Virus record (IMG/VR): IMGVR_UViG_3300027969_000040
DNA from: a virus
Lineage: Duplodnaviria > Caudoviricetes
DNA: 64,000 nt
Direction: 5' to 3' (one strand)
Part shown: in pieces, positions 1-64,000 of the stretch
Layout of the letters: the number at the start of each line of letters is the position of its first letter
Position numbering within the stretch: position 1 is the first letter of the stretch
Program-made: the position numbers and the translations under genes
Notes under the pieces: model-generated
The model's database searches: none
What the model was told of the DNA's origin: nothing
What the model saw: the letters and a program-made list of their open reading frames with translations, nothing else

Positions 1-7694: not shown

Positions 7695-9461
7695 CTATGA
7701 GTCTATATCAGTCCCATACGTGGTATAACCGTTGCTTTTGGTGACTCTTAATATATTTTCAACCCTGGCAACTAACTCATCTCGATGACTAACTAACCAA
7801 ACACTCTTCTTGCCATCCCTGCTGAGTTTTTTAAGTATAGCCAATGAACTTTCCATTCCGCTGGAATCTAAACCTGAGTCGACTAATTCGTCAACAAATA
7901 ACAAATTGACTTTCTGATATAGGCTTTCCCATACATCACGGAACGCCCAACTTAAACTTAATATAAGTCTATTGCGCTCACCTCGGCTGAGATTGTCAAA
8001 ATCTAAATCTCTACCTAGCTCTGTGATACTGACTGTGAGATCATTTTGAAACTCAACTTGATGCGGCAACCCAATCTTTTCTAAGTAGTAACTTAGTCTG
8101 GTATTTAAATAACTTAAATTTTGATCAATTATTTTTTTGCGAATAAAACTGTCTTTGCTGGTTAACAACTTGAGTAAGAATTCTTCATGATCCTTCATCT
8201 TAGTCAACTGGTTAATATTATCGTAGCTAACTTCTTCTAATGCAGTTTTTGTCATTTCTTCAATTTGATCATCGTATGGATCAATTTCAAGTTTTTTCTG
8301 TTCTATTTGCTGCAACAGATTTGCCAATGTAGCTCTATGCTCAACGGCGTCTGACTCGCGGTCGTAAAACACATTAGGATGTGTACCTAATGCACCCAAG
8401 TCGTTTAATTCCTGTGTATTTTCTATGTATTGAGTATTAGTAGCTAGCGACTGTAGTGCAGCCTCTTGCAATGCTTTCTTTTTGCTGTCTAACAATTTTA
8501 CTTGTTTATCATCGTGGAATGATTGCCCGCAACTATGACATGTATGATTTTCTAAACTGGCTATTTCAGTTTTAAGTTGATCAATAAGTTTAATTTCGCG
8601 AGTTTCATCTAGTTCACAGCGTTTAATTAAACTGTTAAGAGTTCTAATCTTTGTTGATTTTTCGTTGTAGGCTGTTAATGCACGATGTGCAGCTAGCTCT
8701 GCCTCAATGTCAATTTGATTCAATTGATCATATGCGCTTTGTAGTTGGTCGCAATCTGTATTGTATTTGTTAACCCAAAGAGTTTGTCTGCGTCGTAGGG
8801 CTTGAATTTGTTCTTCTATGCGTTTATTTGCATCAATGACAGCTCTAATGCGGAATTCGTCCTGCTGTATATCGTCTTTGGTCTGTTTAATTCTGTCTTT
8901 TAGTACCTCTGCTTTTTCACTTAGCAAAGTAATACCCATTAGCTGCTCAATGATTTCTCGTTGATCACTAGCCCTTAGACTTAAAAAAGGCTCTGTGTAG
9001 GTATTTAACGCAACAATATGTTTAAACATACTGTGACTCATGCACAATAGTCGTTCAATGTCTTGTTGTGTTTCTCTACTATCGCCTTGACTTTCGTCTA
9101 CAATCTGTTGCTCAACATCGGCAACATAAAATTTCATTACGTTAGGTTTACGTCCGCGTTCAATTCTATATTCAACGCCGTCTTTTTCAAAATCAATAGT
9201 AACCATCATGCCTTTGGCATTAGTTCTATTAATCAGATTGTCTTTTTTAATATTGGTTAGTGCATTGCCATACAAAGCATAGCTAACTATATTCAATAAT
9301 GCGCTTTTTCCAGTACCGTTGCGAGCACCGCTATCATCGCCGCCCAGGTCAAGGTTCTCACCGAGTATTAATGTTAGATCGTTGCGGTCTAAATTGACAC
9401 TCTGAGTTACATTGCCAATTGACAGAAAGTTTTTTGCTGTAACAGATTTTATTTTAAGCAT
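7695..9461 (-). CDS. T4 gp46 / SbcC / Rad50-like recombination ATPase
   Basis: Walker A NGTGKS, coiled coil with CHSC zinc hook, signature LSRGE, Walker B LLFVDE, VSH. Confidence 0.95.
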   Translation of the reverse strand: MLKIKSVTAKNFLSIGNVTQSVNLDRNDLTLILGENLDLGGDDSGARNGTGKSALLNIVSYALYGNALTNIKKDNLINRTNAKGMMVTIDFEKDGVEYRIERGRKPNVMKFYVADVEQQIVDESQGDSRETQQDIERLLCMSHSMFKHIVALNTYTEPFLSLRASDQREIIEQLMGITLLSEKAEVLKDRIKQTKDDIQQDEFRIRAVIDANKRIEEQIQALRRRQTLWVNKYNTDCDQLQSAYDQLNQIDIEAELAAHRALTAYNEKSTKIRTLNSLIKRCELDETREIKLIDQLKTEIASLENHTCHSCGQSFHDDKQVKLLDSKKKALQEAALQSLATNTQYIENTQELNDLGALGTHPNVFYDRESDAVEHRATLANLLQQIEQKKLEIDPYDDQIEEMTKTALEEVSYDNINQLTKMKDHEEFLLKLLTSKDSFIRKKIIDQNLSYLNTRLSYYLEKIGLPHQVEFQNDLTVSITELGRDLDFDNLSRGERNRLILSLSWAFRDVWESLYQKVNLLFVDELVDSGLDSSGMESSLAILKKLSRDGKKSVWLVSHRDELVARVENILRVTKSNGYTTYGTDIDS

Positions 9462-10477
9462 TAGAGAGTTCGATAGATTTCAAGCAACAAGTTAGTATTA
9501 TAGTTTTCGCTAGTAATGCCTGTCAATTGATTAGAAACAATTTGATCAACACTTTGAAAGGATATGTTGCCTTGTGCAACCATACCTTCAAGATCCACAT
9601 TTGATTGTGGAATTAATTTAATCTCTCTAAGATGATGGCTATTAATAAACGTTTCTTTAATAAAACTAGCTTCTTCGTAGCTAATGTCAATATCTAAGTT
9701 GACCCTAGCATGCATATTCTTACGTAACAACCTATCGGGGTCATTTAAGATACTGCTTAGATTGTATACTCTATAAACAGGTTGATCGGGCCATGCATGA
9801 TACACAGGCTCTTGCCCCCATTCAAGTATCATCAGTCCTCGATCGTCGTCACTTGCATCAGCATAGTTATGCGGAAAACAATTGCCAATGTAAGTAATAT
9901 TCTTTTTAGTTTGACGTTTATGAAAATGCCCAGTAAACACATGATCAAAGTGATTAAAGTCTTCTCTATGCACAGTGCCGTGATCGGGCATTTCTACCAT
10001 AGCATTCATTAAGTAACCTGGCAGTTCAAAATGTCCAAACATATACCTGGCTGATAGCTTAGGTATACGTTTATGATCGTCGGCAACAAGCCAAGGAGCA
10101 ATAACTACATCGCCCTCAATGAGCCAATCGTTGCAAATGACTACATTAGATAAATGTTTAGCCCATTCGACACTTTGTACATCGCGCTTGTCTCGATAAT
10201 ACAAATCGTGATTGCCAGGTATAAAAAACACCCTATCAAAATTTGCATTTAAATGTTCTAATGCTTGTAGGCTATAATTAAGAGTAACAATATTAATGCT
10301 AGCTCTATTATTGTGCCAATCGCCAAGAAACATGGCTGTTTCGCAACCTTCTTCTTTGGCTTTGGCAGTGGCCCACTTTACAAAATTTAAACAGTCATCA
10401 TTGTGTTGGCTGCTGTTCGATTTTAATCCAAAATGGATATCAGTAAAGACAGCGGCTTTTTTAAAAAGATTACTCAT
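9461..10477 (-). CDS. T4 gp47 / SbcD / Mre11-like nuclease
   Basis: Metallophosphoesterase motifs DIH, GD, GNHD, GHF, GHFH; adjacent to gp46. Confidence 0.95.
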   Translation of the reverse strand: MSNLFKKAAVFTDIHFGLKSNSSQHNDDCLNFVKWATAKAKEEGCETAMFLGDWHNNRASINIVTLNYSLQALEHLNANFDRVFFIPGNHDLYYRDKRDVQSVEWAKHLSNVVICNDWLIEGDVVIAPWLVADDHKRIPKLSARYMFGHFELPGYLMNAMVEMPDHGTVHREDFNHFDHVFTGHFHKRQTKKNITYIGNCFPHNYADASDDDRGLMILEWGQEPVYHAWPDQPVYRVYNLSSILNDPDRLLRKNMHARVNLDIDISYEEASFIKETFINSHHLREIKLIPQSNVDLEGMVAQGNISFQSVDQIVSNQLTGITSENYNTNLLLEIYRTL

Positions 10478-10524
10478 TCATCTATTATAACATTTATATT
10501 GTTGATATGTAAAGCAAACCGGCA

Positions 10525-11406
10525 TTAATCGTGATCACCGTCACTACCACCCGAATATCCAGACGACATACCTTGTCTGGTATAACTTGGATTAAAGTTA
10601 TTCATTTCTAAAATATCGTCGCGTAAGTTCTGATTGCGTTTTTCAATATTCAAGACACGAGTAAAGCTATTAGTGATAGCGGCAGTATAATACGCAAAAG
10701 GGTTCTGCGATTTTGACTCGTCAAATTGGAGTCCAATTTGGCTGAGTTGTAGTAAGGCTTGGCTTCGCATTTCGTCATTGTAGGTGTATCCTCTCCAGTT
10801 TGATCTTGTTGCATATCTTTCGCATAATTTCATAAACATCAGGGCTAGTTTTTTAGTCATAGACCCATGGTCTCTTGACCATTCTCCGTCATCTATATTG
10901 CCCTTCCAGTGGCTTTTGCCTACGCAATAGCTAGCACCGTTTACATCAATTTTATAATGTTGGAACGGAGGAAAATTGCATTTAGTGTATTTAATTATTG
11001 CAGCTGGTACTTTATAGTCGGCGTCGTCATCGTATTCGGTATGAGCAGCGGCTTCTTCGTCTGCCGCGTCTTGACTCTTTTTAGTAGCAGCTTCGTTTAT
11101 TGGCACATGGGCCCAAGTCATTACTCGGAAAATTATATCTGTGGTAGGTATTTCTTCTGTTGGGAGTAAAAACTCATCTAGTTTGCGTTTTTCACCAAGA
11201 GCAGCAGCGGCTTCGAGTTGAAGTTTTGCTAAACGTTCTGCTCGAGTTTCCTGTGCTTGACGAATATTGTCCGATGTAATTTCTGACATATCGTGGATGA
11301 TCATATCATAATCGGCATAGTCTGGCGATATAAAAGTACAGTAAGTACTCTTGCTACGGTGTATCTCTTTCAAGATATCTTTATTATTTAGGTAATTATG
11401 TTTAAT
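10525..11406 (-). CDS. T4 gp55-like late-transcription sigma factor (probable ATT start at 11406; ORF track uses TTG at 11424)
   Basis: NYLNNKDILKEIH...RGYTYNDEMRSQALLQL...FDESKSQNPFAYYTAAITNSFTRVLNIEKRNQNLRDDILE matches gp55 motifs. Confidence 0.88.
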   Translation of the reverse strand: MKHNYLNNKDILKEIHRSKSTYCTFISPDYADYDMIIHDMSEITSDNIRQAQETRAERLAKLQLEAAAALGEKRKLDEFLLPTEEIPTTDIIFRVMTWAHVPINEAATKKSQDAADEEAAAHTEYDDDADYKVPAAIIKYTKCNFPPFQHYKIDVNGASYCVGKSHWKGNIDDGEWSRDHGSMTKKLALMFMKLCERYATRSNWRGYTYNDEMRSQALLQLSQIGLQFDESKSQNPFAYYTAAITNSFTRVLNIEKRNQNLRDDILEMNNFNPSYTRQGMSSGYSGGSDGDHD

Positions 11407-11441
11407 TTTTATTCTCCTTAGCAAATTACTGCATTATTTTT

Positions 11442-11470
11442 AGTTTAGCATATAAATCAATGTATTGCAA
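11442..11470 (-). promoter_or_regulatory. sigma70-type promoter for the gp55-like gene
   Basis: TTGCAA - 17 nt - TAAACT. Confidence 0.55.
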
Positions 11471-11504
11471 CCATTTAACTATAAACATAGCATATATTAA
11501 CTCA

Positions 11505-11512
11505 TATAAATA
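11505..11512 (+). promoter_or_regulatory. T4 late promoter TATAAATA at the head of the baseplate operon
   Basis: Exact consensus 21 nt upstream of the ATG at 11533. Confidence 0.75.
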
Positions 11513-11532
11513 TAGTTAAGAAGGTTATAGCT

Positions 11533-12438
11533 ATGCCATTTAATACACCAGAATTCTCTACAAGTGCCATGTCGGGTCCTCCCAACCTATACCAATCTCT
11601 ATCTGGAGTTTCCAATCCAGTTAGTAATTTAACTACATTATCAGATCCATCTGCTAGTAGATTGTCTTCGGCAGGATTATCAAAAGGTGCATATTTGCCA
11701 GATGCAGACGAAGTGGATCCTTCTAACATAGATTACGAACAATCGGACGATACAAGCATGTGGGGCGGCGAAGCCAGAGGACTCGACGGCGACAGTTCAG
11801 CTCCGGACTCTGATATTGCTGCAATGCAAACATCGCAAATTGCAGCATTTTCGGGATCGTCTGGCAGCGACTGGCGGCTAAAAGTTACATGCAGAGAAAT
11901 CTCAAACTTTTCTGGGTTATTAGGACCATTAGGAAGAACAGGTGGTGTCATATTTCCACATACTCCTACTGTTACTGTTGGGTATCAAGCAAACTATTCA
12001 GCACAAAGATATACACATAGCAATTATCCAATGTATACATATGAAAACAGTGAAGTCCAACCTATACAAATATCCGGAGAGTTTACTGCACAAAACAGGT
12101 CAGAAGCAGCTTATGTATTAGCTTGTATTTATTTCTTTAGGGCAACTACCAAAATGTTTTTTGGGTCGTCAAGGAATGCAGGTGCTCCACCGCCGATTGT
12201 TAGGCTTACCGGATACGGAGATCAATATTTTCCATCTGGCGGCGTTCCTTGTGTGGTAACATCGTTTAATCATGTTATGCCGCCCGAGGTTGATTATATC
12301 AGTGCGGGGCAAACTCGAATACCAACAATTAGCACTATAACAGTGAATTTACAACCACTTTACAGTAAGTCGACATTAACAAGATTTGATTTAAGTAAAT
12401 TTGCCACTGGCGGACAACTAGGAGAAGGATTAATATAA
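11533..12438 (+). CDS. Baseplate / tail-tube initiator (gp48/gp54-like)
   Basis: DWRLK...GVIFPHTP...HSNYP...ISGEFTAQ...PPPIVRLTGYG...VPCVVTSF...PT.STITVNLQP motifs; first gene of the baseplate operon. Confidence 0.65.
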   Translation: MPFNTPEFSTSAMSGPPNLYQSLSGVSNPVSNLTTLSDPSASRLSSAGLSKGAYLPDADEVDPSNIDYEQSDDTSMWGGEARGLDGDSSAPDSDIAAMQTSQIAAFSGSSGSDWRLKVTCREISNFSGLLGPLGRTGGVIFPHTPTVTVGYQANYSAQRYTHSNYPMYTYENSEVQPIQISGEFTAQNRSEAAYVLACIYFFRATTKMFFGSSRNAGAPPPIVRLTGYGDQYFPSGGVPCVVTSFNHVMPPEVDYISAGQTRIPTISTITVNLQPLYSKSTLTRFDLSKFATGGQLGEGLI

Positions 12439-12740
12439 TGGCTGCAAAATATTCAAGAACTAGTCCGTACTATACAACGTCGGTTACTGGCAATTTTTTA
12501 GATGTATTAACATATCGCCCTATTCCTAAAAATCCAATGGATATTAAATATACAATTGATTATGTTTACGAATTTAGACCCGATATGTTAGCGTCTGATT
12601 TATATGATACGTCAGGGCTGTGGTGGGTGTTTGCAGTAAGAAATCCGAATGTTATTGCAGATCCTATATTTGATTTTTATGCTGGTCAAATAATTTATCT
12701 CCCTAGTAAAAATGCACTAATTTCATCGTTGGGAATGTAA
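12438..12740 (+). CDS. Baseplate wedge protein gp53-like (LysM-like fold)
   Basis: YEFRPDMLASDLYDTSGLWWVFAVRNP...G..IYLP. Confidence 0.8.
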   Translation: MAAKYSRTSPYYTTSVTGNFLDVLTYRPIPKNPMDIKYTIDYVYEFRPDMLASDLYDTSGLWWVFAVRNPNVIADPIFDFYAGQIIYLPSKNALISSLGM

Positions 12741-12741
12741 T

Positions 12742-15009
12742 ATGGCTGACAACGGTGCGTATGCACGATATCTTGAAACTCAAAGGAAACAAGCTATTGT
12801 AGACAATAAGTCTAAGTTTAAAGCCTTATCCAAAGCAGAAGATGAAAAAGTAAAACAACGCGGTACAAGCTACGGCGATCTGAGCACCGGTACTCAAGTA
12901 AACAATAGAGCCAATGGTAGGGTGCTTAGGCAAGGTGCATCACCTACAGTAGGAACATCGGGTAAAGTATCTGACCCCTATGCTGCTAATAGGAAAAATG
13001 CAGGCAGAAGTGGATACGACGAAGCCGGTGACCCAATTGATCCTTATGCTGCTAATAGGAAAAATGCAGGTAAAAGTGGGTACGACGAAGCCGGTGACCC
13101 AATTGATCCATATGCAAAAGAGCGCGCCAATGCTGGCAAAACCGGTTACGACGAAGCCGGTACAAAAATTAATAGTGACGGCACTCCTGGTGGATCCCAG
13201 AAAGTAGACGCCGATGGAGAATCTAGTTCAAGTGATTCGGGCGGTAGCCCAAGCGGAAATCCACTAGATGAATATGCTAACTATACATATGGTTTAAGTT
13301 TGCATGTGATTAAACCAGAAGAATATGAAGAATTAAAACCGGGGTACGATCCTGACGGAAAAGTTTTAATTGCCAGTGGCGGTCGCCAAGGCAGTGGATT
13401 TAGTCGTGTTGCAGGATTTGAGTCTGATTTCTATTTTGATAATTTTAGAATGACTACCATAATAGGAATGAATCAACGTACTCGCGGCAGTAATGTAATA
13501 GATATGCAATTTACAGTTTTAGAACCGTTTGGTATGACATTACTAGATAAGATACTCACCGTAGCAGATACCATTGGCGCAAAAAATTGGAATGAAATGC
13601 CATTTGTGATGCAAATTGATTTCTTTGCTAATACCACCGACGACAAGTCTGTATTAATATCGGGACATACAAAATACATTCCTATTAAATTAATTGAGTG
13701 TAAGATATCGGCAACATCTAATGGGGCAAGCTATCAGTTCCATGGTATTCCTTATAATCATGCTGCGTTTCAAACAAACTCTGTTTCAACACCAGCTTTC
13801 AATGAAGTAACTGCTAAAACTGTTAAAGAATTTTTTAGTAGTGAAAGTAAAGACAAAGGTAGTTATGCACTAGCGTTAAATAGTTATCAAAAAAAATTGG
13901 CAGCAGATGAGGCCAAATATCAAGAATTCCCTGACATATATGAGTTTAAATTTGATTCGGCAATAGGTGATGCTATAATTGTTTACGAAAAAAGAAATAA
14001 TGTAAGATCTACACCAATGGCAAATAAATCAAATCCGTCGGCTACTGACAAAGATGGAAAACGTGCCGCAGATGGTGGGTCTGCCGCGCAAGTAGATTTA
14101 GAATATCAAGCGATACCTATTAATGCAGGAACTTCTATTATTGATGTAATTAGTCAAGTTATAAGAAATAGCAGTTATATGGCAGAACAAGTTGGTAAAA
14201 GCGGTGACGACGTTATAAAATCTTGGAGAGTTATTCCTGAAATTAAAATATTAAAATTTGATAATTTTAGAAAAATTTATCAAAAAAAGTTTATATATCA
14301 TGTTAAAAAAGCCAATTATCATAATACAAAATATCCTGACGCTCCAATGAAGATGCCAACAAAAATTTCTAGAATATATAATTATTTGTACACTGGACAG
14401 AATCAAGACATATTGGATTTTAATATAGATTTTAATGTTGTTTTTTATACAGCAATGACTGCAAATAGAGATAAATTGAAAAAAGTTGAAATTGATAAAA
14501 CTCCTAAAAAACAAGAAGAAGATAAAGGAAATACTCCGTCCCCTGGCTCCAATAAATTAGATCCAAAACATGTAAAAACTGTTGCTACACAAGCCGATGT
14601 ATCAACTTCCTCCCAAGGCGCAAACGATACAAAAAATGTTGCATCAAATGATTTGGTTAGATCAATGTTTACCGATTCGCGTGGAGATATGATTAATATT
14701 AATTTAAAAATAGCAGGGGATCCTGCATATATCAAACAAGATGATATATTTTTTAAACCCGAGGACAGCAAAGATTCTGCAGGAACTCTTGATAAACACG
14801 GTAGTTTCTCTATGGATGGCGGAGAGTTATTTGTTGAAATTAACTTCAGAACTCCGACAGACATAAATCCAAGTTCTGATACGTATGATTTTAGCAATAG
14901 TGAAAAAACAGCGTTTAGTGGCACATATAGAGTAATGACAGTAGACAATGTTCTTGAAAGAGGTCAGTTTACTCAAACATTATCTTTAATTAAAGTTTTC
15001 CCAGCATAA
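12742..15009 (+). CDS. Baseplate hub protein (gp27-like) with repetitive N-terminus
   Basis: NPLDEYANYTY...DFYFDN...F.VLEPFG; I.GDP.YI and FSG.YRV..V...L..GQFTQ.L C-terminal motifs; lies between the gp53- and gp5-like genes. Confidence 0.65.
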   Translation: MADNGAYARYLETQRKQAIVDNKSKFKALSKAEDEKVKQRGTSYGDLSTGTQVNNRANGRVLRQGASPTVGTSGKVSDPYAANRKNAGRSGYDEAGDPIDPYAANRKNAGKSGYDEAGDPIDPYAKERANAGKTGYDEAGTKINSDGTPGGSQKVDADGESSSSDSGGSPSGNPLDEYANYTYGLSLHVIKPEEYEELKPGYDPDGKVLIASGGRQGSGFSRVAGFESDFYFDNFRMTTIIGMNQRTRGSNVIDMQFTVLEPFGMTLLDKILTVADTIGAKNWNEMPFVMQIDFFANTTDDKSVLISGHTKYIPIKLIECKISATSNGASYQFHGIPYNHAAFQTNSVSTPAFNEVTAKTVKEFFSSESKDKGSYALALNSYQKKLAADEAKYQEFPDIYEFKFDSAIGDAIIVYEKRNNVRSTPMANKSNPSATDKDGKRAADGGSAAQVDLEYQAIPINAGTSIIDVISQVIRNSSYMAEQVGKSGDDVIKSWRVIPEIKILKFDNFRKIYQKKFIYHVKKANYHNTKYPDAPMKMPTKISRIYNYLYTGQNQDILDFNIDFNVVFYTAMTANRDKLKKVEIDKTPKKQEEDKGNTPSPGSNKLDPKHVKTVATQADVSTSSQGANDTKNVASNDLVRSMFTDSRGDMININLKIAGDPAYIKQDDIFFKPEDSKDSAGTLDKHGSFSMDGGELFVEINFRTPTDINPSSDTYDFSNSEKTAFSGTYRVMTVDNVLERGQFTQTLSLIKVFPA
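12973..13161 (+). repeat. 3 x 66-bp (22-aa) tandem repeat DPYAANRKNAGRSGYDEAGDPI
   Basis: Units start at 12973, 13039 and 13105; the first two are near-identical at DNA level. Confidence 0.95.
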
Positions 15010-15021
15010 GAGTAAACAAAC

Positions 15022-17163
15022 ATGTCTAAAACCGATAGAAGAATAGGAAAAAAAGTACCCGACTATATACGTAGGGAAGATGCGCCGGGCGTACGATTTG
15101 ATTCGGGTCCATATATAGGAAAAATAAAAAACAATTACGATACAATACGTCAAGGCCGATTGCAAGTATGGATTCCTGATTTAGGTGCCGGTGACGAAAA
15201 CGATGTTTCTAATTGGCGAACTGTTAGCTATGCAAGCCCTTTCTTTGGTTCTACATCTCAAGAACCCGACAATAAGAAAAATACATTCAAAGATGTCAGA
15301 CACACTTACGGATTTTGGTTTACACCGCCAGATGTAGATAATTTTGTCATGTGTACTTTTATTGCCGGAGATCCACAACGTGGATTTTGGTTTGCATGTA
15401 TACCTTCGCAATTGGGACAACATATGGTTCCTGGCATTTCGGGTTCAAATACCTACGACACAGAAGGAATTAATAGCGGCGCCGTTAAAAAAATGAAAAA
15501 GCCAACGGTTTTGCCAACGGTAGATTTTAACGAAAACAAAGAACAAGATTGGTCGGACTTTACTAATATAAAGAAACCGTTACATGAACCGCAAATTGAA
15601 ATTTTATTAACACAAGGACTCGATAGAGATCTTGAACGCGGAGTCATGAGCAGTAGTAGCCAGCGTGAAAGTCCTAGTAGAGTGTTTGGAATTAGCACCC
15701 CGGGACAACCGTTTCCGGGCGCTAGTAAAGACGAATTTGTTTATACACGTAACGGTGGGCATACGTTTGTAATGGACGACGGCGATTTTTCAGACAAGAA
15801 TAGAATATTCAGATTACGCTCGTCGGGTGGTCATCAAATTATAATGAATGACTCTCAGGATATATTTTACATTGGTAATAGTAAAGGCACGGCGTGGGTT
15901 GAATTAACCGAAAAAGGCGATGTTAATATTTTCAGTGATAAAGATATAAATTTTAGGGCAAAAGGCGATTTCAATTTCCACGCTGACAAAGATTTTAAAA
16001 TAAATGTGGGTGGTAAATTTAGTTTATTTGCTAAAACATCTATTCAATCAGAATCCGAATTAATAACATCAACTTCTAGTGCTAAGACTACTATATTTGG
16101 CAATGGGGTTGAAATTGGAAGCGAGTCTACAATTGACATAAATCCATCTGGAGCGGGTAGCTTCAAATGTGGTCCTACTTTAACAATGTCGGCCGGTTTA
16201 ATAAAATTAAACTCTGGCGAAGGACCAACAGTCTCAAAGCCGACTAAAATAACTGTTAACAATGTAAACGAAGCCGAACTTGACGGCAGCGGACAATGGC
16301 AAACAAAAGCCTCAGCATTAAAAAGTATAGCAAGTGTTGTACCGACACACGAACCATGGCCTCGCAAAGGTGGAAAACCAAGCCCGGCAGCTAGCGGAGC
16401 AAGAAGTGCAGCAGGCCGCGGCAGTAGTAGCAGTAGCAGTGGCAGCAGTAGTAGCGGCGGTAGTGGCAGCGACAGTTCAAAACTAAGCACAGGCAAGGGC
16501 GGCGCTAAAACAGATAGTAAAGGAAACCCGGTCGTTAGCGGACAATCTGGTAGTGGATCCGGACCATCTTCTGCTGCATCACAAGGACTTAAAAATCCAG
16601 TACCAACTTCTTCTATGTATAGTAAAGATAACCCAACTCCTAATAAAGGGGTAGGTCCTCTAGATCCTATAGATAAAAAAGCACTAAAAACACAAATAGC
16701 ACATAACGAAAGTGGTGGCAGGTATGATGCAGTAGAAGCTAATAGAGGAAATTATTTAGGAAAATATCAAATTGGTGCAGGTGCATTAAGGGATGAAGGA
16801 TATATTAAACCTGATGCATACGCTAAATATGGAACAAAAGCCGTTAATTATCCTTCAAGTTGGACCGGAAAAGGCGGTGTAAACTCTAAAGAGGACTTTT
16901 TACGTAATCACGATGCACAGGAGAAATCAATGGATGGTCTACTAGATAAAAATTATGCTAGTTTACGAAACACCGGAGGCGTTCAACCGGGCGACAGTAA
17001 AGAACATGTATCTGGCATGTTAGCAACAAGTCACCTACTAGGAGCCGGCGATGCAACAAAATGGAAGAATACTGGAGGCGGCGCAGATGCTAACGGAACC
17101 ACTGGGACTTCTTATTATAACATGGGTCGATATGCATCCAACGTGCTGGCCAAGAAAACTTAA
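15022..17163 (+). CDS. Baseplate central spike gp5/VgrG-like with C-terminal lysozyme-like domain
   Basis: OB-fold GPYIGKIK...GRLQVWIP, GHTFVMDDG, GGHQIIMND beta-repeat region and HEPW; Ser/Gly linker; then IAHNESGG...GKYQIG...SHLLGAG. Confidence 0.85.
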   Translation: MSKTDRRIGKKVPDYIRREDAPGVRFDSGPYIGKIKNNYDTIRQGRLQVWIPDLGAGDENDVSNWRTVSYASPFFGSTSQEPDNKKNTFKDVRHTYGFWFTPPDVDNFVMCTFIAGDPQRGFWFACIPSQLGQHMVPGISGSNTYDTEGINSGAVKKMKKPTVLPTVDFNENKEQDWSDFTNIKKPLHEPQIEILLTQGLDRDLERGVMSSSSQRESPSRVFGISTPGQPFPGASKDEFVYTRNGGHTFVMDDGDFSDKNRIFRLRSSGGHQIIMNDSQDIFYIGNSKGTAWVELTEKGDVNIFSDKDINFRAKGDFNFHADKDFKINVGGKFSLFAKTSIQSESELITSTSSAKTTIFGNGVEIGSESTIDINPSGAGSFKCGPTLTMSAGLIKLNSGEGPTVSKPTKITVNNVNEAELDGSGQWQTKASALKSIASVVPTHEPWPRKGGKPSPAASGARSAAGRGSSSSSSGSSSSGGSGSDSSKLSTGKGGAKTDSKGNPVVSGQSGSGSGPSSAASQGLKNPVPTSSMYSKDNPTPNKGVGPLDPIDKKALKTQIAHNESGGRYDAVEANRGNYLGKYQIGAGALRDEGYIKPDAYAKYGTKAVNYPSSWTGKGGVNSKEDFLRNHDAQEKSMDGLLDKNYASLRNTGGVQPGDSKEHVSGMLATSHLLGAGDATKWKNTGGGADANGTTGTSYYNMGRYASNVLAKKT

Positions 17164-17171
17164 ATACTATT

Positions 17172-17546
17172 ATGACTACATATAAAGGATTTAGTACCTA
17201 CAACAGAATGCGTAAATTTACGCTAGTTGACTTTGACTTAATTAAGCAAGATTTATTCAATCACTTTTCAATTCGTAAAGGCGAAAAGTTAATGAATCCC
17301 AAATTTGGAACAATTATTTGGGGACTTTTATTTGAACCGATGTCCCCAGACATCAAAGATTTAGTATCTCGGGACGTCAAGGAAATTATTGACTATGATC
17401 CCAGGATTTCAGCCGACAGAATATCAGTAACTGAGTTTGAACATGGTTTACAGATCAACCTAAATCTCCGTTATGTACTAACAAATCAAACCGGAACAAT
17501 GGCGTTAAAATTTAGTAGAGCGTCAAATCAATTAACTTATAGTTAA
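17172..17546 (+). CDS. Baseplate wedge gp25-like
   Basis: LIKQDLFNHFSIRKGEKLMNPKFGTIIW...IDYDPRI. Confidence 0.9.
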   Translation: MTTYKGFSTYNRMRKFTLVDFDLIKQDLFNHFSIRKGEKLMNPKFGTIIWGLLFEPMSPDIKDLVSRDVKEIIDYDPRISADRISVTEFEHGLQINLNLRYVLTNQTGTMALKFSRASNQLTYS

Positions 17547-17593
17547 CAACCCACTTTTATTACATAATAAATATATGAACAGAGTCTTATAAC

Positions 17594-20500
17594 ATGGCTA
17601 TTATATCTCGACAAACCGGACTGCTTGCAGCAGAAAACTGGAAAAAAATCTATCAAACCTTCCGCGAGGCTGATTTTACTACCTACGACTTTGAAACATT
17701 GCGTAAGAGTATGATTGATTATATCAAATTATACTATCCTGAAGACTTTAACGACTTTACAGAGAGCAGTGAATTTGTTGCATTAATTGATTTGCTAGCA
17801 TTTATGGGGCAAAATTTAGCGTTTAGGACTGATTTAAACGCTAGAGAGAATTTCATTGATACCGCCGAACGTAGAGATAGCGTATTAAAATTAGCAAAAT
17901 TAGTTAGCTACAATCCTAAAAGAAATGTGCCAGCTAGTGGATATTTGAAAATTGAAAGTGTAAGCACAACTGAACCTCTATTTGATAGCAATGCATTTGA
18001 TTTGAGTAATACTATTATTACATGGAATGATCCAGCAAACGACAATTGGCTAGAACAGTTTACTACTATTATAAATGCAGCATTGGTTGGTAGCCAAATC
18101 ATAGGAAAACCTGCCCATAGCCAGGTTATAAACGGAATTATAACTGACGAATACAGTATAAACAATATATCTACTGTAATTCCTATTTTTAGATTCGAAG
18201 CAACAATTGAAGAAACCACATCTTCCTTTGAAGTAGTGAGCGGAACCAGTGTAGGCAAAACGTATATATACGAATCGGCACCTGACTATCAAAAGGCATT
18301 TAATCTTCTATATAGAACTGACAATAACGGAAACTCAAGTAATAGTACAGGATTTTTCTTTTATTTCAAACAAGGTGAGATAGCTAGCTTTGACTTCAAC
18401 ATACCAGAAGCAGTTCCAAATAAAGTTGTTAACATCGACATTAACAATATTAATAATAATGATGTTTGGTTATATAAACTAAACAGCGACGGAACAACAC
18501 AATCATTGTGGTCACCTGTTCCTTCTACTACTGGTATTAATATTATATACAACAAAGTTAAGGATAGAAATCTATATCAAATTGGTACCAGAGCGTCAGA
18601 TCAAATTAACTTAACTTTCGGTGATGGGGCATTCTCAAATGTACCGCAAGGCGACTTCAGATTATACTACAGAACTAGCAATGGGTTGAATTATAAAATA
18701 ACACCCGACGAGATGCGATCAATTGCTATATCTATTAACTATGTTAGTAGAAAAAATAGGCCAGAAACAATTACTATCCGTGCTAGTTTAAAATACACAG
18801 TAGTAAATGCAGTACCAACTGAATCAACAGATGCAATAAAACAAAAAGCACCTCAGCAATATTATACGCAAAATCGTATGATAACTGGCGAAGATTATAA
18901 CATACTGCCTTACACATCTTTTAGCAATATTATTAAAGCTAAGTCTATTAATAGAACTAGCAGTGGGTTGAGCAGATATCTTGACATGTTGGATACTACA
19001 GGAAAGTATAGTAGCACCAATACATTTGGACAAGATGGAGCAATTTACACTGAAGAATATATACGCTCTTTTACATTTGGTTTTGTATCTGCAAATGATG
19101 TTCGTAAAGTTGTATATAATCAAATAATTAATACCATTATTCCTAATAGGGGTTCTTTACATTATTATTATAAGAATTTAACAGTTGTTAATTCATCAAA
19201 TAGTTTAACGCCGGCTACTGCATTAGTTACAGGTAAACGCTATATTATTAATAAAGTTGGTGTAACCGATTTTACTTTATTAGGAGCCAGTAGGAATGCT
19301 CCGGGTGTTAATTTTATAGCAACCGACCATGATACAAGAGATCCTAACTATTTTGCAACAACAGTCGGGCAAGCAACAGAAGCATCGGTATCTTGGCATT
19401 TAAGTACAGTAGGAAGTAATAGTTCAAATGGTTATTTTATTAACCCTTCGTTTACTCCGCTGTCGGTGAGAGCATTAGGGTCGGTGGCAAAATATTTAAA
19501 AGCAGGTGCCATTATAAGATTTGTTGCCCCAAATGGTAGTTTCTTCAATGCAGGAAACAATTTAATAACTGGTGCACCGGCTAGCCCCGAAGACAAACTT
19601 GAACTATATGCGGCTGTAGTTGATGTTGTTGGTGATGGCACAAATGATGGATTGGGTAATTTTACTAACGGATCGGGCCCGGTATCGTTAAACACTAAAG
19701 TACCCACAGGAGCTATAATTAAATATATTGTACCAGCTTACAAAAGTAATTTTGGAGCAGGATTCACAACAGCATTAGTTAATAATATAACATCTTATAA
19801 GAATTTTGCTATATATTATAATTCAACAATGCAGAATTGGCAATTAGCAAGCCCGACGGATATATCATTGAATAAATGGTCGCTTAAATTTGATTATAGT
19901 AACGATAATGGTACATATCTTGTTAGCTATAAAGGTATTAATTACGTTTTCTATAGTCCAATGGAGACAACATTTTATTATGATGAGGCATTAAAAGTTT
20001 ATGATAGTAAAACAGCAAGTATAATATACGATCATATAAAAATACTTGGAACCAATCCTGGACCAGATTCGCCGATGCCAATCGGGAAAACAGTTGTATG
20101 GGACGTTTTGGACAAAGTAACTAATTCAGATGGCACCACCGATAGTAGTAGAATATACATAACATATTCAGACACTGACAACGACGGTGTACCCGATGAT
20201 CCGGACATATTCAATTTAGTAGTTAACCCTAGTGTAAATACTTTAAGTAAATTAGTATTTTTTGAATTAACTACAAGTACAGGATACACAAAATATGTTA
20301 ATTTGGATATATTAGAACCCTCACAGGTTACTACTCAGTATGGAACACGAGATCAAATTGTTTCGGTTGCATCATCGTATACAGTAGGAGATTTATTTTA
20401 TGCCCCTGACGACGACGCATTTTATTCAATCTTGCACTCAAAGACTGAAAATGCTAATTATGTCAGTGAGCGTTTAACAAAATACAAATATTTTGTTGGC

Positions 20501-21139
20501 AGGCAAAATTTAAATTATCAATATAGACACAATTCACCTAATACACGTAGAATTGATCCTAGTGTTAGCAATATTATTGATATATATCTATTAACAGCTT
20601 CGTATGATGCTGATTATAGAGCATGGATTAATGATACGTCGGGCTCAATTGCTCAACCATCCCCGCCGACTAGTACAGAATTGTCTCTCTCGTACTCGGG
20701 ATTAAATGAAATTAAATCAATTAGTGATACTGTTGTATTTCAAAATGCAATATACAAACCTATTTTTGGATTTAAAGCCATTAATAATCTACAGGCAATA
20801 TTTAAAGTTGTAAAAAATCCAAATTTAAATGTAAGCGATGCAGATATTAAAGTATCTGTCATTAATTCTATAAATGATTATTTTGCTGTTGAGAATTGGG
20901 ATTTTGGCGAAACATTTTATTTCAGCGAATTGTCTGCATATCTACATCACATTTTAAGCCCTAACATTGCTAGCATCATTATACTACCAAGAGATAGTAC
21001 AATTAAATTTGGTACTCTTTATCAAATTAATGCAGAGCCAAATGAGATCATTATTAGTTCCGCAACAGTTGAAAATGTTGAAATTATAAGCGCGGTTACT
21101 GCTATGCAATTAAATCAAGGCGTATCCTTGACTTATTAA
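17594..21139 (+). CDS. Baseplate wedge gp6-like
   Basis: DFETLRKSMIDY...FNDF.ESS...LIDLLA...ENFIDTAERRDSVLKLAKLVSYNP; FGDG; APQQYYTQNRMITGEDY. Confidence 0.9.
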   Translation: MAIISRQTGLLAAENWKKIYQTFREADFTTYDFETLRKSMIDYIKLYYPEDFNDFTESSEFVALIDLLAFMGQNLAFRTDLNARENFIDTAERRDSVLKLAKLVSYNPKRNVPASGYLKIESVSTTEPLFDSNAFDLSNTIITWNDPANDNWLEQFTTIINAALVGSQIIGKPAHSQVINGIITDEYSINNISTVIPIFRFEATIEETTSSFEVVSGTSVGKTYIYESAPDYQKAFNLLYRTDNNGNSSNSTGFFFYFKQGEIASFDFNIPEAVPNKVVNIDINNINNNDVWLYKLNSDGTTQSLWSPVPSTTGINIIYNKVKDRNLYQIGTRASDQINLTFGDGAFSNVPQGDFRLYYRTSNGLNYKITPDEMRSIAISINYVSRKNRPETITIRASLKYTVVNAVPTESTDAIKQKAPQQYYTQNRMITGEDYNILPYTSFSNIIKAKSINRTSSGLSRYLDMLDTTGKYSSTNTFGQDGAIYTEEYIRSFTFGFVSANDVRKVVYNQIINTIIPNRGSLHYYYKNLTVVNSSNSLTPATALVTGKRYIINKVGVTDFTLLGASRNAPGVNFIATDHDTRDPNYFATTVGQATEASVSWHLSTVGSNSSNGYFINPSFTPLSVRALGSVAKYLKAGAIIRFVAPNGSFFNAGNNLITGAPASPEDKLELYAAVVDVVGDGTNDGLGNFTNGSGPVSLNTKVPTGAIIKYIVPAYKSNFGAGFTTALVNNITSYKNFAIYYNSTMQNWQLASPTDISLNKWSLKFDYSNDNGTYLVSYKGINYVFYSPMETTFYYDEALKVYDSKTASIIYDHIKILGTNPGPDSPMPIGKTVVWDVLDKVTNSDGTTDSSRIYITYSDTDNDGVPDDPDIFNLVVNPSVNTLSKLVFFELTTSTGYTKYVNLDILEPSQVTTQYGTRDQIVSVASSYTVGDLFYAPDDDAFYSILHSKTENANYVSERLTKYKYFVGRQNLNYQYRHNSPNTRRIDPSVSNIIDIYLLTASYDADYRAWINDTSGSIAQPSPPTSTELSLSYSGLNEIKSISDTVVFQNAIYKPIFGFKAINNLQAIFKVVKNPNLNVSDADIKVSVINSINDYFAVENWDFGETFYFSELSAYLHHILSPNIASIIILPRDSTIKFGTLYQINAEPNEIIISSATVENVEIISAVTAMQLNQGVSLTY

Positions 21140-21159
21140 AATATTACAATAGGTAAACA

Positions 21160-24100
21160 ATGGCAACCAGAAAGACACTAAATCTTCTTCCAAGTATATT
21201 TCGGTCTGACACCAATAAGAAATTTCTTGGTGCGACACTGGACCAATTGGTCAGCGAACCAGAAATATCTAAGTTCAATGGTTTTATAGGAAGAAAGTTT
21301 TCACCAGTTAATAAGCCCAGCGATAACTTTATCAACGAGCCCACAGTTAGCAGAGAAAACTATCAATTTGAACCAGCTGTTGTTATTAAAAATACCAGCG
21401 ACGGTGTTGATTTATATGCAGATTACCAAGACTTATTAGAAAAAATCGAAACTCATGGTGGTATAATAGAAAATCATAATAGATTGTTTGAATCAGAATA
21501 TTATAGTTTCAATCCTAGAATTGACATGGATAAATTTATTAACTATACTAGGTATTTCTGGTTGCCAACAGGAACCGATCCGGTTACTGTATCTGCTGGC
21601 ACACCCGGTGATGACAGAACATTTGTAATTAATAGAAATGATGAAGGTGGGTATTCTACTATAAATCAAGATAATACACCAAATCCAACTATAACATTAG
21701 TGCGTGGCGGAGTATATAAATTTAATGTTAATCAGGTTGGGTCTAATTTTTGGATACAAACCGAAGTTGGCACAGACGGCTTTAAAGATTTTAATCAAAC
21801 TATTTCCACTAGAAACATCATTGGCGTTACTAACAACGGTACCAATTCTGGTACCATTACTTTTACAGTGCCCGAAAGGGATTCGCAAGACTATTATTTT
21901 AAAATGCCATTATTGGGATTTATAGATTATGCCATTGGCGATCCTTTCTCTACAATCGATGGACAATTCTGGGTAAATGGAAACAATGCACTAAGTCAAA
22001 TTGAAGGATCGCCAGCGTATCCACAAGAATACTATGTTGTTTTTACATCAACAAGTACAAACCCCGACGACTGGATTGATTACACAGGTAATATTGTACC
22101 AATAGATAAAAGACATGGTCTTTGGCAAATTACTATTAATCAAAATTCTAAAATACAAATGGTGTTTATTAGATCAATCCCATTGAGTTATAAAATTAGA
22201 ATTAATTATGGAACAAATGCCGGCAAAGAATTTTTTAAAAATTCAGAAGATAATTTAGTTCTATCTCCCCCAATTACTGCACCACTGTCAACATTATTTT
22301 ATCAAGACGAACTTAACGAATCTATAATAGGAAGAATTAATATTGTTGATTTCCCAGGTGACGGTATTAATGTTACTACAGACATCTTGGGTAAAAAAAC
22401 ATATACCAGTCCCAATGGGGTGGTATTTACTAATGGCCTAACAGTTGTTTTTGATAGCAGTGTGTTTCCTAATTCATATCGTAATATTAAATATATCATC
22501 GAAGGAGTCGGAAAGTCAATTAAATTAATAGATATAGCTCTATTAGAATCAGTTGAAAGCGTTGATACAACATCCATGGTACCGTTTGACAACGAACCAT
22601 TTGATACAGTTGGGTTGGATCAACCGATACCGATTAGTGTGGCTATACGCGATTACATTTTAATGAATAGATCCACTACAGATTTAAATGCGTGGGCTCG
22701 GGGTAATAGGTGGTTTCATGAAGATGCAATTGCAAAAGCAGCTGAATATAATAAAAAAACATTAAAAATTGATCCAAACAAAAGAGCCAATAGACCAATC
22801 ATTGAATTTGAAGAAGATTTACAATTATTTAATAGTGGCAAAAATTTACTTGCTATAATAGATAGAGCTGATACTAATTTTATAGGTACTGGCGAAAAAA
22901 TATTAAGTGCATACGCCGATGTTAATGACAAATACGTCAATGACCCATCTATTAAACGTCTGAACTACATAGAAGGTCAAGTGGTTATTTTTCCTAACGA
23001 TATTAGTAGTAACGTTAGAAATGCATTATTCAGAATTGAATTTAAATCTCAAAATACTGCAACATCATTTAATGGAACAGGAACAGGATATGTTGTTATT
23101 CGAGCCGGCACAACTCGAGTATATGAAAAAATAATAGACGGTAATAGAACAACATTTAGAGATCAGTACATACCGGGTACATTATTATATACAATAGATA
23201 ATACGTACATTGGGAAAATAAAATCAATTTTTAGTAATAATGAAATGATTTTAGAATCACCTGCCATGGCATCTTACACTGAGATAGTGGTAAAATTTAA
23301 TTATCCTAAGATCGTATTGCGTAAAATAAAAACAGCAGTAAATAATGATTCGGTGGTTATTAGGACAGGACTTAACGAAAAAAATACATTTTGGTTAAAT
23401 GCGGGTGTATGGGTATATGGTCAGTTAAAAACAGGTCTGCATACTCCTATTAAATTTGATGTAGTTGATAGCGATGGTATTAGTTTAGCTAGCCCATCAA
23501 AATATACTGAAAGTAAATTTGCCGGAACGACTATATTTTCTTATGACATAGGAACTAGTAGTACAATAGATCCTATACTTGGTTTTAAATTACGTTATAC
23601 TGGAGTGGGCAATTCAATATCAGATATTAATTTTGTAAACTCTTTTGAGACTGATACATTTACATATAAACCATATGATTATAAAACATTAAATATTTCT
23701 TCAATTGGATATTTAAGCAAACGTACCGGAAGAAATACTTATAGCTTGCTAACTGTTTGGCAATCAATATCAGAGCCTACAAAACAATACCAACATATAT
23801 CGGAAACGTCGGACGGTTTGACTAATTATTTTGAAATTGATGTATTACCTGACGTGGCGGTAATACAACCAAACATAAAAGTTTTTGTTAATAATACATT
23901 AATTAAAAATAACGAGTTTGTTGTTGAAACTGTAGGAGTTAGACATGCCGCTAATATATTAACTACAGTTCTTGCTGATGATAAAATTGATATATTAGTT
24001 TATAGTAAAAACTCAATTAGTGATCTTGGGTATTATCAAATTCCAAGCAACTTAGAATTTAATGCACAAAACTATTCAATAACGAATATTACACTAGGAC

Positions 24101-27100
24101 AATTCAGAGGACACTGGGATGCCATTGGAAAAAATACCATTGGATTAATTGGAAATCCTATATCATCAAATAATTTACGCGATCTAAATACCAATGCGCA
24201 ACCTGGTTTAATTTTACAACATTCTTCTCCTTTAATTTATGCATCGTTATTTTTAATTGACCCATACCTTAATTTTATCAATAGTATTGAACTTGCACGT
24301 AGTGAATATTCAAAATTTAAAAATAAGTTTTTGGAACTATGTGTAAACACTCCCAACCTTCCGCGTAACAACACACCTGCCGGGGTTGATGCTATTTTAA
24401 AAATTATTAACGGAGTAAAAAATCAAACATTCCCCTGGCATTATTCAGACATGATTCCCTGGGGAACCGATGTTGTAGTTGACACATATAAAATAATTAA
24501 TACACAAACTAGAATATATACATTGAATAACATATATCTATCGTCCATAGGCGATAGAATGTATCCAAAAAATGGACCATCAAATTGTGCCGTTCTTGTT
24601 TATATTAATAATAGATTGTTAACTATTGATGTCGAATATACTATTACCAATGGTAATCCTTATATTAATTTTACCGATGCTGTAACATTGCACGAAGATG
24701 ATTTGCTTGTAATAAAAGGTTACAAAAATACTGATGGTAGTTACATACCCGAAACTCCTACTAAAATGGGAATGTATCCAAAATTTGTTCCGGGTAAATT
24801 TTTAGATTCGTCATTCAGAACACCTATAAATGTAATACAAGGACACGACGGAAGTAGAATTCCAATATTCAATGACTTAAGAGATGACTATCTATTAGAA
24901 CTTGAAAAAAGAATATTTAATAACATTAAAGTAGAATACAATCCCGAATTGTTTGACGTATTTGCATTTGTACCCGGCAAGTTTAGAAACAATGATTACA
25001 CCAGGCTTGAATTTAATGAAGTATTAAACTCTGACTTTTTAAAGTGGATAGGAACCAATCAATTGGACATTGGCAGTAATGAATATTTCTTATCCAATAA
25101 CGAATTTAGTTGGAACTATAATCAGACTACTGATTCGGTCAATGACGAAAAGCTGCCCGGTTATTGGAAAGGCGTGTATCAGTATTATTACGATACATGT
25201 CGCCCACATACGCATCCGTGGGAAATGTTAGGAATACAAAGTAAACCAATTTGGTGGGAAACTACATACGGTGCTGCCCCATATACAAACACTAATACTC
25301 AAATGTGGACCGATTTAACATACGGATATAATCGCGGGGATCGTATTACTAATACAAAATATGCAAGACCGGGATTGATGAAAATTATTCCAGTTAGTGC
25401 CACTGGTGAATTATTATCACCATTGACTAGTTTAGTAAAAAAATATAACGGGACTACTTTCAATCAGAGTTACGCAATAGGGGACCAAGGGCCGGTTGAG
25501 TCTGCTTGGAGAAATACCAGCGAATATGTGTTTTCATTACACCGGGCAATAGCATTGCTAAAACCTGCTAAGTATTTTGGATTATTTTTTAATACATCAT
25601 CTTACATTAAAGATTCGGCAATAAATCAGTTTGTGTTGAAAAGTAACAAAAAAAGAATAACTCCGGATTCGTTATTAATTAACGGAGAAATGGTAGCAGA
25701 TACAATAACTAGATCTTCAAGTTATGTAAATTGGATCCACGGATACTTAACCAATTTGGGAATTAATGCAGCACAAAAAATAAGAACTACAATTAATAAT
25801 CTAGATATCAGATTGGGGTATAGGATGTCGGGCTACAGTGACAAATCTTATTTTACTGCTCTAGTAGAACAATATAGCCCTACTAGTGTAAATCAATCTG
25901 CTATTATACCACCTGAAAATTATATTGTACATTTAAATAAAAGTTCTCCTATACGTACTGCAACCTATAGTGGTGTTATTATTTCCAAAACCACGGGCGG
26001 TTACGTTATCAATGGATACAATTTAAAAGTTCCTTATTTTACAGTTATACCTAGTTTAATAAATGGTAATTTTTATAAAATTGAAGTAGTTAATGTAAGT
26101 GCAGTTATATATAAAGATTACGTCGATGAAAAAGTAAACGTGCCGTATGGATTTGAATTTGGTTCGTCGCAGGAATTAGTTGACTTTTTAATCGGGTATG
26201 AACGATTCTTAATGTCTCAGGGTTTTATATTTGAAGGTTACGATTCGGATCTTGGCGAAGTAAAAAGTTGGGCATTGAGTGCGAAAGAATTTTTAGGGTG
26301 GACTTTACAAGGTTGGACAGAAGGCAATGTATTAGTACTAAGCCCTGTGCATTATACACTACAATTATTTTCAACTGACTCAGTTGTAGACACTGTGATT
26401 GGACAAACCTCTAATACTCAAGTATTAGGACCAAATTTTAATGTCATTAAAGCTGATGAAATTACCGTATTAAAAGAACCGGGGCGCACAACCGTTACTA
26501 TAATTTCTGGACAAACTATTGCATATATGGAACTACATTTAGTTCAATATGAACATGTATTAATATTTGACAATTCGACTGTGTTTGCTGATATTATATA
26601 TAAACCAGAATTAGGCAGTCGACAGTACAGATTAAAATTAATTGGAGCCAAAACAACCAATTGGGACGGATCATTAAACATACCCGGATTTATTTATAAC
26701 ACTGGAAAAATTGAACAATGGACCCCTGGCAGAGATTATAAAAAAGCAGATATCATTCAATATAAAAAACAAAACTATACAGCTATTGCAAATATTTCTG
26801 GCGCAGATACGTTTAATCATGATGTATGGAGTATAACCGATCGTAGTATTGTAGCAGGACTAGTACCAAACTTTTCTCAAAATGCAGCTAAGTTTGATAC
26901 AATATATAGTTTAGACACTCCAAATATAAACAGTTATTTTGCTGGGTTCAGCAATGGATTAACCGGATATAGAAGTAGGCAGTATCTTGAAGATTTGGGA
27001 ATGGACCAAATTGCTCAATCTAAATTTTATCAAGGTTACATAAAAGATAAGGGTACATTCAATTCAATATCGGCATTATTTAAAGCTCAACTTGATAATA

Positions 27101-30100
27101 CAATAAACAATGTAGAGATATTTGAAGAATGGGGACTAAGAGTAGGCGAGTACGGAGCAAATAAAACAAATCAATCAATTGAATTAATTTTATACGAACA
27201 GGCGTTTCGCGATAGTCCAGCAGTGTTTACAGTAATCAATGGAACAGAAATTCCGCCACCACGTGTAAAATTCTTTCGACCAAATGCTTTACTAAGCAGA
27301 GGTATAGATTTTAAATTACCGTTATTCTCAAATCGACCAATGAATGAATATTTTGAGACTGATATAAAGACCGCAGGATATATTAGCATCGACGATATAG
27401 ATAGCATGATGTTTGATTTTAATGATTATAAAGATTTAAATTTAACAATATTAGCCGATCTAATAAATGGATATAAACTTTGGGTTGCTAAAGATTTTAA
27501 TAAAGATTGGCAAGTTTACAAAGTAGTAGAAGTAGATAACCTGGTACTTGGCATTAGTTATGGATTAGACAATAAGGCTGTTTTTACTACTTTGTATGAT
27601 CATGGCTTACAGATTGCTGATATGATAGCTGTCAGAGATTTAAATTCTACATATGATGGTTTTTATCAAGTATTAAATGTTGAAGAACCAAATACTTTTG
27701 TTTGTATTATACCCGACGAATTGGTATCAGCAATACAATCTGTACCAGCATACGGAGCTGGAACTTTATTTTTATTACAAAAATCAAGATACAAAACAAC
27801 AGAACTCAGAGAATCTAAAGTTACAAAAAGTATTTGGGAAGCTGGGGATTTAGTATGGATAGATGAAGACAATGGGCCAAGTTGGGCTGCATATACATTC
27901 GTACGCAGCGACCCGGGCAATTTTAGCGGAACTTATAATTTTTGGGGAATTGATAAAGGCTCTATAATATTCAGATCATCTGGATTACCATACCATAAAT
28001 TTGGAAATATACAACTTGACGTAACAGCAGTCAAACAAAATTATAATCGAGTATGGCCTATTTACGCCGGCGTAAATATACCAGCAACATTTGTAATTGA
28101 TACCGGAAGCGGAATAATTGGGTTTTGTTTAAATGGTGTACCAATTTACGGTAGTATCGAAGCTGACTTTACAGCACCTCCTGGTTATAACACTCCCGGA
28201 GGCTTTAATTATAACTTGTCGTACTCGGATTACGATTCCTTCATGATAGATGCCGCTGGCGGCACTACAACATTAAATGGCGAGTATTTTTATAGAAGCT
28301 TTACTTTTGCTCAGGCCTGGAATACAGGAATTGGTGGCAACGACACCAGAGTAGATGTAGAGTATAAGTCGGAGATTTTGTCTATTGCATATCTAGGTGG
28401 AGGCCTGACGCATCCCAATGGGCATAGTAAGATACTAGGATTTGCAATTGATGGCTATCCAATTTACGGGCCATATGGTCACTCAAACCCAAGTAACATT
28501 CGTACACCAATTATACGAATGACCAGTGGATATGTTCTTAAAGACCCTGCGTACAGAGCACCAACTGAGGCATGTGATTTAAATATGTATCCAATGGGTA
28601 TGTTTGCACAAGATTATGAATTTACTCAAGATGGTACATTAGACGAGCACAATGGAAGATATTGTATTACTCCTGACTACCCCAATGGTACATATGCATA
28701 TTTTGCCACAGTTAATAATTCTGGGCCTACATATCCATATTTCATTGGTCCTACTTTTTATGGTGATGTTTCCTCAGTAGGAAATTCTCTTATACCCGGA
28801 CCGGGCGTTAAACCAATTATATTTGACGATCAGATCAACACCGTTTGGAATTTATATAAAAGACAAGAGCCTTCGGTTGATTTTAATAGCATGCGTGGCA
28901 TGCATTTGGTAGACACTGTTAATAAAAATATTCTTGTTAAATTAGATATAATTGATCCAGCTAAAGGAAGAGTGCTTGGAATAGCGCAAGCCGATATAGA
29001 TTTCATTACATCACTTGATCCTGCATTTTATAATAACGGCACAGATGATTTCTTAGCTATTGATAGTGAATTCAATTGGGGTGAGCAACAAATAGGATCA
29101 GTCTGGTGGGATTTAGAAGCGGTTAGATATTACGACTACGAGCAAGGTCCAATTGAATATAGAGCAGAAAATTGGGGTAAAACATTTACCGGAAGTAACA
29201 TTTTTATTTACGAATGGGTATCAAGTGATGTATTGCCATCTATGTATGTTTCCAGTGGATTAGATGGTATTCCAAAATATGCCGACGATTCTGGATATTC
29301 TACATTATATTATGTTGACGACATTACAATGACAGTTAAGACCAAATACTATTATTGGGTCAGAGCTAAAACTAGTATAGGAAAAAATTCAAAATTACAT
29401 AGTGTACTTTCATTGGAACAAATAATTGCAGATCCCGGAAAACAAAGCATACCATATGCAGCATTACTTGACAATAAAACAATTGCATTATTTAATATTG
29501 GAAAATATCTATTAGAAGATAGAATAGCATTACATATCGACTATTCATTGTCTAGGAATGAAAATATTTTACATAGTGAATTTGAATTATTTCAACAGGG
29601 TAATAAACATGCAATAATGAACCCTCGTATTGAGAAAAAAATAATTGATAGTTTAGTCGGTGTAGATGAAAATAGAAATTTAGTACCAGACCCTAGTTTA
29701 TTACCTGCAGACCGACTTGGGGTTTCTAATAGACCAATACAATCAGTGATAGCTAATAGACTAGTGGCTCTTGAAAATATAATTGGATTCATTAATCAAA
29801 TCTTATTAAAATATCCAGTTGCATCACGATTAATTGATAAAGAAACAGTACACTCTGACAATTTTTATGCGTCAGAACCATACCCTGCCGAGACCGAATA
29901 CGATTCTATTGTTGATAGATTTATTGAATTAGATTACTTATTTGAGATATACCCGACAGATTTAGTAATAGGTAAAGAATATATCATTGCACAAGTTTCT
30001 AATACTAATTTTGTTGCATTAGGTGCCAGTGCAAATGAAATTGGTATTAGATTTAAAGCAACCGGAACCGGAACCGGTCTTGGTACTGCATTTTATAGTC

Positions 30101-32268
30101 GACTTTTAGTTAGTAAAGATATTAATAACGGAAATAGATGGGCAATTTATTATAAACGTGTAGGTGTTAATCCTGCACCATCATTAATAAAAATTCAATC
30201 TTATAATACAACTAATTTTTGGAATTTTACAGATTGGTATTCCGAAGAGCACAGCAGTGACACACTAGTAATTACCAAAACTTTTGATAACTACAACTTG
30301 ACGTATACTGATAGTTTTAATGTAGGTGATATTGTTAAGATCAATGACAACGGAAAAGGTAAATTTTCAATCTATAGATTCAATGAAAATAATATTCTTG
30401 AGTTAATAGCAATTGAATCGGGCACTATTCAAATATCTTCTAAATTCTGGAATACATCAGGATTTGATCATGAGGGTATGGACTTCTTATCCTACGATTA
30501 CAGTTACTTTGATGAATTACGTTATATATTTAAAGGTATCAAAGAAGATATTTTTGTAAAAGATTTAGAAATTTATTACAATCAATTTTTATTTTATGTA
30601 ATTGAATATGTGCTGTCAGAACAAAGATATGTAGACTGGATTTTTAAAACTAGTTTTATATCGGTAATTCACGAACTGCAAGGATTGGTACAATTACCTT
30701 CGTATGTTAAAGATCGACAAGCACTGTACGAACAATATATCAATGAAGTTAAACCTTACAGAACAAAAATCAGAGAATACATATTAAAATATTCTAATTT
30801 AGAAACATTGGACACAAATACTGTAACTGACTTTGACTTGCCATCATATTATGACTTTGAATTAGAAAAATTCCGTAGTCCCAATGGAGAGTTTCCATCA
30901 AAGGATGCAGCACTATTAGCAACCAAACCGGAATATCAAGATTGGAATAACCATCACGGATATTCAATTGGCTCAATTGAAATAGCAAATGCAGGTGTTG
31001 GTTACATTTCTAATGGACAAGTCGTAACACCTGACATATCTATAATTCCCACCGATGAAACAGGATACGGCGCCAATGCTACCGTAGTAATAGATCAAAG
31101 AATTGCTGGTGCAATATCATCTGTTAATATTACAACTCCTGGGGATTTTTATACTACCACCCCGCTAATAGTTGTTAGTGGAGTGGGTGCAACTCAAATG
31201 AGTAGATATCAAGCTGGACAGCCAAAAGCTGCCAAATTGAGTCCAAGATTGTTGAATAAGAAAATAAGAAAAATTAATACTACAATAAAATTTGATAGAA
31301 TTTCTTACGAAACCCAAGTTCAACAGTGGATCCCAAATACTAACTATGATAGTGGTGTATATGTAACATATCGAGGACAGGGTTATATAACAAAATCAAA
31401 TATTGGAACATTAAATAAATTTGATAAAACTCAATTTACTAGTGTGTCGCCAACTGTATTTAATAATGCAAATGATCGAGTAACGGCATTTTATAATCCC
31501 ACTGCGTCAATGATACCAAACGTATTATCCAGACTAATGACCGGGTTGGATAGACCTACCCTGTCTGGAGAAAATGAAGTAGTAATTGATACAGCAATAC
31601 AGGGCGGCGGATTTACCGGAACCTCTATAGCAGCAGGAAGATTTGTGATAGGCAAGGCCTATATTATTATTAATATAGGTAATACTGATTTTACGCTATG
31701 CGGCGCATCGGCCAACAAAACAGGATTAAAATTTACAGCGACAGATGTAGGTGCCGGAACAGGATCGGCAACAATTGCATTATCCACCTCGGGGTATGGA
31801 ACAGAGTTTGGTATTGAGCCAGGTTCAATTACATTAACAGGTGGTGCTTTTGTTTATGAAACATTTAGTCATGCTCCGGAAGAAATGTTACCCGGCATAA
31901 CATTTGATGCTATAAGTATACGTGTTGTGGATGATAGCGGTGTAGGGTATAGAAGATTTACAAATATGAATGGAATAAAAACGGTATCAAACACCGCACC
32001 ACTAAGTTTAACCACACTTTCACAAGATTTATTAATCACAGACTTGACTATAACAGTGTCAGATGATACCAATCTTTTTGCGCCTAGTATTATTTCGATT
32101 ACGCCTGGTTTGATATTTATAAATGGCGAACTCATTGAATATTACACTAAGAGTAACAATGTTCTTGGACAATTGCGCCGAGGAGTGGGCGGAACTGGAA
32201 CACCCATGGTGCATTCATTGGGCGCCGTAGTTGAAAATGCCAATCTCCCTGGGTCGATGAGACTATAA
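21160..32268 (+). CDS. Giant baseplate wedge / structural protein (gp7-like position, 3702 aa) containing a YHYH-type domain
   Basis: Follows gp6; single long ORF; YHYH-type motifs near 27930-28760; C-terminal INGELIEY...LRRGVGGT...H..G..V. Confidence 0.7.
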   Translation: MATRKTLNLLPSIFRSDTNKKFLGATLDQLVSEPEISKFNGFIGRKFSPVNKPSDNFINEPTVSRENYQFEPAVVIKNTSDGVDLYADYQDLLEKIETHGGIIENHNRLFESEYYSFNPRIDMDKFINYTRYFWLPTGTDPVTVSAGTPGDDRTFVINRNDEGGYSTINQDNTPNPTITLVRGGVYKFNVNQVGSNFWIQTEVGTDGFKDFNQTISTRNIIGVTNNGTNSGTITFTVPERDSQDYYFKMPLLGFIDYAIGDPFSTIDGQFWVNGNNALSQIEGSPAYPQEYYVVFTSTSTNPDDWIDYTGNIVPIDKRHGLWQITINQNSKIQMVFIRSIPLSYKIRINYGTNAGKEFFKNSEDNLVLSPPITAPLSTLFYQDELNESIIGRINIVDFPGDGINVTTDILGKKTYTSPNGVVFTNGLTVVFDSSVFPNSYRNIKYIIEGVGKSIKLIDIALLESVESVDTTSMVPFDNEPFDTVGLDQPIPISVAIRDYILMNRSTTDLNAWARGNRWFHEDAIAKAAEYNKKTLKIDPNKRANRPIIEFEEDLQLFNSGKNLLAIIDRADTNFIGTGEKILSAYADVNDKYVNDPSIKRLNYIEGQVVIFPNDISSNVRNALFRIEFKSQNTATSFNGTGTGYVVIRAGTTRVYEKIIDGNRTTFRDQYIPGTLLYTIDNTYIGKIKSIFSNNEMILESPAMASYTEIVVKFNYPKIVLRKIKTAVNNDSVVIRTGLNEKNTFWLNAGVWVYGQLKTGLHTPIKFDVVDSDGISLASPSKYTESKFAGTTIFSYDIGTSSTIDPILGFKLRYTGVGNSISDINFVNSFETDTFTYKPYDYKTLNISSIGYLSKRTGRNTYSLLTVWQSISEPTKQYQHISETSDGLTNYFEIDVLPDVAVIQPNIKVFVNNTLIKNNEFVVETVGVRHAANILTTVLADDKIDILVYSKNSISDLGYYQIPSNLEFNAQNYSITNITLGQFRGHWDAIGKNTIGLIGNPISSNNLRDLNTNAQPGLILQHSSPLIYASLFLIDPYLNFINSIELARSEYSKFKNKFLELCVNTPNLPRNNTPAGVDAILKIINGVKNQTFPWHYSDMIPWGTDVVVDTYKIINTQTRIYTLNNIYLSSIGDRMYPKNGPSNCAVLVYINNRLLTIDVEYTITNGNPYINFTDAVTLHEDDLLVIKGYKNTDGSYIPETPTKMGMYPKFVPGKFLDSSFRTPINVIQGHDGSRIPIFNDLRDDYLLELEKRIFNNIKVEYNPELFDVFAFVPGKFRNNDYTRLEFNEVLNSDFLKWIGTNQLDIGSNEYFLSNNEFSWNYNQTTDSVNDEKLPGYWKGVYQYYYDTCRPHTHPWEMLGIQSKPIWWETTYGAAPYTNTNTQMWTDLTYGYNRGDRITNTKYARPGLMKIIPVSATGELLSPLTSLVKKYNGTTFNQSYAIGDQGPVESAWRNTSEYVFSLHRAIALLKPAKYFGLFFNTSSYIKDSAINQFVLKSNKKRITPDSLLINGEMVADTITRSSSYVNWIHGYLTNLGINAAQKIRTTINNLDIRLGYRMSGYSDKSYFTALVEQYSPTSVNQSAIIPPENYIVHLNKSSPIRTATYSGVIISKTTGGYVINGYNLKVPYFTVIPSLINGNFYKIEVVNVSAVIYKDYVDEKVNVPYGFEFGSSQELVDFLIGYERFLMSQGFIFEGYDSDLGEVKSWALSAKEFLGWTLQGWTEGNVLVLSPVHYTLQLFSTDSVVDTVIGQTSNTQVLGPNFNVIKADEITVLKEPGRTTVTIISGQTIAYMELHLVQYEHVLIFDNSTVFADIIYKPELGSRQYRLKLIGAKTTNWDGSLNIPGFIYNTGKIEQWTPGRDYKKADIIQYKKQNYTAIANISGADTFNHDVWSITDRSIVAGLVPNFSQNAAKFDTIYSLDTPNINSYFAGFSNGLTGYRSRQYLEDLGMDQIAQSKFYQGYIKDKGTFNSISALFKAQLDNTINNVEIFEEWGLRVGEYGANKTNQSIELILYEQAFRDSPAVFTVINGTEIPPPRVKFFRPNALLSRGIDFKLPLFSNRPMNEYFETDIKTAGYISIDDIDSMMFDFNDYKDLNLTILADLINGYKLWVAKDFNKDWQVYKVVEVDNLVLGISYGLDNKAVFTTLYDHGLQIADMIAVRDLNSTYDGFYQVLNVEEPNTFVCIIPDELVSAIQSVPAYGAGTLFLLQKSRYKTTELRESKVTKSIWEAGDLVWIDEDNGPSWAAYTFVRSDPGNFSGTYNFWGIDKGSIIFRSSGLPYHKFGNIQLDVTAVKQNYNRVWPIYAGVNIPATFVIDTGSGIIGFCLNGVPIYGSIEADFTAPPGYNTPGGFNYNLSYSDYDSFMIDAAGGTTTLNGEYFYRSFTFAQAWNTGIGGNDTRVDVEYKSEILSIAYLGGGLTHPNGHSKILGFAIDGYPIYGPYGHSNPSNIRTPIIRMTSGYVLKDPAYRAPTEACDLNMYPMGMFAQDYEFTQDGTLDEHNGRYCITPDYPNGTYAYFATVNNSGPTYPYFIGPTFYGDVSSVGNSLIPGPGVKPIIFDDQINTVWNLYKRQEPSVDFNSMRGMHLVDTVNKNILVKLDIIDPAKGRVLGIAQADIDFITSLDPAFYNNGTDDFLAIDSEFNWGEQQIGSVWWDLEAVRYYDYEQGPIEYRAENWGKTFTGSNIFIYEWVSSDVLPSMYVSSGLDGIPKYADDSGYSTLYYVDDITMTVKTKYYYWVRAKTSIGKNSKLHSVLSLEQIIADPGKQSIPYAALLDNKTIALFNIGKYLLEDRIALHIDYSLSRNENILHSEFELFQQGNKHAIMNPRIEKKIIDSLVGVDENRNLVPDPSLLPADRLGVSNRPIQSVIANRLVALENIIGFINQILLKYPVASRLIDKETVHSDNFYASEPYPAETEYDSIVDRFIELDYLFEIYPTDLVIGKEYIIAQVSNTNFVALGASANEIGIRFKATGTGTGLGTAFYSRLLVSKDINNGNRWAIYYKRVGVNPAPSLIKIQSYNTTNFWNFTDWYSEEHSSDTLVITKTFDNYNLTYTDSFNVGDIVKINDNGKGKFSIYRFNENNILELIAIESGTIQISSKFWNTSGFDHEGMDFLSYDYSYFDELRYIFKGIKEDIFVKDLEIYYNQFLFYVIEYVLSEQRYVDWIFKTSFISVIHELQGLVQLPSYVKDRQALYEQYINEVKPYRTKIREYILKYSNLETLDTNTVTDFDLPSYYDFELEKFRSPNGEFPSKDAALLATKPEYQDWNNHHGYSIGSIEIANAGVGYISNGQVVTPDISIIPTDETGYGANATVVIDQRIAGAISSVNITTPGDFYTTTPLIVVSGVGATQMSRYQAGQPKAAKLSPRLLNKKIRKINTTIKFDRISYETQVQQWIPNTNYDSGVYVTYRGQGYITKSNIGTLNKFDKTQFTSVSPTVFNNANDRVTAFYNPTASMIPNVLSRLMTGLDRPTLSGENEVVIDTAIQGGGFTGTSIAAGRFVIGKAYIIINIGNTDFTLCGASANKTGLKFTATDVGAGTGSATIALSTSGYGTEFGIEPGSITLTGGAFVYETFSHAPEEMLPGITFDAISIRVVDDSGVGYRRFTNMNGIKTVSNTAPLSLTTLSQDLLITDLTITVSDDTNLFAPSIISITPGLIFINGELIEYYTKSNNVLGQLRRGVGGTGTPMVHSLGAVVENANLPGSMRL

Positions 32269-32286
32269 TAAACCTGGAAAAATAAG

Positions 32287-32442
32287 ATGATAAATAATGA
32301 TAATAATCAGTTAGATCAAGATTCTTTAAAGGAATCCAAAAAAGTAGAAACACCGGACGAAGAGCCCGGTATAGCTGTGCAAGGGTTTTTAAAAATATTT
32401 GATCCAGAATCTGGAGAAGTTTTAACCCACGGTAGAGCTTAA
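32287..32442 (+). CDS. Small virion-associated protein (51 aa; MINNDNNQ...PGIAVQGFLKIFDPESGEVLTHGRA)
   Basis: Manual translation (below the ORF track cut-off); resembles the N-terminus of the next gene. Confidence 0.6.
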   Translation: MINNDNNQLDQDSLKESKKVETPDEEPGIAVQGFLKIFDPESGEVLTHGRA

Positions 32443-32457
32443 TAAATTTAAAGGATA

Positions 32458-33087
32458 ATGATGCAATCACACGAAACAATACAACCAGGAATACAAGGTT
32501 TTATTAAAATATCCGATGTTTCGGATAGTTCTCGCCCTATTATTTTAGTTGAAAAGAAAAATGCAATACATTATGAAAATATCAGTGAAGCATTAGCAAT
32601 GGGTTTGGCTAATAAATCTAGTAATTTCATATATGAAATGCATTTTGGAAATGGTGGGACTACAGTAGACCAGACTGGTATCATAAACTATTTGCCACCA
32701 AATGTTAATACACAAAATTCCAACTTATATTCCCCTACTTTTTTTAAAACAGTAGACGATACAAATGAAACAAACACCGACCCAATCAGGAACAAACTCG
32801 AAGTTCGTCATATTCCGGGCACAGTATATTCTGACATTCTGGTAACTTGTCTCTTAGACTACGGCGAACCAGCTGGGCAATTAGCATTTGACAATAGTCC
32901 TTACAGTGAAGATACCTTTGTGTTTGACGAGTTGGGACTTAAAGGGTGGAGCGCAACTGGTGCAGGATTGGGAAAGTTACTAACACATGTTATTTTTCAC
33001 CCAGTCCAAAAAAGTTTAAATCGATTAATTCAAATTGAATATACAGTAAGAATACAATCGCTAACTAATTTAACAGGATTAGCATAA
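32458..33087 (+). CDS. Conserved virion structural protein
   Basis: KNAIHYEN...FGNGGT.VD.TG.I.YLPPN...LDYGEP.GQ.AFD...FVFDELGL...IFHPVQKSLNRLIQI.YTVRI; inside the tail operon. Confidence 0.7.
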   Translation: MMQSHETIQPGIQGFIKISDVSDSSRPIILVEKKNAIHYENISEALAMGLANKSSNFIYEMHFGNGGTTVDQTGIINYLPPNVNTQNSNLYSPTFFKTVDDTNETNTDPIRNKLEVRHIPGTVYSDILVTCLLDYGEPAGQLAFDNSPYSEDTFVFDELGLKGWSATGAGLGKLLTHVIFHPVQKSLNRLIQIEYTVRIQSLTNLTGLA

Positions 33088-33138
33088 TGATATATCTAAA
33101 TAAATGGGTAAATACTAGTAACTCGGAGTTAAAGTTTT

Positions 33139-34350
33139 ATGGCATATAATATATACAAATCAAATGGCGATTTGTTATCTATCGTCGACGACGGCTTTGC
33201 CGATATAAATTCTGCTAGTGTTGCATTAATAGGAAAAAATTTCCCAGGGTATGGTCAATACTTTAATGAAAATTTTATTCGCTTAACAGAAAATTTTTCT
33301 AGTGATAACGCACCAGACAATCAATTGACTGGGCAACTCTGGTATCAAACTAGTACTAGTCAGTTAAAGATATGGAACTCAACTGAATGGGTGTCTGCCG
33401 GTAAGCCAAATATTGTCAATGACAATGCCAGTACCAATAGGCATTTTATAACGTTTGTTGATAGTTTTGGAGGAACTCCGGATTTTAAAGTTGCGGCAAA
33501 TAGAGGTATAACTTTTATACCAAGTTATGGTTTTTTTGGAATTGGCGTAGAAAATCCAATGTCCAAATTAACAATTAGTACCAATATTGGCGGCGCACTA
33601 GCAAGCCCTTCACCAAATACAAATACTTCGGTGCATACATTAGGCGATAATGGAAAAGATAATGTAGTTATCATTGAAAGTTATGGTGGTAATGGCCCAA
33701 CATATAATATTGGTAATTCTCCTGTTTTAGCAATGCGTAGAAATAACGGAACTGGTGCCGGCAGAGAAGCAGTTAGAGCCTCTGACGTAATTGGTCGCCT
33801 AGTAGGACAAGGATACAACGGAACTTCCGCAACTACAGCCAGAGTTGGTATTAACTTTGAGTCTCCTGAAAATTGGAGCGCAACTTCTACCCCTACCAGG
33901 ATAGTATTCTATACAACACCAACTGGTACTATAACATCAGCAAACGCAATGGGTATATTAAGTAACCGTACAGTGGAATGTTATGGTAATGTATCAATCC
34001 AACAAAATCTGACTACAACCGGGTTTATCAGAGCCGGCGGTGACGTAACAGCATACTATACATCCGACGAAAGACTTAAAACAAATATTTTACCTATAGA
34101 CAATGCATTGGCTAAAACTATGTCATTAAATGGTGTTACATTCAATTGGAACGACTTAGCAACAGATAAAGATTTAACTGTTAGAGAAGCTGGACTAATT
34201 GCACAAGATTTGTTAAAGATATTACCCGAAGCAGTCACAGAAAGAGACAATGGATACTTAGCAGTTCAATATGAAAAAATAATTCCGTTATTAGTTGAAG
34301 CTATTAAAGAACTTTCAGCTGAAATTAATGCTCTTAAAAAAACTGTTTAA
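33139..34350 (+). CDS. Tail fibre protein with C-terminal peptidase S74 intramolecular chaperone
   Basis: N-terminal MAYNI...LIGKN..GYG...NENFIRL.ENF..P...GQLWY baseplate-binding module; C-terminal SDERLKTNI...GLIAQ...LPEAV...Y..IIPLLVEAIKEL. Confidence 0.9.
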   Translation: MAYNIYKSNGDLLSIVDDGFADINSASVALIGKNFPGYGQYFNENFIRLTENFSSDNAPDNQLTGQLWYQTSTSQLKIWNSTEWVSAGKPNIVNDNASTNRHFITFVDSFGGTPDFKVAANRGITFIPSYGFFGIGVENPMSKLTISTNIGGALASPSPNTNTSVHTLGDNGKDNVVIIESYGGNGPTYNIGNSPVLAMRRNNGTGAGREAVRASDVIGRLVGQGYNGTSATTARVGINFESPENWSATSTPTRIVFYTTPTGTITSANAMGILSNRTVECYGNVSIQQNLTTTGFIRAGGDVTAYYTSDERLKTNILPIDNALAKTMSLNGVTFNWNDLATDKDLTVREAGLIAQDLLKILPEAVTERDNGYLAVQYEKIIPLLVEAIKELSAEINALKKTV

Positions 34351-34371
34351 AATTAAAATTGGAATACTAGA

Positions 34372-37300
34372 GTGACTATACAATCTTGGACTACTGAACC
34401 TTTAACATCATTGTCGTTGAGCGAGGTTCAACGAGAGTTTGGCGGAGTTAATCCGATTAGCATGAGCGAGTATCGGGCAACAACAGTTGGCTATGTTGGA
34501 ATTGGAAGGACTGGGTATCCGTTTGGACAAGAAGTAGAAATCCCCGGTCTTGGATATTCAATTTCAATTAGTAATTTTTACGGATCAAGTTCTGTTCCGT
34601 ATGCTATATATCCGCAAAAAGTTTCGTTTAACGAAGGCGAAACAATGACATTTACTGTTACTGCCCCAGTTAGTAACGGAACAAAATTGTATTGGACTTT
34701 TGATGATGTAACTGTAAATGTTGTTGTATCACCAGCCACGCTTGATATTGGATACAAAGATGTAGCATACAGTGTTCAGCTAGTAGGATCGGGCGGTATT
34801 GGAAACTATAGATACGCCATTGGAAGAGGATCGTTGCCGTCGGGCTTGACTTTGTTCACCGGAAATGGGTTAATAGCAGGCAGACCAACAGTTACAGAAA
34901 GTAAAACATTTCTTATAAACACATTTGATACTGAGTTTAATTCAAATGCATTTTTATATACTATAAGAATTGACGAAGTGTTAATTTCTATACTACCAAC
35001 TAGTTTTACCGCTGCTAGCAAAAATGTACCTTTTACATATTCTATTAATGTGTCCGGCGGTGCAACACCGTATATAATTACAGTAGATAGTGGTACTCTA
35101 CCTACAGGGGTGTTGTTAACGCCAATGACAGATACAAGGGCTGACCTGGGCGGAACTCCAAGTGTGCCTGGCACATACAATTTTGTAATTAAAGCGGTTG
35201 ATTCCAATGGTGCAACCAAAACTCGTGCATATTCTTTTGCTGTAAATGATGTTGGTATTAGTATTAACCCGGCAGCATTACCTGCCGGTGTTGTTAATAC
35301 TCCTTACAGCCAAATCGCATATGCATCAGGAGGTACAAGTCCGTATACATATACGTTAAATGCTGGGTCAGAATTACCTATAGGACTAACGTTGTCGGCT
35401 AACACAGGATTGATCAGCGGGTCTCCTACTATAGCAGGGTCAAGATCGTTTACAATAAGAGCAACAGATGTAAATACAAATTATGGTATTAAACCTTACA
35501 CAATAACCATTGGTGGTGCAAGTGTAGTTGTTTTACCTGGTGCAATTACTAATGTATTTAAAAATGTACCATTTAGTATGAACATAACTGGTGCAGGTGG
35601 TAGCGCACCGTACGTGTATTCTATTATATACGGATCTGTGCCAACTGGGCTAACTTTTTTCACTGGGAATGGGTATCTTGCGGGAACTCCTACTGTAACT
35701 GGCGCGTATGTTTTTGAAGTAAAAGCCACCGATGCAGTTACAAATTTTGCTACTAGACGTTACACTGTAATGTGTGTACAAGTTGTAATATTATTCGATC
35801 CACCATTCTTGCCAAGAGCCAAAACAAATGTACCTTATACTCAACCATTAATTGTGTCCGGGGGGCAATCGCCGTATTCTTTTGCTGTAACCGCAAATGC
35901 ATTACCGGCTGGAATTTCTTTAAGTAGTAATGGGATTATTTCTGGTACTCCCACTGCACCTGTTACGATCAATTCGTTTACAGTAACAGCAACAGATTAC
36001 AATAATAATACTAGCACAAAAGTATATGCACTACTAGTGGATCCTGTTGAAATAATTGTTCTGCCAGATCTTTTAACCGACGGGCTCACTTCTATACCTT
36101 ATTCTAGAAGTCTAGCATCATCGGGCGGAACTCCTCCCTACACTTATACAGTGGTGTCTGGTATTTTACCGCCTGGTATTACACTATCAAGTTCTGGTGT
36201 ATTGTCTGGAACACCCACTGTGGTTGATTTGTATAATTTTACTATACGATCAACTGATGCAAATACTAATTCATTGGTAAAAGCATATTCTTTAGCAGTA
36301 TTAACTAACCAATGGTCATTATCATTAATTGGTTATAGTGAAGGCGCAGTGTCGGGTTCCCCAATTACAGTCACTGAAGGTTCGGCACTAACTTACATAA
36401 TCAATTGGCCTACTAATGTACCAGAGATTGCACTATCACAATTAAGAATAGTCGGCCCTAAATTAACCGATGCGTCAGACGTTGAATTGGAAACAATTGA
36501 CGTGGTCACCGGTATATACAATTACGATGTTGGTTTTAGCAATGAATACAATATAACCGGAGCACCATTAAATTTAGCAAAATCAATCGGTAGCAGTTTT
36601 TATCTATCTAATAATTCTTTTTTCACATCAAACGGAATCAGATATGGTCTTTATAGAAAACCGGATGCCAATGGACTAAGCTATTGGGTTAGATATGCAC
36701 AAGATAATAATTTAGCCGTAAGTGATCAAGCCTTCATTGATGCTTTCTTTTTAAAAGCAGAATTAGGAACAGGGGCGCCTGGTACAATTCAAGATGGTAC
36801 TAGATGCTTAAACAATACAAAAACTTTGTCTGTTGGTTATTACGAAGGTACTGACTTTTTTGATAGACCCGATACCAATGGAAGATCAGGCATTGCTAGT
36901 ATACATATAGTTGCAGATCAATTATTAGAAGGTGCCGAATCTTTTAATGTTAAATTATTCTATAATAGCGCAGTGGTTTCTACATGGGGCGGAGTGAATG
37001 TATCTGATACATCAACTCCGCCACCACCCAGTATTATATTGAGTGATATTGCAACCACTGGTCAGAGAGGCGACTTATACGATAGTACCATTAGTGCAAC
37101 GGGCGGCACAAGTCCGTATACAATATCATTTATTGGGGGAGTAATACCAAATGGTCTTACACTAGGCCCCACAGGCAATTTATTTGGCCGACCATCTAGT
37201 ACAGGGACTTTTAGTTTTACGATACAAGTAATAGATACAGCAAATTATTCAGTCACTAGGATTTATACTATTAGCATTAGTGGTAAAACTTTAATACTAA

Positions 37301-38055
37301 CTCCAAGTTCTTTGCCTGATTTTTATCTAGTAGGTCCAAGTTTGTCTCCGTACTATAATTCACAATTAAGTACGTCGGGCGGCATAGGTGATTATACATA
37401 TCAGGTTGTTGCAGGAACTTTACCATACAACTTAACATTAACAGAACGTGGATTAATAACACCAAATGCCAATCCAGGGGTTGCTGCTACTTATACATTT
37501 ACTATAAGATCAACCGACTCATATGGTAATTCAATTGATCGTCAGTATTCTATTGTTGACCACGAAACAACAAATACGCCACCACCACCACCACCACCTA
37601 CTCCGGGACCAACGCCTCCGTATTACCCACCGTCGCCGTACACACCTGCCAATAGATTAACAATAAACGGGTCTGTCAGACTAACTGCCGCATATACTTA
37701 TGTAAATGAATCAGGGGTGGCACCAAGAGTTGGAGTATTTTGGACTGCTGGGCACAATACAGTGCCTTACACGTATCGTATTGTAAATCCACCGAGTGAA
37801 ATTACATGGACTATATCACAAGGAAATTTACCCCCTGGATATGAATTAGTACCGTCAGGATTTGGGGCAGTTGTAATACAAGGAATAGCAAATACAACAA
37901 CATATTGCCAATATGGTGATTGTACTCCTGGTAATTTGGTATACAGTCCTAATAACCCTCCTACATTTACTATAAGAGCAACCGCCGCAAATGGTGATTA
38001 TGGAACTCTAGTAGATGGAATATTTGTGTTTAAAACTAACGGATTCCCCTCTTAA
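34372..38055 (+). CDS. Ig-like (He_PIG) repeat tail fibre / adhesin, 1227 aa
   Basis: GTG start; SLSEVQREFGG.NPISMSEY N-terminus; multiple GG..PY.Y....G.LP.GL.L...G...G.P repeats; Pro-rich C-terminal linker. Confidence 0.85.
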   Translation: MTIQSWTTEPLTSLSLSEVQREFGGVNPISMSEYRATTVGYVGIGRTGYPFGQEVEIPGLGYSISISNFYGSSSVPYAIYPQKVSFNEGETMTFTVTAPVSNGTKLYWTFDDVTVNVVVSPATLDIGYKDVAYSVQLVGSGGIGNYRYAIGRGSLPSGLTLFTGNGLIAGRPTVTESKTFLINTFDTEFNSNAFLYTIRIDEVLISILPTSFTAASKNVPFTYSINVSGGATPYIITVDSGTLPTGVLLTPMTDTRADLGGTPSVPGTYNFVIKAVDSNGATKTRAYSFAVNDVGISINPAALPAGVVNTPYSQIAYASGGTSPYTYTLNAGSELPIGLTLSANTGLISGSPTIAGSRSFTIRATDVNTNYGIKPYTITIGGASVVVLPGAITNVFKNVPFSMNITGAGGSAPYVYSIIYGSVPTGLTFFTGNGYLAGTPTVTGAYVFEVKATDAVTNFATRRYTVMCVQVVILFDPPFLPRAKTNVPYTQPLIVSGGQSPYSFAVTANALPAGISLSSNGIISGTPTAPVTINSFTVTATDYNNNTSTKVYALLVDPVEIIVLPDLLTDGLTSIPYSRSLASSGGTPPYTYTVVSGILPPGITLSSSGVLSGTPTVVDLYNFTIRSTDANTNSLVKAYSLAVLTNQWSLSLIGYSEGAVSGSPITVTEGSALTYIINWPTNVPEIALSQLRIVGPKLTDASDVELETIDVVTGIYNYDVGFSNEYNITGAPLNLAKSIGSSFYLSNNSFFTSNGIRYGLYRKPDANGLSYWVRYAQDNNLAVSDQAFIDAFFLKAELGTGAPGTIQDGTRCLNNTKTLSVGYYEGTDFFDRPDTNGRSGIASIHIVADQLLEGAESFNVKLFYNSAVVSTWGGVNVSDTSTPPPPSIILSDIATTGQRGDLYDSTISATGGTSPYTISFIGGVIPNGLTLGPTGNLFGRPSSTGTFSFTIQVIDTANYSVTRIYTISISGKTLILTPSSLPDFYLVGPSLSPYYNSQLSTSGGIGDYTYQVVAGTLPYNLTLTERGLITPNANPGVAATYTFTIRSTDSYGNSIDRQYSIVDHETTNTPPPPPPPTPGPTPPYYPPSPYTPANRLTINGSVRLTAAYTYVNESGVAPRVGVFWTAGHNTVPYTYRIVNPPSEITWTISQGNLPPGYELVPSGFGAVVIQGIANTTTYCQYGDCTPGNLVYSPNNPPTFTIRATAANGDYGTLVDGIFVFKTNGFPS

Positions 38056-38068
38056 TAAATAATTGATT

Positions 38069-41000
38069 ATGACCATTAAAGTATCAGACTTCGCATCGAG
38101 CTCGTTATCGGGAAATGTAGTTTTAACTGCTAAAACAGCTATATTTACTACAACAATAGTAGCAGATGGCTTTCCTGAAGGTGCAGCAAAAATAATTGCA
38201 AAACTCAGGAAAGATAGCGAAACTGGCAATGTTTTGGCAGCGTCTGATACTATTTTAATTAATGATAATAGTCAAGCTGGAACTGGTGTTGCTATTACGG
38301 TATTACCTTTTACATTAGTACAACCAATTAGATTGGTTGCATATTCGAGGCAATTAACAGGAGCCGGTGGCACAGCGCCATATCAATTTTCTTATACCGG
38401 AAGTTTGCCCACTGGTTTAGATTTGTTACCTAACGGAATTTTAACAGGAATTCCTTTAGAAGTAGGAGTATTTAATTTTACAGTAACCGCTACTGATGTT
38501 AATACAGATTTTGGTAGTACTGTTTATCAATTGGCTGTAACAGGGCCGGGAATATATTTATTCCCTGCAACACTGAATGCAGGGTATACAAATTTATTGT
38601 ATAATACATCGGTTGCTGCAACCGGTGGCCTTCCTCCTTATGAGTTTACTATATCTCAAGGTGCATTACCAACAGGTGTGGTGTTAACCCTAAGCGGTAA
38701 TTTTGAAGGAAAACCTCAGGATGCAGGGCCTGTTGCCATAGTAGTAACAGCAACCGACTCCAATGGTAATACAGGATCTAAATCTTATATTATTAATATA
38801 AATCGTATTAGTGTTGTAGTAAGTCCGCCTACTCTACCTCCGGCATTTAAAAAATTACCATACTCTCAAGCAATAACAGGAACCGGGGGTACACTTCCTT
38901 ATTCTTGGTCTGTTATAAGTGATGATACTTTTCCAACTGGGATATTGTTAGACCCAGCAACTGGGGTAGTATCAGGAACGACTGTTGTAGTGGGAAGTAA
39001 ATCGATAACTGTTAAAATTACAGATAAAGATGGAAATTATGGAACTGCAAATTATACATTTTTATCTAATGAAGTAAGCATTTACATTACTCCTAATACA
39101 GCTATACTTGCTTCTATACAAATAAACTCAACTTATAACCAGGTCTTAACAGCAACTGGTGGTGTTTATTTGCCCAATACAACTCCTTCGTATACATGGA
39201 TAGTATTTTCCGGCGCATTGCCGCCGGGAATTACATTTAACGGAGTAAGCGGTACACTAGCCGGAAGGCCAACTGAAATTGGCAATTACTCTTTTTCAAT
39301 TCAAGCAACAGATGGATATCAAAATAGCGGAACAAGATCGTACCTCTTTAATGTATTACCAGTTACTGTTACAGTTTCTCCTGCTGAGCTGGGTCTTATT
39401 ACCATTGGTGAACCATATACACAAGTATTTTCAGCAACGGGCGGCGAAGCACCTTACACTTATTCAGTACATGCAGGAACATTACCATCGGGTATAACAC
39501 TAAATCCAAATGGAACATTAACAGGCACTACTTATGTAACCTTAGAGCGTAATGTTACTATCAAAATAACTGACGTGAACGGAAATTTTGTATTAAAACA
39601 AATTAAAGCATCGGTTGCATCCGACCATTGGATAATAAGTTTAAAAAATGTTAATAGTGTTTCTTTGGAATCATATAGTGCTGCTGAATCATCTAACAAT
39701 CCTGGTAGTATTAATACTATTAATGAAAATGAATATGCAACTAGAGTTGTAGTTTCGTCAAGGTATTCGACTGGTAACGAAACATTGTATTGGAATATAG
39801 CACAAGCACCGGGTGTATCTGCACACCCGGTGGGAAATGATTTTGGGATAATTACGGCAAGTACTGTTACTAAATCTATATACGATTTTGATACGTCTTT
39901 TGCAACCGAGTTTTCTTTTAACGCTGGTCAAATAACTTTAGCTAAATGGATAGCAACAAATCTCTATCAATCAAATAGTACATTTAATACAGATACCGGT
40001 ACCAAATACGGATTATTTAGAAAACCCGATGCAGCCGGTTTAGCAAGTTGGGTACGAGGGGCAACGGTTAATAATTGGGGTGTTGGCAATGTAAGTTTAG
40101 TTAATCAGTTTTTTAAAGGAGTAAGCACAGAGCTCGATTATTCTAGGTCGTTAACTTCTAATAAAACACTTTTGTCCGACGCAAACCAGTCTGGATCAAA
40201 TTTCTATGACAGACCCGACAGCGTCGGCGGCACAATTATTACATTCGATCCGTACACTTACACAAACGGATATAGTCAAGAGTTTAATGTAGTAGGGGCT
40301 GATTTAACATTGGCCCAATGGATTGGTGCTAATTTGTATACATCAAATGATCAATTTACTACAAATTTAACCCCAGCAGTACGATACGGATTATTCAGAA
40401 ATCCAGACCTATTAGGATTAAACGGATGGGTTAATAGAGCAAAAGTAATGAGTTGGGGTGTCAATAATGCAAATTTAATAAATGAATTTTTTTCTAACGC
40501 AGCAATAAGTGCGCTCGACGGCCCTAGATCACTAACAAACAAAAAAGATTTTATTGCAGGTCATTCACCTGGTGACGTATTTTATGATCGACCAAATAAA
40601 ACTGGAATGCTTGCACTGTCAGCCGTTGCAGATTCAACTACAGAAGGCGCTGAGCAGTTTATTGTAGAAATAAGACAAAATAGTTTAACAGGCCCAGTTG
40701 TTGCTGCAACCGATAATATCACTATTGCTGATAATAGTACGGCTAGTTCAACAGTTTATAATAATGATGCAATTGGATTTAGAAATTTTATTTACAGAGT
40801 AAGTGAAGGTGACACATTAAATTTTGAAGTGTTAGCACCTGGAAATGTACCAATTTCTGCACTGACTACTAATTTAACTCAGATAACAGTTTCTACTCCG
40901 TCTACAGCAACTCTTCCGGATTTTGTTGTAGGTACAAAAACTGTTCCAATGGTTGGAAGAGTAGGACTAGCAAGTCTGACAGTTGTGGCAGATATGTTAA

Positions 41001-43414
41001 CAGAGGGAGAGGAATATGTTACTATTGCAGTTGTATACAATGGAACACAACAATCTTCATTGGAAGGACCGGTATTGATTGCTGATACTTCAAAAGTAAC
41101 ATACGAATTTACCAATACCCCGGCTGGTGTCAACGAAGGTGATGTAGCAAATTTTAGTATACGTACCACTGGAGTATCCGACGGAACAAGATTATACTGG
41201 CGTATTAATCATATCACTACACAACCGGCAGACTTTTCTAACGCAGCAACAAAATTTGAGGTGTTATACGCATTTGCAAGTAACCCACTTGCACCTCTTA
41301 AACCGTCGTCTAATGCAGTAATTGATTATTGGATGATAAATGGTTTATCTACATTTAACTACAGCATATTAACAATCAGGTCTGGAGATCCAGCACTTGC
41401 ACAACAAATTGATGCAGCCCGAATTGCAGATTCAACAGGCACAACCGGACAAGCTATATTAGCTACACGAGCAGCAGTGTTAAAGGCCTATAACGAGTAT
41501 TATCAGGCCCAAATGTTTCCAGGTGAAAATGATATAAGGTATTGGATGACCAATGGATTGGGAATAAACAACAATACATTTATAATTGCAATTCAAAACG
41601 CAAACTCGGCCAACCCTGCATTGCAATTAGGGATACTACAGGAGAGAGCAGACCTCATTGGTATAAACACACGATGGGAAGTAATATATGCATTTGCTGG
41701 ATGTCCTTATGCAACAATTACTCCAACTGAGCTAGAAATAGCCGATTGGAGATGTAGAGGGCTGGCTGGGTTCCAACAAAATATGGTATCTAGATATACC
41801 GGAATAAGAGCATCTACAATTTCAGCTCAAAGAGATGCAGATAAGTTGATATCCGGTGGTGGTGCAGGACAATATGTTGTTAGTTCGAGAACGCAGGTAT
41901 TAGCAGCATATCAAGATGACCCTGACGCTAACCCGTATCCAACTGAAGTTGAAATACGTTATTGGATGGAACACGGATTGGGAGTTAACAATGTAACATT
42001 TAGTAATGCAGTACAGACAGACAAAACACAAAGCCCAACTACTTATGCTCAAAATTTAGCAATTAGAACACAACTAACAAGTAATAAGTCAAAAGCATGC
42101 AAAGGGTCAATTTTAGTACAGAGTGACACATGTACATTTGGTCTAAAAGCCAGGGCCGATATGTTAGCCGAAACTGAACAAAAATTTACAATAAGTTTAA
42201 GTACTACCGAAAACGGAGAACCAGTTGCAACTACTAGCATTATTACTATTGCAGATACTAGTGTGGAAATATATTCAACAGTTCCAGTAGATTATACTGG
42301 AATACAGTATTCTTATTCCAATTCTGTATCTGGTGGTACATCCTGGTATACAGTAGGTTATGGTTATCCAATATTAATTGATTCTACCAGTTTAAATTTA
42401 AATGGGTTGGGATCATTAGGAACGTCTCCTGGTGGATCGTTTGTAGTTAGCGGCGGTATAGGTGCTGTTACACCAACATTAAATGGAACATCTCCTAATT
42501 TTACTATTAATAATCCAACTAGTAACAATCTAATTTATCAAATTGTAGTAGAATACTTTGTTAGATCAAACTTAACAATTTTATATTCAATATATCGAGA
42601 AGTATCACCGGGCAACGATATTCTGATACAAGAAGATACCGCATTATTTAATAGAGTAACTGGATTAGATCCTGATGAATTTCCGTATAGTCGATATAAC
42701 TATTGGCCTTTAACTCAAACCGGATATGTTACCATTCCCGGGGGTACTACATATACATTTAAAATAAAAATGTCCGCCACTAGCTATAATTCTATTCCTG
42801 CTGGAAGTGGGCTAGTTTCTCAAAGCGCACCGCTTATAGTTTATTGTGATCCAAGTGGATTACGCAGAATTTCAGTCAATCTAGTTACATCAGTTAACCC
42901 AGGGTATGGATTACCTTTTTATTGGATCGAGGGACACTCAGATCAAAATTATATTCCGCCATCGATATATTATGTATATTTTAATACCATTGGGCAAACA
43001 ACAGTTGCAATAAACGAAGGTGCTTCATTTAATGTAATACTAACAGGACTATATCTGGCAGATGCTACATATACGTGGACTCTGTATCGTACTGCTGGTG
43101 GTGGTGCCGTTGCTGGCACCGACTTCATTACAGTAACTGGTACGGTTGCGGTAACTAGTAATTATGGATCATTTGGGGTAACTTCAAAATCTGATGCTCT
43201 AACAGAAGGAACAGCAACGTATTATGTTACTATTTCTCTTGCTGGATCAATAATAATAACTTCTGATACTATTGCAGTTACAGTCTACGATACTAGCTTG
43301 ACACCGCCACCACCACCACCGCCGTATTATCCACCACCACCACCACCATCACCACCGGCGCAAAGTTGGTGGTCATCCTGGATGAGCGGGTCCTGGGGCG
43401 ACTGGCGCTGGTAA
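38069..43414 (+). CDS. Ig-like (He_PIG) repeat tail fibre / adhesin, ~1780 aa
   Basis: About five He_PIG repeats, Calx-beta-like TEG.E segments, DUF4214-like modules and a poly-Pro C-terminus; ATG at 38069 follows TAAATA. Confidence 0.85.
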   Translation: MTIKVSDFASSSLSGNVVLTAKTAIFTTTIVADGFPEGAAKIIAKLRKDSETGNVLAASDTILINDNSQAGTGVAITVLPFTLVQPIRLVAYSRQLTGAGGTAPYQFSYTGSLPTGLDLLPNGILTGIPLEVGVFNFTVTATDVNTDFGSTVYQLAVTGPGIYLFPATLNAGYTNLLYNTSVAATGGLPPYEFTISQGALPTGVVLTLSGNFEGKPQDAGPVAIVVTATDSNGNTGSKSYIININRISVVVSPPTLPPAFKKLPYSQAITGTGGTLPYSWSVISDDTFPTGILLDPATGVVSGTTVVVGSKSITVKITDKDGNYGTANYTFLSNEVSIYITPNTAILASIQINSTYNQVLTATGGVYLPNTTPSYTWIVFSGALPPGITFNGVSGTLAGRPTEIGNYSFSIQATDGYQNSGTRSYLFNVLPVTVTVSPAELGLITIGEPYTQVFSATGGEAPYTYSVHAGTLPSGITLNPNGTLTGTTYVTLERNVTIKITDVNGNFVLKQIKASVASDHWIISLKNVNSVSLESYSAAESSNNPGSINTINENEYATRVVVSSRYSTGNETLYWNIAQAPGVSAHPVGNDFGIITASTVTKSIYDFDTSFATEFSFNAGQITLAKWIATNLYQSNSTFNTDTGTKYGLFRKPDAAGLASWVRGATVNNWGVGNVSLVNQFFKGVSTELDYSRSLTSNKTLLSDANQSGSNFYDRPDSVGGTIITFDPYTYTNGYSQEFNVVGADLTLAQWIGANLYTSNDQFTTNLTPAVRYGLFRNPDLLGLNGWVNRAKVMSWGVNNANLINEFFSNAAISALDGPRSLTNKKDFIAGHSPGDVFYDRPNKTGMLALSAVADSTTEGAEQFIVEIRQNSLTGPVVAATDNITIADNSTASSTVYNNDAIGFRNFIYRVSEGDTLNFEVLAPGNVPISALTTNLTQITVSTPSTATLPDFVVGTKTVPMVGRVGLASLTVVADMLTEGEEYVTIAVVYNGTQQSSLEGPVLIADTSKVTYEFTNTPAGVNEGDVANFSIRTTGVSDGTRLYWRINHITTQPADFSNAATKFEVLYAFASNPLAPLKPSSNAVIDYWMINGLSTFNYSILTIRSGDPALAQQIDAARIADSTGTTGQAILATRAAVLKAYNEYYQAQMFPGENDIRYWMTNGLGINNNTFIIAIQNANSANPALQLGILQERADLIGINTRWEVIYAFAGCPYATITPTELEIADWRCRGLAGFQQNMVSRYTGIRASTISAQRDADKLISGGGAGQYVVSSRTQVLAAYQDDPDANPYPTEVEIRYWMEHGLGVNNVTFSNAVQTDKTQSPTTYAQNLAIRTQLTSNKSKACKGSILVQSDTCTFGLKARADMLAETEQKFTISLSTTENGEPVATTSIITIADTSVEIYSTVPVDYTGIQYSYSNSVSGGTSWYTVGYGYPILIDSTSLNLNGLGSLGTSPGGSFVVSGGIGAVTPTLNGTSPNFTINNPTSNNLIYQIVVEYFVRSNLTILYSIYREVSPGNDILIQEDTALFNRVTGLDPDEFPYSRYNYWPLTQTGYVTIPGGTTYTFKIKMSATSYNSIPAGSGLVSQSAPLIVYCDPSGLRRISVNLVTSVNPGYGLPFYWIEGHSDQNYIPPSIYYVYFNTIGQTTVAINEGASFNVILTGLYLADATYTWTLYRTAGGGAVAGTDFITVTGTVAVTSNYGSFGVTSKSDALTEGTATYYVTISLAGSIIITSDTIAVTVYDTSLTPPPPPPPYYPPPPPPSPPAQSWWSSWMSGSWGDWRW

Positions 43415-43453
43415 TTTTTAATTATGATCAATCTAAAGTTAAGGTAAAATACA

Positions 43454-44683
43454 ATGCGCGACAGTATAACTATTAAAGAAAATCAATTTCAAGTTTGGTG
43501 GGAAATACGAACGGCAAACGTGCCAAACGGAACTACTCTTTATTGGACGTTGGGATTAGCCAACGGCGGCAGCCCGGGAGTTACGTTAGCCGATTTTGGA
43601 TTTGCACAAGAGTGGGGTACAGTAGTTATCAATGATAACTTTGCTAGTTTTCCAATGCGAGCAGTAGAGGATCAAGCATATGAGGGCCCGGAGTATTTTG
43701 TATTGCAATTAAGAACAAATAGTCAGTATGGTCCTGTTGTTGCAATTAGTAATTCTGTAAAAATTGTTGATACTAGTATTGGTGTACCAGCAGCACCGCC
43801 ATATTATGCACCGCCAGCAGCACCGCCAGCAGCACCGCCAGCAGCACCGCCAGCAGCAGCACCGGTACCGGTATATAGTTTACTAGCATCTACTTTAGTT
43901 ATAGAAGAAGGAAATTCGATTACTTATACTTTAACTGGACAAAATATTGTAAATGGTACATATTATTGGTATGTTAATCATACAGATACTTCTGCCTTGA
44001 ACTTTGTAGCAGAAAATGGATCGTTTACTGTTACAAATAATTCAGGAAACTTTGTTGTAAACTCTGTTGTTAATCAAATGTTATCAAGTGGAAATCGAGC
44101 ATTTACAGTAAGCGTCTATAAAGAGACCACTTCTACTGTTAGCTTCTATGGGCTATATACTTATTATTCACGTGTTATATTAGTAACATCTAGCATATGC
44201 TATCTGACAGATGTTGGAAGCCCTGGGCCTGGCGGCGGCGGCGGCGGCGGTGGTGGTAGTGTTGCAGTTAATGCGTATATGCCACGTACTACTAAGAGAG
44301 CAGCCGAAATAGACGTCGGAGATCCGTTAGTGTTATTGTCTTTCGATAGACAAGGTATGATGCCGGGTATAACATTAAGTAATAGAATCAGTCAACAAAA
44401 TTTATTAACACTTATCAGTGAGTCGGGTATTAGATTAACAGTGTCAGACAATACTCCGTTAACATTACCAAATGGTGCATATGTTAATAGCACACAAGCA
44501 TTGGGTAATTACTTACCGGTGAAAGATTCAGATGGTTTCCGTTGGGAACGAATTGTAGAAGTAGTCGATGCAGGCAAAGGCCTTGTTGCTACAATATCGT
44601 GCGAGAATCAATGCTATGCCGCAGGTGACGAGCCGGACCGATTTATATGGACACATAATTTTGCTGCAATGGAAAAACTATAA
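43454..44683 (+). CDS. Tail-associated protein with C-terminal Hint (intein-like) domain
   Basis: AAPP repeats and a poly-Gly linker, then SVAVNA...AAEIDVGD...WERIVEV...WTHN followed by FAAMEKL. Confidence 0.75.
   Translation: MRDSITIKENQFQVWWEIRTANVPNGTTLYWTLGLANGGSPGVTLADFGFAQEWGTVVINDNFASFPMRAVEDQAYEGPEYFVLQLRTNSQYGPVVAISNSVKIVDTSIGVPAAPPYYAPPAAPPAAPPAAPPAAAPVPVYSLLASTLVIEEGNSITYTLTGQNIVNGTYYWYVNHTDTSALNFVAENGSFTVTNNSGNFVVNSVVNQMLSSGNRAFTVSVYKETTSTVSFYGLYTYYSRVILVTSSICYLTDVGSPGPGGGGGGGGGSVAVNAYMPRTTKRAAEIDVGDPLVLLSFDRQGMMPGITLSNRISQQNLLTLISESGIRLTVSDNTPLTLPNGAYVNSTQALGNYLPVKDSDGFRWERIVEVVDAGKGLVATISCENQCYAAGDEPDRFIWTHNFAAMEKL
43808..43855 (+). repeat. 4 x 12-bp tandem repeat GCACCGCCAGCA (APPA)
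   Basis: Directly visible in the sequence. Confidence 0.9.
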
Positions 44684-44700
44684 AATAAAGGAATACACAA

Positions 44701-44997
44701 ATGAAATATCACATCAGAGCATTCAACAAAGTTCTAGGTCATTTATATGTTGAGTTTGAAGGATTTGGAAATAAAGCAATAAATGTACCAATCAACGATG
44801 CTGGGCTTTATATAACTGGTACCGAGCTAGATGAATATATAGAAAGTTTTATACCAGAAGCCGAAGTTAAAAGGAAAGCTGCACTAGCAGCCGGAATACC
44901 AAATTGGGAAGAAATTCAAAATTTAGTACCAGAGCCGGATCAGCAAATCTTTGTAACAAATTCTAATCCAGTTATTAATACTGGACCAGTTTTATAA
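44701..44997 (+). CDS. Small hypothetical protein, possibly tail-fibre assembly
   Basis: 98 aa at the end of the fibre operon; I.VPI..G.YITG.ELDEYI..F.P pattern. Confidence 0.55.
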   Translation: MKYHIRAFNKVLGHLYVEFEGFGNKAINVPINDAGLYITGTELDEYIESFIPEAEVKRKAALAAGIPNWEEIQNLVPEPDQQIFVTNSNPVINTGPVL

Positions 44998-44998
44998 C

Positions 44999-45241
44999 TC
45001 AGAGCCATCTTAAACAAAAATAAGTTAAATCCTCAGGGTGTAACTTAGCAATAACTTTAAAAAAATAATTGTAATTGTTGGGGTCGATGGCTTGTTCCCA
45101 TCTGGGCTTTTCCACAGCATGTCTCATAACCCATCGACCTGCTTCACTGGTCTCCCATTTGTATAGAGGCTCGGAGGCATACACACTAGGATCTTCTGCC
45201 CAAGCATCTACTAGAAATGTATGGACAACAATCTCTTGCAT
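44999..45241 (-). CDS. Hypothetical protein
   Basis: 80-aa ORF directly downstream of thyX. Confidence 0.6.
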   Translation of the reverse strand: MQEIVVHTFLVDAWAEDPSVYASEPLYKWETSEAGRWVMRHAVEKPRWEQAIDPNNYNYFFKVIAKLHPEDLTYFCLRWL

Positions 45242-45244
45242 ATA

Positions 45245-45928
45245 TTATTCTGACACGTATTCTTCGGCCATTGGGAATATAGCAGAAATGGCTTTAGCAC
45301 AGGCCAATGCTACAAGTTGATGTTCTTTTTGTGTACCATTTGCACTACGTAGTTCTATAAAGTGAACCCAGCTACGTAATGTGCCATTCATATATAAACG
45401 GCTAACAGTATTACCTTCGGGCAGTATAGCTCTAGCCTGCTCTTTAGCAATACCTTGGTCTATTGCCCATGAATAATGCTCATGTACTAGATCTATTACC
45501 TGTTGCTGTCTACGGTTCCACTCGGCAGTAATACCCTGTTGTTTTGCATCATTAGCATCAATTTCTATGCTGTTTTGTCTATTCTTGGTATCCTGTAAGC
45601 GTGCCTCTCTAAGAACAAAGCTAAGATCCTTAGTAGGGTCTGCATAGCGTTGACTAAACTCTTGGAAACTAAAACTACGGTGCCTAAGAATTTGACGTGC
45701 AATATCCCGTGTGGTTTCAATTTCTACACAAGCCGAAACCATTTCAAGTGGACTCCAATGTGCGTGTTTAACCAGATACCGAATAAGTTTCTCACTAGAT
45801 TCAGTATTGAATTGATTAGACGGATTGCTTACACGAGCACAGTAGGCAATTAGCTCTTGTGCATCGTTAATACCTTGTTGTTGAAATTCAGTCGTGGGTT
45901 GTGAGAATGAAACTAAAGTTACGTTCAT
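45245..45928 (-). CDS. thyX: FAD-dependent thymidylate synthase
   Basis: HWSPLE, RQILRHRSFSFQEFSQRY, AKEQARAILP, RSWVHFIELR, QKEH motifs. Confidence 0.97.
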   Translation of the reverse strand: MNVTLVSFSQPTTEFQQQGINDAQELIAYCARVSNPSNQFNTESSEKLIRYLVKHAHWSPLEMVSACVEIETTRDIARQILRHRSFSFQEFSQRYADPTKDLSFVLREARLQDTKNRQNSIEIDANDAKQQGITAEWNRRQQQVIDLVHEHYSWAIDQGIAKEQARAILPEGNTVSRLYMNGTLRSWVHFIELRSANGTQKEHQLVALACAKAISAIFPMAEEYVSE

Positions 45929-46266
45929 AGGTCTTTAAGTATTTGGTCGGTTATAGGTTGAATGGCTTTTGCAACATCGTCAACATCAACATAAAAGTCA
46001 ACATCAACAATAATATGATCCAAGGCTGTTAACCGTGAATCTAACATTTCTTCGATCGCGCTAGGATCGTTTCCCTCGTCGATTAATTCTTTAACATCGA
46101 TATTAACTACAGTTCCATCTATTAGATTTACATTAAGTGACCGAAGTAACGTAATAGGAATTTCATTTTTTTCTACATCTTTAAGAATTTTTTTCCATTG
46201 ATCTCGAGGAGAAACATTAATCTTTTTTAACTTTGGGCGCGGCTTTTTTCTTGGTGGGAGTGACAT
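45925..46266 (-). CDS. Hypothetical protein
   Basis: 113-aa ORF with ATGA overlap to thyX; overlaps the upstream gene by ~50 nt. Confidence 0.7.
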   Translation of the reverse strand: MSLPPRKKPRPKLKKINVSPRDQWKKILKDVEKNEIPITLLRSLNVNLIDGTVVNIDVKELIDEGNDPSAIEEMLDSRLTALDHIIVDVDFYVDVDDVAKAIQPITDQILKDL

Positions 46267-46891
46267 TTTTTGCAGTTATAGGGTCGAGCGCAGCGGCTTC
46301 TGTTAACAGACGATCAGCTTCTTTTAAAAGTTGCTCGGCATTGGCTTTCATAGTCTCGGCTTGTTTGATTCGGTCTTTGGCCAAATCGGCATCACTTAAC
46401 ACTTGGTCCGCTGGTGCTTGAATAGACGCAGGAATGGATCTACTAGAGCTAGGAACTCCTACTTCTCTTGGTTCTGGTTTACGTTTCTTACCAGTCATTC
46501 CGCGATCCGCATCTAACTCGGCAAGACGCTTAATTGCACTTTCGCCTTGTGCCATTTCATTTAAGATTGTATTCATTTCATCTAAACGAACAGAGCTAGT
46601 ACTATTGGGTGTCAGTATAACTTGATTAGTTGGGATTTTTTTAAGTAATCCGTTTTTATGTAATGCTTCTAGACAGTTAGTTCCGTCGGACATTAGATTT
46701 CTAAATAAGACATCTGACAAACTTTCGGCTGCTTGACCCGGCGCACTTTCTAAAACCGACATTACTGTGTCGTGATACATTCTTGGAAGTAAATCACTAT
46801 ATGCAACTAAGCACATATGATCTTCCCCAGGCAGGGTTCTAAATATTAATACAATTTTTTTGTTGTTATGTTTGCCAATATGTTTATACAT
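46217..46891 (-). CDS. Hypothetical protein
   Basis: 224-aa ORF with an AGGA RBS and a coiled-coil / Lys-rich C-terminus. Confidence 0.75.
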   Translation of the reverse strand: MYKHIGKHNNKKIVLIFRTLPGEDHMCLVAYSDLLPRMYHDTVMSVLESAPGQAAESLSDVLFRNLMSDGTNCLEALHKNGLLKKIPTNQVILTPNSTSSVRLDEMNTILNEMAQGESAIKRLAELDADRGMTGKKRKPEPREVGVPSSSRSIPASIQAPADQVLSDADLAKDRIKQAETMKANAEQLLKEADRLLTEAAALDPITAKNVTPTKKKAAPKVKKD

Positions 46892-46902
46892 AATAATTTC
46901 CT

Positions 46903-47130
46903 TTAAGTAGTGCTATTGCTTGATTCATCGTTTTTAGCCACATTAGCTGCATTAATAAAGGTTGTAATACGATCGTATAACGCACCCACACTTGACAATT
47001 CGTCCGGTTTCCAAGCGCCTCTTTTTGTTACAGTTTCTATAATCTGTAACATTATGTTTAGGTCGTTTAAACTTAATGTTGGTGTGTTTGGTGGAATCTC
47101 ACTAGATTCGTTATTTGAAACTTCAGACAT
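46903..47130 (-). CDS. Hypothetical protein
   Basis: 75 aa; GGAG RBS and upstream TAAATA (47155-47160). Confidence 0.7.
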   Translation of the reverse strand: MSEVSNNESSEIPPNTPTLSLNDLNIMLQIIETVTKRGAWKPDELSSVGALYDRITTFINAANVAKNDESSNSTT

Positions 47131-47188
47131 AAATTGATTCTCCGATGATACACTTATTTAAGTGCAATGGCCATCGACCAATAAATTT

Positions 47189-47497
47189 TTATAATTTAAA
47201 ACTATTAATGTCTGACAGCACCAATGCAAAATACGATGCTTCACTATGTATCTCAAATCCGGCACGTTTACGCATAGAAAATCCACTGCTACCATCGGCA
47301 ATGGATACTACATCACCAAAATAAAACCTACCTTCGAGATTTTCAAATATCCAATTGACTATCTGACTAGCAGGCCCGGTTAGATCAAAGTCCACCGCAA
47401 AAAAATGTGGCGGGCAATGATCTAATTTACGTAATCCGTGTACGTTTAACGGATTAATCTGGAATGACTGTAGTGATTGTAACGTCATTAAAAACAA
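47189..47497 (-). CDS. Hypothetical protein
   Basis: 102-aa ORF in the minus-strand run. Confidence 0.6.
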   Translation of the reverse strand: MFLMTLQSLQSFQINPLNVHGLRKLDHCPPHFFAVDFDLTGPASQIVNWIFENLEGRFYFGDVVSIADGSSGFSMRKRAGFEIHSEASYFALVLSDINSFKL

Positions 47498-47723
47498 TTT
47501 CGTTGGCTAGATCTTCTAAATCCAATCGATCTTTAAGATACTCGTTTGCAGTTTCGACAAAACTATTTAATAGATGTGGCTGACTTGTCATGATCGAAAT
47601 CTCAGCTGAGCGAGCCAAATCATCCAAGTAACGCTCACAATCTAGTAACTTAATTTGTAAGTCTGTAATTACTTGACGAGCTTGTTTAAGACGTTTTACA
47701 GAGTCTGGATTTACAATTTTCAT
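47454..47723 (-). CDS. Hypothetical protein (MKIVNPDS...)
   Basis: ATG at 47723 overlaps the VWA gene stop (ATGA). Confidence 0.6.
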   Translation of the reverse strand: MKIVNPDSVKRLKQARQVITDLQIKLLDCERYLDDLARSAEISIMTSQPHLLNSFVETANEYLKDRLDLEDLANEIVFNDVTITTVIPD

Positions 47724-48979
47724 TTGACTGCATCCTCGTAGTGAGCCCAAATACCAAACGGTGGTTGAGCAGATTCATTACCTTTAATAATCCAAACAGT
47801 ATCGCAGTAGTTGGCATCACCCCAAGACCCATTTGGGTAACCGTCAGTGAACACAACCAACTTCTTAGGCTCAATTCCGTTCTCTTTCATGAATTCAAAG
47901 TTGGCTTCAAACAAAGTGCCACCGCCACCTGCTGGCTCGTACTCGGAAATTTGTTTCATGTTGTCTTGTGTGAATTCTTGCATATTATGAACATCAGTAT
48001 CAAAACACCACACTTTAATTTTGTAGTCGGTATAAGAATCCATAATGCCTTGGATTTCTCCTAAGAATATTTTAAGTTCTTCGTTACCAATACTACCTGA
48101 AGTATCAATGGCTACACAGATATCAACAGTTTCTCCATACTTGGTACCTGGCAAGATAGCATCCATATGCCAGCCTCTGCGGTTAACTCGCATAAAGCTG
48201 TAGTCATCTTTGATTGTACTTTGAATCTGTTGCAACAATAATTCGCGCCAGTCGATAACCGACTCAGTCATATCTTTAATTAGACGCTTGACACCATCGG
48301 GCAAATCATTAGAACCAGCAGCCTGTGCGGCCTGCAATACTGCTTCTTTGATTTCGTCACGCATGGCTTTGCGTTCGTCTTTGCTCAGTTTAGGCCGACC
48401 GTTGCCATCGCCGTCTTGATCACCATCACCATTGCCATCACTGTCATCTTCGTCTAGATGCTCATCCAACATTTGATCAATTAATTTTTTAATGTCGATC
48501 TTTTTTGCATTCTTATACAAGTCGTCGTAGACTTCCTCGTAGCTCATGCCGCGATACTTGCGATCTAGTAGAATTGGAACAGTGGTAATTTTTTGACCAA
48601 TATTGTGATCTACTAGATCTTGATTAACGCAATAGTCAGCGGCAATGTTACTAAGCACCGGGTCACGATTTTCACGACGTCCCAAATGATCATATACCAC
48701 ATGCAACACTTCATGCCCAAACAAGAACTCGCATTCTTTTAAACTTAGGCGATTAATAAATTCGCTATTGTACCAAAAATTACGACCGTCGGTAGCGGCA
48801 GTAGAGCACCAACTATCACCATTGATTAATTTTAACCGTGTTGCCAAGTTACCAAAGAACCCAGCTCGCAATAACAAACCTACACGAGCTGTAATAAGTT
48901 TTTCGCGGGCAATTGCATCAATCTTGGGATTAGTAACTGTAACGACTTTTTGCTTTTCTGCTAGGGTAGTGTCAGACAT
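47720..48979 (-). CDS. Putative metallopeptidase (HExxH) - VWA domain protein (DUF2201-like)
   Basis: TAATDG, HEVLH, NIAADYCVN, acidic linker, MIDAS DTSGS, GGGGT.F, VFTDG. Confidence 0.9.
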   Translation of the reverse strand: MSDTTLAEKQKVVTVTNPKIDAIAREKLITARVGLLLRAGFFGNLATRLKLINGDSWCSTAATDGRNFWYNSEFINRLSLKECEFLFGHEVLHVVYDHLGRRENRDPVLSNIAADYCVNQDLVDHNIGQKITTVPILLDRKYRGMSYEEVYDDLYKNAKKIDIKKLIDQMLDEHLDEDDSDGNGDGDQDGDGNGRPKLSKDERKAMRDEIKEAVLQAAQAAGSNDLPDGVKRLIKDMTESVIDWRELLLQQIQSTIKDDYSFMRVNRRGWHMDAILPGTKYGETVDICVAIDTSGSIGNEELKIFLGEIQGIMDSYTDYKIKVWCFDTDVHNMQEFTQDNMKQISEYEPAGGGGTLFEANFEFMKENGIEPKKLVVFTDGYPNGSWGDANYCDTVWIIKGNESAQPPFGIWAHYEDAVK

Positions 48980-49001
48980 AATATATCCTGGTTAAAATTG
49001 T

Positions 49002-49030
49002 ATTATACACTATTCTTATCCGTTTGTCAA
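49002..49030 (-). promoter_or_regulatory. Perfect sigma70 consensus promoter for the VWA gene
   Basis: TTGACA - 17 nt - TATAAT. Confidence 0.85.
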
Positions 49031-49033
49031 GAT

Positions 49034-49059
49034 AAAAAAGAGGCTTGCGCCCCTTTTTT
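49034..49059 (-). terminator. Rho-independent terminator after the AAA ATPase gene
   Basis: GGGGC-GCAA-GCCUC stem (GNRA loop, one G-U) followed by a U-run. Confidence 0.75.
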
Positions 49060-50158
49060 ATTTAACTGCGGCAACCACGTACTTACCAAAACGCTTATGG
49101 AACTCGTCAAAGTTCTTGATCTTGCCAGGCACAAACGGAATGCCGTATGTGGTAATAGCAATACGCGATGCCATAACTACTAATTCAGTAGTGAAATTAT
49201 CCATGATGAAGCGGAAGAAATTATCCGTCATCTTAATCCACTCTTCTGACTTTGGACCCAGTTTATCAAAAGAATCTTTGAGCTCATAGCATAAGCTGAT
49301 AGTCAAAGAGTACATAGCACTGATCTCTTTAATTTTGAGTTCGGTAATACGACCTTTCAACACTTCAACTGGGTCGGGCATCTGACCTGCTACTTTACGA
49401 TGAGCCATAAACTTAACTGCAAGCCCTTCGCCTACTGCACCAGAGATCAAGTCAACAGTGCCAGAGTCCATGCCATCATCATCGTCTAGAAGTTCGCTAA
49501 CAAAGACCCACGAACGTGGTGTAGCAAAGGACCGTGTACTAGAGCGTGGATCAAAGTCGAACAAGTCTTGTTTAGCAAAACTCAAGTAACCAACCACATC
49601 TTTATGGATCTTGTTGTTAACTGCCCATGTCTGCCAGGATTCAAAGTCTACTCGTAGTTCCATATGAATAAAACGATTGCTCAATGGACTAGGCATACGG
49701 AAAGTAACACCTTTGTCGCTTTCGCGATTACCAGCCGCAACCATAACAACATTCTTAGGCAATACATACTTGCCGATACGACGGTTTAGAATAAGTTGAT
49801 AAGCCGCTGCCTGCACACTTGGAGCCGCTGAGTTTAGCTCATCAAGGAACAGAACAATAATAGGATACTGACTGGCCATTTCTTCGTCGGGCAAATCGAT
49901 AGGAGGAGCCCAATCCATTTTACTTTTTTCTTTGTTGAAGAAAGGAATGCCGCGCAGGTCAGTTGGATCCATCTGGCTTAGACGCAGATCAATCATATGC
50001 CCGCCCAAGTCTTCAGTAATGCCAGCTACCAGCTCGCTCTTACCAATTCCCGGGGGACCCCAAAAGAACACAGGTCGTTGTTTCTTAAAACAACGCATGA
50101 GACCACGACGTGCCTCAACTGGAGTAACTGTACGTGCATCTGAAATCTGAGTAGCCAT
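49058..50158 (-). CDS. MoxR-like AAA+ ATPase
   Basis: Walker A GPPGIGKS, DLRGIP, Walker B LFLDE, NRIG/AAGN, LSNRF.H, TPRSW. Confidence 0.92.
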   Translation of the reverse strand: MATQISDARTVTPVEARRGLMRCFKKQRPVFFWGPPGIGKSELVAGITEDLGGHMIDLRLSQMDPTDLRGIPFFNKEKSKMDWAPPIDLPDEEMASQYPIIVLFLDELNSAAPSVQAAAYQLILNRRIGKYVLPKNVVMVAAGNRESDKGVTFRMPSPLSNRFIHMELRVDFESWQTWAVNNKIHKDVVGYLSFAKQDLFDFDPRSSTRSFATPRSWVFVSELLDDDDGMDSGTVDLISGAVGEGLAVKFMAHRKVAGQMPDPVEVLKGRITELKIKEISAMYSLTISLCYELKDSFDKLGPKSEEWIKMTDNFFRFIMDNFTTELVVMASRIAITTYGIPFVPGKIKNFDEFHKRFGKYVVAAVK

Positions 50159-50254
50159 GATAACCTTTCAAGTTAAATAAAAATGTATTATAGCATACAA
50201 TCAATAACCCGCACAATTGTATGGGTATTGATTGTAGTATTTTTGCAACACCTA

Positions 50255-50548
50255 TTAGGCTACTACAGCCTCATCCAAAACCAGCTCTAACATGCTGGCA
50301 GGAACTTTCCAAAGACCGTTGGTAGTTCGCACTGTGACGAACTTAATGGCAATTTTTTGAACAGTACCACGTACTAACATTCCGCGCCTGGAGTCACGAA
50401 ACTGCACGGTATCTCCTAAGTCCAGAGCACGGCGATTCTGTTTTGTTAGTTGGGCACGGGCAAACTTAACTGCATCAATAATGCTGGTCAGCTGATCGTT
50501 AGTAAAATCACCAAACATAATAGCGGTATTAATTTGAGTAATGTTCAT
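50255..50548 (-). CDS. Hypothetical protein (SH3-like C-terminus)
   Basis: 97 aa; GDTVQF...G.VQKIA.K.V.V....LWKVPASML. Confidence 0.65.
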   Translation of the reverse strand: MNITQINTAIMFGDFTNDQLTSIIDAVKFARAQLTKQNRRALDLGDTVQFRDSRRGMLVRGTVQKIAIKFVTVRTTNGLWKVPASMLELVLDEAVVA

Positions 50549-50571
50549 AAAAGACTCCAGTTAGTTAAAGG

Positions 50572-50799
50572 TTAAACAGTTTCAATTTCAAGTTTAGTAA
50601 CACGCATTGCCTTGAGATTTTGATGAGTAGCACACAGGCGAACTGAATAATCATGTCCGGCGATCTGACCAACTAAGATATCAATCCAAGGAACAACTTG
50701 GTTGGCAGCGTTGAGGTTCAACGAAATGTTAGTGATAACACCTTCGAGATTGCCGGCTGCACTAGTCCAAGTAACTGTATCGTTAACATTAAGATTCAT
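50572..50799 (-). CDS. Hypothetical protein
   Basis: GGAG RBS; sigma70 promoter upstream. Confidence 0.65.
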   Translation of the reverse strand: MNLNVNDTVTWTSAAGNLEGVITNISLNLNAANQVVPWIDILVGQIAGHDYSVRLCATHQNLKAMRVTKLEIETV

Positions 50800-50831
50800 A
50801 ATCAACTCCGTTTGTTGCTGTCTATGTATGT

Positions 50832-50860
50832 ATTATAGTGCCTTTCGGGCTAGCAGTCAA
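50832..50860 (-). promoter_or_regulatory. sigma70-type early promoter
   Basis: TTGACT - 17 nt - TATAAT. Confidence 0.8.
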
Positions 50861-50907
50861 CCGTTTTTTGTGGAATTTTTACAGATTTTTTGTTGTTTTT
50901 AAACAAC

Positions 50908-50932
50908 AAAGTGGGCCTAAAGCCCACTTTTT
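50908..50932. terminator. Rho-independent terminator (possibly bidirectional)
   Basis: AAAGTGGGC-CTAAA-GCCCACTTT with flanking A/T runs. Confidence 0.75.
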
Positions 50933-50952
50933 GCTGGTTTTTTCAGCAGTTT

Positions 50953-51225
50953 TTACTTCTTGCTAGTACCTTGGTTTACAAAACCGTACATTTTTTCAGC
51001 AGTTTCTAGAACTTTGTCTAGTCCCGGAAAAGTTGGCATTGCTACTGTACTAACGATTTGACCTGTCTTCTCGTCACGAGTAGCAGTCAATTCCCATCCT
51101 TGGAATTTAGCATGGAAATCGTCTTGTACTAGGCTTTTAGCCATGCCTAAGATATCAGTGCGGATTTCATAACCGTTTTTGTTGAATTTAATTTCTGGTG
51201 TTTTTGGTAGTTCAAATGTTGACAT
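50953..51225 (-). CDS. Hypothetical protein (MSTFELPKTPEIKFNKNGYEIRTDIL...)
   Basis: ATG at 51225 with an AAGGAG RBS; the ORF track's longer 5' extension overlaps the upstream gene. Confidence 0.75.
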   Translation of the reverse strand: MSTFELPKTPEIKFNKNGYEIRTDILGMAKSLVQDDFHAKFQGWELTATRDEKTGQIVSTVAMPTFPGLDKVLETAEKMYGFVNQGTSKK

Positions 51226-51226
51226 A

Positions 51227-51505
51227 TTATTCTCCTTGTGTGTTAATGTCTGTGTTGGCTGATTTTTTGACAGTCTTTGCCTTGACTGTTTTTTCCTCCG
51301 TTTGAGGATAGAAAACTTTACTAATTGAGTCGACGCTATAAGTGAGCATTTCGATTGTGTTGTTGACAATCATTTTACCAAATACTGTTTGAGCATCGAT
51401 AAAATTATTTGCAACTTTGTTTAGTCTATCGTCGGTGTAGACTTTGTTAGTCATCATTCTTTTAGATGACTGGAAGAGATCGATGTAAAAATCGGGTGTA
51501 AACAT
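51227..51505 (-). CDS. Phasin-like amphipathic helical protein
   Basis: 92 aa, helical N-terminus with a Lys-rich KTVKAKTVKK tail; the phasin resemblance is by eye only. Confidence 0.45.
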   Translation of the reverse strand: MFTPDFYIDLFQSSKRMMTNKVYTDDRLNKVANNFIDAQTVFGKMIVNNTIEMLTYSVDSISKVFYPQTEEKTVKAKTVKKSANTDINTQGE

Positions 51506-51574
51506 AATTGTGTCCTTGTGTGTATGTTAACTTATTTAGCTACTTAATGCAATAGCTAAACAGTTTTTAGTGGA

Positions 51575-51709
51575 TTAAATCCACCCTTTAAAGTCTTCCA
51601 TCATGATTCTCTTGGCACCTGCGTGATCACCACGTTGTGCAAGATGAGTAGCTGCACGGGCTTTGCCCATGTCGCCCAAAAAGTTATAAATTGATTTAAG
51701 TAATTTCAT
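51575..51709 (-). CDS. Small hypothetical protein (44 aa; MKLLKSIYNFLGDMGKARAATHLAQRG...KGWI)
   Basis: Manual translation; ATGA overlap with the upstream ORF. Confidence 0.55.
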   Translation of the reverse strand: MKLLKSIYNFLGDMGKARAATHLAQRGDHAGAKRIMMEDFKGWI

Positions 51710-51882
51710 ATCCACCCCTTTCCTGCGTGATGCAAATCAAATTGACGTGTCAGACGATCTACATCACATGTATTTTGTGGTGCGTGTCTAACAATATATT
51801 CTTCTAATGCCGATCCGTAAGTTTGTGGCTTTTCAAATGCCTGAAAAATCTTTTGGAAATAACCGGCTAGCTGGTTTAACAT
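51706..51882 (-). CDS. DUF3563-like small protein (58 aa; MLNQLAGYF...LEEYI...DVDRLTRQFD...KGWI)
   Basis: Manual translation; AGGAG RBS; E.Y....DV.RL.R.FD pattern resembles DUF3563. Confidence 0.55.
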   Translation of the reverse strand: MLNQLAGYFQKIFQAFEKPQTYGSALEEYIVRHAPQNTCDVDRLTRQFDLHHAGKGWI

Positions 51883-51943
51883 ATTTTTCTCCTGTGTGTA
51901 ATGTTAGTAAAAACTCATGGTTTCTACTTACGTATTTACCTTG

Positions 51944-52327
51944 TCAAGATATATTCTGCGTATGATCTAGGTAAGATTGGAGGTTATTGTTATATAGAGT
52001 AAGAGCTAAACTAGTAACATCGTCGAACGTGCTAATAGAGGATTCATTCCTTATTAAATAAGGTTGTGTTAAAAACTTTTCTAATTGTACTAAAGTTTTT
52101 GGTAAAATATTGTGTTGGAGATTGTGTGAATAGTGTTGCACACCAAGTGCCACAAACTCGGAAAATCCTTCAAAAGTCAATCGCATGCTACGATCATTTG
52201 TAGGATTATACCAATACCTTATTCGGAAGTAATTGATTGAATGCTGCTCTACTTGCCCTGGAAATTTTTTTGTTTTTAACTCAACTAATGCTTTAGACCA
52301 TTCAAGTTGAGTTTTAACAATTGTCAT
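51944..52327 (-). CDS. Hypothetical protein
   Basis: 127 aa; coupled to the upstream ORF. Confidence 0.65.
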   Translation of the reverse strand: MTIVKTQLEWSKALVELKTKKFPGQVEQHSINYFRIRYWYNPTNDRSMRLTFEGFSEFVALGVQHYSHNLQHNILPKTLVQLEKFLTQPYLIRNESSISTFDDVTSLALTLYNNNLQSYLDHTQNIS

Positions 52328-52617
52328 ACAGCTGAATAAACAACAGGTCCTTGATTTAGTAAAACAACAGTAAAACTCTCAGTTTTAAATTGAGTGTTTA
52401 ATTTTTTCGCTAAACTAATAGCATGCCCCGGATTTGAAAAAGATACTTTTCTGTATTTTGGGCCAGGGTAGCTTACTAATATATTTTGTGTTTTTAAATT
52501 TACAGGTTTACCATTGTAATAAACTGCCCAAATTCCATCCGACGCTAGTACTTGGTCGCATTTATAGTTTGTTTTATTTAGATTTTCTAAAATTACAACA
52601 GGTTTGGGTCTACTCAT
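52324..52617 (-). CDS. Conserved hypothetical phage protein (MSRPKP...GPKYRKVSFSNPGHA)
   Basis: 97 aa; AGGA RBS; TAAATA at 52650-52655. Confidence 0.75.
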   Translation of the reverse strand: MSRPKPVVILENLNKTNYKCDQVLASDGIWAVYYNGKPVNLKTQNILVSYPGPKYRKVSFSNPGHAISLAKKLNTQFKTESFTVVLLNQGPVVYSAV

Positions 52618-52674
52618 AACTCAGTCCTTTGATATATCATCATGTACTTTATTTATGCGTAGTTAATTAACTCT

Positions 52675-53139
52675 TTATTGTATTACTTCCAATAATTTAG
52701 AATTTGCTTCGCTCTGTGTGATAAATGGACCAAAAAATTTATTTCTGGCCAGCACAATTTTCTTAGGACAAAACACACTAGACCATTCGTCTTCTATATT
52801 AACTAAGTAATACCCTGCACAGTAAAAACTTTTACTTTTTGGTTCTTTAGTAAACAACGGCAACCTGGACTTTAAATCAAATATGCCATTATAGGGGATA
52901 CTATCACAAGGAAATTCGAGAACTTGGTTGGTATTCTCTTTTTTTGCTTTCCCTATCTTGGTGGGTGCAATGTTGTATTTAGAACTTAATATCTTAAATG
53001 ATGGAAACTTTTCACGTGATGTACCACGTACTAGAACAACACCATCGGGCGCGGCCTGTATAGTACCTATTTTTTGGCCATTGTTTTCAACAATCCAAAA
53101 TTTATTTTTAATAACTGTTTTAGCAATCATTGAACTCAT
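52675..53139 (-). CDS. Hypothetical protein
   Basis: 154-aa ORF. Confidence 0.7.
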   Translation of the reverse strand: MSSMIAKTVIKNKFWIVENNGQKIGTIQAAPDGVVLVRGTSREKFPSFKILSSKYNIAPTKIGKAKKENTNQVLEFPCDSIPYNGIFDLKSRLPLFTKEPKSKSFYCAGYYLVNIEDEWSSVFCPKKIVLARNKFFGPFITQSEANSKLLEVIQ

Positions 53140-53149
53140 AATTAATCCT

Positions 53150-53557
53150 TTATTTTGTTTTTTCTGCTATCTCTTTATAACCTGCCCAACTGGGATGAAT
53201 ACCATCTGGTTGTAATCGAGTAATGGGAATAACAGTATCGCCAAAGCCAGATGCCACTTCCTGAACTATTGCTTGTATCTCAGGTTTAATAGCAGGTAAT
53301 ATCCAATAAACTCTTTTAGCTGATACCAATTGACGTATCCGTGCAATCTCTTCTCGAGTATGTACACCTTTGTGATCATTTGATCCTAGACTAATGATTA
53401 GAGTTTCGGCTTTGGGCAATGCACCTTGATCTCCAACGAGATATTGCTTGCGCCATTGCCAGCTATTAATTCCACCTTTGGCAATGGCCACACAATCAGG
53501 GCGAAATTGTTTTGTACCAACAGCAATGCTGTCACCTATAATTAGACAATCAATCAT
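53150..53557 (-). CDS. SGNH/GDSL hydrolase family protein
   Basis: Blocks IIGDSIA, GG, GSND, DGIHP. Confidence 0.85.
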   Translation of the reverse strand: MIDCLIIGDSIAVGTKQFRPDCVAIAKGGINSWQWRKQYLVGDQGALPKAETLIISLGSNDHKGVHTREEIARIRQLVSAKRVYWILPAIKPEIQAIVQEVASGFGDTVIPITRLQPDGIHPSWAGYKEIAEKTK

Positions 53558-54555
53558 ATAACTGGATTAGGATAACTTGATCCTAGCAATTCACCAAAAC
53601 TAGTAGCATTCTCGCTTAACTTGTTTAATTCAAATTTACCACAGAACTTTAGAAACTGAGCGCCAACCATGGGTTTGGATTTAACAATGCTATTCTCGGC
53701 AATAGTCTCTGCTATCTTCAGTTTAATATTGTCAGGTTGGGCAGACAAATCAACTAGTACACGATTGCGCTCGTAGTCGTCTTTAACTCTGTGCTCTTGA
53801 CCATTGTGGTCAGACCAACGTTGCAACATGAGATTGTTCCAGGAAAATCCTTTATGATCTCGGTCGTTGTAGGCTTCTTCCAATCCCACCTTGTTCTTGC
53901 TGCCTTTAGTACGCACACCCGGATAGGCACTAAAGACATTATCAGTGGGGTCGCCACGCATACATTTCTCAAATAGTATCCAGCTGGGGTCGGGGATACG
54001 TTTAGGTTCTTTGGTCTTTTTATCAATTACAGGTTTGCCTTTTTTATCAAGGATACCATCTAAGGTATGCAATTCATCTGCAATACCATTATATTGTTTT
54101 ACGTTAGTAGCCAACAACTGATGAAAATCGGTGTCGCTGCTAACAATAACATGATTGTCAAGTGGATGACTTTGTATCCACCCTGCAATTAAATCATCTG
54201 CTTCTAACTCAGGATGACGTAAGGTAGTACAGTTAGTGCGATCGGTGAAGAAATCCTTAAGAGAATCAAGTCCTTCCCAAAACATCTTATCTTCTTCTTG
54301 TTCTACTACAGTAGCAGCGGCTCTGGCTACTGTACGATTGGCTTTATAAGGAGGATAAAAGTCCTTACGCCACGATCGGCCTTCGTTGCAGATAACTACA
54401 TGATCAGCACGTTGATCTCTCCAGCATTTATTAATGCTGCTCATAGTTACGTGTAATCCAAATGCTACTCGTTCTTCTAAAGTACTGCCTCTATGTGCAG
54501 CATGACGAGCTCGGAAATAAGTATTTGCTAAATCAATGAGTAGGTATGTAGTCAT
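53554..54555 (-). CDS. rnh: T4 RNase H-like 5'-3' exonuclease (FEN family)
   Basis: LIDLAN, EGRSWRK..YP.YKANR, EADDLIA, SSDTDF.QL, GD.TDNV. Confidence 0.9.
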   Translation of the reverse strand: MTTYLLIDLANTYFRARHAAHRGSTLEERVAFGLHVTMSSINKCWRDQRADHVVICNEGRSWRKDFYPPYKANRTVARAAATVVEQEEDKMFWEGLDSLKDFFTDRTNCTTLRHPELEADDLIAGWIQSHPLDNHVIVSSDTDFHQLLATNVKQYNGIADELHTLDGILDKKGKPVIDKKTKEPKRIPDPSWILFEKCMRGDPTDNVFSAYPGVRTKGSKNKVGLEEAYNDRDHKGFSWNNLMLQRWSDHNGQEHRVKDDYERNRVLVDLSAQPDNIKLKIAETIAENSIVKSKPMVGAQFLKFCGKFELNKLSENATSFGELLGSSYPNPVI

Positions 54556-54561
54556 ACCGCA

Positions 54562-54590
54562 ATGTTAACATAGATTTGTTTGACTGTCAA
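54562..54590 (-). promoter_or_regulatory. sigma70-type promoter for rnh
   Basis: TTGACA - 17 nt - TAACAT. Confidence 0.6.
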
Positions 54591-55036
54591 CGGTACTCTG
54601 ATCGATTCGAGTCTAATTTTGTTTTATTTACATAACGTGTATCAGGATCTGCTTGTTCTTGCTCAAATGCTTCGGTTAATACATTTCGGCAAATTTCCTG
54701 GAACCACAAATCAACAATTTGTTGATCGGTCTTTCCTTTGTATCCTGCACGAACCAACTTGGCCAAGAAAATCTCATTCCAGTCTAGCTCGAATGCACCA
54801 TTGCCAACATTATCAGGATCAATTTCTACACCAATAACAGATACCCATGGTTCACCGGCAGCAGTAGCTTTATCTTTTTCTGACGTTACCGATACTGCTA
54901 CTACAGGCTCTTTAGGCTTGCTTTTACTACGGCGTGCTTTCGGTGCTTTGGGTTCTTCGGGGACTACAACCGGATTGGCCTCGGGCGGTGGCAGTATAGA
55001 TTCTTTTTTTCCAAATACTTTATCAAATAGTCCCAT
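54587..55036 (-). CDS. Conserved hypothetical protein
   Basis: 149 aa; EPWVSV...N.G.FELDWN..F...L..AGY. Confidence 0.75.
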   Translation of the reverse strand: MGLFDKVFGKKESILPPPEANPVVVPEEPKAPKARRSKSKPKEPVVAVSVTSEKDKATAAGEPWVSVIGVEIDPDNVGNGAFELDWNEIFLAKLVRAGYKGKTDQQIVDLWFQEICRNVLTEAFEQEQADPDTRYVNKTKLDSNRSEYR

Positions 55037-55058
55037 GATTTTAAATCTTTCTTTATAG

Positions 55059-55154
55059 TTATTCTCTATCTACTCTAGCATCTTCGTTGGAACGATAGCA
55101 CATATATAATACGCCTACAATATAACCAAGAAAGAAACACAAAAAGTAATTCAT
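55059..55154 (-). CDS. Small putative membrane protein (31 aa)
   Basis: Manual translation MNYFLCFFLGYIVGVLYMCYRSNEDARVDRE; fills the gap between neighbours. Confidence 0.4.
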   Translation of the reverse strand: MNYFLCFFLGYIVGVLYMCYRSNEDARVDRE

Positions 55155-55155
55155 G

Positions 55156-55353
55156 CTAGTTAATGCCAAACCGTTGTTTAATCATGCCAGCTGCTCCCAA
55201 ACTGGTCATTTGAGTAGTACTGCCTTTATCACATATATCAATGCACTCTAATAGGATTAGTTTTGCAAAACGCTCTTGTATATCCGGATTAATGTCAGGA
55301 TAAAAACTTCCACCGGCCATTAATTGTAAATTTTTAAGTAATTCTTTATTCAT
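55156..55353 (-). CDS. Hypothetical protein
   Basis: MNKELL...ERFAKLILLECIDIC; starts right after the queE stop. Confidence 0.6.
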   Translation of the reverse strand: MNKELLKNLQLMAGGSFYPDINPDIQERFAKLILLECIDICDKGSTTQMTSLGAAGMIKQRFGIN

Positions 55354-55354
55354 A

Positions 55355-56221
55355 TTAAGTACCCCACTCATTTTTAAATAACGGTACTTGTAGCCTATCG
55401 CTGTACCGTAGTCCGTGTTTCATTGCCAACAATGCCACATTACGATTGTTTAATGCATACACACTTTCAACACCGCCCACTGGCATTAGATACACATGCC
55501 CTGTAAATCCTGCTGTACGATATTCAGCAATGGCACGTTCTGCATCTTCAAAATCTTCCTGTGTGGCAATAACAAACTTTAAATATGCTGTGCCGTATTC
55601 TTCATATTCACAAACTACTTCGGGTAGAATAGCTTCTTCCCACTTCTCACCACTACAAGGCAATTTGGCACTTACTGAGAAGGTAATCTCACGCCAAAAG
55701 TCTTGATCATGATGTGATTTCCATATGTGCAAATACAAAGCAAAGTCTAGAGCAAGTTTCTGAGTACCATTGGTTTCAAATGTAATTTCTTTCAAGCCGG
55801 CCATCTTGGGATGATTTAATAAATCTGGATAAGCACGTTGCCATCCCAGCAATGGTTCGCCTCCGGTGATAACCAAATGCTCATCGCGCCACTCACCATG
55901 CGGAAGTATTTCCATAATGCGTTCTACAATTGCATCTGTCGTTAACATTGGACTTAGATCTTTAAATGCTGGATCCCAACTAGCATAGCTATCGCAGCCT
56001 GTGCTTACTAACGGAAGCTCTTCGTACTTTTGAAAAGGGGTAACCAATGAATGTGTAGCTGCAATACCAGCAGCCTCCATACTTAATTCTCCGCGTGGCA
56101 TACCAAACCCTGCACATTTGAAATTACATCCAAATGTGCGTAAGAATACAGACGGTACACCCATGTAACGTCCTTCACCTTGTATGCTGTAGAACAGTTC
56201 TGCTATTTTAATTTTGCTCAT
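55355..56221 (-). CDS. queE: 7-carboxy-7-deazaguanine synthase (radical SAM)
   Basis: ELFYSIQGEG...G.PSVFLRTFGCN..C...GCD, VITGGEP, ETNG, RYSDRLQV; co-located with folE and queD. Confidence 0.92.
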   Translation of the reverse strand: MSKIKIAELFYSIQGEGRYMGVPSVFLRTFGCNFKCAGFGMPRGELSMEAAGIAATHSLVTPFQKYEELPLVSTGCDSYASWDPAFKDLSPMLTTDAIVERIMEILPHGEWRDEHLVITGGEPLLGWQRAYPDLLNHPKMAGLKEITFETNGTQKLALDFALYLHIWKSHHDQDFWREITFSVSAKLPCSGEKWEEAILPEVVCEYEEYGTAYLKFVIATQEDFEDAERAIAEYRTAGFTGHVYLMPVGGVESVYALNNRNVALLAMKHGLRYSDRLQVPLFKNEWGT

Positions 56222-56496
56222 AGTGGTATATAAATGTTAGACCATTTTTTAAGTTTTACAATCTTGGCTTTTTTTGCAATTTCTAAGTTGTCTATGGATA
56301 TTACACCCAATTCAAGCATGATGTCAATCATTGCGAGCATATCGCCCAATTCTTCTTCGAGATGTTCTCGATTAGTTTTAGGTTTACCCGGTTTTACATT
56401 ATCAGCACCAAATCGATTAATTTTGCTAACTGCTTGAATTACCTCTGCACATTCCTCTTGAAGAATGTCCATTACTTCTTTTTCTCTGGCGTTCAT
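56218..56496 (-). CDS. MazG-like nucleotide pyrophosphohydrolase
   Basis: ILQEECAEVIQAVSK...LEEELGDMLAMI (EExxE / EExxD); ATGA overlaps with queD and queE. Confidence 0.85.
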   Translation of the reverse strand: MNAREKEVMDILQEECAEVIQAVSKINRFGADNVKPGKPKTNREHLEEELGDMLAMIDIMLELGVISIDNLEIAKKAKIVKLKKWSNIYIPL

Positions 56497-56990
56497 TCAA
56501 ATAAATCCTCGTTCCATTCGCGATGACCTTCTCGATAAGCCATATTGGCCTGTGTTTCGCGTACTTCTACGCGATAGCACCATAGACGCTGACTTTCGCT
56601 TTCGCCCCAATAGTCAGGAATATAAACACCGTTTACATACTTGTAAAGCATATCTGCTAAACTTTCACACCCCATGGCTGGCAGGATAGTCAGTTTGGCC
56701 AACTTGCGGCGTTCCATTTCTTTGTAGAACTCAAGTTCTGGATCATCATGTGCCACCAGAGTTGTGTGATCAAATTGGTCTTCTAAGATCTTTTTAAGTT
56801 CTTTCAATCCGCCGTAGTCAGCGACCCAGTTGCGAACGTCTAGATCGTTGGTTCCAAAATAGAACTTCATACTAAACGAGTAACCGTGATTCATATTGCA
56901 ATGACTGTTGGCCCTCCATTGTCTATATGCGCAAGGAAATGCGTCGATATATTCTTTTGTACTAGTGTACTTGTATGCGATTGGGGTCAT
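56493..56990 (-). CDS. queD: 6-carboxy-5,6,7,8-tetrahydropterin synthase
   Basis: C.YRQW..SHC...HGY, DYGGLKELK..LE..FDH, CESLA, VEVRET. Confidence 0.88.
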   Translation of the reverse strand: MTPIAYKYTSTKEYIDAFPCAYRQWRANSHCNMNHGYSFSMKFYFGTNDLDVRNWVADYGGLKELKKILEDQFDHTTLVAHDDPELEFYKEMERRKLAKLTILPAMGCESLADMLYKYVNGVYIPDYWGESESQRLWCYRVEVRETQANMAYREGHREWNEDLFE

Positions 56991-56995
56991 GCTGT

Positions 56996-57062
56996 TTCTC
57001 CTATGTTAATTATAGCATAGGCGGCGGAGTTTGTAAAGCGGGACGATGCCGATAGACCGCTA
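56996..57062 (-). promoter_or_regulatory. Candidate cis-regulatory RNA (riboswitch-like) in the queD 5' UTR
   Basis: GC-rich island in AT-rich DNA: P1 GCGG/CCGC, loop CGGC able to pair with downstream GCCG, and a hairpin CCUAUG/CAUAGG covering the AGG of the RBS. Confidence 0.55.
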
Positions 57063-57074
57063 TATGTACTTATC

Positions 57075-57518
57075 TTATTGTTCGGATACGTTTAGTATTT
57101 GAACTGCTGGTACATCATCTTCGAGAATATTACCATTTTCGTCTACTAGACAAATTCTAATTGGATTGCTAATACGCATATAAGAACTATCAATGCTCCA
57201 TTGATCTACAATTCCATCAATGCCATTTCTTCCCCAATTGATACCAATATTATTTACATCTTCATCAGTAAAGTCACCAAAAAATTTATAAAATGTTTGA
57301 AATTGATTTTTATATACGCCAGTTTCTAAAGGAAAATGCAAATTATCATCATTAATTTCTTGCTGTGTAATTGGATTATCTAAACTTCTGGTTCCGTATC
57401 CAGATACGAATGTATCTGTTACACTCCAACCTCGGTCGTTGTTTACTGACTTGATATTATAATATACACTTATACTACCGTCGTTATTTACTGGATACAC
57501 TCTGTATGAGTTTGTCAT
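57075..57518 (-). CDS. Hypothetical protein
   Basis: 147 aa; AAGG RBS; TAAATA at 57548-57553. Confidence 0.65.
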   Translation of the reverse strand: MTNSYRVYPVNNDGSISVYYNIKSVNNDRGWSVTDTFVSGYGTRSLDNPITQQEINDDNLHFPLETGVYKNQFQTFYKFFGDFTDEDVNNIGINWGRNGIDGIVDQWSIDSSYMRISNPIRICLVDENGNILEDDVPAVQILNVSEQ

Positions 57519-57563
57519 GATTATTTTTCCTTGCTATATTTTTATTTTATTTAGTACTTGCAC

Positions 57564-58034
57564 TTATTCAAACTCGTCACTATCATAATAATCACTAATA
57601 CCATATTCCTCATCCAGTTCGGGGGGTATAGTATCAACTAACTCTTCTTTTGATAAATGACTGTAGTCGTATTGTTGATCGTCACCGTTATCCCAAATAC
57701 CACAAAATCCTATTCCTGGTTCGTAGTAAGTTGCATATACACTAAATCCTTGATCTAGTAATGATTTATACGCCATTAACGGTGGTGCCCATGCACTAGT
57801 AAAACTAAGTGTAATTTTATTTGGAGTCACTTCTAAGAAGCCGTCGTTTTCTCCAATGTCCCATTTAGTACCCCAGTTTTCAATATTCCATGTATACCAA
57901 TTTTCGTTATGTTCCGTTGGTCTTGGAACTAATGTGTTTAAAAATTCACCTTTGGCAAAGGCATTACCGGCACGTTCAATTACTTCTGGGTCGTTATGTT
58001 CTAAAATTAATTTGTTATCACACCAATTTGGCAC
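57564..58034 (-). CDS. DUF1281 / YubB ferredoxin-like family protein
   Basis: MPNWC.N, WY.W.I.NWGTKWD, F.SAW.PP, YYEPG..FCG. Confidence 0.75.
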   Translation of the reverse strand: MPNWCDNKLILEHNDPEVIERAGNAFAKGEFLNTLVPRPTEHNENWYTWNIENWGTKWDIGENDGFLEVTPNKITLSFTSAWAPPLMAYKSLLDQGFSVYATYYEPGIGFCGIWDNGDDQQYDYSHLSKEELVDTIPPELDEEYGISDYYDSDEFE

Positions 58035-58045
58035 AATGGTTCTCC

Positions 58046-58258
58046 TTAGGCAGCAGATTTTTTACGAGATGTCTTAACAGGGGCTTCTACACTTAGTATA
58101 GCAGCCTTTACTTCATTAAGCAAGGCTTCGTCGTCCCATTTTAATTCAGTACGCCCATTTGGAAAAGTTGTAACAGTTAAATGATTTCCTTTAACTATCT
58201 TTACTACATCCAACCCGGTAGCATTGACTACCTCAGATTTCTTTTTTTTAGTTGCCAT
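58046..58258 (-). CDS. Hypothetical protein
   Basis: 70 aa, Lys-rich ends; L.WD.EAL..EV..A. Confidence 0.65.
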   Translation of the reverse strand: MATKKKKSEVVNATGLDVVKIVKGNHLTVTTFPNGRTELKWDDEALLNEVKAAILSVEAPVKTSRKKSAA

Positions 58259-58664
58259 TTTGTGCTTCCTCTATTTCTTCAATTTTTAATAAATTATGAA
58301 ACCAATACTCTGACCGATCAAACACCCAACCAGAATCATCTAATGATTTATAAATGTCTATTCCAATTAAATTTTTAATTTTAGTTTGTTCCTCACTGCT
58401 GACTTGTGATGGAAACAACCAAGTTGCTGCTGATCCGCTAGCTTTAGGAACAAGCGTTAACAAACTCCAACTATATTCGGTACCTTTTGTTAATTCAATT
58501 CCGTCAATGTTTTCTAAATTCATATCAGGCATAGTATGGTTCCAGCATACAAATTCTGAATATTCAAATGTCTCACGCCGTGAAATAGTCAAACTGCCTT
58601 TATACCAATATTGCTGCTCAATTATTTTGTTTTTGTATTGAGGTGATATTTTCCATTTTTTCAT
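58248..58664 (-). CDS. Hypothetical protein
   Basis: 138 aa; ATGA overlap with the folE stop. Confidence 0.65.
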   Translation of the reverse strand: MKKWKISPQYKNKIIEQQYWYKGSLTISRRETFEYSEFVCWNHTMPDMNLENIDGIELTKGTEYSWSLLTLVPKASGSAATWLFPSQVSSEEQTKIKNLIGIDIYKSLDDSGWVFDRSEYWFHNLLKIEEIEEAQNGN

Positions 58665-59371
58665 CGCGGCGCAAACTCCTGCTGTAGTTTGATGTTATCA
58701 AAAAACTCCTTCTTGGTGCTTTGATCTGTTTGAAATGCACCTCGAAGCACAGTAGTTTGAGTTAGACTGCTATGTGCCATGATACCACGATTCTCACAGC
58801 ATCCATGTGTAGCTTGGATATAAACACCTAGGTCTGTTGCTCCTGTAGCTTTTTGGATTTCTCTAGCAATGTCATTGGCCAGTTCTTCCTGCAAAGTACC
58901 ACGACGAGCGCACCAATGAGCAATACGAGTGTACTTAGACAAACCAATGAGCTTTTCTGCGGCGATAATCCCAATATAAGCGATACCAGATACAGGCTGG
59001 TGATGATGGCTACACATACTGCGTAGTTCACTTCTAACCACAAGCATGCCTTCGTATCTATCTGCTGAATCATTTGGAAAAGCCGTTGCATTCGGTGCTG
59101 GTTCATATCTACCTTCCATAATTTCATTAAAATACATTTTAGCTAATCGACGTGCAGTACCTTTACTATTAGGATCTGTTTCACGATCAATTAATAATCT
59201 ATCCAGTACAGTTTCAAATGCTAGTGTAGCTTCGTCAATTAAAATGTCTTTATCCAATCCGCTGATATATTCGCTAATATTATCGCCTGCCCAGAATCGT
59301 TTGTTATCGCGTTTCATCTTAGAGCGAATATGATCGCCGAGATAAATTTCTTTGTTGTCTGTTTCACTCAT
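58661..59371 (-). CDS. folE: GTP cyclohydrolase I
   Basis: T.RRLAKMY, SMCSHH, IGLSKY.R, QEEL, ATHGC...RG, T.LRG.F..D...EF. Confidence 0.97.
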   Translation of the reverse strand: MSETDNKEIYLGDHIRSKMKRDNKRFWAGDNISEYISGLDKDILIDEATLAFETVLDRLLIDRETDPNSKGTARRLAKMYFNEIMEGRYEPAPNATAFPNDSADRYEGMLVVRSELRSMCSHHHQPVSGIAYIGIIAAEKLIGLSKYTRIAHWCARRGTLQEELANDIAREIQKATGATDLGVYIQATHGCCENRGIMAHSSLTQTTVLRGAFQTDQSTKKEFFDNIKLQQEFAPR

Positions 59372-59415
59372 TTTATTTTTTCTCCGATGTTAAGGCAGAG
59401 GATTGCCATGTTTGT

Positions 59416-59445
59416 ATTATATATTATTTAGACCAACAGAGTCAA
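59416..59445 (-). promoter_or_regulatory. Nested sigma70 and late promoter upstream of folE
   Basis: TTGACT - 18 nt - TATAAT with TAAATA (59425-59430) inside the spacer. Confidence 0.55.
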
Positions 59446-59448
59446 TAA

Positions 59449-60417
59449 TTATGATAGGGTTTTTTGCCATTGCCATGCAGTGGCAACAATATTTTCAATG
59501 GTACTATTACGTGGTCGCCATGAGGTTAATGTTTTAAATTTTATACTTTCAGCTACAAGTTTATCTGGATCTCCCTCTCGACGAGGACCAATTTCTACAT
59601 CAATTTTTTCTCCGACTGTTTGACTACAGGCATTAATAATTTCTTTATTACTATACCCATGTCCGGTTCCTAAATTATATGCTTCGAATCTTCCAGGATT
59701 AAAACTTTCAGCTAAACATACAGATTCTAAATGTGCCTGCGCGATATCAGTTACATGCAAATAATCGCGTATGCAAGTGCCATCTGCGGTATCATAATCA
59801 TTTCCGTTTAATACAAATGATTTCTTATTTTGATATGCACCTAATATCCGAGGAATTATATGTGTTGCATCAATAGTATGACCTAATGCTCCACTGGCAT
59901 CTGCACCGCATGCATTAAAATAACGCAATGCAATGCCTTTATATCCATGTGCATTGCAATGATCTGCAATAACTTGTTCGCACATGAGTTTACTCCAACC
60001 ATATGGGTTCATTGGCTCTTGGTCCGACGACTCGCTAATAGGATTAGAGCAGTAATTACCGTATGTAGCGGCACTACTACTAAAAACAATTTTGCCGGGC
60101 CAACCATGCAATTGATCTAACAAAATGTTGGTTTTTGATACATTATTATTATAATATTCGCCGGGATTAGTCATGCTAGGGCCTACCAGGCTTGTACCAG
60201 CACAATGTATAATAGCATCGGCATTGTTTGTTTTTGCAGCAGTTGCAGCAACATCAGTGTAGTCGGCTATTAACATATTGTCTATGTAATGTGCAGCTTC
60301 TGGTATAGTTATAGTGCGGTCAACACCAATAACGTAGTACCCTGCTTCTTTAAAAGTCTTAGCAGTATGACTACCAATAAATCCAAATGCACCAGTAATT
60401 ACAACTCTTTTGCTCAT
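59449..60417 (-). CDS. galE: UDP-glucose 4-epimerase (extended SDR)
   Basis: TGAFGFIGSH, FSSSAATYG, NPYGWSK (YxxxK), LRYFN.CGA, DGTCIRDY.HV.D.A.AH, RREGDP..LVA. Confidence 0.92.
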   Translation of the reverse strand: MSKRVVITGAFGFIGSHTAKTFKEAGYYVIGVDRTITIPEAAHYIDNMLIADYTDVAATAAKTNNADAIIHCAGTSLVGPSMTNPGEYYNNNVSKTNILLDQLHGWPGKIVFSSSAATYGNYCSNPISESSDQEPMNPYGWSKLMCEQVIADHCNAHGYKGIALRYFNACGADASGALGHTIDATHIIPRILGAYQNKKSFVLNGNDYDTADGTCIRDYLHVTDIAQAHLESVCLAESFNPGRFEAYNLGTGHGYSNKEIINACSQTVGEKIDVEIGPRREGDPDKLVAESIKFKTLTSWRPRNSTIENIVATAWQWQKTLS

Positions 60418-60418
60418 A

Positions 60419-61597
60419 TCAATATTTTGTTTCGTGTGTATGCTTACGATAGTCGGTACTCATGCGCAACCACTTGTTACCTTTGCCTTCTAGTATATCA
60501 CATATGCGATCAATAGTACCGTCATTCCAATCACTAATCAATCCCTGACTTACATGATGATATCCTAGCAAATCTTCTAGCTTGGCAATAGCATCGTCGA
60601 GACTCCAAGGTATATACATTCGAGTATAGTCGTTAGCAAAGGTCTCAGGGAAACTGCGATAAGCAGGGTAAAGTACATTACAACCAAGAGTGTCCGCTTC
60701 TGATACAGTGTTTGAGACCCAATCTTGTAAAGCGCAATTAAAAAGCACACGAGTGTCATTAAGGAGACTGTAGTAGTCATTCTTTTCCAAGTCCTCATAG
60801 ATAGTAAGCATACCACGTGCTTGTAGATCGCGTGTACGTGCCATGTAGCTGTCGTTATTGCTCTTTAATTTTGCACCACTAAAGATACAAAACTCTACTG
60901 GATGATTTGGATATTGAGTATGCCATGATTCGATGAGATCCATGTAGAAGTCTGGCTGCTTCTCTTGATCCCAACGTGCAGCAAAGCCCACACGCATAGC
61001 ACGATCACCAAATTCTTTTAACTCGCCAGGTACACGAGCACGTACTTCGTCCTTGCCAAATGCTAGGCCTGAAATATTGTAGATTGGTGCCTGCCAACCT
61101 GCAATCTTCATGTGCATTACCATTTCTTCATTAGTTGCGAGTACTCCGTCCACAAACGAGTCCACCATTTTTTCATAATGAGCCATCCAAGTTGACATAC
61201 CCCACACATGTACAAAATCATCAGGATCAATAGACTGGGCAAGACAACGAACAAAAATACGAGGACGGTGGTTAGCAGGGATTTGATTGAGGATATAAGG
61301 AAGGCTCTCCATACCGGGCTGAAACATGTCCTCAAAATAGACCACATCTTCATTGTTTAATTCTCCTGCTTTCATCATCTTAATCAGATTCATTAACTGA
61401 CTCATACCAAAGTATGTGCGTCCGTGTGCATCTAATACTTGTCCGGTTACAATTGCTTGGTCATTACTGAGTGTTTCGCCGGGTACTATAACATAGTCAA
61501 TGCCGCGTTGTTCGAACACAGCACGATTCCACTCTTGTAGTTGCAAAGTATATCTTGCTTTATAAGGTTCAAGACCCATGTAGTAGAGTTTACGCAT
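60419..61597 (-). CDS. GT-B fold glycosyltransferase (GT4-like)
   Basis: ATG at 61597 (MRKLYYMGLEP); VGFAARWDQEKQP and NCALQDWVSNTVSEA...GC..LYP...SFPE (D/E-X7-E-like). Confidence 0.8.
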   Translation of the reverse strand: MRKLYYMGLEPYKARYTLQLQEWNRAVFEQRGIDYVIVPGETLSNDQAIVTGQVLDAHGRTYFGMSQLMNLIKMMKAGELNNEDVVYFEDMFQPGMESLPYILNQIPANHRPRIFVRCLAQSIDPDDFVHVWGMSTWMAHYEKMVDSFVDGVLATNEEMVMHMKIAGWQAPIYNISGLAFGKDEVRARVPGELKEFGDRAMRVGFAARWDQEKQPDFYMDLIESWHTQYPNHPVEFCIFSGAKLKSNNDSYMARTRDLQARGMLTIYEDLEKNDYYSLLNDTRVLFNCALQDWVSNTVSEADTLGCNVLYPAYRSFPETFANDYTRMYIPWSLDDAIAKLEDLLGYHHVSQGLISDWNDGTIDRICDILEGKGNKWLRMSTDYRKHTHETKY

Positions 61598-61608
61598 GAT
61601 ATTCCTTA

Positions 61609-61851
61609 TTAACGAGCATCGTTTCCATAACGACGTCCTTGACGTATCATCCATCCCCAGTTGTCACGAGGCCAGCGTCCATTCTGGAAACGTAGATAGT
61701 CTCCAAATGGGCTATACTCATTACCCAGATGGGCTTCGTTAAACGGAAAACCATAATCCGCACAAAATTTGCGATACTTATCGAGGTCGTCAAAAATACG
61801 ACTCACTTCTGGTTTCATGACAAAATATTTTTTAAGTTGATGATTAGACAT
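61609..61851 (-). CDS. Hypothetical protein (80 aa)
   Basis: MSNHQLKKY...IFDDLDKYRKFC..YG..FNEAHL; AAGGA RBS. Confidence 0.7.
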   Translation of the reverse strand: MSNHQLKKYFVMKPEVSRIFDDLDKYRKFCADYGFPFNEAHLGNEYSPFGDYLRFQNGRWPRDNWGWMIRQGRRYGNDAR

Positions 61852-61871
61852 AATATAATCCTTTAATAAAG

Positions 61872-62321
61872 TTAAACAGAAATTTGTTTGGCACTGTAGC
61901 GATGGTAAAAAATATTGCAACCGTTCTCTCCATCTTCGGAGACTTCAATTTCTATATCTCTATCTGGGTATCGAGTAGCAATAACTTGATATAGTTCATC
62001 ACTAATCATTTCGCAGCTTTTATGATCTAGTTGTAGTGAATCTTTGTACAAGTTTTCAATCCAACGTTTAAATTGAATAAATTCAATATCACGATCGGCA
62101 TGAAATACTTGGATAGAAACTTTAAAGTGAAATATATGACGATGCGGAAATCCTAGGAAACTCACATCATATTCATCACCGGTTGCCAATGTTGGATCGG
62201 TTGCTGCTGCTGGATACATATGGATACCTTCTTTACGGAAGGTGATCCAAATTAATCTCTTTGCTCGGTCGGCGATACGATTTCTTTTTTCTGCTAGTGC
62301 AGTTTCGGTTTGTGTAAACAT
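61872..62321 (-). CDS. QueD-like T-fold protein, DpdL-like (putative CDG decarboxylase)
   Basis: LGFPHRHIF matches LxxxHRHxF; SCEMI..EL...EVSEDGENG T-fold end; deazaguanine cluster context. Confidence 0.7.
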   Translation of the reverse strand: MFTQTETALAEKRNRIADRAKRLIWITFRKEGIHMYPAAATDPTLATGDEYDVSFLGFPHRHIFHFKVSIQVFHADRDIEFIQFKRWIENLYKDSLQLDHKSCEMISDELYQVIATRYPDRDIEIEVSEDGENGCNIFYHRYSAKQISV

Positions 62322-62353
62322 CTTTATTAAATAAAGTTAGTTGATAGATATGC

Positions 62354-62382
62354 AGTATACACTGCGGCGATAACAAAGTCAA
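62354..62382 (-). promoter_or_regulatory. sigma70-type promoter for the DpdL-like gene
   Basis: TTGACT - 17 nt - TATACT. Confidence 0.7.
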
Positions 62383-62392
62383 CGACTTTGAA

Positions 62393-62899
62393 TTATAATA
62401 CAGAGTCTTTGGTGTATTCCCGCCAGCTGGTAAAGTTAGCAGGGTTGGTTAAAGAGTGTAGGCTGTGACACCATACACCGGGATTAGTGGCATCAAAATC
62501 TTTGTCATCAATTTTGACAGTGGCATTATATCCCAGCTGTTGCAAGTAGGGTATCTTAACCGATATCATTGGGATAAAGTTGTGATACTCAGTAAGGCCG
62601 CACTCTAGTAGGCCTTCTACAGATCGAACATCAATATCCAATGAGCATAAGTAACCTGCTCTCAGGAACGGTGTAATCATATCTTGCCACTGGTCCCAGG
62701 TGCCGGCATCGTTAACATCGGGATTGGGAAAACTCATGTTAGCACCAAAGTAAATATGCTCACATCCGTTAATGTGTTGGGCAATATCATCTTCGGTTTG
62801 TACTCCGACTACAAACAGGGTTTTCTTGCCGTACGCAGGAGTACGCTCAATTTCAATGCCGTAGAAGAAACTTACTTCTTCGTGACCTTCTCTAATCAT
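62393..62899 (-). CDS. Conserved hypothetical protein translationally coupled to the TGT-like gene
   Basis: 168 aa; ATGA overlap at 62896-62899; GIEIERTPAYG.KTLFVVG...HIYFGAN...ATNPGVWCH. Confidence 0.75.
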   Translation of the reverse strand: MIREGHEEVSFFYGIEIERTPAYGKKTLFVVGVQTEDDIAQHINGCEHIYFGANMSFPNPDVNDAGTWDQWQDMITPFLRAGYLCSLDIDVRSVEGLLECGLTEYHNFIPMISVKIPYLQQLGYNATVKIDDKDFDATNPGVWCHSLHSLTNPANFTSWREYTKDSVL

Positions 62900-64000
62900 G
62901 ATACTTCCTTTTCTTCAAACAAATCATTAAACTTTGTGCGACCGTTAAGGGCCTTCTTACCGATGAATCCACGACCGCCAATAATATCCATCCAATAGTT
63001 ACGGTAGTGTTGTATAATAGCTTCTGATTCTTCTCTAACATCCGTAGCAAAGATAGCATCTACTATGTCTTTGAACATTTCATAATCGCCATTGTTTTTA
63101 CGCATCATACCAGGATACTCGCCTGCATCGTATGTTCTATTAGCACGTTGTACAGCTTCGATATGTGTCCATACGTTATGACCCATTAGTAGTGCATAAC
63201 TAAAACTATCCCAGCTAGTTTTGCCTTCTTTGCCATTTTTATTTACATCACCCGGCTTATAGTAACAGATGTCTTTCATTTTAAGCAGGCTACTGATAGG
63301 GCTTTCGTCAAAGTGGTTGACCCACTTTTCTTGTACAGCAGTAACACCATAGGGTCTTAGATCAGTTGCATACTTCTTATCATCTACAATAGGACTCATA
63401 CGATAACACCATTTACCTTCGTGCGGCAAATCAATCTCATGATATACTTGTCCATTGGCAGTAGCTAAGAATGGGCTGGCGCAATCAAAGCTGATAGTAA
63501 AGGCTGGATTGACGTACTTTCTGACAGCTCTTTGTATGTCAGTTAACAATACTGCCCACTCTAATTTGCTAGTACCCAAGAAGTGCATCCAATCATGTAC
63601 ACCTTCTTGCAGCAAGTTGTCGTGGCGTAATGCTATTAATCTTTTTAGTATAAGATGCACATCACACATATTCTGTCCGCCCATTGCCCAACCATCAAAG
63701 TGTTTATCTGGATAGACTGTGGGATCACAAAATACTTTCATAGCCTGATACCAATCCTCGGCACTGGTATGATTATCACCTTGCAATACATTTAAGTATT
63801 TTGCACCACCGTTGTTCTTGCCACGGCGATGACGCATAAAGTATTCGTTATTGTATTTTGTTGCAGCAACCGCCTCTGGCAAGGTAGTAATACCGCAGGC
63901 ATTGCTGGCTTTCTTGTCATGAATAACCCAAGTTGGGATATCCAAGATCATTCCATAATCGGAAATACTGTCTAACCAAGTAAGCACGCCGCCGCGTTTC
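62896..64000 (-). CDS. TGT-fold (DpdA-like) deazaguanine transglycosylase, 5' end beyond the window
   Basis: MILD, VLQG, GWAMGG, HFLG, FDCASP correspond to TGT substrate-binding and catalytic motifs; the frame is open to the window end (KRGGVLTW...). Confidence 0.75.
   Translation of the reverse strand, partial: KRGGVLTWLDSISDYGMILDIPTWVIHDKKASNACGITTLPEAVAATKYNNEYFMRHRRGKNNGGAKYLNVLQGDNHTSAEDWYQAMKVFCDPTVYPDKHFDGWAMGGQNMCDVHLILKRLIALRHDNLLQEGVHDWMHFLGTSKLEWAVLLTDIQRAVRKYVNPAFTISFDCASPFLATANGQVYHEIDLPHEGKWCYRMSPIVDDKKYATDLRPYGVTAVQEKWVNHFDESPISSLLKMKDICYYKPGDVNKNGKEGKTSWDSFSYALLMGHNVWTHIEAVQRANRTYDAGEYPGMMRKNNGDYEMFKDIVDAIFATDVREESEAIIQHYRNYWMDIIGGRGFIGKKALNGRTKFNDLFEEKEVS

Follow-up and report, generated by a model that had tools for sequence, protein, structure and literature searches.

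A covarying pseudoknot in the queD leader of uncultured freshwater phages as a candidate ON-type RNA switch

The window, a 64,000-nt stretch of DNA from a Caudoviricetes virus (IMG/VR record IMGVR_UViG_3300027969_000040), contains queD at 56493-56990 on the minus strand, the product of which matches the Pfam PTPS family with an E value of 2.9e-15. A MazG-like gene and a radical-SAM, QueE-like gene lie downstream of queD, and folE lies 1.7 kb upstream. An upstream minus-strand ORF stops at a TAA codon at 57077-57075, 14 nt from the helix designated P1. The 84-nt spacer between the end of this ORF (57075) and the queD start (56990) holds all elements of the original prediction, which had proposed that a P1 helix, a pseudoknot and a hairpin covering the ribosome-binding site (RBS) precede queD. 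The positions and sequences that it gave for P1, the hairpin and the RBS are correct, as is its description of a GC-rich island, the core of the leader being 62% G+C within a window of 37% G+C. The queD leader under study comprises 57061-56988 on the minus strand. The features of the spacer, all on the minus strand, are as follows.

57067-57074, minus strand: box GATAAGTA, possible T4-late-like promoter element (TAA[A/G]TA) of putative function, ending 5 nt before P1
57057-57061, minus strand: P1 5' strand AGCGG, pairing with 57041-57037; changes on both sides among relatives
57051-57056, minus strand: L1 UCUAUC; base 2 (C) and base 3 (U) conserved in alignments, the rest a variable spacer
57047-57050, minus strand: P2b 5' strand GGC(A), pairing with GCC 57022-57020; A57047 is opposite C57023 as a mismatch
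57044-57046, minus strand: mismatched U57046 and P2a 5' strand C57045, G57044, from covariation
57042-57043, minus strand: L2 UC; the column of C57042 is invariant in alignments
57037-57041, minus strand: P1 3' strand CCGCU, from pairing and covariation with 57061-57057
57027-57036, minus strand: L3 UUACAAACUC, consensus WWAHAWAYUC, constant length
57024-57026, minus strand: P2a 3' strand C57026, G57025 and mismatch partner C57024, from covariation
57020-57023, minus strand: P2b 3' strand (C)GCC, the candidate switching sequence; C57021 and C57020 also start the 5' arm of the hairpin
57009-57037, minus strand: probable embedded sigma70-type promoter, TTTACA (57037-57032), 17 bp, TG-n-TATAAT (57017-57009); 11/12 consensus positions plus TG
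57000-57021, minus strand: hairpin predicted from sequence to sequester the Shine-Dalgarno (SD) sequence, CCUAUG, loop CUAUAAUUAA, CAUAGG; local MFE -7.2 kcal/mol
57002-56998 and 56990-56988, minus strand: SD AGGAG and AUG start codon of queD, from sequence and the ORF with the PTPS match

Window QueD has CNMNHGY in place of the canonical QueD motif CxxxHGH (PMC10516641), with tyrosine at the second zinc-binding histidine. The peptide HCNMNHGY is present also in a distant relative (L048). Because of this tyrosine, the exact reaction of the window QueD-like enzyme may differ from that of a standard CPH4 synthase.

The leader of folE (59372-59445, minus strand) has a good sigma70-type promoter of its own, TTGACT-18-TATAAT. 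It also has a hairpin, GGCA-AUCCUC-UGCC, containing CUCUGCC, the string that ends L3 plus P2 in queD leaders of relatives. The hairpin is followed by UUAACAUCGGAGAAA, similar to UUAACAUAGGAGAAA of the queD leader. Judged from sequence, the folE leader could be a mini-version of the queD switch, or the two could share a promoter-leader architecture.

The queD leader belongs to a family. IMG/VR holds more than 590 relatives of window QueD, the best 80 of which are 81-96% identical to it. Many relatives come from large contigs (190-380 kb), of which some are rated 95-99% complete, and nearly all have the same leader. A 19-nt motif pattern matches more than 120 viral contigs. All 119 readable matches of 120 head a queD operon, the remaining one (L145) being cut by the contig end; specifically, queD is the next gene in 114/120 and lies within 1 kb in the same orientation in 5 more. 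Five phage contigs of 190-345 kb were searched with a covariance model built from the family, and each has exactly one strong copy. The family was found only before queD operons of uncultured freshwater phages, and DNA of the window occurs in freshwater and lake metagenomes. Among cultured phages, blastn of the region gives no match, QueD proteins are at most 52% identical to window QueD, and the covariance model finds nothing at queD loci, where queD abuts the upstream gene and has no leader.

Searched against 185,579 prokaryote species genomes, the pattern gives 48 matches, approximately the number that we estimate for chance, and only two are real. Both are in one Haliscomenobacter sp. metagenome-assembled genome (MAG), at L221:4381-4432 (minus strand, with queD; contig of 183 kb) and L246:1262-1311 (plus strand, likewise with queD; contig of 39 kb), and the leader and QueD of L246 are near-identical to those of the window. 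These contigs either hint at a host in the Bacteroidota (Saprospiraceae) or come from phages and were binned with the MAG. A match in a gut Eubacteriales MAG (L232:4639-4684, plus strand; 31 bits) has AGCGG, an 11-nt loop ending in C, CCGCU and a family-like 13-nt tail, with no obvious P2 and no queD; about one such chance match is estimated among the 48. L085 contains a second, degenerate copy (7-55, plus strand; 30 bits), 1 kb upstream of the normal copy and before a methyltransferase-like ORF that precedes queD. P1 of this copy would be ACCAG/CUGGU, and its P2b is poor.

Three further relatives with queD 84-86% identical (L044, L051 and L057) show no motif in the fetched flanks, which cover 0.4-3 kb upstream of queD. 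In these relatives queD is translationally coupled to, or close behind, another gene, suggesting that the switch was lost or replaced several times. Genes after queD vary between related phages (L012, L015, L020, L021 and L076) and include those for an NAD-dependent epimerase/dehydratase, a class II aldolase, an FAD-dependent oxidoreductase and a methyltransferase; QueE-like genes also occur after queD in the family. Such widely differing genes suggest diverse tailoring chemistry around a deazaguanine or pterin core.

Comparison of 137 distinct cores supports by covariation an H-type pseudoknot of 46-54 nt. Its elements follow in the order P1 (5 bp), L1 (3-9 nt), P2b (3-5 bp) with a U/C mismatch and P2a (2 bp), L2 (2-3 nt), the 3' strand of P1 and L3 (exactly 10 nt). 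The stretch from P1 to the downstream complement is constant in length across the family. Changes on both sides of P1, P2a and P2b are seen in homologous queD leaders, where the original prediction had proposed that covariation be sought. The fold of the single window leader is no better than that of shuffled sequences (MFE -14.4 kcal/mol, z = -0.03), so it is the covariation among homologues that argues against a chance fold. The comparative evidence indicates that the pseudoknot is under selection.

P1 pairs (A)GCGG (57061-57057) with CCGC(U) (57041-57037). It thereby extends to 5 bp the GCGG/CCGC helix of the original prediction, which is borne out. In 41 distinct sequences P1 is paired in 100%, with 14 both-sided changes at three of the five pairs and no one-sided change, and in a set of 96 sequences pairing is 99.8%. 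The both-sided variants are A-U/U-A, G-C/C-G/U-A and C-G/A-U/U-A. Counted over the 137 cores with anchors that carry no complementarity requirement, 683/685 cells are Watson-Crick paired, and the 5' strand occurs as AGCGG, AGUGG, AGAGG, UGCGG, ACCGG or AUCGG, each with its complement. RNAalifold predicts P1 independently.

P2a is a newly recognized 2-bp helix, in which C-R of the loop sequence U-C-R pairs with Y-G near the end of an apparent 13-nt linker. In the window, its pairs are C57045-G57025 and G57044-C57026. In the C-G pair, which is invariant, the loop C has as its partner the invariant G at L3+2. At the R-Y position, 127 cores have A-U and 10 have G-C, so that 137/137 are consistent; on the QueD tree this pair changes at least five times, always on both sides, and a pair-count tool gives 8 both-sided changes at this pair from a model alignment that misplaces some rows. 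The mismatch U57046/C57024 between P2a and P2b is conserved in the family.

P2b usually has 4-5 bp across the family, the loop sequence GGCR pairing with YGCC and variants, with many Watson-Crick swaps. The compensatory types are GGCA:UGCC, GGCG:CGCC, GGCU:AGCC, GGUG:CACC, GACAC:GUGUC and GGUGU:GCACU. The window P2b is weak, with 3 bp (GGC 57050-57048 with GCC 57022-57020) and an A/C mismatch. All four P2b pairs are present in 72/137 cores, compared with 52.9 +/- 3.6 (maximum 64, 1000 trials) when tails are exchanged between cores, shuffles that ignore kinship. Three other counts of P2b pairing came out much the same. Support for P2b is moderate, and some clades depart from a regular register. 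MAFFT and covariance-model alignments misplace P2, since L1 and L2 differ in length, and the P2 statistics were taken from anchored scripts instead.

The H-type pseudoknot of the original prediction is supported, but not in its register. CGGC (57051-57048) and GCCG (57025-57022) can form a helix, but one that is shifted 2 nt from the family register and would use up bases of P2a. Two other assignments were tried and rejected. A P2 register using AGCAU/AUGCU of the hairpin fits many window-clade leaders and fails in GGCU-type loops and other clades. The reading of YUCY as a free anti-SD sequence was dropped since P2a better accounts for its 3' part.

Unpaired positions of the motif are highly conserved. 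C57042, directly 5' of the P1 3' strand, is invariant in both alignments and in the 137 cores. In preQ1-I riboswitches the specificity C is just 5' of the P1 3' strand (PMC10622847), and by analogy C57042 is a candidate ligand-pairing base. L3 is 10 nt in all variants, with A3, A7, U9 and C10 invariant. Covariation of L3 bases 4 and 6 with the third pair of P1, in few independent events, suggests that L3 makes minor-groove contacts with P1.

The hairpin that the original prediction placed over the RBS is present as described: CCUAUG (57021-57016) pairs with CAUAGG (57005-57000) and buries AGG of the AGGAG SD. Hairpins of the window type number 99 among relatives. About 25 representative leaders from all clades were compared. 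In these the 4-7 nt after P2a, namely the 3' strand of P2b, can alternatively pair with the SD or the AUG, save in L041, where CUCC at the L3/P2a boundary is the anti-SD. SD-covering helices differ by clade (CCUAUG/CAUAGG, ACUCC/GGAGU and CCUC/GAGG), and the start codon is covered by GCCAUUG/CAAUGGC, UGUCGUC/GAUGGCA or GUCAUA/UAUGGC. The SD lies 18-35 nt downstream of the P2 3' strand.

Because the P2b 3' strand is at the same time the anti-SD or anti-AUG strand, the pseudoknot and the sequestering helix are mutually exclusive, so that the pseudoknot should open the initiation region and the logic should be ON. We mimicked pseudoknot formation in partition-function calculations on 167 distinct leaders by barring the pseudoknot strands from other pairing. 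With these strands engaged, the modelled chance of an unpaired SD increases from 0.26 to 0.67 over the 167 leaders, and modelled SD accessibility rises from 0.25 to 0.79 in the window leader. In clades that sequester the AUG, its modelled accessibility rises from about 0 to 0.36-0.94. The modelling points to an ON-type switch. In preQ1-I, preQ1-II and SAM-II riboswitches the SD is part of the pseudoknot, and ON logic is the reverse.

Two kinds of putative promoter precede P1. The box GATAAGTA directly follows the stop codon of the upstream ORF, and TAAATA or TAAGTA ends 4-10 nt before P1 in 74/149 distinct upstream contexts, with a peak at 5-8 nt; GATAAGTA shows no enrichment across the whole window. 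A near-consensus TTGACA-17-TATAAT is present in 22/149 contexts, its -10 element ending 6-9 nt (mode 7) before P1, so that P1 would form the 5' end of the RNA, an arrangement typical of riboswitch leaders. The region 56970-57234, which includes the leader, is spanned by RNA-library contigs of relatives; as these may derive from DNA, they are weak evidence that the leader is transcribed in relatives. A terminator scan lists no intrinsic terminator for the upstream gene, which would have a short loop on a G+C-rich stem of at least 5 bp and then a run of U; the loop of P1 is 15 nt, and only UUU follows.

The window clade has, in addition, a probable extended -10 sigma70 promoter embedded in the motif. 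TG-n-TAnnnT is kept in 96/99 hairpin loops, while other parts of the loop vary in length and sequence. T1, A2 and T6 are the bases required by a -10 element. The inner -10 element is 17-18 bp from TTTACA or TATACA, and co-occurs with C at L3 position 4, in 93/95 leaders, and leaders without the inner -10 element have T or A instead of this C in 43/49. Transcription from the embedded promoter is predicted to start near 57004-57002, giving a short leader without the switch. The original prediction had regarded a start downstream of the motif as evidence against a regulatory RNA. Some short transcripts are indeed possible, but the RNA matters on longer transcripts, as indicated by the covariation and by the upstream promoters of relatives. 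The RNA reading stands because P2b covaries within the clade and the pseudoknot is kept in clades without the inner promoter. In the window clade, the same bases appear to encode both RNA switch and promoter.

At E<=10, Rfam gives nothing at the leader in the window or in 10 diverse relatives, and the preQ1-I model RF00522 has no match at the leader in three near-complete phage genomes. The Rfam scan that the original prediction proposed thus matches no family, including RF00522, for which membership is set by the Rfam gathering threshold of 39 bits, a score that the leader does not reach. Searches of the literature returned no account of any phage RNA in a queD leader.

Among known RNAs, the leader most invites comparison with preQ1-I, which likewise is an H-type pseudoknot that has a P1 of 5 bp and, directly ahead of the second P1 strand, an invariant C (PMC10622847). 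Both have an A-rich L3 that may lie in the P1 minor groove, and both belong to the leader of a gene in the 7-deazaguanine pathway and control, or would control, its translation. However, the queD leader is 46-54 nt compared with about 34 nt, its P2 is bipartite (2 bp, U/C mismatch, 3-5 bp; 6-7 positions), and its L3 is A-rich (WWAHAWA) yet has YUC as the three bases before P2, with U and C invariant, where preQ1-I has ligand-contacting adenines. The pseudoknot of the queD leader excludes the SD and supplies the anti-SD as its P2 3' strand, which predicts ON logic, whereas the SD of preQ1-I, or part of it, is in P2 and forms an OFF switch. The queD-leader family, moreover, is found only in uncultured phages. 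preQ1-II and preQ1-III form an HLout pseudoknot with an embedded hairpin and a three-way junction pocket (PMC11602147); the queD leader has another topology, without the embedded hairpin, and no Rfam match to either. The THF-II (folE motif) riboswitch is also a small RNA before a gene of the GTP cyclohydrolase/pterin pathway and binds a pterin-type ligand (PMC6800512), but it is a hairpin with an internal loop and no pseudoknot, and neither sequence similarity nor an Rfam match to it is found here.

ON-type translational riboswitches with the anti-SD in the aptamer include the add adenine riboswitch and guanidine-III. The queD leader resembles these in that a strand of the aptamer would double as the RBS-sequestering strand, folding stabilized by a ligand thereby exposing the RBS, and differs in fold, in sequence and in preceding a gene for a phage DNA-modification enzyme. 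Phage translational operators, among them the pseudoknot of the T4 gene 32 leader, bind protein, usually the product of the same gene. The T4 gene 32 leader is likewise a phage 5'-leader pseudoknot controlling translation of the next gene; unlike it, the queD leader has no indicated protein partner, and its junction is aptamer-like.

The queD leader is very probably a functional cis-regulatory RNA. It has features by which riboswitches in general are recognized, namely a covarying structure with conserved junction bases, association with one pathway and a mutually exclusive expression platform. We lean towards a small-molecule riboswitch of ON type, and the explanation that we modestly favour is a cis-acting RNA switch in which a ligand-locked pseudoknot would free the RBS and turn translation ON. 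By default, the sequestering helix would be formed and queD translation would be low. A small molecule would dock between P1 and P2a and pair with the invariant C57042; docking would lock the pseudoknot, withdraw the anti-SD strand and turn queD translation ON. Transcripts starting just 5' of P1 would carry the switch, and in the window clade the embedded extended -10 promoter would give short, unregulated transcripts too. As only queD is constant downstream of the motif, the signal is probably tied to the QueD step. The invariant C at the junction makes a ligand with a guanine- or pterin-like face our best guess, and only a guess. Candidates with a guanine-like 2-amino-4-oxo face are H2NTP (the QueD substrate), other pterins, CPH4, CDG, 7-deazaguanine, preQ0/preQ1 and guanine. 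The weak P2b of the window copy, its single-sequence fold and the moderate P2b support weigh against this explanation; in addition, a biosynthetic gene is more usually under feedback repression, and the embedded promoter could bypass the switch for part of the queD mRNA of the window clade.

Four other explanations were weighed. A phage or host protein may stabilize or melt the pseudoknot and so set queD translation, the leader being a protein-bound operator. Conservation and covariation fit a protein site as well as an aptamer, pseudoknot operators are known in phages (the T4 gene 32 leader, with RegA operators comparable), and the genes after queD vary. However, no candidate gene for an RNA-binding protein accompanies the motif consistently, and its strict link to queD is more readily explained by a metabolite of the pathway. 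Its compact junction, in which two helices and an A-rich strand border an invariant C, also recalls pseudoknot aptamers for small molecules (PMC10622847), and we rate the protein operator as fairly unlikely. The leader could instead be a structural or timing device without ligand, imposing a fixed low or kinetic rate on long transcripts, which start near P1 or arise by read-through, while short ones are freely translated; it would separate early from late queD expression or couple queD to termination of the upstream ORF 14 nt before P1. The embedded -10 element is conserved in T1, A2 and T6 (96/99 loops) and co-varies with a better -35 element, TAA[A/G]TA boxes lie 5-8 nt before P1, and the upstream stop is 14 nt from P1, all of which would suit such a device. 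It appears improbable given that the pseudoknot is retained entire, preceded by a consensus promoter of its own, in clades that lack the embedded one, and that the strict conservation of unpaired junction bases together with exclusive pairing exceeds what a static structure needs.

A diverged preQ1-I member that binds preQ1 or preQ0 and represses queD is more improbable still. The 5-bp P1, the H-type pseudoknot, the invariant C, the A-rich L3 and the que-pathway gene agree with it, but membership fails because there is no RF00522 match at the leader at E<=10 in the window, 10 diverse relatives and three near-complete phage genomes, P2 is longer and in two segments, and the SD is outside P2 with opposite predicted logic; L3, too, ends in YUC. 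The explanation hardest to credit is that of a promoter only, in which the fold arises by chance and base conservation reflects the -35 and -10 elements of a sigma70 queD promoter. TTTACA-17-TGcTATAAT does match 11/12 consensus positions, and the single-sequence fold has z = -0.03. Covariation contradicts this reading, since both-sided changes in P1, P2a and P2b are inexplicable at the DNA level; clades lacking the -10 element, moreover, keep the pseudoknot.

The original prediction had proposed a new class of phage cis-regulatory RNA, and the family is indeed conserved, covarying, queD-specific and absent from Rfam; the proposal needs amending in that the register differs, P2 is longer and the logic is predicted to be ON. 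A more specific form, which we put forward tentatively, is a new phage-restricted class of ON riboswitch, which would be the first one known for DNA hypermodification. It would sense a pathway intermediate or guanine-like compound (H2NTP or another pterin, CPH4, CDG, 7-deazaguanine or guanine) through a preQ1-I-like but independently organized pocket, and in one clade it would share its bases with an internal promoter, giving early and late transcripts different regulation.

Riboswitches have been described as rare in phages (PMC9004378). We found no report of a riboswitch on a 7-deazaguanine DNA-modification gene in the literature, and PMC6884629 and PMC10516641, the main two papers on this pathway, mention none. 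At about 50 nt the queD leader is short; as an orphan candidate it is abundant, is tied to one gene, covaries well and offers a clear switching mechanism that can be tested. The overlay of RNA switch and promoter on the same bases would be an instructive case of dual coding. Should the leader prove to bind a protein, phage translational operators would gain a new member; should it bind a metabolite, the gain would be a new aptamer fold or ligand and a compact ON switch usable for engineering, and it would follow that phages meter the synthesis of anti-restriction bases by sensing metabolites.
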